NCBI GenBank assembly: GCA_965222215.1
Contig: OZ244931.1
Location: forward strand, 259,517 to 323,516
DNA: 64,000 nucleotides
Source: Alphaproteobacteria bacterium
GTDB taxonomy: Bacteria > Pseudomonadota > Alphaproteobacteria > UBA6615
Reading direction: 5' to 3'
This document shows positions 1 through 64,000 of this stretch, piece by piece; positions within the stretch are counted from its first letter, which is position 1, and each line of letters starts with the position of its first letter. The notes under the pieces were generated by a model. That model worked only from the letters and a program-made list of their open reading frames with translations. It ran no database searches and was not told the DNA's origin. The position numbers and the translations under genes are program-made.

Positions 1-2364
1 ATGGCGATGACGGCCATCCTGCTTCTCGCATTTGCCTACTACCGCATCGCGGGCGACGGGCAGGCGCTGGCGTCGATCGGGCTGGTCTCCTTCGCCGGGG
101 TCGCGCAGTTCGCGCCCGCGATCCTGATCGGAATTTTCTGGGCCGGCGCCTCGCGGGCCGGTGCGCTGACGGGCATCGTCGCCGGCGGTGTGATCTGGGT
201 CTACACACTGCTCCTGCCGACCTTCGCCAACGCGGCGTGGTTCCCCGCGACGCTGCTCGCGCTCGGCCCCGGCGGTCTCGAATGGTTGCGCCCGCAGGCC
301 CTGTTCGGCTCGACGCTCGGCGATCCACTCACCCACGGTGTCTTCTGGAGCCTTGCCGCGAACACCCTGCTGCTCGTGTTCTTCTCGATGTTCAGCCGTC
401 AGAGCGTGCTGGACCGCAGCCAGGCCCGGGCCTTTGTGGAAGTCATGGCGGCCGACCAGTCGGCGCGCCCGCGCACGTTGCGCGGGGCGCTTGCCGCACG
501 CGACCTGGAGGCGCTCGTGGGCCGTTACCTCGGCGTGGCGTCGGCCGAGCGGGCCTTCACCCAGTACCGCGCCGACCGCTCGCCGGCGCTGCTGCAGGAC
601 GATCCCGTCGATGCCGGTGTCCTGCGCTTTGCGGAACGCCTGCTGGCCAGCGCCATCGGCGCCTCGTCGGCGCGCCTCGTGATCGCCATGTCGATGGAGC
701 GCGAAGACATCGATATGGAAAGCGCCATGTCGTTGCTCGATGACGCTACGGCGGCCATCCAGTACAACCGCGAACTGCTCCAGATGACCATGGAGAATCT
801 GCGCCAGGGGATCGCGATCCTGGATGAGGACCTCCGCCTCGCCTGGCTGAACGACCGTTTCCGCAACTATCTCGGCTTGCCCGACATGCTCGGGCGCGTC
901 GGCGTCCCGGTCGAGGACATCATCCGATACAGCGCCGAGCATGGCGAATACGGGCCGGGCGACGTGGAATCGATCGTCAACGATCTGCTGGCCCAGTACC
1001 GGCGCAACGAACCCGCGACGTATGAACGGCGGCTGGCGGACGGGACGGTGCTCGAGGTGCGCACCAGCCCGATGCCCGCGGGCGGCGTCGCGGTGTCCCT
1101 GATGGACGTGACCGACCGCGTGGAAGCCGCGACGGAACTGGAGACGGCGAAGCGCGACCTGGAGCTGCGGGTGGCGGAGCGAACACGGGACCTGACCGAC
1201 CTGAATGAGCAGCTCCGGCGCGCGTCGGATGCCGCGCAGCAGGCGAACCTCGGCAAGACGCGCTTCCTCGCGGCGGCCAGCCATGACCTGTTGCAGCCGC
1301 TGAACGCGGCGCGCCTGTTCCTGTCATCGCTGGGCGAGCGGGATATGGAGCGCGACAATGCGGAGCTGGTTGAGCGCGTCGACATCTCCCTGCGCGCGGT
1401 CGAGGATCTCCTCGCGGGCCTGCTGGATATCTCCAAGCTGGACGCGGGCGGCGTCGAGCCGCAGGTGGAGGACTTCCCGATCGACGACCTGTTGAGTGCG
1501 CTCGGGACCGAGTTTGCCGCGGTCGCCGAGGAACGCGGCATCGAGCTGCGGGTCGTGCACTCGCAAGCGATCGTGAGGTCGGACCCCCGCCTGCTGCGGC
1601 GCATACTCCAGAATTTCCTGTCGAACGCGATGCGCTATACGCCGACCGGCGGGCGCGTGATGATCGGCTGCCGGGGCGGCGGTGAGCGGTTGCGGGTCGA
1701 GGTGCGCGATTCCGGCCCCGGTATCCCCGCCGACAAGCGCGACACGGTTTTCCAGGAGTTCCAGCGCCTCCCCAACGATGCCGCGCAGGACCAGGGCCTC
1801 GGGCTGGGGCTCGCCATCGTGGAACGCATCGCGCGGATGCTCGGCCACGTGATCGATCTGCGCAGCGACGAGGGCGAGGGGTCTGTGTTCGCGGTGTCGG
1901 TGCCGCGTGGTACGGCGCGCGACGTCGTGGAAGAACCGCGCCAGCCGCCCGCATTTTCCAGCGGCGACATGGCGGGCGCGATCGTTCTGTGCATCGACGA
2001 CAATGCCGACGTGCGCGATGGCATGGAGGTGCTGCTCAGCGGCTGGGGCTGCGACGTGCGCACGGCGGCGGCGGGCGACCGATGGCGCCGCGCGATGGGG
2101 GGCGACGCGCCCGAGCTGATCATCGCCGACTATCATCTGGAGAACGACGAGCTCGGGCCGGATGTGGTGACCGAAATCTGCGGTGTCTATGAACGCGTGA
2201 TCCCGGCCGTGATCGTCACGGCGGACCCGTCCGAAAGCCTGCGCGAGGAAGCCGCACGGCGCGGCCATATCGTGCTGGACAAGCCCGTGAAGCCCGCCGC
2301 GCTCCGCGCGCTGATGACGCGCCTGCTCGCCCAGCGGGCGGCCGCCCGCCGGCAGGCATCGTGA
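1..2364 (+). CDS. Hybrid sensor histidine kinase, 5'-truncated by the window edge. The N-terminus is a sodium:solute-symporter-like membrane domain. PAS, HisKA, HATPase and a C-terminal receiver follow.
   Basis: N-terminal TM helices resemble SSF transporters (GLVSFAGVAQFAPAIL). A PAS-like segment precedes the H-box AAASHDLLQPL. G-boxes DSGPGIP and GLGLGLAIV are present. The C-terminal REC has a DYHL acceptor Asp. Confidence 0.9.
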   Translation: MAMTAILLLAFAYYRIAGDGQALASIGLVSFAGVAQFAPAILIGIFWAGASRAGALTGIVAGGVIWVYTLLLPTFANAAWFPATLLALGPGGLEWLRPQALFGSTLGDPLTHGVFWSLAANTLLLVFFSMFSRQSVLDRSQARAFVEVMAADQSARPRTLRGALAARDLEALVGRYLGVASAERAFTQYRADRSPALLQDDPVDAGVLRFAERLLASAIGASSARLVIAMSMEREDIDMESAMSLLDDATAAIQYNRELLQMTMENLRQGIAILDEDLRLAWLNDRFRNYLGLPDMLGRVGVPVEDIIRYSAEHGEYGPGDVESIVNDLLAQYRRNEPATYERRLADGTVLEVRTSPMPAGGVAVSLMDVTDRVEAATELETAKRDLELRVAERTRDLTDLNEQLRRASDAAQQANLGKTRFLAAASHDLLQPLNAARLFLSSLGERDMERDNAELVERVDISLRAVEDLLAGLLDISKLDAGGVEPQVEDFPIDDLLSALGTEFAAVAEERGIELRVVHSQAIVRSDPRLLRRILQNFLSNAMRYTPTGGRVMIGCRGGGERLRVEVRDSGPGIPADKRDTVFQEFQRLPNDAAQDQGLGLGLAIVERIARMLGHVIDLRSDEGEGSVFAVSVPRGTARDVVEEPRQPPAFSSGDMAGAIVLCIDDNADVRDGMEVLLSGWGCDVRTAAAGDRWRRAMGGDAPELIIADYHLENDELGPDVVTEICGVYERVIPAVIVTADPSESLREEAARRGHIVLDKPVKPAALRALMTRLLAQRAAARRQAS

Positions 2365-2381
2365 CGGTCACCGGGAAATAG

Positions 2382-3050
2382 TCAGGCGGGCATCTCGCGC
2401 GCGGGGTCTTCCACGTTCAGCCGCCCGGCCAGGATGACGGCCTGGGTCCGGCTGTTCACATCGAGCTTCTGCAGGATCGCGGAGACGTGGGATTTCACGG
2501 TCGCCTCGGAGATATCCAGGTCGAAGGCGATCTGCTTGTTGAGCTTGCCGTCGGACAGCATGCCCAGTACGCGCAGTTGCTGCGGCGTCAGCGCGGCGAG
2601 CCGGGCGGCCAGCGCCGCGTCTTTCGCATCGGTGTCGGGCAGCCCGTCGATCGCCTGGGGCAGCCAGGTGTTTCCGGCCAGGATTTCCGCGACCGCGGTA
2701 CGGATTTCCTCCATCGGCGCCGACTTCGGGATGAACCCGGACGCGCCATAGTCGATGGCCTGGCGCATGATGCGCGGCTCGGTGCTTGCGGAAATCATGG
2801 CGACCGGCACGGCGGGAAACTGCGAGCGCAGATAGGCCAGGCCGGTGAACCCGCGCATGCCCGGCATGTGAAGGTCGAGGAGTACGAGGTCCGGTGTGTC
2901 GCCGGTGCGGATGGCGGATTCCGCCTCGGCGAGGCTCGCCGCTTCGCGAAAGTCGGAGAGGGAAAAGTCCTGCGCGATCGCCTGACGCAACGCGTCGCGA
3001 ACCAGCGGATGGTCGTCCGCAATCACAATGATGGCGTTGGCGCTCGTCAC
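2382..3050 (-). CDS. NarL/FixJ-family response regulator (REC + LuxR HTH). The ORF-track 428-aa frame is over-extended; the likely start is GTG at 3050.
   Basis: REC motifs IIVIADDHP and LLDLHMPG are present, followed by a C-terminal LuxR HTH (LTPQQLRVLGMLSDGKLNKQIAFDLDISEATVKSHVSAILQKL). The upstream 200 aa are low-complexity R/P/G-rich. Confidence 0.8.
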   Translation of the reverse strand: MTSANAIIVIADDHPLVRDALRQAIAQDFSLSDFREAASLAEAESAIRTGDTPDLVLLDLHMPGMRGFTGLAYLRSQFPAVPVAMISASTEPRIMRQAIDYGASGFIPKSAPMEEIRTAVAEILAGNTWLPQAIDGLPDTDAKDAALAARLAALTPQQLRVLGMLSDGKLNKQIAFDLDISEATVKSHVSAILQKLDVNSRTQAVILAGRLNVEDPAREMPA

Positions 3051-3136
3051 GTTCGCTCTGCCCCCAGTCACCCGGCTGTTCCGGGTTGTTTTTCTTTTTA
3101 TTATGACGCGGCTTTGGCACCCCGTCCAACGGGGAG

Positions 3137-4567
3137 TCAGGCAGCGGGATCGAGAGCATCTTCGCGCGCCGCCGCGGCTTCGCGCGCGATCCGGCCGTAA
3201 AAGGCCTCGCGCAGGCCGGTCGCGTTTACTTCGCACATGGCGTGCAGTTCTCCGTCGATGGCCACCTGGAAGGCGCAGTGGGCGAGGCGCGCCTGCCCGG
3301 TCTCGCTCGCCAGTTCCTCCGGGCCCATGAAGTGATGGGCGGTGATCGCGAAACGGTGTACCGCGATCTGTCCCGTGACGGTCCGGCGGATCAGGGACAA
3401 GGGCGCGTCGGGCGCCAGCCGCTTCGCCCAGTCCCACGCCGCGCGTGGGAAATGCCAAAGGAGAAGCCCGGGCGCGCGCACCACCATCCCGGCCAGCCGC
3501 GCGACCGCCTCGGCGGGGCGGTCGGCCCGGAACGTCGCGCCGGGCAGGCGGTCGAAAATCGCGTCCAGCAGCCGGGCGTCGGCGGCGGAACTTTTGGGGC
3601 TCACCGGCAGGAACTGGGCCGGGCCTTCGCCGGACTGCACGCTGGCACCGATGACGAAGCGCGAACACTCGGGGTGACCCATCAGCCAGCGGTTCTCGGC
3701 CAGCCGGCCCGCATTCGTTTCCTCGATGTTGAGCCCGCGCGCGATCTCGACCCAGAGCGCCTCCGCGTCGATCCGTCCGATGCCGTTCTCGGTCCGGCCC
3801 ACGGGTGCGACCGGCAGGAAACCGACCATACGGAACACGTCCGCATTCGCCTGCATGAAGCGCACGATGTCGCCGACCTCGTGGAGATTATCGACGGTGA
3901 CGGTGACGGTCGACGCCACCCGCAACATGTGGCCGGTCTCCCGCCGGACCCGTCGCACGAGGTCCGCGAATTGCGCGCGCAACGGCATCAGGTCGGCTTC
4001 CGTGTCGGCCTGGCGGAACGCGCGGTCGTGACGGCCGCGCTGGGTGGTGTCGATGTGGAAGCTGATTTCCTCCAGCCCGCCCTCGACCATGAACCGCTTC
4101 AGCAGGTCCGGCTCGCGCAGGAAGGTATCGCCGTGGGTCATCAGCATGGGGATCAGCTCGATCGCGCGCGCGTGGCGCAGGATCGCGATCACCTCGTCCG
4201 GATCACGCAGCGAGACCTCGCCGTCCGTCAGCTGCACGTTGCCCCAGGGACCGAGATGGCGGCGCAGCATGTCGAGCTGCGCGGTCACGCCGGCGACCGG
4301 CAGCGCCGGAATACGGTTGGCGCCGTCGTTGAGGTAGCAGCCCCGGCAGGCGAAATCGCAGCGCGGCATCGCGCCGATGGTCGCGCCGCAGCCTTCCTCG
4401 TGCCGGCCGAGCATCTGGTGGGGGGTGCGGAACTCCGGCGCGATGTCGTTCCAGACAGCATCGAGCGATGCCCGCGTTTCAGGCGGCACCGGCTCGCGGA
4501 ACAGCCGCCAAAGGCGGGCGAGCCGCACCGGTTCGCGGTGTGTGGAGGTGGTCCCGAAACGTCCCAT
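3137..4567 (-). CDS. Radical SAM domain protein of 476 aa; family not recognised.
   Basis: Canonical CxxxCxxC cluster (PRCDFACRGCY) near residue 70. SD-like GAAGAAG lies upstream of the ATG. An 86-nt gap separates it from the response regulator on the same strand. Confidence 0.75.
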   Translation of the reverse strand: MGRFGTTSTHREPVRLARLWRLFREPVPPETRASLDAVWNDIAPEFRTPHQMLGRHEEGCGATIGAMPRCDFACRGCYLNDGANRIPALPVAGVTAQLDMLRRHLGPWGNVQLTDGEVSLRDPDEVIAILRHARAIELIPMLMTHGDTFLREPDLLKRFMVEGGLEEISFHIDTTQRGRHDRAFRQADTEADLMPLRAQFADLVRRVRRETGHMLRVASTVTVTVDNLHEVGDIVRFMQANADVFRMVGFLPVAPVGRTENGIGRIDAEALWVEIARGLNIEETNAGRLAENRWLMGHPECSRFVIGASVQSGEGPAQFLPVSPKSSAADARLLDAIFDRLPGATFRADRPAEAVARLAGMVVRAPGLLLWHFPRAAWDWAKRLAPDAPLSLIRRTVTGQIAVHRFAITAHHFMGPEELASETGQARLAHCAFQVAIDGELHAMCEVNATGLREAFYGRIAREAAAAREDALDPAA

Positions 4568-4696
4568 CGTGCCGTCTTCTTCCGCCGGAGTTCACGCCCT
4601 CGATCGGCGTTCCATCAGGGGGAAGGTTAGACGGTCCGGCGGGGCAGCCGGGATACAACTTGTCGTGTCGGGTGCGTGAAGAGGCGCGCAACACAC

Positions 4697-4784
4697 CGTC
4701 ATTGCGAGCCCGAAGGGCGAAGCAATCCAGAGCGGCCTTGTCCGGGCCCTGGATTGCGTCGTTGCGTTGCTCCTCGCAATGACG
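4697..4784. repeat. Family A palindromic intergenic repeat (copy A1, ~88 bp). Ends are CGTCATTGCGAG...CTCGCAATGACG with an internal GAAGCAATCCAGAGCGG / CCTGGATTGC inverted repeat.
   Basis: Near-identical copies at ~13841, 28241, 33448, 34926 and 49995, all intergenic. Terminal and internal inverted repeats give a MITE/REP-like structure. Confidence 0.8.
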
Positions 4785-4794
4785 TTGGGCGTGC

Positions 4795-5493
4795 CTACCC
4801 CAGCGTCTTGCCGTAGCGCCAGCGCTCGATGGTCACGTCCGCGAACACGCCGCCGTAGTTCAGCGGTTCCTTCGCCCAGAATTCCTCGCAGGCTTCCAGG
4901 TCCGGGTATTCCATGATCATGAAGGAGCCGATCATCTGGCTGCCGTCGTCGTTGAACATCGGCCCGCGCGCCACGTAGCGGTCCATCACGGTGGCCTGGA
5001 ATTTGTGATGCGCGTCGGCGACAGCGTCGCGCCGTTCCTTCGCTTCCGGGCCGTCGATGGCAGTGATCGCGAACTGTTTCCAGCCGTCGGTGCGCGGGAA
5101 GGTGTCCCAGCGCAGGTCCATGGAGGACGACCAGCGCGTCACCGATGTGCTCGCGAACGCGCCCGCCCTGGCATAGCCGTCGGCGGCGATCCAGGCTTCG
5201 GCGGTTTCCTTGTCGGGCGCGTCGATCAGCGCCATCGCCCCGCGCGGCGTCTCGCCGTCGGCCTTCAGCAGCGGGCCGGTGAAACGGATGATGTCCTGGG
5301 TCCCGCGCAGGTGCGCCTGGTGGCCTTCCATCCCGGCCTCGCGCAGATCCAGCCCGCCCTCTTCCTTGAAGTAGCCCTTGCAGATCCAGCTCGAGCTTTT
5401 CTTGCGGTAGTACTCGGCGAGCTCTTCCTTCGACAGCCCGTAACGCGGATCGCCGGGTAGCGCCCCGGACGGATTGTTGGGATCTTCGGCCAT
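4795..5493 (-). CDS. YciI-like (Dabb-fold) tandem-domain protein.
   Basis: Two ~100-aa YciI-like halves. It nests inside a spurious 404-aa ORF on the same strand. Confidence 0.7.
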   Translation of the reverse strand: MAEDPNNPSGALPGDPRYGLSKEELAEYYRKKSSSWICKGYFKEEGGLDLREAGMEGHQAHLRGTQDIIRFTGPLLKADGETPRGAMALIDAPDKETAEAWIAADGYARAGAFASTSVTRWSSSMDLRWDTFPRTDGWKQFAITAIDGPEAKERRDAVADAHHKFQATVMDRYVARGPMFNDDGSQMIGSFMIMEYPDLEACEEFWAKEPLNYGGVFADVTIERWRYGKTLG

Positions 5494-5625
5494 GGTCGTC
5501 TCCTCGGAACATCGTTCTTGATTGTTGCCCGCATCCTCGCGTCACCCGCGCCACGGCGCAAGTCCGCACCCGGAACGACAGTGATGCAACGGCGGCATGG
5601 CAATCACGTCTCCGCCAACCTCGGT

Positions 5626-5717
5626 CGTCACCCCTGCGAAGGCAGGGGTCCATTGACTCAGCCGGTTGCCTGGCTGGGTATCGGCGATAATGGATACCCG
5701 CCTTCGCGGGTATGACG
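5626..5717. repeat. Family B palindromic repeat (copy B1, ~92 bp). It starts GTCACCCCTGCGAAGGCAGGGGTCCATTGAC and ends CCCGCCTTCGCGGGTATGACG.
   Basis: Both arms form perfect hairpins (CCCCTGC-GAAG-GCAGGGG and CCCGC-CTTC-GCGGG). Related copies sit at ~55878 and ~60714, with a partial copy at ~57826. Confidence 0.75.
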
Positions 5718-5799
5718 ACCGGGGGTGTGGAAGGCTCCCCCTGTGTCCCTTTCGCCCTTTCGCGGTAAGCTTCCCCCGGAACCAACGGGGAAACACACC

Positions 5800-6321
5800 A
5801 TGCCACGCAACTACCGCCGCATCGTCACCGGCCACGACTCCGACGGCCGCTCGATCCTCTGGCAGGACGGGCCGTCGCCGAACGTGGTCGAGGTTATGCC
5901 CGGCCTCAGTTCGCACGAGCTCTGGCAGACGAGCGCGCCCGCCGACAACACGGGCGACGAGGACACCGCGCTGGGCGAACTTCAGCTCGAGCCGCGCAAC
6001 CCGTCGGGCACGGTCTTCCGCATCGTCGAGTTTCCGCCGGACGAAAGCCTGAAGGACGCCGACATGGGCGAAGCCTTCGAAAAGATGCACTCCGACGCCC
6101 ACGACGCCGATTCCGACACGGCGGGCATGCACGAGACCCGCACCACCGACTACGCCATTGTCATATCCGGCGAGATCTGGGCCGTGATGGAAGAGGGCGA
6201 GACGAAGATGGAAGTCGGCGACGTGCTGATCCAGCGCGGCACCAACCACGCCTGGTCGAACCGCTCCGACAAGCCCGCCGCCGTCGCGTTCGTCCTGATC
6301 GACGCGAAGGAACGGACGTAA
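5800..6321 (+). CDS. Cupin domain protein.
   Basis: ATG at 5800 with GGGGA 9 nt upstream. The ORF-track start at 5725 lies inside repeat B1. Cupin-like beta-barrel motifs follow (GEIWAVMEEGETKMEVGDVLIQRG). Confidence 0.7.
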   Translation: MPRNYRRIVTGHDSDGRSILWQDGPSPNVVEVMPGLSSHELWQTSAPADNTGDEDTALGELQLEPRNPSGTVFRIVEFPPDESLKDADMGEAFEKMHSDAHDADSDTAGMHETRTTDYAIVISGEIWAVMEEGETKMEVGDVLIQRGTNHAWSNRSDKPAAVAFVLIDAKERT

Positions 6322-6335
6322 CAAACCCCGTCATG

Positions 6336-6440
6336 TCCGGACTTGATCGGGGCATCTCGCCGCCCGACTGAGCCCTCATCCTGAGCTTGACGAAGTACGA
6401 GGGCGGCAACCTCATACTTCGACAGGCTCAGCATGAGGAT
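6336..6440. repeat. Family D hairpin element (copy D1). Its ATGTCCGGA-CTTGA-TCGGGGCAT hairpin is an imperfect version of the hairpin at ~15208.
   Basis: Shares the CGGACTTGATC(C/G)G(C/G)GCATCTCG core with the 15208-15290 element. Confidence 0.35.
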
Positions 6441-6475
6441 GCTTTGATGTCCCGGCCAATGTAAGGAGCAGCCAG

Positions 6476-6988
6476 ATGTCCAACGTTGCACTGATCGCCG
6501 TGATATTGCGGCTCGTCGCGATCTGGCTATTCGTTTCGATTCTCGACACCATTTCCTGGAGCCATGTCAGTGTGGTTTCTCAGCCAAATGTAGCGGCTTG
6601 GGTTCTCCTGAAATTTCTGCTGGCGGCGTGGTTCTTCTTCTGGCCGCTGTCGGTTGTGCGAAGGCTGGTGCCGAAAGAGGCGCGTAGAACTGATCCGGTC
6701 GACGCTCTCGAGGTATGGACACCTGACATTTTGCAGGCGGTTTTGTTTTCAGCGGCTGGCGTTTGGATTCTTGTGACGACGATCACGTCCCAAGGACTCG
6801 TCGGTGCGATTCTGTATTTTGCGACCGGCGATTCAGGCGGCTTATACGTGACAGGCGCTTCGTTTTTGGTCGCTTTGATTGAGCTGGCGTTCGGGGTCTG
6901 GCTACTCTTCGGGGCGCGGGGCCTGTTCCATCTGGTCAGCGCCGCCCGCCGCGCCCGGCTCGACAACAAACTCTTCGAGGACGAATAA
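6476..6988 (+). CDS. Hypothetical 4-TM membrane protein (noticeably lower GC).
   Basis: Strong SD AAGGAG 8 nt before the ATG. Four hydrophobic helices. Local GC is clearly below the window average. Confidence 0.6.
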   Translation: MSNVALIAVILRLVAIWLFVSILDTISWSHVSVVSQPNVAAWVLLKFLLAAWFFFWPLSVVRRLVPKEARRTDPVDALEVWTPDILQAVLFSAAGVWILVTTITSQGLVGAILYFATGDSGGLYVTGASFLVALIELAFGVWLLFGARGLFHLVSAARRARLDNKLFEDE

Positions 6989-6990
6989 AA

Positions 6991-7386
6991 ATGACCGCCA
7001 AGCTCCGCCACATCGCGCTCTCCGTGCCCGACCCCCAGAAGGCCGCGGCGTTCTACGAAAAGGCCCTCGGCATGATCCGTGTCGGCGAGAACGACCACGC
7101 CGGCGCGACGGCGGTCTATCTCACCGACGGCGTCATGAATGTCGCGCTGCTGCGCTACAAGACCGAGGAGGCCGCCGCCGGAGATCCGGACGCATTCGGC
7201 GTCCACCATTTCGGCTTCGTCGTGGACGACGTGGATGCGGCCGGCGCGGAGATCGAGGCCGCGGGCGGCAACTGGCTGATGGGCGAGGCGAAGGACTCCG
7301 GCGCCTTCTACGAGATCAAGTACCGCGACCCCGACGGCCAGGTTTTCGACATCAACGAGGGCGGATGGCGAACGGGGGACGATTGA
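6991..7386 (+). CDS. VOC / glyoxalase-bleomycin resistance family protein.
   Basis: Sequence of the glyoxalase-like fold (HIALSVPD...FYEIKYRDPDGQVFDI). Confidence 0.8.
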   Translation: MTAKLRHIALSVPDPQKAAAFYEKALGMIRVGENDHAGATAVYLTDGVMNVALLRYKTEEAAAGDPDAFGVHHFGFVVDDVDAAGAEIEAAGGNWLMGEAKDSGAFYEIKYRDPDGQVFDINEGGWRTGDD

Positions 7387-7450
7387 GCGTTGCCATCCCC
7401 GCGCGCTAATCTCCGCGCCAACAAACAAAACCCCTTCCGAGGAGACTCCC

Positions 7451-8821
7451 ATGGCCCGCACACTGATCAAGGGCGGCTGGGTCGTGTCGATGGACGATGC
7501 GATCGGCGATATCGACGGCGGCGACGTGCTGATCGAGGACGACGCGATCGTCGAGGTCGGGCGCGGCATCGACGCGGGCGACGCGGCGGTGATCGACGCC
7601 TCCGACATGATCGTTGCGCCGGGCCTCATCAACATGCACGAGCACACCTGGCAGACCGGCGTGCGCGGCACCGTGTCGAACTGGACGATGTTCGAATACT
7701 CGACGCTGATGCATGCCAAGGCGGTGCCCCACTTCACGCCCGACGACGTGCGGATCGCCAACCTGTGCGGCGCGCTCAACCAGATCAACTGCGGCACCAC
7801 GACCCTGTTCGACTGGCACCACTGCAACGCGACCACGGACCACTCCGACGCGGCGATCGATTCGCTGGAAGAGGCAGGGATCCGTGCGATCTACGGCCAC
7901 GGCCAGACCAAGACCGAATCCAGGCCGGGCGAGCCGCCGTTCAACGAGATCCCGCATTCGCGCGAGCGCGTCGAGCGCCTGCGCAAGGGCCGGTTGTCGT
8001 CCGACGACGCACTTGTCACGATGGCCATGTGCATCCAGGGGATCGGCTTCTCGGTCTGGGACTGCATCGAGCACGACGTCCGGCTGGCGAAGGACATGGG
8101 CCTGCGCTGGTCGAACCACACCGGCGCTCTCGGCATCCCGCTCTTCTCCGAGGGCTCGGTGCACAAGCTGCACGAACTTGGCCTGCTCGGCCCGGAAGCC
8201 GACTTCGTGCACGGGACCAACCTGACCGACGACGAGATCAAGCTCATCGTCGACACGGGTGGCTCGATCACCGTCGCGCCGGAGTGCGAGTGCAACTTCG
8301 GCCACGGCAATCCCGCGACCGGCCGCGTGCTGGAGGCGGGCGGCACGCCGTCCTTCGGGATCGACCTGGAGTCCAACATCTCCGGCGACATGTTCTCGGC
8401 CGTGCGTTACGGCCTGCAGTTCGAGCGCGCCATGTACACCGACGCGCGCCCGCGCCCGACCAAGGCCATGCCGGACCACCTGAAGACCCGCGTGGCGCTG
8501 GAGTGGGCGACCATCGGCAATGCTCGCGCGCTGGGCATGGAGGACCGGATCGGCTCGCTGACGCCGGGCAAGCAGGCCGACCTGATCCTCGTGCGCGGCG
8601 ACGACATCAACACCTGCCCGGTGCACGACCCGGTGCAGACGCTCGTGTTCATGGCGACGCCCCACAACATCGACACGGTGTTCATCGCCGGCGAAGTGCG
8701 CAAACGCGACCGCCAGCTCGTCTACCCGGAAGCTACGCTGCGCCAGAAGCTTGAGGAGCTGACCGCCTCGGGCCGCCGCATCCTGAAGGATGCCGGTGTC
8801 TTCGACGAGGCGGCGGCGTAG
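7451..8821 (+). CDS. Amidohydrolase family protein (cytosine/chlorohydrolase-like metal-dependent hydrolase).
   Basis: HxH metal-binding motif (INMHEHTWQ) and the overall TIM-barrel amidohydrolase pattern over 456 aa. Confidence 0.85.
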   Translation: MARTLIKGGWVVSMDDAIGDIDGGDVLIEDDAIVEVGRGIDAGDAAVIDASDMIVAPGLINMHEHTWQTGVRGTVSNWTMFEYSTLMHAKAVPHFTPDDVRIANLCGALNQINCGTTTLFDWHHCNATTDHSDAAIDSLEEAGIRAIYGHGQTKTESRPGEPPFNEIPHSRERVERLRKGRLSSDDALVTMAMCIQGIGFSVWDCIEHDVRLAKDMGLRWSNHTGALGIPLFSEGSVHKLHELGLLGPEADFVHGTNLTDDEIKLIVDTGGSITVAPECECNFGHGNPATGRVLEAGGTPSFGIDLESNISGDMFSAVRYGLQFERAMYTDARPRPTKAMPDHLKTRVALEWATIGNARALGMEDRIGSLTPGKQADLILVRGDDINTCPVHDPVQTLVFMATPHNIDTVFIAGEVRKRDRQLVYPEATLRQKLEELTASGRRILKDAGVFDEAAA

Positions 8822-8848
8822 TAGGAGCAGTTGCGGTGGCAGGTCTTC

Positions 8849-8965
8849 CAACCCTCTCCTTCCACGGGGAGGAGAGGGTGGCGAGCACCGCGAGCCGGGT
8901 GAGGTGGGCGCCCCGGCTATCAGCTTGCAAACCCCACCTCACCCCGACCCTCTCCGCCCCCCTAT
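8849..8965. repeat. Family C repeat (copy C1). Core is CAACCCTCTCC...GGAGAGGGTGGCGAGCA(C/A)CGCGAGCCGGGTGAGG...CCTCACCCCGACCCTCTCC. A perfect hairpin TTGTCGCC-CTTGC-GGCGACAA follows.
   Basis: About 75% identity to the element at 10187-10312. The terminal inverted repeat is CCCTCTCC/GGAGAGGG. Confidence 0.6.
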
Positions 8966-9025
8966 TTGTCGCCCTTGCGGCGACAAGCGACGCAAAGGGT
9001 GGGCAGAGAGGGAGATGACCGCACC

Positions 9026-10201
9026 ATGACCCCTAACCCCTGGCTCGTGCTCGGCGCGCTGTTCCTGGCGCGCACGTCCCTGGGATACCAGTTCCAGACG
9101 GTGGGCTCGGTCGCGCCGGTGCTCGTCGAGGACCTCGGTATCGACTTCACCCGGGTCGGCACCCTGATCGGATTGTTCAGCGCGCTCGGTGTTATCACCG
9201 CGCTGCCGGCGGGGCAGTTCGGGCGCCGGTTCGGGGAGAAGCGCGTCGTGCTCGCCGGCCTTGCCCTGATGGCGCTGGGCGGATTTGTCACCGGGATCGC
9301 CGGGAGTTTCGAAATCGCCGCGCTCGGCCGCCTGATCGTCGGCGTCGGCGGGGTCGCGCTCACGGTCACGATGGTCAAGCTGGTCGGTGATCTGTTCGAG
9401 GGCCCGCAGGTCGTCACCGCGATGGCGATCCTGATGAACTCGTGGCCCGTCGGCATCGTGATCGGGCTGTTCTCCCAGGGCGCCATGGCCGAGGCGTGGG
9501 GCTGGCAGGCGGTCTTTGTCACCGCCGGGGTCGGCTCGCTGGGCGGCATGGTGCTGATCTGGCTGCTCTACAAGCCCCAGAACAGTGCCGCGCCGGGAGA
9601 AGCTGCCGCACGTACTGGGCGCATCTCGTTCCGCGAAGGCCTGCTCGTCTCCATCGCCGGGGTGACATGGACCATGTTCAACGGCGCGTTCCTGGTCATC
9701 ATGGCCTTCGGGCCGGCGATGCTCGTCGCCCAGGGCGACGACGTGGTTGAGGCGGGCTCGCTCATCGCGGTCGCGACCATTGTCTACATGTTCGCCATCC
9801 CGCTGGGCGGCTGGCTGTCCTCGCGCCTGGGGCGGCCCACGCTCGTGATGCTGGTGACGTTCGCCCTGGCCGGGGTCACCGTCGCACTGGTGCCCTTCGC
9901 CGAGGCGCAACTGCTGCTGTTTGCGCTGGCGGGCATCTTCGTCGGGGTGCCGACGGGCAACGTGATGGCCCTGACGGTGGAAACCGTACGCCCCGAAAAC
10001 CGCAACATCGGCACCGGCCTCTACTACACCTGGCACTATATCGGGCTGGCCAGTATTCCGGCGCTGGCGGGCTGGGCCGTCGACCTGACGGGCGATGCCT
10101 CCGCGCCGATGTTTGTCGGTGCGGCCTGTTCGGGCCTGGCGATCTGCCTGCTGCTGGTCCTGCGCACGGTGCAGGGGCGCATGCACAACCCTCTCCCATA
10201 G
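9026..10201 (+). CDS. MFS transporter.
   Basis: Twelve TM helices with typical MFS loops (GRLIVGVGG). ATG at 9026 with GGAGA upstream. The last codons (HNPLP, TAG stop) are supplied by repeat C2. Confidence 0.85.
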   Translation: MTPNPWLVLGALFLARTSLGYQFQTVGSVAPVLVEDLGIDFTRVGTLIGLFSALGVITALPAGQFGRRFGEKRVVLAGLALMALGGFVTGIAGSFEIAALGRLIVGVGGVALTVTMVKLVGDLFEGPQVVTAMAILMNSWPVGIVIGLFSQGAMAEAWGWQAVFVTAGVGSLGGMVLIWLLYKPQNSAAPGEAAARTGRISFREGLLVSIAGVTWTMFNGAFLVIMAFGPAMLVAQGDDVVEAGSLIAVATIVYMFAIPLGGWLSSRLGRPTLVMLVTFALAGVTVALVPFAEAQLLLFALAGIFVGVPTGNVMALTVETVRPENRNIGTGLYYTWHYIGLASIPALAGWAVDLTGDASAPMFVGAACSGLAICLLLVLRTVQGRMHNPLP

Positions 10202-10312
10202 GGAGAGGGTGGCGAGCAACGCGAGCCGGGTGAGGGGTTGCAGTGGTTCGGTGTATCCTCGTTGAGAATTTAACCCCTCACCCCAACCCCTCTCCCTATG
10301 GGAGAGGGGCTC
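10187..10312. repeat. Family C repeat (copy C2). It overlaps the MFS stop and forms the 5' leader of the GT2 gene.
   Basis: CAACCCTCTCCCATAGGGAGAGGGTGGCGAGCAACGCGAGCCGGGTGAGGGG...CCCCTCACCCCAACCCCTCTCCCTATGGGAGAGGGG. Confidence 0.6.
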
Positions 10313-10328
10313 TTGGCGGCTTGGTTGG

Positions 10329-11033
10329 ATGACGAACAAACCCTCTCTCGGCATTGTCATTCCCGCGCTGAATGCGGCGGCGGGCTTGCCGGCATGCCTC
10401 GGGGCACTGGGAGAGGGTCATGAAAGTTTCGACATGGATGTCATCGTTGCCGATGGCGGCTCGACGGATGGCACCACCGACATCGCCCGGGATAATGGCG
10501 CGCGGGTCATCGACACGCCTCGCGGCCGGGGTGTGCAGCTTGCCGCCGGTGCCGCCACCGTCGCCGGAGACTGGCTGCAGTTTCTCCATGCCGACACGGT
10601 GCTGGAGCCGGGCTGGGCGGCCGCGCTGCAGGAGTTCATGGAGCGCCCGGACGCTGTGCACCGGGCGGCCTATTTCAGGTTCGCGCTCGACGACGACCAT
10701 CCGGGCGCGCGACGGATCGAACGTCTCGTCGCGTGGCGCTGCCGCCGATTCGCGTTGCCTTACGGCGACCAGGGCCTCGCGCTCTCGCGGGCCCTGTACG
10801 ACGAGCTGGGCGGTTTCGCGCCGATGCCGCTGATGGAAGACGTCGATCTTGTGAGGCGCATCGCCCGCCGGCATGGCAAGGGCGCACTGGCCGGGCTCGC
10901 CGCGGCAGCAACGACTTCGGCAGCGCGCTACAGGAGCGGCGGTTACTGGCGGCGTCCCGGCAGGAACCTTTTCTGCCTGATGCTGTACCGCTTCGGAGTG
11001 CCCGTGGAGACCATCGCGAGGATCTACCGGTGA
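10329..11033 (+). CDS. GT2-like glycosyltransferase. Recalled as TIGR04283, the 'rSAM/selenodomain-associated transferase 2'.
   Basis: GT-A motifs (IVIPALN, DGGSTDGT, DxD-like EDVD). Its stop overlaps the next gene's start (GTGA). Confidence 0.8.
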   Translation: MTNKPSLGIVIPALNAAAGLPACLGALGEGHESFDMDVIVADGGSTDGTTDIARDNGARVIDTPRGRGVQLAAGAATVAGDWLQFLHADTVLEPGWAAALQEFMERPDAVHRAAYFRFALDDDHPGARRIERLVAWRCRRFALPYGDQGLALSRALYDELGGFAPMPLMEDVDLVRRIARRHGKGALAGLAAAATTSAARYRSGGYWRRPGRNLFCLMLYRFGVPVETIARIYR

Positions 11034-11647
11034 GCCTGCCGCACCATCTGGTGGTGTTCGCCCGCGCACCGCGCCGGGACACCGTGAAACGGCGCCTGGC
11101 GGCGGATATCGGCGCGGCCGCCGCGCTGCATTTCTACCGGAACACTCTCAACGATGTGGTCCGCCGGTTGGGGGACGATCCGCGCTGGACGACCTGGCTG
11201 TCGGTCACGCCCGACCGCGATGCGGCGGTTAACGCCCTGTGGCCGGCAGTGCCGGGGCTGCGCCGCATCCCGCAGGGCGGCGGAGGGCTCGGCGAACGCA
11301 TGGCGCGCCCGAGCCGGCTGCTGCCGCCGGGCCCGGTGGTGATCGTCGGGAGTGACATCCCGGACGTGGCGCCCGGGCATATCCGCGATGCCTTCGCGGC
11401 GCTGGGCCGCCATGACATGGTGTTCGGCCCGGCATCTGACGGCGGCTACTGGCTCGTCGGTGCGCGCCGCCGGCCGGCGGTGCCGAAGGACCTGTTCGCA
11501 AATGTGCGCTGGAGCACGGAACACGCGCTCGATGACACCGTTGCAGGCCTGCCGAAGCGCTTCCGGGTGGCGCGGATCGACACGCTCCACGATGTCGATA
11601 CGGGCGCGGACTGGCGGGCGTGGCGTGCGCGCAACCGCCGCTCATAA
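11030..11647 (+). CDS. DUF2064 nucleotidyltransferase-like protein. Recalled as TIGR04282, the 'rSAM/selenodomain-associated transferase 1'.
   Basis: GTG start overlaps the upstream stop. N-terminus HLVVFARAPRRDTVKRRL matches the DUF2064 signature (VVFAKAP..G.VKTRL). It sits inside a longer, over-extended ORF. Confidence 0.75.
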   Translation: MSLPHHLVVFARAPRRDTVKRRLAADIGAAAALHFYRNTLNDVVRRLGDDPRWTTWLSVTPDRDAAVNALWPAVPGLRRIPQGGGGLGERMARPSRLLPPGPVVIVGSDIPDVAPGHIRDAFAALGRHDMVFGPASDGGYWLVGARRRPAVPKDLFANVRWSTEHALDDTVAGLPKRFRVARIDTLHDVDTGADWRAWRARNRRS

Positions 11648-11726
11648 CAATGCCGTGACGTTGGGGTAGGGTTGTTCCCAACGGGTCGCCGCCCGCTACA
11701 ATCGCCGCGACTTCGAACGAGGCGTC

Positions 11727-12767
11727 ATGGAATCGATCTACTACGTGCTGTCGTGGCTCTGCCACCGGCGTTGCGACCATTGCTACGACACCCGCTTCCG
11801 CCCCTATGTGCGTGAGGAGAAGGCCACCGTGGTCAACGAGGCGCTGGCCAGCCATGCGCGGATTGTCGCCAACCTGCCCGACCGCATGACCTACCGGGAG
11901 ACCCCCGACGGCCCGGAACAGCCGGGGCGGATCATCCTGTCCGGCGGTGAGGTGCTGCTCGACGAGATCCGCGAACCGGTGCTCTACCCGGTAATGGACC
12001 TGCTCCGCGAGAAGTACGCGGACACCGGCGGGGTCCGGGTGGTGGTCCAGACCACCGGCGACCTCGTCACCGAAAAGATCGTCGACGAACTGCTCGACCA
12101 TGGCATGTGGCAGGTCTCGATTACCGGCATGGACGATTTCCATGTCGGTCATGAGGGCGAAAAGCGCCTCCCGCTGATCGGGAAGCTGACCGCCATGTTC
12201 GAGGCGGCCGGACTCAGCCCGACTGGGCGCCGCCACGACGGCACCGACGCGCGCGGCACGGTGACACCGGTCTATTCCTTCATGGGCGCGAACCCGGAAG
12301 AATGGATCGGCCCGATCTGGCCGCGTGGGCGCGCGTGGGAGAATGGGCTGTCCTCGGCAACGCTGGACGACAATTTCTGCAACCGCTGGTCGGGCGGGCT
12401 CAATTTTATGGAGCACGGCAAGGTCGGCTCCGAGGTGTCCATCGAGCCCAACGGCAACGTCTATCCCTGCTGCCTGAAGACGAAAGCGCCGCTCGGGAAC
12501 CTGACCGAGGAAAAGCTGGTCGATATTCTCGACAGCCTGCGCGGCCATCCGGCCTTTGACGCGATCAACGCCGGCGCCCCGGAGCGGATGGGCGAGGCCT
12601 TTGGCTGGGACGAGGCGACCTTCCTGCGCCACAGCGAAACGAAGACCCCGTCGGGCGAGACCTACCGCAATCTTTGCATCGGCTGCGATCGCTTCCACGA
12701 GCAGGTGCTCGGCCCCCTGATCGACGGCCTGCGCCGCGAGCGGCTGGCGCGCCGGGCGGCGGCATGA
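11727..12767 (+). CDS. Radical SAM / Cys-rich domain protein. Recalled as TIGR04167 and ArsS-like, the arsenosugar-biosynthesis radical SAM family.
   Basis: CxxxCxxC at residues 12-19 (CHRRCDHC). C-terminal Cys-rich segment with YPCC and CIGCDRF. SD GAGG before the ATG. Stop overlaps the next start (ATGA). Confidence 0.85.
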   Translation: MESIYYVLSWLCHRRCDHCYDTRFRPYVREEKATVVNEALASHARIVANLPDRMTYRETPDGPEQPGRIILSGGEVLLDEIREPVLYPVMDLLREKYADTGGVRVVVQTTGDLVTEKIVDELLDHGMWQVSITGMDDFHVGHEGEKRLPLIGKLTAMFEAAGLSPTGRRHDGTDARGTVTPVYSFMGANPEEWIGPIWPRGRAWENGLSSATLDDNFCNRWSGGLNFMEHGKVGSEVSIEPNGNVYPCCLKTKAPLGNLTEEKLVDILDSLRGHPAFDAINAGAPERMGEAFGWDEATFLRHSETKTPSGETYRNLCIGCDRFHEQVLGPLIDGLRRERLARRAAA

Positions 12768-13834
12768 CCTCCGGGACTGGCCGGATCGAGCGGGTCCGCG
12801 AGGCGCTGGCCGCGCGCCTGCGCGTGCCGCTGGAATACCTCACGCCGCTGCCGGATACAGGCCTCGCCCACGATCACGTGTCCATCGGCGAGACCGGGAC
12901 CCTCGCCCGCGTGCCGAAGCAGTCCCAGATGGGCCTGGAGGCGTCGGCGAACCTCGCCTACCAGGCGGCCTGCTTCGAGCGCGCGAGCGCCAGCGGCCAT
13001 GCGCCGCGCCTGCACGACGTCCTGCCGCCGGACGGCGCCCTGCCGATGGGCGCGCTCGTGGTCGAACAGATCGAGGGGCGGCCGCTGTCGTTGCCGGACG
13101 ATCTCGATGCGCTGGCCGACGCGCTGGCGGCGATTCATGCCCTGCCGCTTCCGCCCAGGGATGCGCGCGCGCCGCTCAAGAACCCGGCCGATCCCATCGC
13201 CGACACCTTCGCCGAAGTGACGGGGCAGTCGGCGTTCCTCGCCGATGCTGGGCTCGATCCCGACGCCGAAGCCCAGATCCGGGCCGAGCTCGAAGCGGCG
13301 CGCGCCACGCTCGCCGGGCCGGATCGCCCGCCGGTGTCCCTGATCGCGTTCGACGCGCATCCCGGGAACTACCTGGTCGACGGGACCGGCAAGGCGATCC
13401 TCGTCGACCTGGAAAAGGCCCGCTACGGTGCGGCCCCGTTCGATCTCGCCCATGCGAGCCTCTACACCTCGACGACCTGGGACGTGGACAGCCGCGCCGT
13501 GTTGTCACGCGATGACGTGCAGCGATTTCACACGCGCTGGCTGGCGACCGTTCCGGGCGAGCTTGCGGATGCCAGCGAAGCCTGGCTACTGCCCCTGCGG
13601 CGGATCATGTGGCTGTGGTCGGTCACCTGGTGCGCCAAGTGGCGGGTGCAGTCCGCGCCCGCGGCCCGGACGGACACGACCGAAAACTGGTCGGCGGACC
13701 TGAGCGAGGACGGGCTTGTCGCCCATGTCGCTGACCGGGTCGCCGACTATCTCGCCCCCGAGACCATTGCACAGGTGCGCGCCGACTGGTCCGGTACGGC
13801 CCCGGTGACGCCCGTGGCCGCGCTGGTGCGATGA
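12764..13834 (+). CDS. Aminoglycoside/choline-kinase-like phosphotransferase (APH/CHK fold).
   Basis: Brenner motif FDAHPGNYLV and Mg-binding DLE (ILVDLEKA). ATG overlaps the rSAM stop. Confidence 0.8.
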   Translation: MTSGTGRIERVREALAARLRVPLEYLTPLPDTGLAHDHVSIGETGTLARVPKQSQMGLEASANLAYQAACFERASASGHAPRLHDVLPPDGALPMGALVVEQIEGRPLSLPDDLDALADALAAIHALPLPPRDARAPLKNPADPIADTFAEVTGQSAFLADAGLDPDAEAQIRAELEAARATLAGPDRPPVSLIAFDAHPGNYLVDGTGKAILVDLEKARYGAAPFDLAHASLYTSTTWDVDSRAVLSRDDVQRFHTRWLATVPGELADASEAWLLPLRRIMWLWSVTWCAKWRVQSAPAARTDTTENWSADLSEDGLVAHVADRVADYLAPETIAQVRADWSGTAPVTPVAALVR

Positions 13835-13840
13835 AGCACC

Positions 13841-13927
13841 CGTCATTGCGAGGAGCGGAGCGACGAAGCAATCCAGTCTCACCGTCTTGTCCGCTCTGGA
13901 TTGCTTCACCTTCGGTTCGCAATGACG
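13841..13927. repeat. Family A repeat (copy A2).
   Basis: CGTCATTGCGAGGAGCGGAGCGACGAAGCAATCCAG...CTGGATTGCTTCACCTTCGGTTCGCAATGACG. Confidence 0.8.
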
Positions 13928-13994
13928 ACGGAATGACATTGAGGAGTGCCAGCGCTCGGCCATAGGTCGGGATGCCGGGTGAAAGGACAAAGTC

Positions 13995-15188
13995 ATGAAA
14001 CGTACTTTTTTCGCGATGCTTGCCATGTTGTTCGTTTGGGCCTCGCCCGCGCTGGCGCAGGACTGGGACGATGTTGTGGCGAAGGCCAGGGGTCAGACCG
14101 TTTTCTGGAATGCCTGGGCCGGGGACGAACGGATCAACGCCTATATCGCCTGGGCGGGCGAGCAGGTGCGCGAGCGCTACGGCGTCGAGGTGCAGCACGT
14201 AAAACTGTCGGACACGGCCGAAGCTGTCGCCCGCGTCGTTGCCGAGAAGGCGGCCGGGCGTACCGAGGCCGGTTCGGTCGACCTCATCTGGATCAACGGC
14301 GAGAACTTCGCGTCCATGAAACGCAACGGCCTGCTGTTCGGTCCTTGGACCCAGGACGCGCCGAACTACGCGAACGTCGACACTGAAAACAAGAAGACCA
14401 CCACCGTCGACTTCACGGTGCCCGTCGACAATCTGGAGGCGCCATGGGGCATGGCGCAGTTCGTGTTCATGCACGACACCGCCCATATGAGGGACACGCC
14501 GGGCTCGGTATCCGCGCTGCTCGAATGGGCGAAGGCGAACCCGGGTCGCTTCGCCTATCCGCAGCCACCGAACTTCCTCGGCACGACCTTCCTGAAACAG
14601 GCCCTGATCGAGCTGGCGCCGGACGCCGACGCCCTGCTGAAGCCTGTCGCCGACTTTGACGGCGTGACTGCGCCGCTGTGGGCCTATCTCGACGACCTGC
14701 ACCCGCACATGTGGCGGCGCGGCGAGGTGTTCCCCCAGAACGGTCCGGCGCTGCACCGCCTGCTCGACGACGGCGAGGTCTCCATCGCCATGTCCTTCCA
14801 CCCCGCCGAGGCGTCGGGCCTGATCGCCGAGGACAAGCTTCCGGACACAGTGCGGACCTTCGTGCTCGACAACGGAACCATCGGCAATACCCATTTCGTT
14901 GCGATTCCGTTCAACGCGAAGGCGAAGGAGGGCGCGATGGTACTGGCGAACTTCCTGATGTCGCCCGAAGCCCAGGCCCGCAAACAGGGCCCGGACGTCT
15001 GGGGCGACTTCACCGTGCTGGCCGTCGACCGGCTGCCGGATACGGCGCAGGCCGCCTTCGACGGGCTCGACATGGGCATCGCCACCCTGTCGCCGACGGA
15101 ACTCGGCGCGACCCGGCTCGAGCCGCACCCGTCCTGGGTCGCGGCGCTGGAGGACGAATGGGCGAAACGCTATGCGAGCGGGCGGTAG
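13995..15188 (+). CDS. ABC transporter periplasmic substrate-binding protein, YnjB-like.
   Basis: Signal peptide (MKRTFFAMLAMLFVWASPALA). Sequence resembles YnjB/TbpA-family binding proteins. Confidence 0.85.
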   Translation: MKRTFFAMLAMLFVWASPALAQDWDDVVAKARGQTVFWNAWAGDERINAYIAWAGEQVRERYGVEVQHVKLSDTAEAVARVVAEKAAGRTEAGSVDLIWINGENFASMKRNGLLFGPWTQDAPNYANVDTENKKTTTVDFTVPVDNLEAPWGMAQFVFMHDTAHMRDTPGSVSALLEWAKANPGRFAYPQPPNFLGTTFLKQALIELAPDADALLKPVADFDGVTAPLWAYLDDLHPHMWRRGEVFPQNGPALHRLLDDGEVSIAMSFHPAEASGLIAEDKLPDTVRTFVLDNGTIGNTHFVAIPFNAKAKEGAMVLANFLMSPEAQARKQGPDVWGDFTVLAVDRLPDTAQAAFDGLDMGIATLSPTELGATRLEPHPSWVAALEDEWAKRYASGR

Positions 15189-15207
15189 GGGGCATCCTTC
15201 CATGTCA

Positions 15208-15290
15208 TGCGCGGACTTGATCCGCGCATCTCGTCTCGGTCTGTGCGGAGATGCCCGGGTCAAGCCCGGGCATGACGATGACGGACGGGG
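15208..15290. repeat. Family D hairpin pair (copy D2). Hairpins ATGCGCGGA-CTTGA-TCCGCGCAT and ATGCCCGGG-TCAAG-CCCGGGCAT are separated by 21 bp.
   Basis: Two perfect 9-bp stems whose loops are reverse complements. The element lies between ynjB and ynjC. Confidence 0.4.
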
Positions 15291-15293
15291 TTC

Positions 15294-16994
15294 GTGACCC
15301 ATCGTATCTTCTCCCTCCGCTGGTTCCCGGCGCTGACGCTGGTGCTTCTGCTCGCACCCGTTGCAGCCGGGCTGATCGGCACGATCCTGCCGGCGCTCGG
15401 TTACCTCCCTGCGCTCGGCGGTAACTCCTTCAGTCTCGAACCCTGGCGGATGCTGTTCGCCGCACCGGGTATCCGGGAGTCCGTCCGCCTGTCGGTGTTG
15501 ACGGGGCTCGGGGTCTCCGCATTCTCGCTCGCCGTGGTGATCCTGTTCGTTGCGGGGTGGCACGGCACCCGGTCCTTCGCCCGGGTCCAGCGGCTGCTGT
15601 CGCCGCTGCTGTCGATCCCCCATGTGACCGTTGCCTTCGGCATCGCGTTCCTGCTCGCCCCGTCCGGCTGGCTGTTCCGGCTGACCTCGCCCTGGCTGAC
15701 GGGCTTCGAGCGGCCGCCGGACATGATCATCGTGCAGGACCCGGACGGGCTGGCCTTCATGGCCGGGCTGGCGCTCAAGGAAATCCCGTTCCTGTGCCTG
15801 ATGACCTTGGCCGCCATCGGCCAGGTCGATGCGGTCCGCACCCGGACCATGGCCCGCACGCTCGGCTACGGCACCACCACGGCCTGGCTCAAGGCCGTGT
15901 TCCCTCTGGTCTACCGACAGATCCGGCTGCCTGTCTTCGCGGTGCTGGCGTTTTCGGCCTCGGTCGTGGACGTGGCCATCGTGCTCGCGCCCTCGACCCC
16001 GCCGCCGCTGGCGGTGCAACTGCTGCGCTGGTTCAACGATCCCGAACTCGCCATGCGCTTCGTGGCGTCCGCGGGCGCGGTGCTGCAGCTTGCGGTGGTG
16101 CTGGCTGTGTTCGCGCTGTGGTGGCTCGGGGAGCGCGCGGTCGCATGTTTAGGACGAATCTGGATCCGCCGGGGGCACCGGGGCGTGCGCGATCGCGCCG
16201 TGCGCCTGGGTGCGGCGGGCGCGCTGACGGTCAGTTTCCTTGCGGCCTTCCTCGGGCTTCTGAGCATGGCGGTCTGGTCGGTGGCCGGGCGCTGGCGGTT
16301 CCCGGACGGGCTGCCGTCGCGGTTCTCCGTCGACCCGTGGATCGACAATGCGCCGCGCCTTGGCGAGGCCGCACTGAACACGGCGACCGTCGGGCTGGCG
16401 GCCGCGCTGGTGGGGCTTGTCCTGGCTCTCGGCTGCCTGGAGAACGAGACCCGGTTCGGGCGGCGCGCCACGAACCGCGCGCTTCTGCTGCTCTATATCC
16501 CGCTGCTGGTGCCCCAGATCGCGTTCCTGTTCGGGGGGCAGGTTTTGCTGGTGATGAGCGGCCTCGACGGCGCGTGGATCGCCGTGGCCTGGGCGCACCT
16601 GGTATTCGTTCTGCCCTATGTCTTCCTGTCGCTCGCCGATCCCTACCGGGCGTGGGACGAGCGCTACGCCCGTGCCGCGCGCTGTCTCGGGGCCTCGCCG
16701 CTTCGGGTGTTCTGCCGGGTGAAGCTGCCGATGCTGTTGCGGCCGGTCCTTGTCGCTGTGGCGGTCGGTTTCGCGGTCTCCGTGGGCCAGTACCTGCCGA
16801 CGCTGTTCGCGGGTGCGGGGCGCGTCGACACGCTGACGACGGAAGCGGTCGCGCTGGCCTCGGGCGCCGACCGGCGCGCCATCGGGGTGTATGCGCTGGC
16901 CCAGATGTTCCTGCCGTTTCTCGCCTTCGCGCTCGCCACGGCCGTCCCGACCTGGCTCTTCCGGAACCGTCGCGGACTGCGGGTCACCGCTTGA
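15294..16994 (+). CDS. ABC transporter permease with two fused permease domains, YnjC-like.
   Basis: 566 aa with ~12 TM helices and two binding-protein-dependent transport (EAA-like) regions. GTG start. Confidence 0.85.
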   Translation: MTHRIFSLRWFPALTLVLLLAPVAAGLIGTILPALGYLPALGGNSFSLEPWRMLFAAPGIRESVRLSVLTGLGVSAFSLAVVILFVAGWHGTRSFARVQRLLSPLLSIPHVTVAFGIAFLLAPSGWLFRLTSPWLTGFERPPDMIIVQDPDGLAFMAGLALKEIPFLCLMTLAAIGQVDAVRTRTMARTLGYGTTTAWLKAVFPLVYRQIRLPVFAVLAFSASVVDVAIVLAPSTPPPLAVQLLRWFNDPELAMRFVASAGAVLQLAVVLAVFALWWLGERAVACLGRIWIRRGHRGVRDRAVRLGAAGALTVSFLAAFLGLLSMAVWSVAGRWRFPDGLPSRFSVDPWIDNAPRLGEAALNTATVGLAAALVGLVLALGCLENETRFGRRATNRALLLLYIPLLVPQIAFLFGGQVLLVMSGLDGAWIAVAWAHLVFVLPYVFLSLADPYRAWDERYARAARCLGASPLRVFCRVKLPMLLRPVLVAVAVGFAVSVGQYLPTLFAGAGRVDTLTTEAVALASGADRRAIGVYALAQMFLPFLAFALATAVPTWLFRNRRGLRVTA

Positions 16995-17050
16995 CTTCGA
17001 TCGGCGCCAGCGGCCCACTACGGCCAACCCATTCAACGGAGAGTTCCACC

Positions 17051-17698
17051 ATGAAACTTTACGGATACTGGCGGTCGCTGGCCGCGTTCCGCGTGCGCAT
17101 CGCCCTCAACCTCAAGGGCCAGCCCTTCGAGGTCATCTCGACAGACCTCATCAAGGGCGACCAGTTTGACCCCGAGTATCTGAAGCTCAACCCGCAGGGC
17201 GTGGTGCCGACACTCATCACCGACGACGGTGTGGCGCTCGGTCAGTCGATGGCGATCCTTGAATATCTCGACGAGGCCTATCCCGAGCCGCCGCTGATGC
17301 CGACCGACCCCGTGGCCCGCGCCCGGGTGCGCGCGCTGTGCATGATTACGGTGGCCGACACCCACCCGCTGGTGGTGCCGCGCATCCGCAAGTACATCAC
17401 CCAGGATTTGGGCCACAGCGAGGACGAGCTGAACGCCTGGATCGGCAACTGGACGAAGAAGGGCCTCGAAGCGATCGAGGCCCATCTCGTCGCCCATGCG
17501 GGCACCTACAGCGAGGGCGATGAGATCAGTCTCGGCGACCTCTGCGTCGTGCCGCAGGTCGGCGCCGCGGCGCTGTTCAAGGTGCCACTCGACCCCTATC
17601 CGACGGCCAAGCGCATCTTCGACACCTGCATGGACAACCCGGCCTTCTTCGACGCCCGCCCGCAGGCCCAGCCGGACTTCCCCGAAGACATGAAGTAG
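17051..17698 (+). CDS. maiA: Maleylacetoacetate isomerase (GST zeta class).
   Basis: N-terminus MKLYGYWRS...VPTL and the GST fold. SD GGAGAG 9 nt before the ATG. The ORF-track frame is over-extended. Confidence 0.85.
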   Translation: MKLYGYWRSLAAFRVRIALNLKGQPFEVISTDLIKGDQFDPEYLKLNPQGVVPTLITDDGVALGQSMAILEYLDEAYPEPPLMPTDPVARARVRALCMITVADTHPLVVPRIRKYITQDLGHSEDELNAWIGNWTKKGLEAIEAHLVAHAGTYSEGDEISLGDLCVVPQVGAAALFKVPLDPYPTAKRIFDTCMDNPAFFDARPQAQPDFPEDMK

Positions 17699-17709
17699 GC
17701 GGCCCCATC

Positions 17710-18747
17710 GTGCGGTCGTTCGCCCGAGCTCTCGGGGTTTTCTCCATGGCCGGACTGCTGGCCGCTACGGGCGGGCCGCCGGTGCGCGCGCAGGCGGGGT
17801 TCCATCCGGAACGAATCGCCGACGTGGTTGCGCAGGCGCAAGCCCTCGAACGCCTCAATGCCCTGATCGTCGCGCGCGGCGGCGAGGTGGCTGTTGCCGA
17901 AGCCTTCCGCGGGCCCGGCCTCGACACGCCGGTGAACGTCAAATCGGTGTCCAAGTCAGTCATCGCGGCGCTGGTCGGCATCGCGATCGACCGGGGCGTG
18001 CTCGAAGGCCCTGATCAGACGGTCGGAGATTTGCTTGCCGACCGGATTCCGCCGGGGGCGGACCGCGGTGTGGCGGAGATCACCGTCGGCAACCTCCTGT
18101 CGCTGCAGTCGGGCCTCGACCGCACATCGGGGCGCAACTACGGGCGCTGGGTGCAGAGCGACGACTGGGTCGCGCATGTGTTGTCGCGCCCCTTCGTCGA
18201 CCGGCCCGGCGGGCGAATGCTCTATTCCACCGGGAACACGCATCTTCTGTCGGCGATCCTCACGCGCGCGTCGGGCCGCAGCACGCTGGCGCTGGCACGG
18301 GCGTGGCTCGGCACGCCCCTCGGGATCGATATTCCGGCCTGGGACCGTGATCCGCAGGGTATCTATCTGGGCGGCAACAACATGGCGTTCTCGCCGCGCG
18401 ACCTGCTCCGCTTTGGAGAGACCTACCGGCGCGGCGGCGTGTTCGATGGCGAACGGGTTCTGTCCGAGGACTGGGTTCGAACCTCATGGACGCCGCGCAC
18501 CCGCTCGCCGTTCTCGGGTGATGCCTACGGCTTTGGCTGGTTCCTGCGCGATGCCGGCGGCGGGCGACTGGCGGCCTACGCGCGCGGCTTCGGCGGCCAG
18601 TTCGTGATCGTTGTGCCTTCGCTGGAGATGACCGTGGTCGTCACGTCCAGCACAGGCACGCGCCTGCGCACGGACGGCTACGGCGATGCGCTATGGTCGC
18701 TGGTCGAGGACGGACTCATACCCGCCGCGCTGGCTGACTACCAGTAG
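17710..18747 (+). CDS. Serine hydrolase / beta-lactamase-family protein (class C-like, secreted).
   Basis: Signal peptide, SxxK motif (SVSKS) and a YxN-like element. The 3' end overlaps ycbK convergently by ~10 nt. Confidence 0.8.
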   Translation: MRSFARALGVFSMAGLLAATGGPPVRAQAGFHPERIADVVAQAQALERLNALIVARGGEVAVAEAFRGPGLDTPVNVKSVSKSVIAALVGIAIDRGVLEGPDQTVGDLLADRIPPGADRGVAEITVGNLLSLQSGLDRTSGRNYGRWVQSDDWVAHVLSRPFVDRPGGRMLYSTGNTHLLSAILTRASGRSTLALARAWLGTPLGIDIPAWDRDPQGIYLGGNNMAFSPRDLLRFGETYRRGGVFDGERVLSEDWVRTSWTPRTRSPFSGDAYGFGWFLRDAGGGRLAAYARGFGGQFVIVVPSLEMTVVVTSSTGTRLRTDGYGDALWSLVEDGLIPAALADYQ

Positions 18748-19310
18748 CGGACCCGTCCCACGTCGACATGGACGAAGGCCGACTTGTAGTAGGCGCCGAC
18801 GCCGCCGAGCCTGAGCGACTTCGCGGCCCTGTGCACCTCTTTCGTGGACCGGTCGCCGACGCGGATGTCGATCGCCATGCCCTTCATGTGCAGGCTCTTC
18901 CGCGCGACGCCGCCGCTCTTGGTGGCGAGCCTGGCATTGGTCTTCGGCGACCGGTAGCCGGAGATCACCCGAAACTCCGCGTCGGTGTCGAGCTTCCCGC
19001 GCAGCTCATGCAGCAGGTCCATCAGCTTCGGGTCAATCGGATACACCTCACCGGTGCGGTGATCGCGCAGGTGGCGGTTGATCTCCGTCAGCGCGTCGGG
19101 GATATATTCTCCGTTTTCCCAGAACGTCGTGCGAAGCGTCTCGCCCGTGTGAAGGTGCCGGAAATCCAGCGTTTTCGGCCGAACGAACGCCGCCTGCGCG
19201 ATCGATGGAACGATCGCAGGCGCGGCAAACGCCGCTGCGCCGGCAAGAAAATTGCGGCGGCCGAGCGCGATGGAATCGCCGATCCCGCCAACGACACCCG
19301 TTTTCCCCAT
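18738..19310 (-). CDS. DUF882 (YcbK-family, peptidase M15-like) protein with a Tat signal.
   Basis: Twin-arginine motif RRNFLAG. Conserved core HMKGMAIDIRV. Confidence 0.85.
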   Translation of the reverse strand: MGKTGVVGGIGDSIALGRRNFLAGAAAFAAPAIVPSIAQAAFVRPKTLDFRHLHTGETLRTTFWENGEYIPDALTEINRHLRDHRTGEVYPIDPKLMDLLHELRGKLDTDAEFRVISGYRSPKTNARLATKSGGVARKSLHMKGMAIDIRVGDRSTKEVHRAAKSLRLGGVGAYYKSAFVHVDVGRVRYW

Positions 19311-19463
19311 GCTCTTTCCCCAATCCTGAACGGAGCAAAATTCGGTTGCGGGCCTTTTAGGGCGATTGTCGCTCGGCGTGAAGTATCAAAAGTTAATTCA
19401 CGTCGGAAATCGCAATCCTGCCACGTTTCGCGATGCGCCGGGCTGCGCTGTCCCGCACCGGCT

Positions 19464-21080
19464 TCATGTTTTTTTCAACGCGGCCGCGAGGTCGCGGTCG
19501 CGTCCGTAGATATCCTTTCGGAAGTGGACAGTCCCGTCTTCGCCGGTCCAGGCCGTGAAATAGGCGAGATGCACGGGCACCGGCTCGGCGAGGCGCACGA
19601 TGCGGGTCTCGGTTCCGGCCAGTGCCGCGTTCAGCGCGTCTGTCGTCGGTTCGGTTTGCGTCGAGAGGAGAAATTCGGCCAGGGCCCTCGCATCCTCGAC
19701 GCGGATACAGCCCGAACTGAAGGTGCGGACCTCCCGTCCGAAGAGTTCGCGTGCCGGCGAATCGTGCAGGTAGACGTCGTGCTTGTTGGGGAACATGAAC
19801 TTGATGCGCCCGAGCGCGTTCTTCGTGCCCGGGTCCTGGCGGAGCTTGTAGGGAAAGCCGCCTTTGTCCAGGGCGTTCCAGTCGATGCGTTGCGGATCGA
19901 GCCTGCGCGCGTCTGCGCCCCAGCCGTCGAGCACCGCGAAGCCCTCGCTTGCAAGGTAGCCGAGGTCGGCCCTGATCTTCGGGAGCAGATCTTTCACGGC
20001 AATTGTCGGCGGGACGTGCCAGTAGGGGTTCACCTCCATGTACCGGATTGCGTCCGAGAAGACCGGTGTGCGGCGGTATTCGCGCCCGACCACCACGCGC
20101 ATGCGCTTGCGGATCGTGCCGTTCACCACGCCGTGGAGTTCGAAGGCCGCAATGTTGACCAGCACATGCCGGGTGCCGAGATCGTCCGGCATCCAGCGCC
20201 AGCGCTCCATGTTCCACTTGATCTGGGAAATCCTGTTCTCGACCGGAACGTTGAGCGCGGCGAGCGTCGCCGGCCCGACGATGCCGTCCGCGTCCAGGCC
20301 GTGGCGCGTCTGGAACGTGCTCACGGCCTGCGTCAGGGAATGGTCGAATGTCTCCCCGGTCGTATCGGAGCCGGGCAGGTCCTCTGTCGCCGCCAGCCGC
20401 GTTCGCAGCGCCGCCACGCGCGGGCCGGCGGTGCCCGCCTCCAGCTTCGGACCGGAGGAAACGGCCGACCAGCCGCCGCGCCCGGCGATTCGCCGGTAGG
20501 CCGCGAGACTGTCTCGGAGATTGCGGTAGACCGGATTGGCCGGCGCGTACCGGGCGGCGACCGACCGGATATCGTCCCCTGCGACGAGACGCTCCAGCGC
20601 TTCGGCGAGATCGAACGCCGGGTGGGCCACGAACAGATCCGGGTCGAGCCGCGCGGGGGCGACCCGCCCCGTGCGCAGGTCGCCCAGGTACCGGAGCAGC
20701 GCATCGGACAGCGCGATCTCGAACCGGGCCGCCGCGGCGCGATTCTCGAATCTCTCCGCGGGCGCGCCGGCGATCCGGTAATCCTCCGGCTCGAGGCCCT
20801 CGATGTCCGCGCGCCGAAGGAGTTCGCGCGCGGCCCCGGCCTTCTCGCTCGGGCGACGCGCATCGCTCCAGTGGAGCTTGAAATCGCGCGCGGCGTAGAA
20901 TTCGCGGATCGCGGCGAGCCGGTCCGTTGCCGGTCCGGCGTCGACCGCGCCGACGCTCGCGGCGAGCTGCTCCTGGAGTTCGCGTTCTCCCGCCGCCGAG
21001 GTCGGGGCAGCCGAAAGCACGGCCCAGCCGAGCAGGAAACAGGAAAGAACGCGCATCCGCGTGCGTATATTGTGTGACAT
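19464..21080 (-). CDS. L,D-transpeptidase, YcbB-like, with a peptidoglycan-binding domain.
   Basis: YkuD catalytic region (HDSP...SSGCIRV). PG-binding repeat (TFQTRHGLDADGIVGPATLAALN). Signal peptide. Confidence 0.85.
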   Translation of the reverse strand: MSHNIRTRMRVLSCFLLGWAVLSAAPTSAAGERELQEQLAASVGAVDAGPATDRLAAIREFYAARDFKLHWSDARRPSEKAGAARELLRRADIEGLEPEDYRIAGAPAERFENRAAAARFEIALSDALLRYLGDLRTGRVAPARLDPDLFVAHPAFDLAEALERLVAGDDIRSVAARYAPANPVYRNLRDSLAAYRRIAGRGGWSAVSSGPKLEAGTAGPRVAALRTRLAATEDLPGSDTTGETFDHSLTQAVSTFQTRHGLDADGIVGPATLAALNVPVENRISQIKWNMERWRWMPDDLGTRHVLVNIAAFELHGVVNGTIRKRMRVVVGREYRRTPVFSDAIRYMEVNPYWHVPPTIAVKDLLPKIRADLGYLASEGFAVLDGWGADARRLDPQRIDWNALDKGGFPYKLRQDPGTKNALGRIKFMFPNKHDVYLHDSPARELFGREVRTFSSGCIRVEDARALAEFLLSTQTEPTTDALNAALAGTETRIVRLAEPVPVHLAYFTAWTGEDGTVHFRKDIYGRDRDLAAALKKT

Positions 21081-21121
21081 GGCGCGTTATATGGGTCGCG
21101 CCGGGCCGGGTTTCACGGGGC

Positions 21122-21748
21122 TCAGGGCGTTTTCGTCTTCTCCGCGCCCGCGGCGTCCATCAGTTGCTCCAGCACCTCGTAGGGCTGGGCACCGACGACG
21201 CCCTTGCCGTCCGCGACGTAGGTCGGCACGCCGGTTACGCCATACTGGCGTGATTTCTCCCAGTCGGCGTCGACCGCCGCCTCGAAAGTCCGGTTCTCCA
21301 GCACATCGCGTGCGGCCGCTCCGTCGAGTCCCACGCCTTCGGCGATCTCCACGAGAAGGTCGATATCGCCGATGTTCTTCTTGTCGACGAAATAGGCCTG
21401 GAACAGCTTCATGTGGATGGCATCGCCGCCGGGCTGGGTGTCGGCCCACTTGCCGAGCTCCTGCGCGAGCCGGCTGTTGTAGGTGTGGGTCCGTTCCGCG
21501 TAGGGCAGGCCCTCCTCGTCCATCAGGCCCTTCATGCGTTGGTACATGGCGTCGAGGTCGACGTCGCGCCCGGCGAACAGTTCGGCCAGCGACTTGCCCT
21601 CCATCGGGGTATCCGGGTGGAGCGGGAAGTGGACGGTCCGGATGTCGACGTCGTAGGTCTCGCGGATTTTTTCAACACGCCCGGTGCTGAGGTAACACCA
21701 CGGTCAGACGTAGTCCGAGAAGACCTCGAGAACGATGGGATCGGACAT
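21122..21748 (-). CDS. DsbA/FrnE-like thiol-disulfide oxidoreductase with in-frame TGA at 21704-21706, aligned to the first Cys of the CPWC motif. Candidate selenoprotein, or else a pseudogene.
   Basis: Reading upstream of the track ORF (21122-21604) in the same frame gives MSDPIVLEVFSDYV-[TGA]-PWCYLSTGRVEKIRETYDVDIRTVHFPLHPDTP-MEGKS... That matches FrnE/DsbA N-termini (SDIACPWCYIG). ATG at 21748. The total of 208 aa is normal for the family. Confidence 0.55.
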
Positions 21749-21841
21749 AGGGAATGCCTTTCGATTCGAATGAGCGCCAACAATAGCAGATTCTCCGCTG
21801 CGACGGTTAGGATGGCCCCAACACAAAACAGGGAGCCGAAC

Positions 21842-22285
21842 ATGTCCGAACTCACCGTGCCGTCGCGCAAACTGACCCATGACGGGGTCCGCAAGCTGAT
21901 CGATGCCGCCGTCGCCGCCGCCGACGAAATGGGCGTGCCCATGGGCATCGCCGTCGCCAACGACGGCGCACGGGTCGTCGGCTACCTGCTGATGGACGGT
22001 GCCCGGGTGCTGGCGATGGAATCGGCCAGCGCCAAGGCGATGACGGCGGCCAACCACCGAATGCCGACCCATGCCATTCCCTACGATGTCGGCATGGGGC
22101 TGGCGGTCTCGACCCGGGGGAAGGTGATTCCGCTCAAGGGCGGGGTGCCGATTGTCCTCGACGGCCATTGCGTCGGCGGGATCGGCTGCGGATCGGGCAC
22201 CGGCGAGCAGGATCTCGTGGTGGCCAGGGCCGCGCTTGCGGCCATCGGCGCCGAGATTCCCGACGACGACGTGAAGGAAGGCTAG
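21842..22285 (+). CDS. GlcG/HbpS-like (DUF336) heme-binding protein.
   Basis: SD AGGGAG before the ATG. Conserved GGxP/GGIG core (GGVPIVLDGHCVGGIGCGSG). Confidence 0.8.
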   Translation: MSELTVPSRKLTHDGVRKLIDAAVAAADEMGVPMGIAVANDGARVVGYLLMDGARVLAMESASAKAMTAANHRMPTHAIPYDVGMGLAVSTRGKVIPLKGGVPIVLDGHCVGGIGCGSGTGEQDLVVARAALAAIGAEIPDDDVKEG

Positions 22286-23508
22286 GCGGCGCGTCGTTTG
22301 CGGACCAGCACCGCGAAGAACAGCCACGACAGGAAGGTGCACCCCAGCATGACGGCGCCGACCTGGAGGAACGACGTCTGGGTCAGGGTCGAGACAACGA
22401 CCGTCGCGATCGCCCCGCCGCCCATCTGGACGAAGCCGCCCAGCGCGGCAGCGGAGCCGGCGGCGGCCGGCTCCACGGCGGTGAGCGCGCCGGCCAGGCT
22501 GTTCGGCACGAGAAACCCCGATCCGACGGAGTAGAAAAACAGCGGCGCAATCAGCGCATAGGGCGAGTCCATGCCCGACAGCGACAGGCCGACCAGCGCG
22601 GCGGTGCACAGGCTGGCGACGATCGCCCCGGCGGGGATCATCCGGTCGCGCGAAATGCGCTGGGAGACGCGGCTGGAGATGTAGTTGCCGACAACGTAGC
22701 CGGCGGGAACGGACATGATGAACAGCCACAGGTCTTCGGGCGATACCCCCATGATCACGATCAGGGCGAACGGCGCGCCGGCCAGGAAGGACTGGAACGC
22801 CGCGCCCATCGAGGCCGTCGACAGGCTGTAGCCCATGAACCGCCCCATGCGGAGCAGGCGCAGATAGGTCCGTGCCAGGGCCTCGACCTGGGTGAACCGC
22901 CGGCTCCCGACGGGCAGCGTTTCCTCCAGCGTGACGAACGTCGCCAGCAGGGTTGCCGCGCCGAGCCCGGCGGTGAACCAGAAGCTCGCCTCCCAGCCAA
23001 AGCCCGTTTCGAGTTGCCCGCCCAGCAGCGGCGCCAGCATCGGCGCGAGCGCCAGCGACATGCCGAGATAGGCCATTGCACGGGTCGCGGCCGGGCCGTC
23101 GGTGGTGTCGCGCACGATGGCGCGTGCCACCACGATACAGGCGCACCCCCCGATCGCCTGGACGACGCGCGCGGCGATCAGCCAGCCGATAGTGGGCGCC
23201 AGCGCGCAACCGGCGCTGGCGAGCGTGAACAGGATCAGCCCCGCGATCAGCGGCCGCCGCCGCCCGATCGCATCCGAGAGCGGACCGACCACGAGTTGGG
23301 CGAGCGCGAAGGCGCCGAGATAGGCCGACACGGTCATCTGTACGAGGGCCTGGCTGGTGCCCAGATCGCCCGCCATGGACGGCAGCGAGGGCAGGAAGAT
23401 CGTGATCGCCACCTGGCTGGTCACCATCAGTGTCACGAGCAGGGCCATCGGGGCGCGTGGCGCGGCCGTGACATTCGGGTCTGGGTCTGAAACAGGCGAA
23501 CGTGGCAT
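22282..23508 (-). CDS. MFS transporter, Bcr/CflA drug-resistance subfamily.
   Basis: Twelve TM helices with MFS loops. The ORF-track N-terminal 124 aa are R/P-rich and probably untranslated. The start could instead be ATG 23508 or ATG 23448. Confidence 0.75.
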   Translation of the reverse strand: MPRSPVSDPDPNVTAAPRAPMALLVTLMVTSQVAITIFLPSLPSMAGDLGTSQALVQMTVSAYLGAFALAQLVVGPLSDAIGRRRPLIAGLILFTLASAGCALAPTIGWLIAARVVQAIGGCACIVVARAIVRDTTDGPAATRAMAYLGMSLALAPMLAPLLGGQLETGFGWEASFWFTAGLGAATLLATFVTLEETLPVGSRRFTQVEALARTYLRLLRMGRFMGYSLSTASMGAAFQSFLAGAPFALIVIMGVSPEDLWLFIMSVPAGYVVGNYISSRVSQRISRDRMIPAGAIVASLCTAALVGLSLSGMDSPYALIAPLFFYSVGSGFLVPNSLAGALTAVEPAAAGSAAALGGFVQMGGGAIATVVVSTLTQTSFLQVGAVMLGCTFLSWLFFAVLVRKRRAA

Positions 23509-23552
23509 ACGTTGATCCGGATACGAACCGAGCCGGCTCGACGGGGTGTGAG

Positions 23553-24023
23553 ATGAACTGGATATTGTTTGCGAGATCGCGAATTCTACGGGGCGCACTG
23601 CCGCTTGTCGCCCTTGCGCTGGCCGGTTGTGCGGCCGCGCCGGCCGTCTCGATGCTTTCACCGGCGGTGAGCGGCGCACCCGTCGTCGCCGACTTTCTCG
23701 GCGGGGACGTGAGCGAAAGTTACTGGGCCGCGCGGCGCCCGAATGTCGTGGCGGCGGCCGGGCGCGCGGGCTCGGCGCTCGGGCTTGACCTGACGCGCGA
23801 CGCGCACAGCGACGAGCGTGTCCTGCTGGTATATGCCGACCGGACGGAGAAGGACGTGGTTCGTCTGCGGATCGAGTCACGGACCGATATCCTGACCTAT
23901 ATCCGCATCAACGCCGATGCCGGCCTTGCGCGGCTGATGAGCCGGCAGATTCTCGAAGAACTGAAAAGCGCCGATGCCTTCGTCGTCACGTGGGAGGGGG
24001 AGGGCGGCGCCACGTCGCGCTAG
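23553..24023 (+). CDS. Hypothetical lipoprotein.
   Basis: Lipobox LALAGC. GGGG upstream of the ATG. Confidence 0.5.
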   Translation: MNWILFARSRILRGALPLVALALAGCAAAPAVSMLSPAVSGAPVVADFLGGDVSESYWAARRPNVVAAAGRAGSALGLDLTRDAHSDERVLLVYADRTEKDVVRLRIESRTDILTYIRINADAGLARLMSRQILEELKSADAFVVTWEGEGGATSR

Positions 24024-24340
24024 ACGGCGCGAGCTGTAGGCGAGACTTCCGTTGATGTCCCACAGGGCGCCGGAAACGTAGCTCTCGCCGGACGTGAGCA
24101 GAAAGGCCGTCGGCCGGAGCAGGGTGCCTTCCATCATCGGCGTGTCGATGGGCCCCGGGGAAGATTGCGTGAGGGGTACCGAAGCACAAAAAAGCGTTGC
24201 GGAAACAAACGGCTGCGCCGCTTGCTGGTTGCGTTCGTATCGCCGCCTTGAAATCGCCTTTTGGCGTTATGCCGTGCGCCACCACATCGAACCGACATTG
24301 CCGGCCGCGCGGACGGCCCGGGATCGAGGGGAGATCGGCG

Positions 24341-26989
24341 ATGAATTTTCTTCTGGTTGTGGTCCTGCTGGTTCTGATCGGCGGACCGATCGCCGGCATC
24401 GTGGCCTGGGTCAAGGTACGCAGGCTCGAACGCGAGGTTCACCGGATGAGGCTGGCGCTGGGATTGCCGGAGTTCGCCGATCCGCCGCCTGCGCCCGCGC
24501 AGCCCGTATCGACCGAGGTCTCCGAAGCGGAAAAGCCGCGCGAATCGGATAAACCCGCCCCGTCGTCCGCCGCGTTGCCGGTGCCTTCCCCCGCACATAC
24601 CGTGGTGCGGCGCGGCGTCGATTTCGAACGCCTGTTCGGCACGCGCCTTGCGGTCTGGCTCGGCGGCCTGGCCCTCGCGGTGGGCGGGTTGTTCCTCGTC
24701 AAATACTCCATCGACCAGGGCCTGCTGACGCCGCTCAACCGGGTCATCCTCGGCGGCATCGCCGGCCTGGCCCTGCTGCTGGCCGGCGGGCTGGTGCGCG
24801 AGCGGCCGCGGATCGCGAACGGGCGGCGCATTGCCCAGGCGCTGACCGGGGCCGGCATTGCCGTGCTGTACGTGTCGCTGTTCGCCGCCAGCGATCTCTA
24901 CGGGCTGCTGCCGCCGGCCTTCGCGTTCATCGGCATGGTCGTGACCACGGTTTGCGCCGTCGGCCTGTCGATCCGCCAGGGGATGCCCGTGGCGGTGCTC
25001 GGTATCGTCGGCGGCTACGCGACGCCATTACTCGTCGGTGCGGCGGAGCCGAACAGCACCGTCCTGTTCACGTACCTGTTCTTCCTGTTCGCGGGCCTTC
25101 TCGCGGTCGTGCGACAGCGCGGCTGGTGGCCGTTGGCAATGGTCAGCCTGGCGGGTGCGCTGATGTGGGTGCCGCTGTTCCTGAGAAGCGGCGCGGACGC
25201 CGAACCGGTGATCCTGATCGGCTACCTCGTGGCCGTGGCCGCCGTGGCGCTCGCCGGGAGCTGGTATGTCTATCGCGACACGTTGAATGCCCTGTCGCGT
25301 ATGGAGGACCTGCAGCGCAGTGTCCCGTTCTGGTTCACCTGGGGCGCGATTCTGGGTGTGGTCGCGCTTGCGGGTGTCGTCGTCGGGCACGCCGGCTACG
25401 GGTTGGACGCGTGGCTGATGTTCGCCGTCGTCGCGGCGGCGGCTGTCGGCCTGATGGTGCTCGACGCGCGGCTGTACGGTCCGGCGGCGCTGGCGGCCGG
25501 TGCCGTCACGATGACGGTGCTGCTGTCCTGGCTGCCGGATGCACGCGCGGGCGACCTCTGGTACGCCGCCGTATTCGGTCTCGGGTTCGTGGCCAGCGGG
25601 TATGCGGCGCTGGCCCGCGTGAACCGGCCGCTGTATCCCGCCATCCTCACGGGCAGCGCCAGTCTCGCCTTCTACCTGTTCGCTTTCTTCCAGGCGCGCG
25701 ACCTGGGGGTCGAGGCGCCGTTTCCGCTCTTCTGGGGCCTGCTGGCGTTCGCCATCGCCGGTGGCGCGATCGTCGCCCTGCGGTTCGTGATGGAAAAACC
25801 GGGTGCGCCGGACGGCGGGCCGACGCGCACGCGTGACTATATGGTCGCGATCTTCGCGGTGGTTGCGGCGGCCAACATCGCGTTCGGGCTGACCGTGGAG
25901 ATCGAGCAGCAGTTTCTGGGCATCGCCTTCGCCGCCCAGCTTCTGGCGGTGGCTTGGATCAACGCGCGCCTGCGCCTGAAGGTTCTCGACGGCATCGCGC
26001 TGGCCCTGTCGGCGGTGTTCGCCGTGCTGCTGGTACCCCAGATGCTGCTGCTGGTCCGCCTGTCCGTCGTCGGCCTCGTCGGCACCGACCTGAACATCCA
26101 GGAATCGGTGCCCATCGTGGATTCGCCGATCTTCCAGCTCGGCCTGCCGGCGGCGCTGTTCCTGTTCACGGCGCGCGAGCTGCGCCGCGCCCGGGACGGC
26201 CGATTCGTGTTCTGTCTGGAGGCGGCGGCCATCGGCCTCGCCGGGTTGATGGGCTACTACCTGACCCGCCACGCCTTCAACATCGACGCGAACGTCCTGC
26301 TGGTCGAGGCCGGGTTCCTCGAACGGGGCGTGACGACCAGCGTGCTGTTCGCCTTCGGGCTGGCCTGCCTGTGGCTGGGCCGTCGTTTCGCCCGCCCGGC
26401 GTTTTCGTGGAGCGGCGTGGCGCTCGCCGGGGTGGCGATCTTCCGGGTCGTCTATTTCGACATATTGTTCGCCAACCCGGTCTGGTCCCCGGACCCGGTG
26501 GGCGGCTGGGCGGTCCTCAACCCGTTGCTGCTGCCCTTCGGCCTGACGGCTGGTTTCGCGTGGCTGCTGTCGCGCGAGCTGGTCCATCTGGATCGTGCGC
26601 GCTGGTCGGTGTGGCTTCGCGCCTTCACGGTGTTCCTGCTGTTCGTGCTTGTCACCATGAACGTCCGCCATATCTTCCACGCGCCGCTGCTCGACGGTCC
26701 CTTCGCCGGGAACGCGGAGATCTACGCCTACTCGGTCGTCTGGCTGCTCTTCGGGCTCGCGTTACTCGGGGTCGGATTCCGGACCCGCGACCGCATGGTG
26801 CGTTTCGCGTCGCTCGCGGTGATGCTGCTGGCCGTCGGCAAGGTGTTCCTGTTCGACGCGGCGGAGACGGAGGGCCTGTTCCGGGTGCTCTCGTTCGTGG
26901 CGCTGGGCCTCAGCCTGATCGGTCTCAGCCTGTTCTACACGCGCTATGTCCTGCGGCAGGACGACCGGAAAAACCTCCCCCCTGCCTGA
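24341..26989 (+). CDS. DUF2339-like large polytopic membrane protein (~880 aa, more than 25 TM helices).
   Basis: SD GGGGAG before ATG 24341. A short cytoplasmic N-terminus with an amphipathic helix is followed by an A/P-rich linker and then many TM helices. Confidence 0.7.
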   Translation: MNFLLVVVLLVLIGGPIAGIVAWVKVRRLEREVHRMRLALGLPEFADPPPAPAQPVSTEVSEAEKPRESDKPAPSSAALPVPSPAHTVVRRGVDFERLFGTRLAVWLGGLALAVGGLFLVKYSIDQGLLTPLNRVILGGIAGLALLLAGGLVRERPRIANGRRIAQALTGAGIAVLYVSLFAASDLYGLLPPAFAFIGMVVTTVCAVGLSIRQGMPVAVLGIVGGYATPLLVGAAEPNSTVLFTYLFFLFAGLLAVVRQRGWWPLAMVSLAGALMWVPLFLRSGADAEPVILIGYLVAVAAVALAGSWYVYRDTLNALSRMEDLQRSVPFWFTWGAILGVVALAGVVVGHAGYGLDAWLMFAVVAAAAVGLMVLDARLYGPAALAAGAVTMTVLLSWLPDARAGDLWYAAVFGLGFVASGYAALARVNRPLYPAILTGSASLAFYLFAFFQARDLGVEAPFPLFWGLLAFAIAGGAIVALRFVMEKPGAPDGGPTRTRDYMVAIFAVVAAANIAFGLTVEIEQQFLGIAFAAQLLAVAWINARLRLKVLDGIALALSAVFAVLLVPQMLLLVRLSVVGLVGTDLNIQESVPIVDSPIFQLGLPAALFLFTARELRRARDGRFVFCLEAAAIGLAGLMGYYLTRHAFNIDANVLLVEAGFLERGVTTSVLFAFGLACLWLGRRFARPAFSWSGVALAGVAIFRVVYFDILFANPVWSPDPVGGWAVLNPLLLPFGLTAGFAWLLSRELVHLDRARWSVWLRAFTVFLLFVLVTMNVRHIFHAPLLDGPFAGNAEIYAYSVVWLLFGLALLGVGFRTRDRMVRFASLAVMLLAVGKVFLFDAAETEGLFRVLSFVALGLSLIGLSLFYTRYVLRQDDRKNLPPA

Positions 26990-27062
26990 CATGCGCCTTG
27001 ACCGTTGCGCCGCGCGAAATTTCCCCGCAGGCTTGCGCTCTGATTTCTTTCGGGGGGACGAT

Positions 27063-28232
27063 ATGTCGAACGAGAACGGACGCAGCGGGCCGCTGGTGGG
27101 CCTCAAGGTGGTGGAGCTGGCGGGCATCGGGCCGGGCCCGTTCGCCTGCATGCTGCTGGCGGATCTGGGCGCGGACGTGATCAAGATCGACCGGCCGGCC
27201 GACGCCGGCCTCGGCGTGCCGCGAGGCTACGAATACGATCTGGCGACCCGCTCGCGGCCCTCGGTGGCGGTCGATCTCAAGCATCCCGACGGCGTCGAGA
27301 CGGTCCTCAGGCTGGTCGAGAATGCCGACGTGCTGATCGAGCCGTTCCGCCCCGGCGTCACCGAAAAACTCGGCCTCGGACCGGACGACTGCATGGCGCG
27401 CAACCCGAAGCTGATCTACGCGCGCATGACCGGCTTCGGCGGCACGGGCCCGCTGGCGAAGGTCGCCGGGCACGACATCAACTACACGGCGCTGTCGGGC
27501 GCGCTGCACGCGATCGGCCCGGCGGAGAAGCCGGTGCCGCCGCTGAACCTGATCGGCGACTATGGCGGCGGCGCGCTTTATCTGGCGTTCGGCGTGATGG
27601 CGGCGATGTACGAGGTCCAGCGCTCGGGCCAGGGCCAGGTGGTCGACGCCGGGATGGTCGACGGCGCGGCGAGCCTGATGATCCCGGTGATCGGCCTGCA
27701 CGCGTCGGGCTATTTTACCGACCAGCGCGCCTCGAACATCCTCGACGGCGGCGCGCCTTTCTACGATGCCTACGAGTGCGCCGACGGAAAGTTCGTCTCC
27801 ATCGGATCCATCGAGAAGAAGTTCTACGCGATCCTGCTCGACAAGCTTGGCCTTGCCGACGAAGATCTGCCCGACCAGATGGACCGGGACCGCTGGCCCG
27901 AGCTGAAGGCGCGCTTCGCCGAAGTGATCAGGGGCAAGACCCGGGACGAGTGGATCGAGATCATGGAAGGCACGGACGTCTGCTTCGCGCCGGTCATGTC
28001 CATGAGCGAGGCCCACACCCACCCGCACAACGTGGCGCGGGAAAACTTTGTCGAGGTCGCGGGCGTCACCCAGCCGGCCCCGGCGCCGAAATTCTCACGC
28101 ACGCCGGGCAGGATCCACTCCCCGCCGAGCAATCCGGGCGAGCACACGGAGGCGGCGCTCGCCGACTGGGGCTTCGCGGCGGACGATATCGCCGCGCTGA
28201 AAGACAGCGGCGCCATCGGGCGGAAATCATAG
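27063..28232 (+). CDS. CoA-transferase family III (CaiB/BaiF/AMACR-like).
   Basis: Family signature (GPLVGLKVVELAGIGPGPFACMLLADLGADVIKIDRP). SD GGGGGGA. Confidence 0.85.
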   Translation: MSNENGRSGPLVGLKVVELAGIGPGPFACMLLADLGADVIKIDRPADAGLGVPRGYEYDLATRSRPSVAVDLKHPDGVETVLRLVENADVLIEPFRPGVTEKLGLGPDDCMARNPKLIYARMTGFGGTGPLAKVAGHDINYTALSGALHAIGPAEKPVPPLNLIGDYGGGALYLAFGVMAAMYEVQRSGQGQVVDAGMVDGAASLMIPVIGLHASGYFTDQRASNILDGGAPFYDAYECADGKFVSIGSIEKKFYAILLDKLGLADEDLPDQMDRDRWPELKARFAEVIRGKTRDEWIEIMEGTDVCFAPVMSMSEAHTHPHNVARENFVEVAGVTQPAPAPKFSRTPGRIHSPPSNPGEHTEAALADWGFAADDIAALKDSGAIGRKS

Positions 28233-28240
28233 AGCTCAGG

Positions 28241-28326
28241 CGTCATTGCGAGCCGTAGGCGAAGCAATCCAGAGCGGACCTGCCTCGGCCCTGGATTGCT
28301 TCGTCGCTACGCTCCTCGCAATGACA
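28241..28326. repeat. Family A repeat (copy A3).
   Basis: CGTCATTGCGAGCCGTAGGCGAAGCAATCCAGAGCGG...CTGGATTGCTTCGTCGCTACGCTCCTCGCAATGAC. Confidence 0.8.
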
Positions 28327-28345
28327 GGATGCAACAGGAACCACC

Positions 28346-29248
28346 ATGCCCACCCGGATCCCCTACAACCGCGAGCTGGAATTCGAGTACGGCCGCGTCG
28401 ATGAAATCACGCCGCTCGTCCGCCGGGTCATCGCCAACAACCCCAGCGCCTTCACCTTCCACGGCACCGGCACCTACATCGTCGGGCGCGGGCAGGTGGC
28501 GGTCGTCGACCCGGGACCGGACCTGGCCGAGCATGTGGACGCGCTGCTGGAGGCGGTGCGCGGCGAGACCGTCACCCACATCCTCGTCACCCACACCCAT
28601 ATCGACCACTCGCCCGCCGTGCCCGCGCTGCAGGCCGCGACCGGCGCGCCGACCTACGCTTGGGGCCCCCACGGCACCCGGCCTCAGGACGGGGCGAGCG
28701 AGGGCGGCGCGGACTATGATTTCGCGCCCGACCATGTCGTCGGGGACGGCGATGTCATCACCGGGCCGGGCTGGTCCGTCGAGGCGCTGCACACGCCGGG
28801 CCACTGCTCGAACCACCTGTGCTTCGCGCTGCACGAGGAGGACGCGCTTCTGTGCGGCGACCATGTGATGGGCTGGTCGACCAGCATCGTCTCGCCGCCT
28901 GACGGCGACATGGCGGCGTACATGGCCTCGCTCGACAAGGTCGCCCGCTTCGGCGCGGGCCGCTACTTCCCGACCCACGGCGCGCCCATCGACGCGCCCG
29001 AACCCTATGTGAAGGCGCTGATCGCCCACCGCCACGAGCGCGAGGCCCAGATCATGGCCGAACTCGCCGGCGGCCCGGCGACCATCGAAGAGATGATCCC
29101 GCGCATGTACGCCGACGTCGACCCGAAGCTCTACCCCGCCGCGGCGCGGAGCGTGCTCGCACATCTCATCCACATGGTCGAGACGGGCCGGGTGACGGCG
29201 GACGGGGACGCGGGCGAGGAGAGTGAGTGGCGGTTGGCCGGAAATTAG
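28346..29248 (+). CDS. MBL-fold metallo-hydrolase.
   Basis: HxHxDH motif (THTHIDHS). Confidence 0.85.
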   Translation: MPTRIPYNRELEFEYGRVDEITPLVRRVIANNPSAFTFHGTGTYIVGRGQVAVVDPGPDLAEHVDALLEAVRGETVTHILVTHTHIDHSPAVPALQAATGAPTYAWGPHGTRPQDGASEGGADYDFAPDHVVGDGDVITGPGWSVEALHTPGHCSNHLCFALHEEDALLCGDHVMGWSTSIVSPPDGDMAAYMASLDKVARFGAGRYFPTHGAPIDAPEPYVKALIAHRHEREAQIMAELAGGPATIEEMIPRMYADVDPKLYPAAARSVLAHLIHMVETGRVTADGDAGEESEWRLAGN

Positions 29249-29251
29249 CTC

Positions 29252-31096
29252 CTAGTTTGCAGGGCAATCTACCAAACCGGACTCGATATCTACAGATTCG
29301 GGGAGCGGCATCAAAGGATAAACGTCGGTCCAGCGCTCTAGAAACCCAGGCTGATTGCGTAAAGAGTATCTGGATTGTTTTGACGTAAAGTATTCCAGTC
29401 CCGTTCGGGCTTCGATCCACTCCAACGACACCCGCTTGGAGTCGAGCCATTCCGGAAATTTTTCATTTTTCAACTGAACTGGCTCGTTAGGGATTACGAG
29501 AGCAACCAACTCTGAAAAATGGTGGTTCGATGCGATGACGTAGAAGTGGCTCGGTATTGCGATACCGTCGGTTTCGCTCGTCCGGGATTTCAGCCGAGGG
29601 ATAATTTCGTTCTGGTCTCTTTGGCCATCGTTGTCATGGTCAAATATCAAGCCGAGATTGACGTAGAACGGCTCCCGCGTTTGTCCCCAATGCTTCACGG
29701 CTTCAAGAAGCCCGCGCCAGGCACCGCGGTCGAGAGTGCAAGCGCGCGGCGCGGTGTTGGAAAGAAGGTAATTGTTGATCTCGCCAGCTACCGTCCGGGC
29801 CGTGTGTGATGGCGGGGCCATGAGACCGGCCACGAAACTCGGATCGGAATAGTCACGGCAAGTTCCGGATTGTTCGGTTTCGAGGCGTGGATCGGCCCGA
29901 AAGGCTACACGTTGGGCTAGACGATATGGTGTTGCCGAAGGCATCCGATACTGGGTCCACATTGGAACCTTGAGGTCCGGATGGTAGTTCGACATGAAGT
30001 ACCGATTGCTGAGCAGAAACTCGGGCCGCTGCTGCCCCGGTGAAGTTCCGGGGTCGTGCCAACTCCACAAGGCCAGGCTTTCCTCGCTGTTGAGTTTCAG
30101 TTCGGTGCTCGCTCTTGCGACTTCTTGAGAACTGGTGTTCTCCCATCTGCAGTCCTCGTCTTGCCTTACCGGAGCCGGATCGTCGACGCTCTGAAAAGCA
30201 TCTATCGGGCGCGTGAGGATCGGAAGTCCAGAGGACTGCTCTTTCCCCTTTCGCTTCAGCCATTCCGACGCGCGTTTCTGACCTTCAGCGATTTCGGAGC
30301 TAGACATAAAGAACGCGACCTGATCGCGGTCTTCCCGGTGTTCCAGATCGTTGACGGTCGCGATCTCAAACCACTTGAAACCCTCGATACGGTCGATGGG
30401 CGTCCCGATGGCCCGATACAGTGTGCTGCGGGCATGGAGATTACCGAGATAGCCTTGCGCTTCTGCGTAGTCGCTTTCGGCCGCCGAGCGAATAAGTTGA
30501 AGAGCTTTGTCGAGGTCAAAAGGAACGACGTCTTCCGGCTTGTTCTCGCTCCAGAGGTAACGTTCCGCGATATAGACGAGTGCGGGCGCATATCCCTGCG
30601 CCGCAGCCTTTTCCGCCCATTCGAAAGCGGCCTTAAAATTCTCTTCGGGCGTTGGCTTGCCGGCACCAACTCTGGTCATTGTCGATTGAGCTGGAGCGAA
30701 CCCCAGTTCAGCAGCGCGTTGTATCCGCTCCCTGATTTCTTCCCATTCCAGAACACGATCAACGTTTTTTAGATCGTTTGAATATGAAAGAGGTGACGGA
30801 ATGCCGTGATAGGTCTTTGCAAGGAAGGCTTCAATGTAGTCGTCGTCTGTCTTGGAATTACCGAAGATAGGTCGAAAGGCCGGAATACCTAGAAGTGAGC
30901 GACTACGGCGTTCCCCGGCTTTCGCATTGACAATCGCAGATCTCACCGCCTCTTCGAAGAGATTTCGGGCCTCTGACTGATTTGCTTTCTGCCCTGTGGC
31001 TTCTTGGGTGGTGGCTAGTTGCGCCACAAAAAAGCTACACGCAACAAATAGCGTAAGGTGAAACGATCGAAGCCGTGCGAGTCCGGTCATTTTCAA
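29252..31096 (-). CDS. Secreted protein with Sel1-type repeats, fused to a C-terminal domain homologous to Serratia-type DNA/RNA non-specific endonucleases (Endonuclease_NS). The DRGH catalytic motif is not conserved. It sits on a lower-GC islet.
   Basis: Signal peptide. Sel1-like repeats (AAQGYAPALVYIAERY, ESDYAEAQGYLGNLH). The C-terminus has the nuclease-family landmarks PMWTQYRM (W-x-x-Y) and NNYLLSNTAPR...DRGAWRGLLE (compare NYLSNITPQ...QGAWARLE). The position expected for DRGH reads VAGLMAPPSH instead. GC is ~55% against ~67% for the flanks. Confidence 0.75.
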   Translation of the reverse strand: MKMTGLARLRSFHLTLFVACSFFVAQLATTQEATGQKANQSEARNLFEEAVRSAIVNAKAGERRSRSLLGIPAFRPIFGNSKTDDDYIEAFLAKTYHGIPSPLSYSNDLKNVDRVLEWEEIRERIQRAAELGFAPAQSTMTRVGAGKPTPEENFKAAFEWAEKAAAQGYAPALVYIAERYLWSENKPEDVVPFDLDKALQLIRSAAESDYAEAQGYLGNLHARSTLYRAIGTPIDRIEGFKWFEIATVNDLEHREDRDQVAFFMSSSEIAEGQKRASEWLKRKGKEQSSGLPILTRPIDAFQSVDDPAPVRQDEDCRWENTSSQEVARASTELKLNSEESLALWSWHDPGTSPGQQRPEFLLSNRYFMSNYHPDLKVPMWTQYRMPSATPYRLAQRVAFRADPRLETEQSGTCRDYSDPSFVAGLMAPPSHTARTVAGEINNYLLSNTAPRACTLDRGAWRGLLEAVKHWGQTREPFYVNLGLIFDHDNDGQRDQNEIIPRLKSRTSETDGIAIPSHFYVIASNHHFSELVALVIPNEPVQLKNEKFPEWLDSKRVSLEWIEARTGLEYFTSKQSRYSLRNQPGFLERWTDVYPLMPLPESVDIESGLVDCPAN

Positions 31097-31102
31097 GGCC
31101 TC

Positions 31103-31708
31103 CTACTCCGGCGTGATGTAATACCGCCCCCGCAAAAACCGTGACAGCGGCACCGGTCTTTCCGGGTCGGGCTTCGGGGGGTCGGCGACCCAGCGTTCGA
31201 ATTCGGCGAGTGCGATTCTCGTGATCCCGGCGATGTCCAGGTCGCGGGCAGCGTCCATCGGGAAGAACGCGGCGTCGAGGAGTTCGCCGTCGCCTTCGGT
31301 GATCTCGCCCATGGCATCGTCGGCCTCGGCCACCAGAAACCGCGCGTCGAAGCGGCGCGGGCGGCCGGGCGGGGTGATCGCCCGGAAGAAATAGTCGAGC
31401 CGTCCGAGCTCCGGGCGAAATCCGCCGGGCGCGTCGTCGTCGGCCTCGCCCAGCAGCAGGCCGGTTTCCTCGAAGACCTCGCGCACCGCCGCGGCGGCGA
31501 TGGCGCGGGCGCGGGTCGGGTTGGCGGCGCGCTCCAGGCGGGCCTGCACGTCCCGGCGAAGATTGCTCTCGGGCTTCAGCGCGCTGTCGGCCCGGTCCAC
31601 CCGGCCGCCGGGAAACACCCAGGCGTGGGGCATGAACACATGGTTCTTGTGGCGGCGGCCCATCAGCACCTCGACCGTGCCGCCGCGCCGCTTGCGCCAC
31701 AGCACCAT
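31103..31708 (-). CDS. NUDIX hydrolase (CoA pyrophosphatase-like).
   Basis: Nudix box GGRVDRADSALKPESNLRRDVQARLERAANPTRARAIAAAAVREVFEETG. The ORF-track frame is over-extended by ~188 codons. Confidence 0.7.
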   Translation of the reverse strand: MVLWRKRRGGTVEVLMGRRHKNHVFMPHAWVFPGGRVDRADSALKPESNLRRDVQARLERAANPTRARAIAAAAVREVFEETGLLLGEADDDAPGGFRPELGRLDYFFRAITPPGRPRRFDARFLVAEADDAMGEITEGDGELLDAAFFPMDAARDLDIAGITRIALAEFERWVADPPKPDPERPVPLSRFLRGRYYITPE

Positions 31709-31785
31709 CGTCGCCGCGTCGACGGGGCGCAGCGCGCGGTGTTCTTTCTTCTTCAGGCTCGGGTCGCTCTCGGCCACGCGTGTTC

Positions 31786-32439
31786 CTATTTCAGAGGCGA
31801 GAACGCGGTCGGCACCAGATACCGGTTCTTCTGGTCGACGACCCGGTGGCCATTCGCGGCCTGGTAGATTTTCCAGGCCGGGTCGGCCACGGCGGCCGCC
31901 TGGCGCTCCTCGCGCTGGCCCTGGCTGTCCCAGTACCAGAGGTGCACGACCTGGTTGATGGTGCCGGTGATCGAGGAGAAATAACCCAGGAGCTGCCAGC
32001 CGGCCCGCTCGATGACCGGCTTGGCGAGCGCCTTGGTCACCTCGACATAGTTCGGCACTTCGGCGTAGCGGATCGTGTAGGTGCGCTCGTCGACGAAGCC
32101 CTGTTCGCTGCCGTTGCCCATGAAGGCGAAGGGTTCCACCACGTCCGTCGCGGCGAGCAGGCGGTTTTCCTGCTCGACGATCCGCTCGACGTTGGCCTTG
32201 CGGTACGCGGTCCAGTCCTTGTCGTCGTAGAGCGAGGCCCGTACTTCCTGGCGAACCTTGGCGCTGTCCCACTTCCAGTAGTGGACGACCTTGTTCAGCC
32301 CGCCGGTCTCAACGGTGAAATAGCCGGCGAGGTCGAATCCGTGCTTCTGCTGCAGCGGGTAGCCTTCTTCCTCGACGCTCTTCAGGTAGGCGGGCAATTG
32401 CCCGGGCTTTACGGTGTATGTGCGTGCGTCGACGATCAT
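31786..32439 (-). CDS. NIPSNAP family protein (two NIPSNAP/Dabb domains).
   Basis: Strong SD GGGGGAGAG before ATG 32439. Duplicated NIPSNAP-like halves. Confidence 0.75.
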   Translation of the reverse strand: MIVDARTYTVKPGQLPAYLKSVEEEGYPLQQKHGFDLAGYFTVETGGLNKVVHYWKWDSAKVRQEVRASLYDDKDWTAYRKANVERIVEQENRLLAATDVVEPFAFMGNGSEQGFVDERTYTIRYAEVPNYVEVTKALAKPVIERAGWQLLGYFSSITGTINQVVHLWYWDSQGQREERQAAAVADPAWKIYQAANGHRVVDQKNRYLVPTAFSPLK

Positions 32440-32538
32440 GGCCTGACTCTCCCCCTCGGATATTGCGTTGCGGACGGTGCCGCCCGCGTGGGTGTATCGT
32501 GACACGGCGAACGGTCAACGAAAAGTCAGGCGGGTGAC

Positions 32539-33447
32539 ATGGTTGAGGCACGTATCCGGCATGTGGTCGAGACGGGGGCGATACTCGGTGAAAGCCCCGT
32601 GTGGTCGCCGGACGACGCGGTGCTGTGGTGGGTCGACATCAAGGCGCCCGCGCTCCACCGCTACAACCCGGCGGCCGATACCGACGAGTCCTGGCCGCTG
32701 CCGCAGGAGACGGGCTCGATTGCGTTGCGGAAGGGCGGCGGGCTGGTGGCCGCGCTGCGGGACGGGTTCGCGCGTGTCGATGTCGAGACCGGCCGGCTGG
32801 ACTGGATCGGCAACCCCGAGCCGGATCTGCCCGACAACCGCCTGAATGACGGCCGCACGGATCGCCAGGGTCGTTTCTGGGCGGGGTCGATGCACGACCC
32901 CGAGGGCCCGCCGCAGACCTATTTCGAGCGGGAACCGGTCGGCGCGTTCTACCGGCTCGATCCGGACGGGAGCATCCACCGGATGATCGACGGCGTTCTG
33001 GTGTCGAACGGCCTGTGCTGGTCGCCGGACGGCAAGACGATGTACGCGGCGGATTCGCCGACGCGGACGATCCGCGCCTGGGACTACGACCCGGCGACCG
33101 GAGACATCGCCGGCGAAAGGGTGTTCGCGACCATCCCGGAAGAACCCGGCCGGGGCACGCCGGATGGCGCCATCGTCGACGCCGACGGCGGGCTGTGGAC
33201 CGCCGAGTTCCGCGGCGGGCGGGTCACGCGCTTCACGCCGGACGGCAGGGAAGACCGCTCGGTGGCGCTGCCGGTCAGCCGCCCCACCTGCCCGATGTTC
33301 GGAGGGCCGGACTTGAAGACGCTCTACGTCACCTCCGCGAAGATCATGCTGAGCCCGGAGGAACTGGCGGCCGAGCCGCTCGCGGGGGCGCTGTTCGCGC
33401 TGGATGTCGGCGTCGCGGGGCCGCCGGAGACGCCGTTCCCGGGTTAA
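32539..33447 (+). CDS. SMP-30/gluconolactonase/LRE-like beta-propeller protein.
   Basis: Regucalcin family signatures (GESPVWSP, NRLNDGRTDRQGRFWAGSM, SNGLCWSPDGKTMY). Confidence 0.85.
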   Translation: MVEARIRHVVETGAILGESPVWSPDDAVLWWVDIKAPALHRYNPAADTDESWPLPQETGSIALRKGGGLVAALRDGFARVDVETGRLDWIGNPEPDLPDNRLNDGRTDRQGRFWAGSMHDPEGPPQTYFEREPVGAFYRLDPDGSIHRMIDGVLVSNGLCWSPDGKTMYAADSPTRTIRAWDYDPATGDIAGERVFATIPEEPGRGTPDGAIVDADGGLWTAEFRGGRVTRFTPDGREDRSVALPVSRPTCPMFGGPDLKTLYVTSAKIMLSPEELAAEPLAGALFALDVGVAGPPETPFPG

Positions 33448-33528
33448 CGTCATTGCGAGGAGCAGCGCGACGACGCAATCCAGAGCCGACAGGCCCGCTC
33501 TGGATTGCTTCGCTTCGCTCGCAATGAC
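33448..33528. repeat. Family A repeat (copy A4).
   Basis: CGTCATTGCGAGGAGCAGCGCGACGACGCAATCCAGAGCCG...CTCTGGATTGCTTCGCTTCGCTCGCAATGAC. Confidence 0.8.
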
Positions 33529-33652
33529 AGCAGAATTTTTGTTCGCCGACTAATCCAGGTTAATCCGCCGGCAAGAAATTGCCTTAATCGGGCCGCGCCA
33601 CCGCCCCCTTGCCACGCCACCTTGCTCTCAGCCCTGTCAGGGAGGAGAGACG

Positions 33653-34060
33653 ATGCGCGGACTGACTGCAGTAGCCCTTTTGATCGGCGGAATGCCCATC
33701 GCGACCTTTGTCGCGACGCTCGCGCTGACAGACGGTGCGCCGCTGCAGTCGCCATTCCGTGCGGCGTCTGCAGGGTCAGGGATGCCGGCCGCGGTGCACG
33801 TAACGCCGGATACAGAGCCCGGGCAATCGGCGCGAGACGCGCTCGCCGGCATCCCAACCTGGATTTCGCAGCCGGCGGTGGATGCGCCGGTGCCCGACTG
33901 GCGCCCGCCGGAAGCCCACAGGCTGGTCCGCCACCGGACCGATGCGGCATGGGACCGACTGGATCGCCTCGCGGCGGACGGAAACCGCGATGCACTGGTG
34001 TTTCGCACCCTGATGCAGTCCGCGGACTTTGCGCGGCCGGCGCGACCGCTCACCCCTTGA
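33653..34060 (+). CDS. Hypothetical secreted protein.
   Basis: Strong SD GGGAGGAGAG. N-terminal signal peptide. No recognisable domain. Confidence 0.5.
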   Translation: MRGLTAVALLIGGMPIATFVATLALTDGAPLQSPFRAASAGSGMPAAVHVTPDTEPGQSARDALAGIPTWISQPAVDAPVPDWRPPEAHRLVRHRTDAAWDRLDRLAADGNRDALVFRTLMQSADFARPARPLTP

Positions 34061-34224
34061 AAAACGACGTTTTCGAACCCAGATTCCTTCTATCGCCGGG
34101 GGCTCACATGAGGCCCGGCGACGGGATCTTCGGGCGCCTTGATCGGGCCCGGCAGGACCGTACAGGTACGCAAGCCGTGATTCCTGTGCGGCCCGGAACT
34201 CGCTCAAACCAGAGGAGTGACGGC

Positions 34225-34683
34225 ATGAATCGCTTGTCTCCACTTAGAAATCCGCTGCTGCTCGGATTCGACGAATTCGAACGCACGCTGGAGCGCATCA
34301 CCAAGGCGTCCAACGACGGCTATCCGCCCTATAACATCGAGCGCACGGGCGAGACGCGCCTGCGCATCACGCTCGCCGTGGCCGGGTTCGACCGCGACGA
34401 CCTCGACATCCAGCTCGAGGATAACCAGCTTACCGTGAGCGGCCGTCAGGCCGACAACGACGACCGTGAATACCTGCATCGCGGAATCGCGACGCGCATG
34501 TTCAAACGCAGCTTTGTCCTGGCCGACGGGGTGGAGGTGACCTCCGCGTCCCTCGACAACGGCCTGCTCAATATCGATATCGCCCTGCCGCAGCCCGAGC
34601 GCAACGTGCGCAGGATCGAGATCGGCGGCGATGCCACGGACGGCCCCGAGCTTGAAGTGGAAACATCAGGAGGTGCGTCATGA
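34225..34683 (+). CDS. Hsp20/alpha-crystallin family small heat-shock protein.
   Basis: ACD sequence (YNIERTGETRLRITLAVAGFDRDDLDIQLEDNQLTVSG). SD GAGGAG. Confidence 0.85.
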   Translation: MNRLSPLRNPLLLGFDEFERTLERITKASNDGYPPYNIERTGETRLRITLAVAGFDRDDLDIQLEDNQLTVSGRQADNDDREYLHRGIATRMFKRSFVLADGVEVTSASLDNGLLNIDIALPQPERNVRRIEIGGDATDGPELEVETSGGAS

Positions 34684-34904
34684 ATCGCGAAACCGAAGCC
34701 CGAATCGTGCCGGGGCTTTCTCCCGAACAGTTCGCCGCGCTGGGAATGGACGAGGTTGCCTATGTCCGACCCGCCGTGGTGGAGGGCAAGAAGGTCTATG
34801 CGATCCACAGCGCCGACGGCAACGCCATCGGCATGATGGCGGAGCGCGACGTCGCCTTCGCGGCCGTCAAACAGCACGACATGGAACCCGTCAGCGTCCA
34901 CTGA
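34680..34904 (+). CDS. DUF1150 family protein (the usual Hsp20 partner).
   Basis: ATGA overlap with hsp20. Conserved core VAYVRPAVVEGKKVYAIHSADG. Confidence 0.75.
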   Translation: MNRETEARIVPGLSPEQFAALGMDEVAYVRPAVVEGKKVYAIHSADGNAIGMMAERDVAFAAVKQHDMEPVSVH

Positions 34905-34925
34905 TCCGGACGATCCAGACAGCCT

Positions 34926-35012
34926 CGTCATTGCGAGGCCATCGGCCGAAGCAATCCAGATCGGGCATGTCCGCGCCACTGGATTGCGTCGTCGCTACGC
35001 TCCTCGCAGTGA
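34926..35012. repeat. Family A repeat (copy A5).
   Basis: CGTCATTGCGAGGCCATCGGCCGAAGCAATCCAGATCGG...CTGGATTGCGTCGTCGCTACGCTCCTCGCAGTGAC. Confidence 0.8.
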
Positions 35013-35049
35013 CAGGTTTGCAGCTATTCTGAGAAGTGAGGTTGGAGCG

Positions 35050-35532
35050 TCAGCTCGCGGCCCGATAGAAGTCGCCCGTCGAGTTACCGGCTTCCATGAG
35101 CAGCGCGTAGATCGCCTCGGCATTGTCCGAGCCGCGCAGCTTCTCGCAGAAACTGCGGTCGCGCAGGATGCGCGAGATGCGCGCGAGCGCTTTCAGGTGG
35201 TCCGCGCCGGCACCTTCGGGCGCGAGCAGCAGGAACACAAGGTCCACGGGCTGGTCGTCGATCGCATCGAAATCGACCGGTTTTTCGAGCCGCGCGAACA
35301 TGCCCTGAAGTTTGTCGATCTGGGGCAGCTTGCCGTGCGGGATCGCGAGGCCGGAGCCCACGCCGGTCGAGCCCAGGCGTTCGCGTTCGAGAAGGATGTC
35401 GAACACCTGGCGGGATTCGAGGCCGAATACCTTTGCCGCCGACTTCGACAGCTCCTGCAGCAGGTGCTTCTTGCTGGTCGCGTTCAGGCTGGCGATCACC
35501 GCCTCGCGCTGGAGTAACTGTTCGATATCCAT
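35050..35532 (-). CDS. ptsN: PTS IIA-Ntr nitrogen regulatory protein.
   Basis: EIIA-2 fold with the phosphorylatable His in GLAIPHGK. It lies 6 nt downstream of hpf. Start chosen at MDIEQLL. Confidence 0.8.
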   Translation of the reverse strand: MDIEQLLQREAVIASLNATSKKHLLQELSKSAAKVFGLESRQVFDILLERERLGSTGVGSGLAIPHGKLPQIDKLQGMFARLEKPVDFDAIDDQPVDLVFLLLAPEGAGADHLKALARISRILRDRSFCEKLRGSDNAEAIYALLMEAGNSTGDFYRAAS

Positions 35533-35539
35533 CGGGTCG

Positions 35540-36151
35540 TCAGGCCTCGCCCGAAGGCGTGTCGATCCATCCGATATTGCCGTCGTCGCGGCGATAGACG
35601 ACACCGAGGCCGCCATGCTGCGAATTGCGGAAAACAAAGGCCGGCGCGTCGGCGAGGTCCATACGCATCACAGCTTCCGAGACGCTCAGGTTTTCGATGA
35701 CTGTCTGGTTCTCTGCGATAATGATCGGGTTGTCTTCGGCCGGGACAGCTTCGCTTTCTTCTTCGGCCTGCGGCGCAATGACGTATTCGGGTGTGCTGGC
35801 GGCGGCGGCGGCGGAATCGCGATCCTTGTGATGGTCGCGCAGCCGGCGCTTGTTGCGGCGAAGCCGCTTTGCAAGGTGGGCCAGCGCCACGTCGAAGGCG
35901 GCATAGGCCTCGTCGGCTTCTTCCTGGGCACGGACGTGGATGCCGCGGCCCACATGCATCGCGATGGAGGCTCGGATGCGGTAGCTCTCGCGCGAGAGCA
36001 CCACGTTCGCCTCGATAGCGTCCGCGAAGTACTTCTCCGTTGTCGCCTCGATCGCATCCTCGATGTGGCCGCGTAGCGCGTCGCCGACGTCAATCTGCTG
36101 GCCTGTTACGTTGATTAGCAAGGTTTCACGAGGTCCGTTGAAAGAATTCAC
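35540..36151 (-). CDS. hpf: Ribosome hibernation promoting factor (long form).
   Basis: The canonical N-terminus (M)LINVTGQQIDVGDALR suggests the real start may be TTG at ~36121 rather than the GTG at 36151. The C-terminal extension domain is present. Confidence 0.85.
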   Translation of the reverse strand: MNSFNGPRETLLINVTGQQIDVGDALRGHIEDAIEATTEKYFADAIEANVVLSRESYRIRASIAMHVGRGIHVRAQEEADEAYAAFDVALAHLAKRLRRNKRRLRDHHKDRDSAAAAASTPEYVIAPQAEEESEAVPAEDNPIIIAENQTVIENLSVSEAVMRMDLADAPAFVFRNSQHGGLGVVYRRDDGNIGWIDTPSGEA

Positions 36152-36391
36152 GATTCCGGACGGTTTGCCCGACCGGTTTTATGTCTCTACGTGCTGCTTC
36201 TTGCGCCCTGCTTTCAGGGCCATTCTACCTGTCATACGGGCCGGTTGTCGGCTTTTTATCAGTGGCAGGTCTGTTGTGCGGCGCGGAACTTAGTCAGGGG
36301 TTCCTGACCTGTCAATACCGGCTGTGTAAGCCTAACACATAAGCAGGACAAGCGTGATTTCAATCGGTTTCGCGGTGCCGGTGAGCGTGGG

Positions 36392-37870
36392 TCACGCCAT
36401 TGCGCGTTTCATGCGCCGCCGCTCAACCGAGGACGGTATTTTCAATGAATCCCGGTACTTGGCGACGGTCCGGCGGGCGATATCCACCCCGTCGTCGCGG
36501 AGGATCTTCACGATCTTGTCGTCGGACAGGATCGATTTGGGGGATTCGTTGTCGATCAGCAGCTTGATCTTGTGGCGCACGGATTCGGCGGAGTGGGCGT
36601 CTTCGCCGTCGGTGCTGTTGATGGCGGTCGTGAAGAAATACTTCAGCTCGAACAGGCCGCGTGGCGTGGCCATGTACTTGTTGGTCGTCACCCGGCTGAT
36701 CGTGCTCTCGTGCATCTTCACCGCCTCGGCGACATCCGCCAGCACGAGCGGTTTCAGGTGGCTCACGCCATGGCGGAAAAACGCGTCCTGGCGGCGCACG
36801 ATTTCCGTGGAGACTTTCAGGATCGTCCGGGCCCGCTGATCCAGCGCGCGGACCAGCCAGTTGGCGGAGTGGAATTTCTCCTGCACGAACGCCCTGTCTT
36901 CTTTGCCGTTGGTGTGCTCCGAAATCTCGGCGTAGTAGGCCCGGTTCACCAGCACCCTCGGCAGGGTGTCGTTGTTGAGTTCGATTTCCCAGCCGCCGCC
37001 CTGCTTGGGCCGCATGGTCACATCGGCGCTTACATACTCGACCGCGCCGTCGTCGAAGCTGGAGCCCGGTTTGGGATCCAGCGTTCGCAGTTCGCTGAGC
37101 ATGTCGGTGAGGTCTTCCTCGTCCACCCCGCAGGCGCGCCGAAGGCCGGCCATGTCGTGTTTGGCGAGAAGTTCGAGATTTTCCAGCAGCGCCTGCATGG
37201 CCGGGTCCAGCCGGTCGCGCTCGGCGAGCTGCAGGGAGAAGCATTCGATCAGGTCGCGCGCGAAAACCCCGGTGGGCTCGAAGGCCTGCAGGATATCGAG
37301 GACCTGCGCGACCTGATCGAGGTCGCAGCCGAGCTGCTCGCAGAGCTCCTCGATACTGGCGACGAGGTAACCGCGATCGTCGATCGAATCGATCAGCGCC
37401 CGTCCGATCAGCCGCGCGGTCGGGTCCGAGATGGAGAGATCGAGTTGCTCGGTCAGGTGCTCGCGCAGCGTGACTTCACTGGCCTGAGTCTGTTCGATGC
37501 CCGGCAGGTTGTCGCTGTCGCCGCGTGGGGACACGGGGCCGGTGCCGGTCCCGCGGAACGGGTCGTCCTGGTAGACATTCTCGTAATTGCTGTCGAGCGG
37601 GGCGTCCTGGGTGGAAATCTCCTCGTTGCTCGACAGGCTGGCAGCGTCTCCGGTTTCCTCGGCAGGCGCCGGTTCGGCAGGCGCGTCGTCACCGCCATCG
37701 GACATAATGGTGTCTTCCCGCTCAAGGAGCGGGTTTTCTTCCAGTTCCGTTTCAACGAAGGCAGCCAGTTCAAGATTGGACAGTTGCAGCAGCTTGATGG
37801 CCTGCTGCAACTGCGGCGTCATGACGGGTGCCTGCGTCTGGCGGAAGTCGAGACGCGCGGACAAAGCCAT
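36392..37870 (-). CDS. rpoN: RNA polymerase sigma-54 factor.
   Basis: Region I Q/L-rich N-terminus. RpoN box ARRTVAKYR at the C-terminus. Confidence 0.95.
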   Translation of the reverse strand: MALSARLDFRQTQAPVMTPQLQQAIKLLQLSNLELAAFVETELEENPLLEREDTIMSDGGDDAPAEPAPAEETGDAASLSSNEEISTQDAPLDSNYENVYQDDPFRGTGTGPVSPRGDSDNLPGIEQTQASEVTLREHLTEQLDLSISDPTARLIGRALIDSIDDRGYLVASIEELCEQLGCDLDQVAQVLDILQAFEPTGVFARDLIECFSLQLAERDRLDPAMQALLENLELLAKHDMAGLRRACGVDEEDLTDMLSELRTLDPKPGSSFDDGAVEYVSADVTMRPKQGGGWEIELNNDTLPRVLVNRAYYAEISEHTNGKEDRAFVQEKFHSANWLVRALDQRARTILKVSTEIVRRQDAFFRHGVSHLKPLVLADVAEAVKMHESTISRVTTNKYMATPRGLFELKYFFTTAINSTDGEDAHSAESVRHKIKLLIDNESPKSILSDDKIVKILRDDGVDIARRTVAKYRDSLKIPSSVERRRMKRAMA

Positions 37871-37882
37871 GGTTAACGTCTT

Positions 37883-38668
37883 CTACAGACTGAATCTTTC
37901 GCCGAGGTAAACACGTCGTACATCCGAATGTGACACGATTTCGGACGGTGCCCCACTCATGAGCACCGAGCCTTCATGCAAGATATAGGCCCGGTCGACG
38001 ATGTCGAGTGTTTCGCGCACGTTGTGATCGGTGATCAGGACCCCGATCCCGCGATCCTTGAGGTGGCTCACGAGGTCGCGGATGTCCGATACGGCGATCG
38101 GATCGATGCCGGCCAGCGGTTCGTCGAGCAGCATGAAGTGCGGCTGGCTGGCCAGTGCGCGGGCGATTTCCACCCGCCGCCGCTCACCGCCGGACAGCGC
38201 CAGCGAGGGTGTGCGTCGCAGGTGCGAGATCGAGAATTCAGCGAGAAGGTCTTCGAGCATGGCCTCGCGCCGGTCGCGCTCGGGCTCGATCACCTCGAGC
38301 ACGGCACGGATGTTCTGCTCGACCGACAAGCCCCGGAAGATCGAGGCTTCCTGGGGCAGGTACCCGATGCCGAGGCGGGCGCGCCGGTACATTGGCAGTT
38401 CGGTGATGTCATGGCCGTCGAGTTCGATAGAGCCGGCGTCGGCCGTGAGCAGGCCGGTGATGATGTAGAAGCAGGTTGTCTTGCCCGCGCCGTTCGGCCC
38501 CAGCAGGCCCACCGCTTCGCCCTGACGCACCTGCAGGGACACGTCGCGGATCACCGGCCGCTTGCGGAAGCGCTTGCCCAGGTTGCGTGCGATCAGACCC
38601 GGATTGTCGGCGACGAGCCGCGGGGCGCCACCGTCCTGGTTCATGGGGTCAAATCGCGCGTCGGTCAT
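37883..38668 (-). CDS. lptB: LPS export ABC transporter ATP-binding protein.
   Basis: Walker A GPNGAGKTT. Signature LSGGERRRVEIARAL. Walker B LLDEP. Sits directly upstream of rpoN. Confidence 0.9.
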   Translation of the reverse strand: MTDARFDPMNQDGGAPRLVADNPGLIARNLGKRFRKRPVIRDVSLQVRQGEAVGLLGPNGAGKTTCFYIITGLLTADAGSIELDGHDITELPMYRRARLGIGYLPQEASIFRGLSVEQNIRAVLEVIEPERDRREAMLEDLLAEFSISHLRRTPSLALSGGERRRVEIARALASQPHFMLLDEPLAGIDPIAVSDIRDLVSHLKDRGIGVLITDHNVRETLDIVDRAYILHEGSVLMSGAPSEIVSHSDVRRVYLGERFSL

Positions 38669-39525
38669 CTGGTTCCCTGGCTGCCCGGGGTACCGGGCGG
38701 GGGGGTGGAAGGCTGGCTCGTTCCGCCGGAACGCGCCTTGGGCAAAAACAGTCCGCGCACACGTTCTCCGGAGCGTGACGAGAGGATTCGGCTTTCACCC
38801 GTCGCCAAATTAACCTCTGCGCGGTCACCGTTCAATTGGGTGTCGCCGCGGGTTATGCGCACATTGCCGGTGACCGTGGCAACACCGCGGCCCGGGTCGT
38901 AGTCACCCTTCTCCGCGCGCACGATGTCTGTCGGTGTCGACACGAGAACATTGCCGTCGGCCTGGATTTTTTTCATTTCCGTCTGGGCATTGGCCTCGGT
39001 GAAGTGCGCGGTCAGGACGTCGGCCCGTACCCGGCGGTCGCCGCGGATCGCCAGCGCGTCGCCGCGCGCGACGGCGATCTGGCGGTTCTCGTAATACTCC
39101 AGGCTGTCGCGCGCGATGATCGTGTCCTCGCGGGTGTCGAGGCGCACGGTATCGCCCGTCATCACCAGTGTGCCCTGGTCGATGTCGTAGACGGCGTTGT
39201 CGGATTGCGCGACCTCGGTCTCGGACACGATCCGCACATTGCCGTTCGCGTTGATCCGGTAGATCTCATTCTCGCCCGCGGCGTTCGGGCGGTAGTGCGC
39301 GATGAGCTGGTCGGCCTCGACGCGAACTCCGCCCTGGCTGGCCCGCGCGTTGCCGCGTGCAAGATAGAGCTGGTTCGCCCGCTGCCACTCGATCCCCTCG
39401 TCGGCCTCGATCTGGATCGGCCCGTCGCCGGTGCCTCCGAAGCCGAGCGATTGCGCAGCGGCGGACAACGGGGTGACGGCCAGCAGGAAGCCGGTCAGCA
39501 GAAGGCTGGCAAGCGCGCGGGTCAT
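38665..39525 (-). CDS. lptA: LPS transport periplasmic protein LptA (OstA-like).
   Basis: Signal peptide and OstA-like beta-jellyroll repeats. ATGA overlap with lptB. Confidence 0.8.
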   Translation of the reverse strand: MTRALASLLLTGFLLAVTPLSAAAQSLGFGGTGDGPIQIEADEGIEWQRANQLYLARGNARASQGGVRVEADQLIAHYRPNAAGENEIYRINANGNVRIVSETEVAQSDNAVYDIDQGTLVMTGDTVRLDTREDTIIARDSLEYYENRQIAVARGDALAIRGDRRVRADVLTAHFTEANAQTEMKKIQADGNVLVSTPTDIVRAEKGDYDPGRGVATVTGNVRITRGDTQLNGDRAEVNLATGESRILSSRSGERVRGLFLPKARSGGTSQPSTPPPGTPGSQGTR

Positions 39526-40250
39526 TGCGGGGGGGATCCTTCGAATACGGTGAGCGTTGCCGGCCCGAGGAAGAGCACCCGGTCTCCCGAATCAAGCACC
39601 CGGAATCCCTCGGCGTTCAGGATTCCGAACGGGCCCTGGCCGGCCACGGGTTCGTCGCCGGATGCGGAGCTGTCTTCCAGATGGACCTGCGCCGCGGTGG
39701 TCTTGAACTCGTAGCCATCGTCATGAAACAGGTTCACGTCGCCCTGCAGGTGCAGGACGTTCGTGGCGCTCTCGAAGCGGCCGTCGATCGCGTTCAGCGC
39801 GATCCACGAACCGTCTTTCAGCACGATGTCGGCCGTCGGGTTGGTCAGGTCGTAGATTTCCTCGCCCCCGTCGCCGATCGCGCGCGAGCCCAGGTCCGCG
39901 GTGATCTGGAACGGCCGCTTTTCCGAATCGATCCCCTGCAGGCGCGGATTGAGGACCTGCGGCTTGCTGCCGCCGGCCGGGCCGACTGCGGCCAGGTCGA
40001 TGCTGAAACTTTCTTCGTCGGGCGACAGGCGGGGCCACACCGCCACCAGCACCAACATGGCGAAAGCCAGGCCCGGCAGCAGGTACTTCATGGTGGAAAC
40101 GAGCCGCGATCGCCCGAAGCCGCTGCGCCGCCGGCGCGGATTGTCGCTCAGCCTGGAGTGGCGGTTTCGCCGCGTCTTGCCGCTGGCGGGTTCGGACGCG
40201 GCGGTCGTGATGCCCGTGTCTGTCATGCGTCCGTCAGACGAGGCCCGCAC
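39522..40250 (-). CDS. lptC: LPS export system protein LptC.
   Basis: N-terminal TM anchor (MKYLLPGLAFAMLVLVAVWP) followed by an LptC-like beta-jellyroll. The exact start is uncertain (40250, or the ATG at ~40226). Confidence 0.7.
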   Translation of the reverse strand: MRASSDGRMTDTGITTAASEPASGKTRRNRHSRLSDNPRRRRSGFGRSRLVSTMKYLLPGLAFAMLVLVAVWPRLSPDEESFSIDLAAVGPAGGSKPQVLNPRLQGIDSEKRPFQITADLGSRAIGDGGEEIYDLTNPTADIVLKDGSWIALNAIDGRFESATNVLHLQGDVNLFHDDGYEFKTTAAQVHLEDSSASGDEPVAGQGPFGILNAEGFRVLDSGDRVLFLGPATLTVFEGSPPQ

Positions 40251-41241
40251 GCAGGCAGTCGTGGATATGCAGTATGCCGACCGGCGTCGTGCCCCGGGCC
40301 ACGAAAAGCGCCGTGATCTGGCTTGCGTTCATCTGTCCCAGCGCTTCGGACGCCAGGGCCTGGACGCGGATGGTTTTCGGTTTTCCGGTCATGATCTCGC
40401 CGCAAGTAAGGCTGGGCAATGTGTCGGACATATGGCGGCGAAGGTCGCCGTCCGTGATCACGCCGATCAGGTCGCCGGCATCGTCGACGACGCCGGCGCA
40501 TCCGAAACCCTTCGCGGTCATGATGATCAGGGCGTCGGCCACCTTGTCGTCACGAGTGACCAGGGGCAGCGCTTCGCCTTCGTGCATCAGGTCGCCGACC
40601 CGCAACAGGTTCTGGCCGAGTTTGCCGCCAGGGTGAAGAACCTGGAAGTCTTCCGCCGTGAACCCTCGCCGGTCGAGCAGCGCGATGGCGAGCGCGTCGC
40701 CCATCGCCAGCATCGCCGTTGTCGATGTCGTCGGCGCCAGGCCCATCGGGCAGGCTTCCGCGACGGGTGGCAACAGCAGCGTGCAGTCGCTGTTGTCCGC
40801 GAGCGAACTGTTGCTTCGCCCGGTGATGGATATCAGCGGTACCTCGAAGCGGCGGCAGTAATTGATGACGTCGCCCAGCTCGGGCGTTTCACCGGAATTG
40901 GACAGCGCCAGAACCACGTCTTCGCGCGCGATCATGCCCAGGTCGCCATGGCTGGCTTCGCCGGGGTGCACGAAGAAGGATGGCGTGCCCGTGCTGGCGA
41001 GCGTGGATGAAATCTTGCGGGCGATGTGCCCGCTCTTGCCCATGCCGGTCACGACCGCGCGTCCGGGTGAGCCGTCGATCAGGTTGACGGCCTGCACGAA
41101 AGCTTCGTCGAGATCGTCACCCATCGCGCGCAGCGCATCGGCCTCCAGCCGGAACACGCGCCGGGCGGCCTCGATATCGGCCTCTGCATCGCGTGCGTCG
41201 GTGCGGGATTTCGTGGAGCCTGTCACGGGCGTGTCGTTCAT
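40234..41241 (-). CDS. kdsD: Arabinose-5-phosphate isomerase (KpsF/GutQ family, SIS + tandem CBS domains).
   Basis: SIS motif (AVVTGMGKSGHIARKISSTLASTGTPSFFVHP). Two C-terminal CBS domains. Confidence 0.9.
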   Translation of the reverse strand: MNDTPVTGSTKSRTDARDAEADIEAARRVFRLEADALRAMGDDLDEAFVQAVNLIDGSPGRAVVTGMGKSGHIARKISSTLASTGTPSFFVHPGEASHGDLGMIAREDVVLALSNSGETPELGDVINYCRRFEVPLISITGRSNSSLADNSDCTLLLPPVAEACPMGLAPTTSTTAMLAMGDALAIALLDRRGFTAEDFQVLHPGGKLGQNLLRVGDLMHEGEALPLVTRDDKVADALIIMTAKGFGCAGVVDDAGDLIGVITDGDLRRHMSDTLPSLTCGEIMTGKPKTIRVQALASEALGQMNASQITALFVARGTTPVGILHIHDCLRAGLV

Positions 41242-41357
41242 CTTGAAAGGGTGTTCGGCCGAAATGGCAAAAATGCGCGAAATGTCCCCAAAACCAAACG
41301 CTTGCAGTATGGGGTGAACGTTCGTGAATCGTCAAACGACGCGGGTGCGCAGCGGCC

Positions 41358-41981
41358 TCAGTTGTGCGCCAGCAGGTCGACGTCCGGCCAGCCCGCGAGG
41401 TCGAGCGCCGCGCGCGCGGGCAGGAAATCGAAACAGGCCTGGGCTAGGTGCGTGCGGTCGTGCCGTTCCAGCATCGCGTCGAGACGAATTTTCAGTTCGT
41501 GCAGGAAAAACACGTCGTTTGCCGCATACTCCTGCTGTTCCGGGGTCAGCTCGTCGGCGCCCCAGTCCGAGCTTTGTTGCTGCTTGGAGATATCGACGCC
41601 GAGCAGGTCACGGCACAAATCCTTCAGGCCGTGCCTGTCGGTGAACGTCCGCACCAGGCGCGAGGCCGTACGCGTGCAGTAGACCGGTCCGGCTTCGACC
41701 CCGAGATACTGCTGGATCGCGGCCAGGTCGAAGCGCGCGAAGTGGTAGAGCTTGAGACGGCTCGTGTCAGCCAGCAACGCCTTCAGGTTCGGCGCGTCGT
41801 ACGCGTCGCCCTCGCTCGCCGGGAACTGGACCAGGTGGGCCACGCCGTCGCCGGCGGAAAGCTGGACGAGGCAGAGCCTGTCGCGCAGCGGGTTCAGCCC
41901 CATGGTTTCGGTGTCGACGGCGATGATGTCGCCGAGATCGAGGCCGTCGGGCAGGTCGTGTTTGTGGAGTTCGATGTCCAA
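41358..41981 (-). CDS. rnd: Ribonuclease D, short form (DEDDy 3'-5' exonuclease).
   Basis: Exo motifs IAVDTET, YHFARFD and YAANDV. A probable TTG start at 41981 (GGAAG SD) gives ~207 aa. The track ORF to 42134 would collide with the divergent gene's RBS. Confidence 0.7.
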   Translation of the reverse strand: MDIELHKHDLPDGLDLGDIIAVDTETMGLNPLRDRLCLVQLSAGDGVAHLVQFPASEGDAYDAPNLKALLADTSRLKLYHFARFDLAAIQQYLGVEAGPVYCTRTASRLVRTFTDRHGLKDLCRDLLGVDISKQQQSSDWGADELTPEQQEYAANDVFFLHELKIRLDAMLERHDRTHLAQACFDFLPARAALDLAGWPDVDLLAHN

Positions 41982-42148
41982 GGCGCGCTTCCGCTTGGTT
42001 TCCGGCCATGTTCGTGCCGGGCGCGCGGTTGCTAACGCCTTGTGCTTGTTCCTGTCAACCGCCGCGCTTGGCAGGCCATGCGGCGTGGGTCTATACAGCG
42101 GTTCCGCCGCGTGCGCGGCAGTTCGACAGCCCATGTGGGAGCAGCAAC

Positions 42149-43099
42149 ATGGAACTGGATCAGGTTACGGTCTTCGGCGGTTCGGGTTTTCTCGGCCGCT
42201 ATGTCGTCGAACGGCTGGCGGATCGCGATATCGTCGTGCGGGTCGGGGTCCGCGACCCGGAGGCCGCCAAGCATCTCAAGCCGCTCGGCCAGGTCGGACA
42301 GGTCAACCCGTTCGCATGCAACATCAGGGATGAAGCCTCTGTGCGGGCGGCCGTGGAAGGCGCCGATGCCGTGATCAACCTTGTCGGCATTCTGGCCGAG
42401 CGCGGGCGGCAGACGTTCAAGGCATTGCATGTCGACGCGGCGGGTGCGATCGCCCGTGCGGCGGCCGATGCGGGCTGCGAGTCTCTGGTCCAGGTCTCCG
42501 CGATTGGGGCCGCACCGTCGGCGCTGTCGGAGTATTCCCGGTCCAAGGCGGCCGGCGAGGCCGCGGTACGCGAGGCCTTTCCGGCGGCAACGATTGTCCG
42601 TCCGTCGGTGATCTTCGGGCCAGAGGACGGGTTCTTCAATCTGTTCGGCGGGCTTGCGCGGGTTGCACCGGCACTGCCCCTCTACGGTGGCGGCAAGACG
42701 CGCTTTCAGCCGGTCTATGTTGCGGACGTTGCCGATGCCGTCGTGGCGGCGCTCGGGAATTCCGGGGCGGCGGGGCGGACCTACGAACTGGGCGGGCCGC
42801 GTGTCTATACGTTCGCGGAACTCATGGAACTCATGCTGGCGGAGGTCCGCCGCAACCGTTTTCTCGTGCCGCTCCCGTTCTTCGTCGGCGATATTCAGGC
42901 ATTCTTCATGGAATTCCTGCCGAACCCGCCGGTCACCCGCGATTCGATGAAATCGCTGCGCGAAGACAATGTCGTTGCCGAAGACGCACTGACGCTTGCT
43001 GACCTCGGCATTGTGCCGACACCGGCGGAAGCGATCCTTCCGACCTATCTCCACCGGTACCGCAAGGGTGGCCGGTTGGGCCGCGCCTCGATCGCCTGA
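42149..43099 (+). CDS. NAD(P)H-binding NmrA/NDUFA9-like (complex I 39-kDa subunit family) protein.
   Basis: Rossmann motif VFGGSGFLGRYV. SD GGGAG. The ORF-track N-terminal 47 aa are over-extension. Confidence 0.8.
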   Translation: MELDQVTVFGGSGFLGRYVVERLADRDIVVRVGVRDPEAAKHLKPLGQVGQVNPFACNIRDEASVRAAVEGADAVINLVGILAERGRQTFKALHVDAAGAIARAAADAGCESLVQVSAIGAAPSALSEYSRSKAAGEAAVREAFPAATIVRPSVIFGPEDGFFNLFGGLARVAPALPLYGGGKTRFQPVYVADVADAVVAALGNSGAAGRTYELGGPRVYTFAELMELMLAEVRRNRFLVPLPFFVGDIQAFFMEFLPNPPVTRDSMKSLREDNVVAEDALTLADLGIVPTPAEAILPTYLHRYRKGGRLGRASIA

Positions 43100-43121
43100 A
43101 CCCTCGACCGTTTGAACAGGG

Positions 43122-43925
43122 TCAGAACGCGCCGTAGGCCCAGGCGAGGATCACGCCGCCGACGACCAGGCGGTAGACGACGAACGGCCCGAAACCCGCG
43201 AACTTCAGCCAGCGCAGGAACAGAGCGATGGCCGCCAGTGCGGCCACGAACGACAGTGCGGCGGCGATCAATGCGGATTGGGTCAGCAGTGGGTCGCCCG
43301 ATGCGATGAGCTCCCGGCCGATCAGAGCCCCGGCCCCGCCGATGGCGGGGATCGAAAGCAGCATGGAGAAACGCGCGGCCTCCGCGCGCTCGTAGCCTAG
43401 AAAGCGCGCGGCGGTGATCGTGATGCCCGAACGGCTGGTCCCCGGGATCAGCGCCAGCGCCTGCGCGAGGCCGATCACCACGGCATTGGGCATGTTCATG
43501 TGTTCCATGCGCAGGATTTTCATGCCCATGCGGTCGCCCGCGAACAACAGCAATGCGAAGCCGAGGGTTGCCCAGCCGACCCCCTCCAGGCTGCGAAGCG
43601 AATCCTCGATGAGCCCGCGGCCGAAATAACCGGCGAGCGCGACGGGAATACTGGCGACGATGAGATAGCCGGCGAGCTTCGTGCCATCATGCCGTCGCCC
43701 GCGCGCCGCGTTCCCGAGGCCCGCGAGGATGAAAAACAGGTCGCGCCAGAAATACAGAATGACCGCGAAGAGCGTGCCGACATGGACCGCGACGTCGATC
43801 ACCAGCGTGTTCCCCTCCAGGCCCAGCAGGTCCGAGACGATACGCAGATGTCCCGACGAACTGATCGGGAGGAATTCAGTGATGCCCTGAACGACGGCGA
43901 GAACGAAAAGTTCGAAGATCGACAT
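43122..43925 (-). CDS. uppP: Undecaprenyl-diphosphate phosphatase.
   Basis: BacA signatures (QGITEFLPISSSGHL, PGTSRSG). Confidence 0.9.
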   Translation of the reverse strand: MSIFELFVLAVVQGITEFLPISSSGHLRIVSDLLGLEGNTLVIDVAVHVGTLFAVILYFWRDLFFILAGLGNAARGRRHDGTKLAGYLIVASIPVALAGYFGRGLIEDSLRSLEGVGWATLGFALLLFAGDRMGMKILRMEHMNMPNAVVIGLAQALALIPGTSRSGITITAARFLGYERAEAARFSMLLSIPAIGGAGALIGRELIASGDPLLTQSALIAAALSFVAALAAIALFLRWLKFAGFGPFVVYRLVVGGVILAWAYGAF

Positions 43926-44088
43926 GGGTTATTCGGCGCTGCCCTGACGCGGAGAATTTGTTTACCACCTGCTTTCGACGCCAAGGAACCGATTAACGTC
44001 GCTGTTTCATGACCTGGCGAATGGTTGCCCGCGCCCGGCTGTGGATTTACGTTTCGAAGGAAGGGGCGCTGGCTTTGGAAGGGCTTTC

Positions 44089-44535
44089 ATGGGCCGGAAA
44101 CTCGAATCGACGGTGGTGCGCGCGGGCGCGTCGGGCTGGTTTCGGCGTAAGGGCAGGCGCGCTGGAGAGGCGCTGGAAAAACTTCCCGTTTCCGAGGTCG
44201 TGGGAAAGGTCGGGAAAGCGGCCGATTCCATCGCCACCGATATACCGGACGACGCTGCCGGACCGACCCTGAGCCACTTTCTTGTCTATGCGGTGATTGT
44301 CGTCGCCGCCACCCTGTTTCTCGGCGCTGTCTCCGGTCAGTACGGCGCTGTCGGCATCATCTCCGCGCTCGGTGCGCCGGTGTTAAACATTTTCCTGTTT
44401 ACGCGCGTGGTCCCGCGCGGATGGTCCGGGGATTTCAAATTCTTTGCGTTCGTGGTGTTCGTGATCCTGCCGGGCATATATCTGTTTGCATCCCTGTTCA
44501 TGGACTTTGCATGGTGGCCGTCGTCGCGGCACTAA
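44089..44535 (+). CDS. Hypothetical membrane protein (3-4 TM helices).
   Basis: SD GGAAGGG before ATG 44089. Hydrophobic C-terminal half. Confidence 0.5.
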   Translation: MGRKLESTVVRAGASGWFRRKGRRAGEALEKLPVSEVVGKVGKAADSIATDIPDDAAGPTLSHFLVYAVIVVAATLFLGAVSGQYGAVGIISALGAPVLNIFLFTRVVPRGWSGDFKFFAFVVFVILPGIYLFASLFMDFAWWPSSRH

Positions 44536-44627
44536 TATTTTTTATCCACTGAAACGTCGGCGTTCGCACCGTTGCCGCCCGGGTCTGAGGCGCTAGATTG
44601 CGGACAACCCAATTCACGGAGCCGACC

Positions 44628-45602
44628 ATGCCGAACGACACGAAGCTAAGTCCCACCGCCCTGATCCACCCGCAACAGGCGGACGCGTTGAAGCGCAACG
44701 CCGAGATCGTTGCCGAGGTCGGTGGCCAGGGTGAAACCCTTGAAGAGGTTCGCACGCAGGCTGAAGCCGCGCGCGCGGTGTGGAACAAGGGCGGGCCAGA
44801 GATGGCGGTGAACGAGGCACGGACGATTCCGGGTCCGTTCCGCGACGTGCCGGTGCAGTTCTACAAACCGTCGGACGCCGACGGTCTGCCGGTGTTCGTC
44901 TACCTGCATGGCGGCGGCTTCCGGATCGGCGGGCCGCTGTCGAATGATCGCCAGATGCGGGAGATCGCCGACGCCTGGGGCGGTGCGGTGATCAGCGCCG
45001 ACTATGTGCATGTGCCGGAGCACAGCTTCCCCGATCCGGTGGATGAAATCGTCGCCGTGGTCGAGTGGCTGACGGAGAATGGCGGCGACTGGGGTTTGGA
45101 TACGGACCGGATCGCTATCGGCGGCGCGTCGGCGGGCGCCAGCATCGCGCTCGGCGTGGCCCAGGCGCTTCGCGACAACGGCAAGGGCGATCTGCTGAAG
45201 GCCGCCATCTCTCTCTACGGCGTGCTCGACTACAATCTGGAATCGGATTCGATGAAGGAACTCGGCGGCGGCGATTTCATGCTGACGACCGAGTACACGC
45301 AGATGGTCTATGACGGCTACGTGCCCGACGTTGCCGATCGTGAAGATCCGCGCGCCTTTGCCGTGAAGGCGGATCCGGCCGGCCTGCCGCCGATGTTCAT
45401 TGCCGCCGCGCAGCTCGATCCGATCCGGGACGATTCGATCGCGCTGGCGGAAAAGTTGGAAGCTGCCGGACACCCGCACAAGCTGGAAGTCTATCCCGGC
45501 GTGATGCACGCCTTCTTCGGATACTCCGGCGTGATCGACGAGGCCAAACGCTGTGTCGACGACACGGCGGCCTATCTCGGCGAAACCCTCGGGGGTGCAT
45601 AG
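44628..45602 (+). CDS. Alpha/beta hydrolase (HSL-like esterase/lipase).
   Basis: Oxyanion motif HGGGF and nucleophile GGASAGASIA. SD ACGGAG before ATG 44628. Confidence 0.8.
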   Translation: MPNDTKLSPTALIHPQQADALKRNAEIVAEVGGQGETLEEVRTQAEAARAVWNKGGPEMAVNEARTIPGPFRDVPVQFYKPSDADGLPVFVYLHGGGFRIGGPLSNDRQMREIADAWGGAVISADYVHVPEHSFPDPVDEIVAVVEWLTENGGDWGLDTDRIAIGGASAGASIALGVAQALRDNGKGDLLKAAISLYGVLDYNLESDSMKELGGGDFMLTTEYTQMVYDGYVPDVADREDPRAFAVKADPAGLPPMFIAAAQLDPIRDDSIALAEKLEAAGHPHKLEVYPGVMHAFFGYSGVIDEAKRCVDDTAAYLGETLGGA

Positions 45603-45779
45603 TCCATGACCGTTGCGCTCGCTGCGTTTTTCGTTTCCGTTGTCCTCATCTTCGTGGTGCCGCCGGTCGGTCTCATCGCCACGCCTCTCACCGCGATCTG
45701 GGTGATTGTTGCGTTCTGTGTGACGGTGCTCGGTTGGGGTTTCCGGGGCAGCAGGAAAACCGACGACTAGGTTTTCGCG

Positions 45780-46457
45780 TCAGCTTTCTCTGCGACGCAG
45801 CAGCATGAAGGCTTCGGCGGCTGTGAACCCGGCTTCGCCGCCGCGCAACGTCGCGAGTGCGCGCAACCCGGCCTCGCTGCGTGGGAACGGATGGTCGGAA
45901 AACTCCGAGGCGTAGTGCGCGATGGCGGCGACCTTGCCGTCCAGATGGTCGGAGATGTCGATATAGGTGTTGGGACGGAACGCTTCGACACTCGGGTCGA
46001 GGCCGAAGCCGGTCTCGGACAACGTCTCGTAGGCGAGCACGTCGTGAATCGACGGGTAGCGGAACCATTTTGTACAGGCCGCCGCCGCTTCGAACACGAC
46101 GCGGTGGTCTGAGTGACTGTCCGCCGGGTGCGGCAGGTACATGCGTTCCGGCGCGATTTTTCCCACCAGCTCGGCCATGTCCGAAACCAGGTCCGCGCGC
46201 GGCAGGCTGTCGAGCTGTGCGGTCGGATAGCCAAGGTTGTGGACCCCGGCGAAACCGAAATGACCGGCAACGTCAGCAATGGTCTCCTCGCGCGCGGCGA
46301 TCTGGGCGTCGCTGTAGCCGGCGTCGGGGTGCATCGCCGTGACGATGCACCAGTGGACGGCGTCGCCCGCCGCGACATGGCGCAGGATGGCCCCGCCGCA
46401 ACCGAGCGTTTCGTCGTCGGGGTGGGGTGCCACGATCAGAACATTTCCCATGCTCAT
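45780..46457 (-). CDS. PIG-L / LmbE-family N-acetylglucosaminyl deacetylase.
   Basis: Zinc motif VAPHPDDETLGCGG and HxxH. Confidence 0.85.
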   Translation of the reverse strand: MSMGNVLIVAPHPDDETLGCGGAILRHVAAGDAVHWCIVTAMHPDAGYSDAQIAAREETIADVAGHFGFAGVHNLGYPTAQLDSLPRADLVSDMAELVGKIAPERMYLPHPADSHSDHRVVFEAAAACTKWFRYPSIHDVLAYETLSETGFGLDPSVEAFRPNTYIDISDHLDGKVAAIAHYASEFSDHPFPRSEAGLRALATLRGGEAGFTAAEAFMLLRRRES

Positions 46458-46461
46458 GTCC

Positions 46462-47346
46462 TCACAGGTAGGTGCCGGGTTCCGGCAGCGGGTCGATTGC
46501 GTGGTCGGTCAGGCGCAGCGCGCCGTCGCCGCATTTGACCACGAGCACGCCCGCGTTGGCGGAAAGAACTTTTCCGGGCTCCAGGTTGCCCGGTGCGTCG
46601 GGGACGATCTCGACCCTGCGCACGACAGCTTCGGTATCGCCGATCCGGCATGTCGCGCCCGGATAGGGCTTGGCCAGCGCACGCACGAGGTTGCGGATCG
46701 AGGCGGCGGACATGCGCCAGTCGATCCGGCCGTCGTCCGCGCTCCGCTTTCGCCAGGCATTCCCCTGGTCGGGGTCCTGCGGTCGGGGTTCCAGCGTGCC
46801 GGCCGACATTGCCGCGGCGATCCGCGCGACCTGGGCGGGCGCCATCTCCTGCAGTCTCGCGTAGAGCGTGCCGGCGTCGTCCTCGTCGCCGATCGGGACC
46901 GGCTCCTGGTCGACGATCGCGCCGGTGTCGGCCCCTTCGTCCATGAGAAAGAATGTCGATGCCGTCTCGCGCAGTCCCAGGGCCAGTGCCCAGATGATCG
47001 GGTGGCGGCCGCGATTTTCAGGAAGTGCGGCGGGGTGGTAGCCGACTGTGCCCAGAGCGGGGATGGAAAGCACGTCGTCGCGGAGAAGCCGGTTCCAACC
47101 GATGCAAAAAATCGCATCGGGCGCGCGCGCCTTTATCCAGGCGGCGAGCGCGGGCCCGTCGGTGTCGTCCGCTTCGAGGCAGTCGGTGCCGAGCCGGTCG
47201 GCATCCGCGCGCAGGCTGGCAAAATCGCCGCTGCCTGGCGCGTTGCGGCGCGTCACGACGCCAACAACCTGGACATCCGGTTGTCCGGCGAGCGCGGCAA
47301 GCACTGTGCGGCTGAACAGCACCGATCCGATAAAGACGACTTTCAT
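46462..47346 (-). CDS. Formyltransferase (Fmt/ArnA N-terminal-domain-like).
   Basis: Formyl_trans_N motifs (MKVVFIGS..., HPAALPENRGRHPIIWAL). It ends 4 nt before the PIG-L gene. The ORF-track N-terminal 35 aa are probably not translated. Confidence 0.75.
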   Translation of the reverse strand: MKVVFIGSVLFSRTVLAALAGQPDVQVVGVVTRRNAPGSGDFASLRADADRLGTDCLEADDTDGPALAAWIKARAPDAIFCIGWNRLLRDDVLSIPALGTVGYHPAALPENRGRHPIIWALALGLRETASTFFLMDEGADTGAIVDQEPVPIGDEDDAGTLYARLQEMAPAQVARIAAAMSAGTLEPRPQDPDQGNAWRKRSADDGRIDWRMSAASIRNLVRALAKPYPGATCRIGDTEAVVRRVEIVPDAPGNLEPGKVLSANAGVLVVKCGDGALRLTDHAIDPLPEPGTYL

Positions 47347-47483
47347 TGCAAGAGCCCGCAACGTTCGGTCCGGGGAAATCAGGACCCGGCGCATTGTGAG
47401 GCGGGCGGCGATTCGCGTCACACGCGCTGTTCGCCTCTCGGCGCTTCCCATGAATCGCGCGCCTCGTCTAACGTCGCGCCGGC

Positions 47484-48173
47484 ATGCGGACGCTCTATCA
47501 TCTCTGGCTCTGTCCCTTCGCGCGCAAGGTCCGAATCGTCCTGGCGGAAAAGAAGCTTCCCTTCGAACTGGAACTCGAAAAAGTGTGGGAACGGCGCGAG
47601 GCGTTTCTGGCGCTGAACCCGGCGGGCGAGGTCCCTGTCCTGATAGAGGCTAACGGCGAGGAGGCCGACGGCCCGCCGCGCGTCTTCGCGGATTCCGTTT
47701 CCATTTGCGAGTACCTGGAGGAGGTCGCGCCCGACCCCGCGTTGCTCGCGGGTGACGCGGCGGCGCGCGCGGAAATCAGGCGGCTCGCGGCCTGGTTCGA
47801 TCACAAGTTCCAGCGCGAGGTGACGGTCAACCTCGTCGACGAAAAGATCAACAAGCGCTTCCTCGGGCTGGGCGCGCCGTCGTCTTCGGCGATCCGCGCC
47901 GGTCACGCCAACATCGGGATTCACCTGTCCTATATCGAATACCTGATCGACCGCCGGAACTGGCTGGCCGGAGACACATTTTCGCTGGCCGACGTCGCGG
48001 CGGCGGCCCAGTTGTCCTGTGTCGACTATGTCGGTGACGTGCCGTGGGAGGACTATCCCGAGGCCAAGACCTGGTACGCGCGCGTCAAGTCGCGGCCGAG
48101 CCTGCGCCCGATCCTCGCGGACCATATTCCGGGCATCCCGCCGCCCAAACACTACGCCGATCCTGATTTTTAG
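47484..48173 (+). CDS. Glutathione S-transferase family protein.
   Basis: N-terminal thioredoxin-like domain (LYHLWLCPFARKVRIVLAEKKLPFE). C-terminal GST domain. Confidence 0.85.
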   Translation: MRTLYHLWLCPFARKVRIVLAEKKLPFELELEKVWERREAFLALNPAGEVPVLIEANGEEADGPPRVFADSVSICEYLEEVAPDPALLAGDAAARAEIRRLAAWFDHKFQREVTVNLVDEKINKRFLGLGAPSSSAIRAGHANIGIHLSYIEYLIDRRNWLAGDTFSLADVAAAAQLSCVDYVGDVPWEDYPEAKTWYARVKSRPSLRPILADHIPGIPPPKHYADPDF

Positions 48174-48210
48174 GTGGGGTGCCGGCGGGTGCCGAACCTG
48201 ACAAAGACGC

Positions 48211-48987
48211 CTATTCCTTTTTGACGTCGATGCTCTCGATGCCTTCGCGTGCCAGGTCGGCGGCGGGCGAGCCCGGCGAATTCTCGATCACCTGCAGCCA
48301 GACCGACCTTGCGTCGTCGACATTGCCGGCACTCGCGTGCAGGGCGCCGAGTTCGAGCAGGGCGCTGGGTTGCATCGGCGCGACGTCCAGCACCTTGTCC
48401 ACGTCATCGCGCGCCAGTTCCGGCGCGTCCAGCAGGCGGTAGGCGGTGGCGCGGAACAGCAGCGCGTCCACATGGCCGGGCGCGCGCTCCAGCGCTTCGG
48501 AGAAAGCGTCGACGGCTTCCCACAGGTTCCCGGTCTCGGCGCGCACGACGCCGCTGTCGATCCAGTACTCCGGGTCGCTGGGGTCGAGTTCGAGCGCCTT
48601 TGAAAAGGCGCCCTGCGCGCGGTCGAACTCGCGGCGGCTCAGCCACGCGTTGCCGGCCTGGCTCAGGATGGCCGCGCGTTCCGTGGCCGACGCGTCCGGC
48701 ATGCCGAGCGCCAGGTCTTCGAGACGCTGCGCGGCCTCCTCGGCCTGCCCCAGCCCGTAGAGCGCCAGGGCAACGCAGTGCAGTGACGGCGGACCGCCGC
48801 CCTCGTCCCGCCATGTGATTGCAGCCTCGAACCCGGCTTCCGGGTCCTCCTGGGCAAGGGCCACGCACGCGCGATAGTCCTCGCCCTGGGGGAGTTCGGA
48901 CAGGCGTGTTTGGGCATCCGCCGGGTTTACGAGAACGGCGGCTGCTAAGCCTGAAATCGCCAGCAAGCTGGATAGACGGCGCAACAC
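48211..48987 (-). CDS. Tetratricopeptide-repeat periplasmic protein.
   Basis: Signal peptide and about six TPR units. Confidence 0.8.
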   Translation of the reverse strand: MLRRLSSLLAISGLAAAVLVNPADAQTRLSELPQGEDYRACVALAQEDPEAGFEAAITWRDEGGGPPSLHCVALALYGLGQAEEAAQRLEDLALGMPDASATERAAILSQAGNAWLSRREFDRAQGAFSKALELDPSDPEYWIDSGVVRAETGNLWEAVDAFSEALERAPGHVDALLFRATAYRLLDAPELARDDVDKVLDVAPMQPSALLELGALHASAGNVDDARSVWLQVIENSPGSPAADLAREGIESIDVKKE

Positions 48988-49066
48988 CGGGCCTCCTATT
49001 GTGGTCTCTCCGGTCTAGCAGGCTGGCGTATGCGGTGCAAAACCCTGTCCGGGGCAGATAAATAGA

Positions 49067-49942
49067 ATGTCCGTGAAGACAATGCTGGTGTTCGGGTTCG
49101 GCTACAGCGCGCGCGCGCTGGCGGAGCGCGTTGCCGCGCAAGGGTGGCGGCTGCGCGCGACAACCCGAACCCCCGAAAAGGCGGATGCGCTTCGCGGCGA
49201 AGGTATCGACGCCCATGTGTTCGACGGGGAAAGCCCGCTCGCCGATGCGGGCGCGGCGCTGGATGGCGTGACCCATATCCTGGCGTCGGTGCCGCCGGAT
49301 GCCGACGGCGACCCGGTGCTTCGCCACCACGCCGGCGACATCGCGGTGCGGGCGGGTGACATCGCCTGGGCCGGCTACCTGTCGACGACCGGCGTCTACG
49401 GCGACCGGGACGGCGACTGGGTCGACGAGGGATCGGAACTCAGGCCTGCCACGGAACGCGGCCGGCGGCGCGTCGACGCCGAGAACGGTTGGTGCGAGCT
49501 CTGCCGGTCGCACGGGTTGCCGGTCCACCTGTTTCGCCTCGCGGGCATCTACGGGCCGGGCCGGAACGCCCTGGCGACAGTGCGTGCCGGAAGAGCGCGG
49601 CGAATCGTCAAGGCCGGGCAGGTCTTCAGCCGCACCCATGTCGACGATATTGCGGCCGTCCTCGAGGCATCGATTGCGCGGCCGAACCCCGGCGCGGCCT
49701 ACAACGTCTGCGACGACGATCCCGCGCCACCGCAGGACGTGATCGCCCATGCTTGCGGGTTACTGGGCGTTGAGTCGCCGCCGGAAATTCCGTTCGAGGA
49801 GGCCGAACTGTCGGAAATGGCGCGCAGTTTCTACGCGGAATCGAAACGGGTCTCGAACCGCCGCATCAAGGACGAGCTCGGCGTGAAGCTGACCTGGCCC
49901 GACTACCGGGCGGGATTGAATGCGTTGTTAGAGAGTGGATGA
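49067..49942 (+). CDS. NAD-dependent epimerase/dehydratase-family (SDR-extended) protein.
   Basis: Rossmann-type N-terminus (MLVFGFGYSARALA) and YxxxK-type pattern. Confidence 0.75.
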   Translation: MSVKTMLVFGFGYSARALAERVAAQGWRLRATTRTPEKADALRGEGIDAHVFDGESPLADAGAALDGVTHILASVPPDADGDPVLRHHAGDIAVRAGDIAWAGYLSTTGVYGDRDGDWVDEGSELRPATERGRRRVDAENGWCELCRSHGLPVHLFRLAGIYGPGRNALATVRAGRARRIVKAGQVFSRTHVDDIAAVLEASIARPNPGAAYNVCDDDPAPPQDVIAHACGLLGVESPPEIPFEEAELSEMARSFYAESKRVSNRRIKDELGVKLTWPDYRAGLNALLESG

Positions 49943-49994
49943 CTTCATCGCCCCCCGTGATGCCTGACCATGACACTTGTCATCGAATAGTTCG

Positions 49995-50080
49995 GTCATT
50001 GCGATCCCGTAGGGCGAAGCAATCCAGAGCGGGTTTCACTCGGCCCTGGATTGCGTCGTCGCTACGCTCCTCGCAACGAC
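49995..50080. repeat. Family A repeat (copy A6).
   Basis: GTCATTGCGATCCCGTAGGGCGAAGCAATCCAGAGCGG...CTGGATTGCGTCGTCGCTACGCTCCTCGCAACGACG. Confidence 0.8.
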
Positions 50081-50940
50081 GAAAGTGGACGGATTTTGCA
50101 GGCCGTTTGCGCGCTCGCCGAGAGCTGATCGCACAGCCGCGCGACCACCGCCTTCAGCCGGTCGAGGTCGTCCGGTTCGGACAGGCGGTGATCGCCGTCC
50201 TTGACCAGGATCAGCTCCACGTCCGGCGACGTCAGGGCTGACATCAGTTTCTGCGACTGGGTCCAGGGCACGTCCGGGTCGGCGGTGCCGTGGATCAGCC
50301 GGGCGGGAATATTCAGCGCGATGGCGCCGCCGAGGACAAGGTGGTTCCGGCCTTCGGCCAGCAGGTCGCCGGTGATGACGTAGGGCGTGTCGGAATACTC
50401 TGATGGCGCGGAGAAGAAACCGTCGGCTTCGATGGCGGCCATCGCGTCGGGCCCCAGCCGCATCGGCAGCAGGTCCTCGGTGAAGTCCGCGGCTGCGGCG
50501 ATAGTGACGAGGCCCGCGACGCGCTGACCGCCGCCAAGCCGGTCGAGTTCCATGGCCGCCAGCACGGCGATCCAGCCGCCCATGGACGAACCGACGAGGA
50601 TGAGATCGCCGCCGAGGCCGGCCACGTTCGTGCCCGCATGCCGGATGACGGTGACCGCGTCGTTCAGCCAGCGCCCGATGGTGCCGTCCCGGAATTCGCC
50701 GCCGGAATGGCCGTGCCCGGAATAGTCGAGCCGCAGAAAGGCTTGGCCGTTCTTCCGGGCCCAGCTTTCCAAAACGGTTGCCTTCTGACCGGTCATGTCG
50801 GACATAAAGCCGCCGAGGAACACGACGCCCGGCCCGTTGCCGGTTTCGTTGCCCGTCCCGGAGGCCGGGCTGGCCACGTAAGCAAGCCGGGTACCGTCAT
50901 CGGCGGTGACGAATTCGGGTTCGGGGGCGGCGGAGTTCAT
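50062..50940 (-). CDS. Alpha/beta hydrolase.
   Basis: Nucleophile elbow VGSSMGG. Only the C-terminal 292 aa of the 705-aa track ORF code for it. The remainder is antisense to the GT4 gene. Confidence 0.75.
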   Translation of the reverse strand: MNSAAPEPEFVTADDGTRLAYVASPASGTGNETGNGPGVVFLGGFMSDMTGQKATVLESWARKNGQAFLRLDYSGHGHSGGEFRDGTIGRWLNDAVTVIRHAGTNVAGLGGDLILVGSSMGGWIAVLAAMELDRLGGGQRVAGLVTIAAAADFTEDLLPMRLGPDAMAAIEADGFFSAPSEYSDTPYVITGDLLAEGRNHLVLGGAIALNIPARLIHGTADPDVPWTQSQKLMSALTSPDVELILVKDGDHRLSEPDDLDRLKAVVARLCDQLSASAQTACKIRPLSSLRGA

Positions 50941-50961
50941 GGAGCAGGTACGCGAAAAGCA

Positions 50962-52197
50962 ATGAACGACGTTCCCGAGTCTAGCACCCCGCCCCATGCG
51001 GATCACAACGATACGGCGCGCCGCCTGCCGGTCGTGCTGCAGGTCCTGCCCTCGCTCGACGTGGGCGGCGGCGGGGTCGAGCGCAGCGCGATCGACGTGG
51101 CCGAGGCGCTGGTGCTGGCCGGCAAGCCGGCGCTGGTCGCCTCGCAGGGCGGCAAGCAGGTGGTCGAGCTCGAACGCCGTGGCGCGCGCCATATCGAACT
51201 GCCGCTGGCGTCCAAGAACCCGCTTGTCATCCGCCGGAACATCGCCCGGCTGCGCGAGGTGATCGAACGCGAGCATGTCGATCTGGTCCATGTGCGCTCG
51301 CGGGCCCCCGCGTGGAGCGCCCGGGCGGCCGCGCGCGAGGCGGGAGTTCCGTTCGTCACGACGTTTCACGGCACCTATAATTTCGGCACCGGAATCTTCG
51401 GCGACCTGAAGAAGCGCTACAACGCCATCATGGTCGAGGGCGACGCCATCATCGCCAACTCGCAGTTTATCGCCGACCATATCGCCGCCAACTACGGCGT
51501 CAGCGGGGAACACGTGCATGTCATCCCGCGCGGCATCGACACCGCCAGTTTCGACGCCGAGGGTTTCAACCCGAACCGGATGATCGAACTGGCCAGCAAG
51601 TGGCGTGTGCCCGACGGCAACGCCGTGGTGATGCTGCCGGGCCGCCTGACGCGATGGAAAGGCCAGCTCCTGTTCGTCGAGGCCCTGGCGCAGCTCAAGT
51701 CCCGGCGCGGGTCGGAGAATTTTCGTGTGACCGGCTTGTTGGTCGGCTCCGACCAGGGGCGAGAAGCCTACCGCGAGGAACTGGAGACACAGATCGACGA
51801 GAAAGGCCTCGGCGGCGACGTGCAGATCGTCGGTCACTGCGCGGATATGCCCGCGGCCTACATGCTCTCCGACGTGGTGGTATCGGCCTCTACCGACCCG
51901 GAGGCGTTCGGCCGCGTCATCGCGGAAGCCCAGGCGATGGGTCGCCCGGTCGTCGTGGCGGACCATGGCGGCGCGGCGGAACAGGTGATCGAGGGGGAGA
52001 CCGGCTGGCGCTTCACGCCGGGCAACCCGCAGGCGCTGACCGATGCGCTGGAAACCGCACTTGCGCTCGATGCCGATGCGCGCGCGACATTGGCGGTCCG
52101 CGCGGCCGAACACGCGCGGGGCAACTATTCCAAGGCGGGCATGTGCGCGGCGACGTTGCGCGTCTACGCCGGACTTCACGAGGCCGGTAAGCGGTGA
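50962..52197 (+). CDS. Glycosyltransferase family 4 (GT-B, group 1).
   Basis: N-terminal PSLDVGGGGVERS motif and the C-terminal E-x7-E region (EAFGRVIAEAQAMGRPVV). Confidence 0.85.
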   Translation: MNDVPESSTPPHADHNDTARRLPVVLQVLPSLDVGGGGVERSAIDVAEALVLAGKPALVASQGGKQVVELERRGARHIELPLASKNPLVIRRNIARLREVIEREHVDLVHVRSRAPAWSARAAAREAGVPFVTTFHGTYNFGTGIFGDLKKRYNAIMVEGDAIIANSQFIADHIAANYGVSGEHVHVIPRGIDTASFDAEGFNPNRMIELASKWRVPDGNAVVMLPGRLTRWKGQLLFVEALAQLKSRRGSENFRVTGLLVGSDQGREAYREELETQIDEKGLGGDVQIVGHCADMPAAYMLSDVVVSASTDPEAFGRVIAEAQAMGRPVVVADHGGAAEQVIEGETGWRFTPGNPQALTDALETALALDADARATLAVRAAEHARGNYSKAGMCAATLRVYAGLHEAGKR

Positions 52198-53126
52198 ACG
52201 CGGGCGGGAAACGCATCCTGGTAATCAAGCTCGGCGCGCTGGGCGATATCGTGCAGGCGACCGGTCCGTTCGCGGCCATTCGCGCGCACCATCCCGACGC
52301 GCACATCACGTTGCTCACCGGCCCGGCCTATGCCGGCTTTCTCAAAAGCTCGGACTGGTTCGACGAGGTCTGGGAAGACGTGCGGCCCGGCTGGCGTGAT
52401 CTGCTCGGCTGGCTGCGTGTGCGCCGCCGGCTGAAGCGCGGCCGGTTCGACCGGGTCTACGATCTCCAGACATCGGACCGTTCCAGCGGCTACTTCCACC
52501 TGATGTTGCCGGGCCCGCGGCCCGAATGGTCGGGCATCGCCCGGTTCGCGTCCCACCCGCATTCGAACAGGGACCGCGACAACATGCACACCGTCGACCG
52601 GCAGGCCGACCAGCTCGCCATGGCCGGCATCGATCGGGTGCCCGCGCCGTCGCTTGAATGGGTCGAAGCCGACGTGTCGCGCTACGGCATCTCCGGGAAG
52701 TATGTGCTGATGGTGCCCGGCGGCTCGGCGCACCGGCCGGAGAAGCGCTGGTCGGCGGGGCGCTACACCGAACTTGCCCGGCGGCTCGCCGCAAAAGGCA
52801 TCACCCCAGTCCTGATCGGCGCGGGGCCGGATGCCCACGCCACCGGCACGGTGGCCTCTTTCTGCGAGGGCTCGCTCGACCTGACGGCGGACACCAGCTT
52901 CGCCGAGATCGTCGCTCTGGCCCGTGGCGCTGCGGGCGCGGTCGGCAACGATACCGGCCCCATGCACCTCATCGCCACGGCGGGCTGCCCGTCGGTCGCG
53001 CTCTATTCCTTCGCCTCGGACCCGGCACTCTGCGCCCAGAAAGGCCCCGACGTGACCATCATCCGCAAGGACCTGCTGGACGACGTGTCGGTCGATGAGG
53101 TTGAAGCGGCGCTCAAGCTGGACTAA
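52194..53126 (+). CDS. Glycosyltransferase family 9 (ADP-heptose:LPS heptosyltransferase-like).
   Basis: N-terminus ILVIKLGALGDIVQATG and C-terminal GNDTGPMHLIA motif. GTGA overlap with the GT4 gene. Confidence 0.85.
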   Translation: MNAGGKRILVIKLGALGDIVQATGPFAAIRAHHPDAHITLLTGPAYAGFLKSSDWFDEVWEDVRPGWRDLLGWLRVRRRLKRGRFDRVYDLQTSDRSSGYFHLMLPGPRPEWSGIARFASHPHSNRDRDNMHTVDRQADQLAMAGIDRVPAPSLEWVEADVSRYGISGKYVLMVPGGSAHRPEKRWSAGRYTELARRLAAKGITPVLIGAGPDAHATGTVASFCEGSLDLTADTSFAEIVALARGAAGAVGNDTGPMHLIATAGCPSVALYSFASDPALCAQKGPDVTIIRKDLLDDVSVDEVEAALKLD

Positions 53127-53192
53127 ATCCCCCGCATGCGCCCGGTTCCGGTTAACCGGGCGTTTGGATTTTCGCGACACAACGGAACCGAC

Positions 53193-55193
53193 ATGTCTGA
53201 CCCCGCACACGCCGACCAGATCACGATCACGCTGCCCGACGGCAGCGCGCGCACCCATGCGCGCGGCGTGACCGGTGCGGACATCGCGGCCGATATCGGA
53301 CCGGGCCTCGCCAAGGCGGCGCTGGCGGTGAAGGTCGACGGCGAGATCCGCGATCTCAACCGTCCCATTGAGGCCGACGCCGAACTGGCGATCGTCACGA
53401 TCAAGGACGAGGACGCGCTGGAGCTGATCCGCCACGACGCGGCCCATGTGCTCGCCGAGGCGGTGCAGGAACTGTTTCCGGGCACGCAGATCACCTTCGG
53501 TCCGGCAACCGACGACGGCTTCTATTACGATTTCCACCGCGAGGAGCCGTTCTCGACCGAGGACTTCGAGGCCATCGAGAAGAAGATGGCCGAGATCGTC
53601 GGCCGTGACGAGGAGATCGTCCGCGAGGTCTGGTCGAAGGACGAGGTTCGCAAGTTCTTCGCCAAGGAAGGCGAGACGTTCAAGGCCGAGTGGGTCGGCG
53701 AGCTTCCCGACGCTGAAGACATCACGATGTACCGCCAGGGCGACTGGATCGACCTGTGCCGCGGCCCGCACCTGCCGTCCACGGGCAAGCTGCCCAAGGC
53801 ATTCAAGCTCATGAAACTAGCCGGCGCCTACTGGCGCGGCGATGCGTCGAACCCGCAGCTGCAGCGCATCTACGGTACGGCGTGGCGGAACGAAAAAGAG
53901 CTCAAGTCCTACCTCACCATGCTGGAGGAGGCCGAAAAGCGCGACCATCGCCGCATCGGCCGCGAGATGGGGCTGTTCCATATCCAGGAAGAAGCGGTGG
54001 GTTCCGTGTTCTGGCACCCGAATGGCTGGACGCTCTACCAAGCGTGCGAGGACTATATGCGCACGCGGCTCGATGGTGCCGGCTATGTCGAGGTGAAGAC
54101 GCCGCAGCTCGTTGACCGCGTGCTGTGGGAGAAGTCGGGCCACTGGGAGAAATTCCGAGAGAACATGTTCGTCGCCGAGGTGGACGAGAGCGAACCCGCC
54201 TCGCATGGCCATGAGCACGACCACGATGCGCCATCGACGCCGGGCAACCGGATGCTGGCGCTCAAGCCGATGAACTGCCCGTGCCACGTGCAGATTTTTT
54301 CAAATTCCGGCATGAAGAGTTATCGCGACCTGCCGCTGCGCATGGCGGAGTTCGGCTCCTGCCATCGCTACGAGCCCTCGGGCGCGCTGCACGGCATCAT
54401 GCGCGTGCGCGCCTTCACCCAGGACGATGCCCATATCTTCTGTACCGAGGACCAGATCGTCGATGAGACGAAAGCCTTCTGCGAACTGCTGCAGTCCGTC
54501 TACAAGGACTTCGGTTTTGAGGAGGTCGCCGTGAAGTTCTCCGACCGGCCCGAGGTGCGCGCCGGCGACGACGCCACGTGGGACCGGGCCGAGAAGGCGC
54601 TCATGGATGCGACCAACGCGGCCGGGCTGGAGTTCACGCTCAACCCGGGCGAGGGCGCATTCTACGGCCCGAAACTGGAATTCGTGCTCCGCGACGCCAT
54701 CGGCCGGGACTGGCAGTGCGGTACCCTGCAGGTGGACTTCGTGCTGCCCGAGCGGCTCGACGCGAGCTACATCGACGAGAGCGGCGACAAGGCGCGCCCG
54801 GTGATGCTCCACCGCGCGATCCTCGGCTCATTCGAGCGCTTCATCGGCATTTTGATCGAAAACTTTGCGGGCCGTTTCCCGCTCTGGCTCGCGCCGGTGC
54901 AGGCCGTAGTCGCGACGATCACGTCGGACGCCGACGAATACGCCGAGGAGGTCGCGGCCGCGTGCCGGGCCGCGGGGCTGCGGGTCGAGGCCGATCTGCG
55001 TAACGAAAAGATCAACCGCAAGGTCCGCGACCATTCGCACCAGCACGTGCCTGCGATCCTTGTCGTGGGCCGCCGCGAGGCCGAGGAGGGCACGGTTGCC
55101 GTCCGCCGGCTCGGCTCGAAGGATCAGGAAGTTCTTGCGTTGGCCGACGTGGTCGGCAAACTTAGTGACGAAGCGCGCAGCCCTGCGGGGTGA
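53193..55193 (+). CDS. thrS: Threonine--tRNA ligase.
   Basis: TGS domain, editing domain, class II motifs and the anticodon-binding domain are conserved throughout. Confidence 0.95.
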
Positions 55194-55242
55194 GGTGCGC
55201 GAAACAACGTTATTTGCGTGAATTGCGAGAAGGAGAACAGTA

Positions 55243-55782
55243 ATCGCTAGACGCCCGGTAGACGTGACGCCCCCGAAAAAGGACGGGCCACGGATCAACG
55301 AGGATATTTCTGTCGCGCAGGTGCGGCTCGTTGACGAAAACGGAGAGCAGGTCGGTGTCGTTTCGACGGACGATGCTCTGCAGCGCGCCGGCAATGCCGG
55401 CCTCGACCTGGTGGAGGTTTCGCCCAACGCCGAACCCCCGGTTTGCAAGATCATCGATTACGGCAAGCTGAAGTACCAGGAACAGAAAAAGAAGAACGAG
55501 GCGCGCAAGAAGCAGAAGACGATCGACGTCAAGGAGATCAAGCTTCGCCCCAACATCGACACCCACGATTACGACGTGAAGATGCGCAACGCGCGCCGTT
55601 TCATCGACGATGGCGACAAGGTGAAGGTCACCCTGCGCTTCCGTGGACGCGAGATGGCGCATCAGGATCTGGGCGCGCAGGTGCTCCAGCGGGTTCGCGA
55701 CGAACTCGACGAGATCGCCAAGGTCGAACAGATGCCGAAGATGGAAGGCCGCCAGATGGTGATGGTGATGTCACCGCGCTAG
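55243..55782 (+). CDS. infC: Translation initiation factor IF-3, with a probable non-AUG (AUC) start.
   Basis: SD AAGGAGAA at 55229-55236, 7 nt before in-frame ATC 55243. The frame opens at TGA 55219-55221. The first ATG/GTG (55264) lacks an SD. The IF3 N- and C-domains are conserved ([10 protein letters not shown]...). Confidence 0.8.
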
Positions 55783-55877
55783 GCCGAAGCCTTCAACGAA
55801 GAACACAGAGCCCCGCCCGGAAAACCGCGCGGGGCTTTTGTTTGGGAGCAAGCACCGGCGTTGCAACACTCTCGCTC

Positions 55878-55968
55878 GTCATTCCTGCGCAGGCAGGAAT
55901 CCATTGTCGCCGGAGCCCGACCGGGCAACCGCCTGCGTTCATGGGTCCCTGCCTTCGCAGGGACGACG
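55878..55968. repeat. Family B repeat (copy B3, divergent).
   Basis: GTCATTCCTGCGCAGGCAGGAATCCATTG...GGGTCCCTGCCTTCGCAGGGACGACG. Both arms are hairpins. Confidence 0.7.
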
Positions 55969-55978
55969 AATACGGCTG

Positions 55979-56716
55979 TCAGGCGTAACTTCTCGCCAAC
56001 TCCGAAAGTATCGCCGCCAGCTCCCCTGGCGCTGAAAGCTGCGGCGCGTGGTCCGTATCCAGTGAATACAGTTTTCCGACCGGCGTTTCCGAGTACATCC
56101 GCTTCTGCAGCTCGGGAAACACGGACCTGTCCTGCAGGGTCTCGATATAGACCCGCGGTATGCTGCCGAACTTCTCCGCCGACAGTTGCAGCTTCGAACG
56201 CCGCCCACCCTCGGGCTGCGGCGTCAGTTTCGCGGCGGCGGCGGCTGCGTCGTCCGGGTCGGCGGTGTTGTAGAACACGTCGACGGCGGAGGCCGGGTCG
56301 ATCATCGAGGCGTGGTTGTCGTCGGAATAGGTGACGCGCGCGTGGGCGCCGGTCATCCAGTCCTCCCAGGCACGTTCGTAGAAATCGACAATGGAATCCC
56401 CGTCCGGCAGCAGGAACGCGCACAGGTAGACGGCGAGCGAGATTTTCTCCGGCCGCAGTTCCGAGACCTGCGATGCCACCGTGCCGCCCATGGAATGCCC
56501 GACCACGATCACCGGCGCGTCGGCTTCGTCGATCAGGCCCGCGACGGTCTCCGCGTACAGCATGGTCGTCACGTCGCCCGGCGGCGTCTCGTCATGGCCG
56601 TCGCCGGGCAGATCGACCGCGATGGCCCTGTGGCCTCCGGCCTCCAGCAACGGCACCAGCCGCTCCCAGGCCCAGGCCCCCTGCCACGCGCCGTGGATGA
56701 GCAGGAACGTCGCCAT
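55979..56716 (-). CDS. Alpha/beta hydrolase (methylesterase-like).
   Basis: N-terminus FLLIHGAWQGAWAW and nucleophile GHSMGG. Confidence 0.8.
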   Translation of the reverse strand: MATFLLIHGAWQGAWAWERLVPLLEAGGHRAIAVDLPGDGHDETPPGDVTTMLYAETVAGLIDEADAPVIVVGHSMGGTVASQVSELRPEKISLAVYLCAFLLPDGDSIVDFYERAWEDWMTGAHARVTYSDDNHASMIDPASAVDVFYNTADPDDAAAAAAKLTPQPEGGRRSKLQLSAEKFGSIPRVYIETLQDRSVFPELQKRMYSETPVGKLYSLDTDHAPQLSAPGELAAILSELARSYA

Positions 56717-57709
56717 TCAGTCCTTGTCGGCTTTGAGTCGGGTGGAGGTGTATTTCTCCACGCGGTACGGCCCGGAATAGACCGGCGGATACTTTGGCGG
56801 GTTGTCCGCGTCGGTGCAGGTCGGGATGCAGGCGATCTCGGCGTCGTAGTTCGGATGGTGGAAGAACACCACCGACAGCCGGTCCGCCGCGTCGCCCGCG
56901 TCGTCCGGTGGGATCGCGACCCGGTGCGGGTTCGAGACGAATCGGTCGTTGGTCCAGCGCATCATCAGGTCGCCGATGTTGATGACGAAGGCATCCGCCG
57001 GTGTCGAGACGTCGATCCACGTGCCCGCCCGCGTGCGCACCTGCAGGCCGCCGGGCCGGTTCTCGCTCAGCAGGATCGTGAAGGTGCCGTAATCCGTATG
57101 CGTGCCGGCGCGGAGCTGGCCGGGCAGCGGATCGGACTCGGGCGGCGGGTAGCGGATGATCCGCAGCGCACCGATCTGCCGGTCGGTGTAGGCGCGGAAG
57201 AAGTCCGGCGGCAGGTCGAGCGCGCGGGCGAAGATTTCCTCAATGATCGCGCCGAGTTGCTCCAGCCGCTTGTAGTAGGCGGTCGCCGCCGCGCGGTACG
57301 TGGCCGGCTCCTCGGGATACACATTCTCAATGAAGTGCGCCGCCGCTGCCGGGTCCGTATGATAGGCATCGGCCGGGAAGTCCGGCGGGCCCATGTGGAA
57401 CACTTCCTTCAGGTCCGGCGGCGTTTCCTCGCCGGACCCGTAGGCGAGTCCCTCGTCGCCGATGGCGCGGTAGCCGCGCGGCACGCCGGGGGTCGGGTGG
57501 GTGACGGTGTTCTTTTCGGATGCGGGCCGGGCAAAGAAGGCGCGCGCGTTGTCGCGCAAATTCTCAATGATGTCGGGCTCGACCCCGTGGCCGACGATGG
57601 TGAAAAAGCCGATGCCCTCGCAGGCCTCGCGCACCTGCTGGACCACATCGTCATGCTCGCCCGCGAGAAACGGCGCGATATCGATGACGGGGACGGTTTG
57701 TTCGCTCAT
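56717..57709 (-). CDS. 2OG-Fe(II) oxygenase (IPNS-like).
   Basis: HxD...H motif (GTHTDYGTFTIL...NPHRV). DIOX_N region at the N-terminus. Confidence 0.85.
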   Translation of the reverse strand: MSEQTVPVIDIAPFLAGEHDDVVQQVREACEGIGFFTIVGHGVEPDIIENLRDNARAFFARPASEKNTVTHPTPGVPRGYRAIGDEGLAYGSGEETPPDLKEVFHMGPPDFPADAYHTDPAAAAHFIENVYPEEPATYRAAATAYYKRLEQLGAIIEEIFARALDLPPDFFRAYTDRQIGALRIIRYPPPESDPLPGQLRAGTHTDYGTFTILLSENRPGGLQVRTRAGTWIDVSTPADAFVINIGDLMMRWTNDRFVSNPHRVAIPPDDAGDAADRLSVVFFHHPNYDAEIACIPTCTDADNPPKYPPVYSGPYRVEKYTSTRLKADKD

Positions 57710-57825
57710 GGCACGATGGTAGCGCGGCAGCCCGCGAGCGTCGAACCCCCACGGTCGTCGTCCCTGCGGCCGCCCTCGCGTCCTGCGCGTTGGCGGAAAC
57801 AGACCTGGGGAACCATCAACTCAGA

Positions 57826-57880
57826 CGATTGCCCGGCCCGGCATCGGCGTCAATGGACCCTTGCCTTCGCAGGGGTGACG
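57826..57880. repeat. Family B repeat, partial or degenerate half-copy (B4).
   Basis: CGGCATCGGCGTCAATGGACCCTTGCCTTCGCAGGGGTGACG matches the right half of B1/B2. Confidence 0.4.
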
Positions 57881-57962
57881 AGCGGGTCTTGCCCCAGCTT
57901 CAAGGGCGTCTCTCGAACAACCTCAGGATGAGGGCTCAGTCGTGCAATTTGGTCGGCGCTTC

Positions 57963-58745
57963 TTACCCCCGCGCTGACCGCGAATGCTGGCCGCCGTCGG
58001 CCATGATGACAGTGCCGGACACCCACATCGCCTTCGGGCTGGCGAGGTAGGCCGCGAGCCAGCCCATTTCTTCGGGCTTGCCGGGGCGGCCGCCGGGCAG
58101 CGCCTTGTGGGTCTCGCGCCAGCGGGTCTCGTCGCCGAATTCCATGTCCGCGTTGATCTTGGCCTGGCTGACCAGCCGTTCGGTCTCGATGGGGCCGGGG
58201 TTGATGCCGACGACGCGCACGCCGTGGTCGAGGCTTTCCGCGCCGAGTGCGCGGGTGAGCTGCATCAGCGCGGCGTTGCCCATGGACCCGGCGATGTAGC
58301 CCGCACGCGGGCGCTCCCCGGCCATGCCGATCACGTTGACGATGGCGCCGTCGCCGCGCTCGCACATGCGCGGATAGATTCCCCGGATCAGGCTCACGAA
58401 GCCGAAGACCTTCAGGTCCCACGCGCTCCTGATTGTGTCGTTGTCCAGCCGCGACAGGTCGCCCGCGGGGATCGCACCGGCGTTGTTGACCAGGATATCG
58501 CAATCTCCGGCGGCGTCGATCAGCTTCGCCGCGTCCGCCTCGTTCGACAGGTCCAGCGCGTGAACCGTCGCCTGCGCGCCGAAGCGTGCGTTCAGGTCGT
58601 CGCGCACGGCGTTGAGATCGGCCTCGGTGCGGGAGACGAGGTGCAGCGAGGCGCCTTCTTCGGCCAGTACCTCGGCGACGGCCTTGCCGATCCCTTTGCT
58701 CGCGCCCGTGACGATGGCGGTCTTGCCGCTGAGTTCCAGATCCAT
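57963..58745 (-). CDS. SDR-family oxidoreductase.
   Basis: TGASKGIG cofactor motif, NNAG, and YxxxK-like catalytic region. Confidence 0.85.
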   Translation of the reverse strand: MDLELSGKTAIVTGASKGIGKAVAEVLAEEGASLHLVSRTEADLNAVRDDLNARFGAQATVHALDLSNEADAAKLIDAAGDCDILVNNAGAIPAGDLSRLDNDTIRSAWDLKVFGFVSLIRGIYPRMCERGDGAIVNVIGMAGERPRAGYIAGSMGNAALMQLTRALGAESLDHGVRVVGINPGPIETERLVSQAKINADMEFGDETRWRETHKALPGGRPGKPEEMGWLAAYLASPKAMWVSGTVIMADGGQHSRSARG

Positions 58746-58975
58746 GCTTCTTCCTCCGGTTATTCTTGGCCCGAACGCTAGTTTTCCGGCCGGGCAAAGG
58801 CAACCGAATCACAGGGAAATCAGCCGGATAAGCCCTTGTCAGGGCCGGGCAGCGCCGGTATAACCGCCGCCGTTTCAAAAATAGCGACGGTCTGGCAGGG
58901 CGAGTAGTAACGCCCGGGGCAGCCTACCCGTCGAGCACACGCGCAAGCGTCAACCCGCAAAGAGCGAGGACAACA

Positions 58976-59182
58976 ATGCCCAAGATGAAGACGAAGTCTT
59001 CGGCGAAGAAGCGTTTCAGCTTCTCGGCGAACGGCAAGATCCGAATGAAACCTTCCGGCATGCGCCACGGCATGCGCAAGCGCTCTCAGTCCATGAAGCG
59101 CAAGGCGCGCAAGATCGGCAACATCGCGAAAGCGGATGAGCAGATCATCAAGCCGATGATGCCCTACCAGCGAAAGAGCTAG
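58976..59182 (+). CDS. rpmI: 50S ribosomal protein L35.
   Basis: [14 protein letters not shown]... canonical L35. Confidence 0.95.
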
Positions 59183-59186
59183 GCCC

Positions 59187-59552
59187 ATGTCACGCGCAAA
59201 AAGCACCGTTCAGCGCCACGCACGGCGCAAGAAAGTCCTGAAGGCTGCCAAGGGCTACCGGGGCCGGAATTCCAAGGTCTATCGCGTCGCGAAAGAGCGG
59301 GTCGAGAAGGGCCTGCAGTACGCCTACCGCGATCGCCGGGTGAAGAAGCGGAACTTCCGTTCGCTCTGGATTCAGCGCATCAACGCGGGTGCACGCCAGC
59401 ACGGCATGACCTATTCGCAGTTCATGGCGGGCCTCAAGCAGGCCGGGATCGAACTGGATCGCAAGGTCCTCGCCGACCTCGCCGTGCGGGAGCCCGACGC
59501 GTTCAAGGACATCGTCGAGCAGGCACAGAGCGCGCTGGGCGCATCGTCCTGA
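59187..59552 (+). CDS. rplT: 50S ribosomal protein L20.
   Basis: [30 protein letters not shown]... canonical L20. Confidence 0.95.
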
Positions 59553-59590
59553 CGTCGCCGGTCCGCCGAGGCGGAGCCAACGGGTGAACC

Positions 59591-60679
59591 ATGACCGCGC
59601 CTGATCCCTCCGAGTTGCAGGAGTCCCTGCTCGCTGACGTGTCGGCGGCGGACAGCCTCGACGCGCTTGAGGCCGTGCGCGTGGCTGCACTCGGCAAGAA
59701 GGGTGCGATCACGGCGCAGATGAAGGGCCTCGGCCAGCTCGACGGGGACACCCGCAAGGAAGCCGGCCAGGCGCTGAACCGGGTCAAGGACGCGGTCGCC
59801 AACGCCATCGCCGCGCGCCAGGCGGAACTCGATGCCGTCGCGCTCGAAGCGCGGCTGGCGGAGGAGACGGTCGACGTCACCCTGCCGCCGCGCCCGCGCC
59901 CCGCGGGCCACCTGCATCCGGTCAGCCAGGTCACGGAGGAGTGCATCGCCATCTTCGGCGAGATGGGCTTCACCGTCGCCGAGGGCCCGGACATCGAGGA
60001 CGATTTCCACAACTTCACAGCGCTCAACATCCCGCCGGAGCATCCCGCCCGGCAGATGCACGACACCTTCTATCTGGCCGCGGAGGAGGGCCGGCCGGCG
60101 CCGGTGCTGCGCACCCACACCTCGCCGGTTCAGATCCGTACGATGGAGACCTCCAAACCGCCGATCCGCATCATCGCGCCGGGGCGCACCTACCGGTCGG
60201 ACTCCGACGCGACCCACACGCCGATGTTCCACCAGATCGAGGCGCTGGTCGTCGACGAGACGACCCATATGGGCCACCTCAAGGGCTGCATCATCGATTT
60301 CTGCCGCGCCTTCTTCGACATACCAGATCTGCCGGTCCGCTTCCGGCCGAGCCATTTCCCGTTCACCGAACCCTCGATGGAGGTCGATATCGGCTGCTCG
60401 CGCGAGGGCGGCGAGTTGCGCATCGGCAACTTCGGCGAGGGCGCGGACAACTGGCTGGAGATCATGGGCTCCGGCATGGTCCATCCGAAGGTCCTGGAAT
60501 ATGGCGGCATCGATCCGTCGAAATACCAGGGCTTCGCCTTCGGCATGGGGATCGACCGGATTGCGATGCTGAAATACGGCATCCCTGACCTGCGCACCTT
60601 CTTCGACGCCGACATCCGCTGGCTGCAGCACTACGGCTTCGTGCCGCTGGCGGTGCCGTCGATGGTTCGCGGGCTGTAG
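59591..60679 (+). CDS. pheS: Phenylalanine--tRNA ligase alpha subunit.
   Basis: Class II motifs 1-3 ([20 protein letters not shown]). Confidence 0.95.
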
Positions 60680-60713
60680 GGAACTGTGATGGTCGGTCGC
60701 CTTTCCCAAGATC

Positions 60714-60804
60714 GTCACCCCTGCGAAGGCAGGGGTCCATTGACTCAGGCGGTTGCCCGGTCGGGCATCGGCGATAATGGGTTCCTGCCTGCGCAGGAAC
60801 GACG
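60714..60804. repeat. Family B repeat (copy B2), in the pheS-pheT intergenic region.
   Basis: The first 40 nt are nearly identical to B1 (GTCACCCCTGCGAAGGCAGGGGTCCATTGACTCAG). Confidence 0.75.
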
Positions 60805-60828
60805 AGCGAGCGGATCGGAGGCTCTCCG

Positions 60829-63237
60829 ATGAAATTCACCCTCGGCTGGCTCAAGGATCATCTGGAGACGGAGGCGTCTCTCGACGAGATCGTCGAGACG
60901 CTCATTCAAATCGGCCTGGAGGTCGACACGGTCGACGACCCGGCGGCCAAGCTGTCGGCATTCCGCGTGGCCCATGTCGTCTCCGCCGAACAGCACCCCG
61001 ACGCCGACCGCCTGCAGGTCTGCATGGTCGACACCGGCGAGGAGACCGTCCAGGTCGTTTGCGGCGCGCCGAACGCGCGCGCGGGCATGAAGGGTGTGTT
61101 CGCGGCGTCGGGCACCTATGTGCCGGGCATCGACCTCGAACTGAAGAAGACGAAAATCCGCGGCGTCGAATCCAACGGCATGCTGGTCTCCGAGCGGGAG
61201 ATGGGCCTGTCCGACGAGCATGACGGCATCATCGACCTGCCCGAGGATTCGCCCGTCGGCACGCCGTTCGCCCGGGTGCTCGGCATCGACGACCCGGTCA
61301 TCGACATCGAACTCACGCCTAACCGGCCCGACTGCACGGGCGTGCGCGGCATCGCGCGCGATCTCGCCGCGGCGGGTCTGGGTACACTCAAGCCGTTCGA
61401 GGCCGCCGCGCCCGTCAACGGCAGCTACGACAGCCCGGTTACGTGGGCCATCGCGGATGACGGCAACGCCTGCCGGTACGTGGTCGGGCGCCATTTCCGC
61501 GGCGTCACCAACGGCCCGTCGCCGGACTGGGTTCAGGACCGCCTGCGCGCGGTCGGCCTGCGGCCGATCTCGGCGCTGGTCGACGTCACCAACTATGTCT
61601 CGCTGGATCTCGGCCGGCCGCTGCACGTGTTCGACGCGGGCAAGCTGAAGAACGACACGCTGACCATGCGCCATGCGCGTGACGGTGAGGACTTCAGGGC
61701 GCTGGTCGGCGACGACTACACGCTCGACGGCGAGATGACCGTCATCGGTGACGGCGACGTGGCCGAAGGCCTCGCCGGCGTCATGGGCGGGCTCGATTCG
61801 AGCTGCACCGAAGAGACCACCGAGGTGTTCCTCGAGGTCGCGCTGTTCGACCCGGTCTCCGTCGCCGCGACGGGCCGCAAGCTGCAGATCGATTCCGACG
61901 CGCGCTACCGGTTCGAGCGCGGGGTCGATCCCGAATCCGCCGAATGGGGCGCGGAGGTCGCGGCCCGCATGATCCTCGATTTCTGCGGCGGCGAGACCAG
62001 CAAGCCGGTGTCCGCCGGCGCGATGCCCGCGTGGCGGCGAGCGGTCGAGTTGCGGAGCGAACGGGTCGAGACCCTGGGCGGGGTCGATGTGCCCCACGCG
62101 CGCCAGGCCGAAATTCTCGAAGCCCTCGGCTTCGAGGTCACGCCGAGCGACGCGGGCGTATCCGCGTCCGTGCCGCCGTGGCGCCCGGACATCGGCGGCG
62201 AAGCTGACCTCGTCGAGGAAATCACTCGCATTCACGGCTTCGACCGCATTGCGCCGGTCTCGCTCGACCGAGACACCGCCCTGCCGTCCGTCGCGATCAC
62301 GCCGGGACAGCGCCGCACGAGCGCCGTCCGCCGCACGCTGGCCGCGCAGGGCCTTAGCGAGGCGGTCACCTGGTCCTTCATGGCCAGCACCCACGCCGAA
62401 CTGTTCGGCGTGCAGCCGGAAAGCCTGCGCCTCGCCAACCCGATCTCGTCCGAGCTCGACGCCATGCGGCCGTCGATCCTCGCCAACCTGCTGCAGGCCG
62501 CCGGCCGCAACGCCGACCGCGGTTTCGCGGATACTGGCCTGTTCGAACTCGGCCCGGCCTATGTCGACGCCACGCCCGACGGTCAGCTCCTGGTCGCGGC
62601 GGGCGTGCGCCACGGCAACGCCCATCCGGCCCACTGGTCCGGCAGTGCCCGCGCCGCCGACGCGCTCGACGCCAAGGCCGACGCCATGGCCGCGCTGGAA
62701 GCCGCTGGCGCACCGGTCGGCAACCTTCAGGTGAGCCGTGACGCGCCGGACTATTTCCACCCGGGCCGCTCAGCGGGGCTACGCCTCGGCAAGAACGTGC
62801 TCGCCTGGTTCGGGGAAATCCACCCGGCGGTGCTGCGCGGCCTCGACGTGCGCGGCCCGGCGGTGGGTTTCGAGGTGTTTCTCGACACGGTCCCGCCGGC
62901 CAAGAAATCGAAGAAGGGCGGCGGCGCGGCCCGCCCGCCGCTGCACCTGTCGGCCTTCCAGCCGGTCACCCGCGACTTCGCCTTCCTGGTCGACGCGGAC
63001 GTGCAGGCCGGCGACCTGCTCCGCGCCGCGCGCGGCGCCGACCGTGACCTCATCTCGGACGTGTCCCTGTTCGACGTCTACGAGGGCAGGAACATGGAGC
63101 CGGGCAAGAAGTCGCTGGCGATCCAGGCGACCCTTCAGCCGGTCGAGGCCACGCTCACCGACGCCGAAATCGACGAGATTTCAGCCAAGATCGTCGCGGC
63201 GGTCGAGAAGTCGACGGGCGGGACGCTGCGGGGTTAA
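60829..63237 (+). CDS. pheT: Phenylalanine--tRNA ligase beta subunit.
   Basis: tRNA-binding domain, B3/B4, B5 and FDX-ACB domains over 802 aa. SD GGAGG before the ATG. Confidence 0.95.
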   Translation: MKFTLGWLKDHLETEASLDEIVETLIQIGLEVDTVDDPAAKLSAFRVAHVVSAEQHPDADRLQVCMVDTGEETVQVVCGAPNARAGMKGVFAASGTYVPGIDLELKKTKIRGVESNGMLVSEREMGLSDEHDGIIDLPEDSPVGTPFARVLGIDDPVIDIELTPNRPDCTGVRGIARDLAAAGLGTLKPFEAAAPVNGSYDSPVTWAIADDGNACRYVVGRHFRGVTNGPSPDWVQDRLRAVGLRPISALVDVTNYVSLDLGRPLHVFDAGKLKNDTLTMRHARDGEDFRALVGDDYTLDGEMTVIGDGDVAEGLAGVMGGLDSSCTEETTEVFLEVALFDPVSVAATGRKLQIDSDARYRFERGVDPESAEWGAEVAARMILDFCGGETSKPVSAGAMPAWRRAVELRSERVETLGGVDVPHARQAEILEALGFEVTPSDAGVSASVPPWRPDIGGEADLVEEITRIHGFDRIAPVSLDRDTALPSVAITPGQRRTSAVRRTLAAQGLSEAVTWSFMASTHAELFGVQPESLRLANPISSELDAMRPSILANLLQAAGRNADRGFADTGLFELGPAYVDATPDGQLLVAAGVRHGNAHPAHWSGSARAADALDAKADAMAALEAAGAPVGNLQVSRDAPDYFHPGRSAGLRLGKNVLAWFGEIHPAVLRGLDVRGPAVGFEVFLDTVPPAKKSKKGGGAARPPLHLSAFQPVTRDFAFLVDADVQAGDLLRAARGADRDLISDVSLFDVYEGRNMEPGKKSLAIQATLQPVEATLTDAEIDEISAKIVAAVEKSTGGTLRG

Positions 63238-63503
63238 CCGGAAACTGTCCACGGACCGCTGTGGATAAGATGACGGTTTGGCGACATTGATGACAGAGCT
63301 TTGTGACAAACTGTGGATAGCGGCTCGAAAATACATAACCATATGATATTTAAATAGAAAAAGTATGATCCTGACTGTCGTATATTGTGGGTAATCTTAT
63401 GAAAACGATTCGTTGTTTCCCGAATATGACAGTTATCCCCATGTGTCACATTGTGTATGACAGCGAATATGACAGCCCCTGTTCCTGAATTGTTCCCCGC
63501 TCG
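63238..63503. promoter_or_regulatory. AT-rich (~40% GC) intergenic region with two DnaA-box-like 9-mers (TGTGGATAA 63260-63268, TGTGGATAG 63312-63320) and four copies of an ATGACAG motif.
   Basis: TGTGGATAA is the reverse complement of the TTATCCACA consensus. The motifs are direct repeats 52 bp apart. (A/T)ATGACAG occurs at ~63291, 63424, 63458 and 63470. Confidence 0.4.
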
Positions 63504-64000
63504 ATGACAGATCTTTCCCACATCCGCAATTTTTCGATCGTCGCCCACATCGACCATGGCAAGTCGACCCTGGCCGACCGGCTGATCCAGGAGACTGGCG
63601 GGCTGACCGAGCGGGAGATGTCCGAGCAGGTGCTCGACAATATGGAACTCGAGCGCGAGCGGGGGATCACCATCAAGGCGCAGACGGTGCGCCTGACCTA
63701 CACCGCGAAGGACGGCGAGACCTATCACCTGAACCTGATGGACACGCCGGGCCATGTGGACTTCTCCTATGAGGTCTCGCGCTCACTGGCCGCGTGCGAG
63801 GGCGCGCTGCTGGTGGTCGACGCCAGCCAGGGCGTGGAAGCCCAGACCCTCGCCAACGCCTATCTCGCCATCGACGCCGACCTCGAACTGGTCCCGGTCC
63901 TCAACAAGATCGACCTGCCGGCGGCCGAACCCGACCGGATCAAGCAGCAGATCGAGGATGTGATCGGGCTCGACGCGTCCGACGCGCTGGAGATTTCCGC
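63504..64000 (+). CDS. lepA: Elongation factor 4 (LepA), 3'-truncated by the window edge.
   Basis: N-terminus [22 protein letters not shown]... with G1-G4 GTPase motifs. Not in the ORF track because no stop codon falls within the window. Confidence 0.9.

Follow-up and report, generated by a model that had tools for sequence, protein, structure and literature searches.

A Sel1-repeat protein with a predicted dead nuclease domain, encoded by a rare accessory gene of an uncultured marine alphaproteobacterium

In eukaryotes there is good documentation of enzyme domains that have lost catalysis and persist as binding modules, the nuclease-like (NUC) domain of the ENPP proteins being the textbook case for the fold considered here; to our knowledge, exported bacterial proteins provide few documented examples. 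The NUC domains of ENPP1, ENPP2 (autotaxin), ENPP3 and snake-venom PDE are extracellular, have an Endonuclease_NS fold with disulfide Cys pairs and are fused to SMB and phosphodiesterase (PDE) domains, acting in cis on the PDE. The ENPP NUC domain is catalytically dead, binds Ca2+ by an EF-hand-like loop and is a structural partner via its C-terminal region (PMC8808174). Active members of the family include the Serratia marcescens nuclease and Anabaena NucA, which keep the DRGH His and the Mg2+-ligand Asn, as well as the eukaryotic organellar (mitochondrial) EndoG and EXOG, with DRGH intact; none of these has Sel1 repeats. Conversely, the Sel1-like repeat (SLR) proteins EsiB/c5321 of E. coli (4BWR) and those of Legionella and Helicobacter are exported alpha-solenoids for protein-protein recognition, made of repeats only and without a nuclease fold. 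One report (PMC1185551) describes an inactivated PD-(D/E)xK nuclease domain retained as a scaffold in RecC, which shares with the protein described below the concept of a nuclease fold kept for binding after catalysis was lost, whereas its fold and cellular context are unrelated.

The protein analysed here is encoded in a 64-kb stretch of DNA (the window) and joins an N-terminal Sel1 region of about four repeats to a nuclease-like domain with replaced catalytic residues. In literature searches neither a Sel1-fused nor a dead Endonuclease_NS protein from bacteria turned up, and annotation pipelines are likely to label this one 'DNA/RNA non-specific endonuclease'.

The gene and the slot it occupies

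The gene and its surroundings comprise the following features:
29252..31090, minus strand: Sel1 + dead-nuclease gene, 612 aa plus stop, an exact match to public protein P0001
31099..31104, minus strand: Shine-Dalgarno sequence AGGAGG, as read in the DNA, overlapping the NUDIX stop codon (31103-31105) and 8 nt before the ATG
28346..29248, plus strand: MBL-fold hydrolase, flanking core gene present in all relatives, convergent, its stop codon 3 bp from that of the Sel1 + dead-nuclease gene
31103..31777, minus strand: NUDIX hydrolase, flanking core gene directly upstream on the same strand
31786-32439: NIPSNAP gene, preceding the NUDIX gene

The open reading frame covers 29252..31096 on the minus strand and has 614 codons if started at TTG, the length given in the preliminary description. 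That a single gene is present was correct; the length almost certainly was not, since translation should begin from the ATG at 31090 rather than from the TTG. The ATG is preferred because a perfect AGGAGG lies 8 nt upstream and the public gene call also has 612 aa. The overlap of this AGGAGG with the NUDIX stop codon implies co-transcription with the NIPSNAP and NUDIX genes; promoter-like sites, including sigma-70-like ones, were found neither inside nor ahead of the gene in 28200-33000, and terminator-like matches around it are at chance level.

The convergent MBL-fold hydrolase and tandem NUDIX gene described earlier as flanks were both confirmed. The gene fills the slot between them, leaving spacers of 3 bp and 12 bp. 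This NUDIX|MBL slot is occupied in at least four lineages (that of the window, L082, L114 and L005) with the same orientation and junction geometry, and the four span the clade, being drawn from both of its sub-clades; the L005 copy is a pseudogene broken by an IS1595 element. Most relatives lack the gene. The slot is empty in the closest relative, L002 (flanking proteins 91% identical, 66-bp spacer), and in L009, the sister of the carrier L005 (15-bp spacer). When the 'empty' MBL|NUDIX spacers were searched with a profile, L005 alone held a cryptic remnant of the gene. The slot is also a site of other variable cargo. A hairpin is present in the spacers of L002 and L007 and has no counterpart in the window.

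Since NIPSNAP, NUDIX and MBL genes occur with or without it, the gene neighbourhood is uninformative on function, and since the gene is often lost and its L005 copy is disrupted by an insertion sequence, the function is dispensable. The 64-kb window contains no tRNA gene, no integrase or other mobility gene, no active nuclease paralogue and only short flanking repeats at chance level.

The gene is very rare. Besides the window protein, only two intact orthologues (P0003 and P0152) were found among about 15 billion proteins, which brings the copies known in the databases searched to three intact and one pseudogene. Queried with the window protein and with P0003, a word index covering 5.8 billion protein clusters returned nothing but the protein itself, a single Sel1-protease fusion and P0152. 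Scanning JGI metagenomes with a P0001 + P0003 alignment gave generic Sel1 proteins only, viral contigs yielded no relative, and tblastn against plasmids found only active nucleases of at most 32% identity; none of the three orthologues has a PADLOC match, and in PHROGs the only matches were a generic nuclease family and a function-unknown family that matches the Sel1 region.

The base composition of the gene departs from that of its surroundings, in agreement with the lower GC and differing codon usage reported before. Its GC is 0.54 and its GC3 0.58, against a GC3 of 0.81-0.92 in the neighbouring genes (0.92 in MBL, 0.89 in a CoA-transferase gene, 0.875 in a DUF2339 gene). In 400-bp bins, GC is 0.52-0.58 within the gene versus 0.65-0.73 on either side, while 1-kb bins across the 64 kb have a mean of 0.664 (sd 0.031) and reach their minimum of 0.549 in this gene, about 3.7 sd under the mean, a dip that far exceeds noise. 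GC3 lies at 0.55-0.59 in every allele.

Domain architecture and replacement of the catalytic residues

The encoded protein is divided as follows:
31013..31090, minus strand: N-terminal leader MTGLARLRSFHLTLFVACSFFVAQLA, putatively a Sec signal peptide or an anchor, combining a basic n-region with a hydrophobic core about 15 residues long and with small residues
30239..30745, minus strand: Sel1-like repeats, aa 116-284, about four helix pairs
29255..30163, minus strand: nuclease-like domain (Endonuclease_NS, beta-beta-alpha-metal finger), aa 310-612, predicted to be catalytically dead
29816..29836, minus strand: FVAGLMA, former DRGH motif, aa 419-425 (D86 to V420, R87 to A421, G88 kept, H89 to L423)
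29705..29758, minus strand: former metal-site segment NTAPRACTLDRGAWRGLL, aa 445-462 (N110 kept, Q114 to R449, N119 to D454, E127 to L462)
29615..29644, minus strand: EF-hand-like loop FDHDNDGQRD, aa 483-492, aligning with FDYNYDGHFD of ENPP3 and absent from the Serratia nuclease
29264..29317, minus strand: C-terminal tail PLMPLPESVDIESGLVDC, aa 592-609, whose final Cys is in position to pair with C314

Endonuclease_NS and Sel1 are the only Pfam domains found in the window protein. Export from the cytoplasm would be in keeping with the leader, the four conserved Cys residues and the EF-hand-like Ca2+ loop, and comparable hydrophobic leaders occur in all orthologues and in the active relatives. 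The N-terminal Sel1 repeats proposed in the preliminary description were borne out by solved Sel1 proteins, which match the N-terminal half (4bwr at 1.7e-12; 8sxq, 6onw, 6deh and 6ok3 at 1e-7 to 1e-6), the SLR proteins as a group matching it at E 1e-12 to 1e-6. With 30.2 bits, the window protein itself stays slightly below the Pfam Sel1 (PF08238) cut-off of 30.7, which both orthologues pass (P0003 with 35.7 bits, P0152 with 32.3). The model of this region is all-helical, with paired helices over aa 116-284 and low to medium confidence (pLDDT 35-90), and the pTM of 0.61 does not set the inter-domain arrangement. Among the relatives examined, the N-terminal Sel1 region of about 300 aa is confined to the dead clade, that is, to the three orthologues that share the replacements.

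The nuclease-like domain matches Pfam Endonuclease_NS (PF01223) with E 8e-16 and 58.8 bits (cut-off 23) and aligns to the Serratia nuclease with a probability of 96.9% in hhalign. AlphaFold gives pLDDT >90 over most of aa 310-570, with a modelled finger of two strands (419-423 and 446-450) and a helix (451-471). The landmarks W-x-x-Y, SN-x-x-P, GAW and PSHFY are kept, as are two disulfide-forming Cys pairs (four positionally conserved Cys). With a pI of about 5.3 (5.0-5.8 across the three alleles) and a net charge of -6 to -16, the domain is acidic in every allele.

Catalytic residues, numbered as in the Serratia nuclease, were mapped by a 150-sequence family alignment and by hhalign profile alignment. 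Where the relatives have FDRGH(L/M)VP, SNMAPQ and FNRGxWxxLE, the window protein reads FVAGLMAPP, SNTAPR and LDRGAWRGLLE. The column of the general-base His (H89) has His in 132 of the 150 relatives and Leu only in the window protein and P0003; the other columns hold N in 139 at N119, E in 140 at E127, D in 125 at D86, R or Q in 128 at R87 and Q in 140 at Q114. A family-conserved Arg at position 393 is lost too, being Q, S or I in the three alleles. The Pfam score is 59-73 bits in the dead clade versus 104-179 bits in active relatives, so that the window protein reaches roughly half the score of the latter.

As regards the possibility of a relocated catalytic His, H430 is missing from P0003 and H345 from P0152, while H467, H485 and H515 are common to active relatives, and this candidate was rejected; the three orthologues contain no clade-specific conserved His that might serve as an alternative base.

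The preliminary description had read the landmark motifs together with a missing DRGH (VAGLMAPP, NTAPR, GAW), exactly as found here, and had left a choice between a pseudo-nuclease and a rewired active site. The first was upheld, as Leu replaces the catalytic His, Asp the Mg2+-ligand Asn, Val and Ala the first two residues of DRGH and Arg the Gln at 114, and a His/Asn catalytic pair is absent from the alignment to the Serratia nuclease, where Leu423 and Asp454 stand instead; for the second, no catalytic substitute for the lost residues was found. Judged by these residues, the protein is a bacterial pseudo-nuclease and not an endonuclease.

The two intact orthologues of the window protein lack DRGH as well. 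The three intact orthologues have 612-619 aa in frames of 1.84-1.86 kb and are pairwise 40-52% identical, and all carry (A/P)GLM, APR and LD(R/K)G. Four replacements (D to V420, H to L423, Q to R449, N to D454) are invariant in the clade (n = 3), whereas position 462 (E127) is Leu in the window protein and Glu or Asp in the other two alleles. In this comparison, in which a 'conserved' surface is one defined by three sequences, the former active-site 15-mer at aa 447-461 is the most conserved block (73% invariant vs 31% overall), followed by the C-terminal tail (67% invariant among the three alleles). Identity at codon positions 1, 2 and 3 is 0.55-0.66, 0.58-0.69 and 0.31-0.34, with 0.25 expected by chance; dN between alleles is 0.42-0.64 with dS saturated, and pN is 0.32-0.43 for the gene vs 0.10 for MBL, which makes non-synonymous change about four times faster than in the flanks. 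Purifying selection preserves the protein. Because the orthologues share the replacements, the site is best conserved, and the protein has been conserved while synonymous sites became saturated, the loss of the catalytic residues is a conserved state rather than decay. The high conservation of the former active site could nevertheless be purely structural, through core packing of the finger.

Among active-type proteins the nearest relative is P0004 (E 6e-53), which has DQGH, keeps N119 and E127, has the same C-terminal tail and already carries R at Q114; its contig has a GC of about 0.50-0.53. It belongs to a close clade, P0004-P0012, of proteins of about 310-340 aa which, like the Serratia nuclease and NucA, have a homologous PF01223 domain, a signal peptide (putative in the window protein), the landmarks and the Cys pairs, and keep the DRGH His and Mg2+ Asn without a Sel1 region. 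This clade shares the Ca2+-type loop and the C-terminal tail with the window protein, the tail being common only to the closest relatives (P0003, P0152 and P0004).

The ENPP NUC domains are the best match by both sequence (E about 1e-8) and fold, the Foldseek hits to ENPP1/2/3 spanning about 300 columns at E 1e-13, with EndoG/EXOG next in both comparisons; the ENPP matches cover only the C-terminal NUC region. Both domains have a dead Endonuclease_NS fold (predicted here) with disulfide Cys pairs and an EF-hand-like D-x-D/N-x-D-G-x-x-D loop at the same place, and the window protein is putatively extracellular as well. The replaced motif differs, being HGFLYPP in ENPP3 and VAGLMAPP here, and the window protein has no PDE but a Sel1 solenoid instead. 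A specific kinship with the ENPPs was considered and rejected, as EXOG comes out on top for the active relative P0005, with ENPP and EndoG scoring about the same; in view of this ranking, the first place of ENPP for the window protein largely reflects the lost motif and the family branch shared by all of these proteins. Catalysis was lost independently of the ENPPs, given that the nearest relatives of the window protein are active bacterial nucleases.

Function, origin and alternative readings

Most likely the protein has no catalytic function and acts in the cell envelope by binding or as a scaffold. In the explanation that we favour, and to which we give a little better than an even chance, it is an exported two-domain pseudoenzyme in which a Sel1 solenoid is joined to a dead nuclease fold that would serve as a binding platform for a partner. 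The leader would take the protein out of the cytoplasm, the solenoid would offer a surface for protein-protein interaction, and the C-terminal domain would keep the full fold of a secreted nuclease while being unable to cleave phosphodiester bonds. Arg449 and Asp454 may fill and neutralise the former metal pocket, possibly as a salt bridge, and the partner would be bound by the remodelled surface and the conserved C-terminal tail jointly, following the logic of the dead domain of ENPP1-3, whose role is to bind another module and stabilise it. As for ancestry, the protein would descend from a clade of active secreted nucleases of about 320 aa, among which P0004 is the nearest, with a single acquisition of the Sel1 module and a single loss of catalysis, and would thereafter have persisted in the NUDIX|MBL slot of a marine alphaproteobacterial clade as a dispensable, fast-diverging accessory gene with frequent losses.

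Several other readings accommodate part of these data. The ligand might be nucleic acid or nucleotide: DNA, RNA or nucleotides outside the cell or in the periplasm would be captured but not cleaved (in scavenging, biofilm eDNA or uptake), with the Sel1 repeats anchoring the protein to a partner in the envelope; the dead finger would still grip phosphate, possibly via a metal on Asp454. The retained fold and substrate-groove architecture, the kept N110, W123 and FRxDPRL segment and the position of the most conserved block at the former active site agree with this, and Asp454 and the Glu/Asp at position 462 of two alleles could hold a divalent ion, allowing metal-mediated phosphate binding. We consider it unlikely, however: the acidity of the domain in all three alleles is a mild argument against DNA binding of a generic kind, DRGH has lost its Arg, the family-conserved Arg 393 is gone, Arg449 probably sits in the metal site, and no DNA-uptake or nucleotide-transport genes adjoin the locus. 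Given that periplasmic Sel1-like repeat proteins act as T6SS phospholipase immunity proteins, an envelope decoy or immunity-type protein that neutralises or sequesters a foreign protein in biotic conflict (a competitor toxin, some factor that binds nucleases or part of a phage) has a precedent, and it would account for the rapid divergence and for the presence/absence polymorphism of a patchy, repeatedly lost, IS-hit gene in a slot that also holds other variable cargo. Yet weak constraint could equally give the fourfold faster non-synonymous change, the best-conserved part is the former active site and not a hypervariable surface, no cognate toxin, T6SS or defence gene adjoins, and PADLOC matches and relatives on viral contigs are both missing, which leaves this proposal decidedly improbable. 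The least probable of all, to which we attach hardly any credence, is a still-active nuclease or phosphodiesterase with rewired catalytic residues; an intact fold, a highly conserved site region and an Asp454 that could hold a metal would suit it, but four to six catalytic or supporting residues have been swapped together for Val, Ala/Pro, Leu and Arg, the clade has no newly conserved His or other plausible general base, and the Pfam scores fall well below those of active relatives.

A separate question is whether the gene is a foreign islet that arrived recently from a donor of low GC or a functionless relic being lost, as its GC of 0.54 vs 0.66 and GC3 of 0.58 vs about 0.88, its absence from the closest relative L002, the low GC of the contig of P0004 and the pseudogene in L005 could suggest. 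The horizontal acquisition read from the composition and flanks in the preliminary description holds as far as the atypical composition and the absence from the closest relatives are concerned, and fails as regards a recent islet. The slot, orientation and junction geometry are identical in four lineages from both sub-clades; the alleles share no more than 40-52% identity, their synonymous sites are saturated and their GC3 is still at 0.55-0.59, which points to long evolution without amelioration; the three intact frames and the conservation at codon positions 1 and 2 exclude neutral decay; and integrase, tRNA and flanking repeats are all absent. We therefore regard the islet or relic as very unlikely. 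The same slot in at least four lineages, the divergence of the alleles, the saturated synonymous sites and the uniform GC3 indicate an old accessory gene, repeatedly lost or exchanged within the clade, and its low GC is a stable state and not a sign of fresh arrival; searches that covered about 15 billion proteins as well as plasmids, viral contigs and JGI metagenomes found no closer copy. What emerges is a very rare, fast-evolving accessory gene of an uncultured marine alphaproteobacterium.

For the favoured binding platform, a more specific and tentative proposal can be made, in two parts that are taken jointly and that we hold to be possible but less probable than not. The site formed by V420, L423, R449 and D454, together with the C-terminal tail, may be a newly evolved, selected pocket, making the protein an exported receptor, decoy or stabilising subunit for one specific partner and an independently evolved prokaryotic counterpart of the ENPP domain; and a GC3 that has stayed near 0.57 although synonymous turnover is saturated may mean that the locus escapes the process maintaining the high GC of the core genome, for example recombination-linked biased gene conversion. 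Extreme rarity limits the general importance of the protein. It nonetheless offers a clean, independently evolved case in which the nearest relatives are active, the four-residue loss is fixed and no part of the protein is better conserved than the remodelled site, and, for the study of pseudoenzyme evolution, reversion mutants could reveal the ligand of the remodelled pocket. At the level of base composition, an accessory gene that has long stayed at a GC3 of about 0.57 in genomes at about 0.88 constitutes a natural experiment separating mutation bias from recombination-driven GC enrichment.

Gene limits, base composition and domains

A minus-strand ORF is present in the window at 29252..31096. 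Around the start of the gene the minus strand reads ...CCGGAG TAG GAGG CCTTGAAA ATG, with two overlapping features:

31099-31104, minus strand: perfect Shine-Dalgarno sequence AGGAGG, 8 nt upstream of the ATG (31090)
31103-31105, minus strand: stop codon of the NUDIX gene, overlapping AGGAGG

An alternative TTG start, two codons upstream of the ATG, has a spacer of 2 nt only, and the publicly called gene has 612 aa; on these grounds the gene is placed at 29252-31090. Residue numbers refer to this 612-aa protein (P0001), starting with the ATG at 31090, while the Pfam and solved-structure searches were run on the 614-codon ORF and their positions are two higher. The stop codon lies 3 bp from that of the convergent MBL-fold hydrolase gene. 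Since the gene abuts both neighbours, the low-GC stretch is exactly one gene, with no spare DNA. The GC content of 400-bp windows is 0.52-0.58 within the gene and 0.65-0.73 outside, and in 1-kb windows over all 64 kb (mean 0.664, sd 0.031) the minimum, 0.549, falls in this gene; GC3 is 0.58, compared with 0.92, 0.89 and 0.875 in three genes on one side. The low-GC composition reported for 29252-31096 in the preliminary description is therefore confirmed, and is far outside noise. Neither tRNA, meaningful flanking repeats nor mobility gene was found within the window, nor a promoter-like site at 28200-33000.

The architecture proposed in the preliminary description, Sel1 repeats followed by a nuclease-like domain, was also recovered. 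Pfam Endonuclease_NS is matched at E 8e-16 (58.8 bits, cut-off 23) and Sel1 at 30.2 bits, slightly below the cut-off of 30.7. The solved structures matched by the N-terminal half are Sel1-repeat proteins (Escherichia coli c5321/EsiB, 4BWR, at 1.7e-12); those matched best by the C-terminal half, at about 1e-8, are the nuclease-like (NUC) domains of ENPP3, ENPP1 and ENPP2, with weaker matches to EndoG (2e-6), EXOG (5e-5) and Anabaena NucA (0.01). An AlphaFold model built from a 52-sequence alignment (mean pLDDT 78.6, mostly >90 at aa 310-570) predicts a beta-beta-alpha finger with strands 419-423 and 446-450 and helix 451-471; the Sel1 part is all-helical and of lower certainty. With Foldseek against the PDB, ENPP and venom-PDE nuclease-like domains rank top (E about 1e-13, about 300 aligned columns), followed by EndoG and EXOG (about 228 columns). 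The protein has four Cys conserved in position (314/609 and 411/451), and the loop FDHDNDGQRD at aa 483-492 aligns with ENPP3 FDYNYDGHFD, opposite a gap in the Serratia nuclease. As judged from the Cys pairs and the loop, the hallmarks of the secreted nuclease family are intact, and the predicted structure shows the secreted-nuclease fold to be intact as well.

Catalytic residues and selection

With aa 298-612 as query, exhaustive HMMER searching of 1.84 billion representatives yielded 1322 matches at E <= 1e-3. The top match, P0003 (617 aa, 44% identity), has the architecture of the window protein; the second, P0004 (341 aa), lacks Sel1 and is followed by many signal-peptide-bearing proteins of ~310-340 aa. 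A word-index search seeded with P0003 brought up P0152 (619 aa) as a third intact orthologue. In a family alignment of the best 150 of the 1322 matches, the DRGH histidine column holds His in 132 of 150, with Leu confined to the window protein and P0003; in the Mg2+-ligand column 139 have Asn, and the same two proteins alone have Asp. At Q114 (Serratia numbering) Gln is found in 140 of 150 and Arg in three; E127 is Glu in 140, and the window protein alone has Leu there. A profile alignment with the Serratia nuclease (probability 96.9%, E 1.4e-10) places D86, R87, G88, H89, Q114, N119 and E127 at V420, A421, G422, L423, R449, D454 and L462, respectively; the numbering of the Serratia sequence used here reproduces the published R57, H89, N119 and E127. 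The motifs FV(A/P)GLMA and N(T/A)APRACTLD(R/K)GxWxG are common to P0001, P0003 and P0152, hereafter the dead clade, and judged by these alignments removal of the catalytic residues is a fixed, conserved character of the clade. Thus, the claim of a pseudo-nuclease that has lost DRGH holds, with Leu at the His column and Asp at the metal-ligand Asn column. The alternative offered with it, a rewired active site, is unlikely, because no clade-specific newly conserved His was found in the three orthologues: H430 is absent from P0003, H345 from P0152, and H467, H485 and H515 are common to the window protein and active relatives. In P0004, the nearest relative without Sel1, DQGH, Asn and Glu are kept, Arg already stands at Q114, and the C-terminal tail is the one seen in the dead clade; the clade thus arose from within active secreted nucleases.

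The three orthologues are 40-52% identical as proteins. In the codon alignment of the three genes, identity at positions 1, 2 and 3 is 0.55-0.66, 0.58-0.69 and 0.31-0.34 (chance 0.25), with dN 0.42-0.64 and dS 3.7 or unbounded. Three open frames of 1.84-1.86 kb could not have survived such complete synonymous turnover under neutrality, and by these codon comparisons the gene is under purifying selection. The invariant fraction across the three orthologues is 31% overall; the best-conserved 15-mer of the whole protein is the former metal-site segment, aa 447-461 (APRACTLDRGAWRGL, 73% invariant), followed by the C-terminal tail at aa 592-606 (67%). Exactly four family-conserved positions have been swapped for another, clade-invariant residue: D to V420, H to L423, Q to R449 and N to D454. 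A putative Arg449-Asp454 salt bridge would fill the old Mg2+-water pocket.

The NUDIX-MBL slot and the origin of the gene

Using the MBL gene as anchor, 80 related loci were retrieved. The order CoA-transferase, MBL, gap, NUDIX, NIPSNAP, SGL is common to MAGs of an uncultured marine alphaproteobacterial clade, with an MBL-NUDIX gap of 11-230 bp in most members. The gene is absent from the closest relative, L002 (flanking proteins 91% identical, gap 66 bp), and from L009 (gap 15 bp); three further assemblies have it at exactly the same slot:

L114, complete neighbourhood on a 28-kb contig: P0152, a relative of P0003
L082/L083: P0003, with the NUDIX C-terminus upstream and the convergent MBL C-terminus downstream
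L005: pseudogene in two pieces, N-terminal (about 28-30% identity) and C-terminal (about 45-47%), with an IS1595-family transposase gene between them, the central ~290 codons being lost

Three intact copies and this pseudogene were all that turned up in the searched collections, making the gene extremely rare. Junctions are alike in all intact copies: 8-20 nt separate the start codon from the end of NUDIX, and 3-5 nt lie between the stop codons of the gene and of MBL. Between the window and L114 the flanking proteins are 80% identical and the islet proteins 41%; pN and pS are 0.10 and 0.48 for MBL, and 0.42 and 0.81 for the islet gene, which is shown to be dispensable and fast-evolving. In an NJ tree of five flanking proteins, carriers occur in both sub-clades and the sister of each is a non-carrier. 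The gene has either undergone a minimum of five or six losses or been passed within the clade by recombination through the conserved flanks.

The proposal of a horizontally acquired islet stands in part: the gene is accessory, low in GC and absent from L002, but a recent foreign arrival is contradicted by the same slot in four loci, the like junctions and the saturated synonymous sites. Slot synteny, allele divergence and the lack of mobility traces point instead to an accessory gene of long standing in one fixed slot. The three alleles (29252-31090 in the window, L082:135-1988 and L114:10001-11860) have GC3 of 0.58, 0.59 and 0.55, similar in both domains and maintained although synonymous sites are saturated between the alleles; genes flanking the locus in L114 have 0.83-0.86 and flanks across carrier genomes 0.83-0.92. 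On this compositional evidence, low GC is a long-term equilibrium of the locus rather than the trace of a recent arrival. With a homologous partner absent in most genomes, the locus would be out of reach of the process, such as recombination-linked biased gene conversion, that brings core genes to a GC3 of about 0.88. P0004, the nearest active relative, sits on a contig with about 0.50-0.53 GC, so a lower-GC genome may have been the ultimate donor. Both P0004 (L084:237-1262) and P0152 (L114) come from run SRR25758456, so that a possible donor lineage and a carrier lineage co-occur in one sample.

Across the clade the slot is a variable-cargo site:

L003:10889-11489: 173-aa ORF, GC 0.45, weak DUF4145/MtlR-like matches
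L007:1209-1715: 95-aa GIY-YIG ORF between two copies of the hairpin GTCATGGCCGGACTTGTTCCGGCC
L002:3203-3268: 66-bp spacer with one copy of the same hairpin
L008:9761-12443: S15 X-Pro dipeptidyl-peptidase-like gene
L005:11718-12671: IS1595 transposase

The hairpin is absent from the window. Two further low-GC ORFs without Pfam match, at 63234-63755 (minus strand, GC 0.517, GC3 0.50) and 6476-6988 (plus strand, GC 0.567, GC3 0.67), may be accessory genes or no genes at all.

Relation to the ENPP domain and possible function

The NUC domain of ENPPs has been described as 'catalytically dead', with a C-terminal region that stabilises the PDE domain, and its equivalent EF-hand-like motif binds Ca2+ (PMC8808174). 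A Ca2+-type loop is common to ENPPs and the bacterial clade as a whole: the active P0004-P0012 and relatives have the EF-hand-like FDxDxDGxRD in common with the eukaryotic domain. They also match ENPPs across N- and C-terminal extensions that the Serratia nuclease lacks, and may be closer kin of the NUC domain than any other prokaryotic proteins. A special kinship of the dead proteins with ENPPs is only partly upheld. Against solved structures the active relative P0005 ranks EXOG first (1.6e-21), with ENPP3 and EndoG about equal (about 4e-17) and the Serratia nuclease far behind, and ENPP comes first for the dead proteins mainly because the catalytic motif no longer scores. The resemblance thus concerns how the domain works; sequence comparison puts the entire bacterial clade in the EXOG/EndoG/ENPP-NUC branch, and the catalytic losses in ENPP NUC and in the dead clade are independent. 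The catalytic His has been independently lost in about 10% of the 150 closest relatives, including ENPP-like long proteins, and pseudo-nucleases may be recurrent in the Endonuclease_NS clade. In P0051, P0108, P0151, P0143, P0087 and P0086 (~270-440 aa) it is replaced by R, Q or N, with Asn and Glu kept.

The window protein would be exported through its N-terminal leader and would act in non-catalytic binding or scaffolding, with the Sel1 repeats as a putative protein-recognition element and, if ENPP NUC is a guide, a second interface made up of the remodelled pocket plus the C-terminal tail. The nuclease-like domain is acidic in the three alleles (pI 5.0-5.8, net charge -6 to -16), and both the Arg of DRGH and a conserved Arg at position 393 are lost, so that protein binding is ranked above generic nucleic-acid binding; metal-mediated phosphate binding via Asp454 is possible. 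A role in conflict, as decoy or immunity protein, would fit the evolutionary pattern, but gene context, PADLOC and viral data give it no support. Dead Endonuclease_NS domains are already known from ENPP1-3, and literature searches found no description of such a Sel1-fused dead Endonuclease_NS protein. What is new here is the Sel1 fusion, which among the relatives compared is seen to be unique to the dead clade, together with four fixed replacements that remodel the site, and the evidence of selection. The protein is a tidy bacterial pseudoenzyme of narrow distribution, coupled to a base-composition puzzle. The sole other word-index match to it, P0002 (623 aa), carries Sel1 repeats and a trypsin-like serine protease domain, another fusion of Sel1 with a hydrolase, apparently exported.
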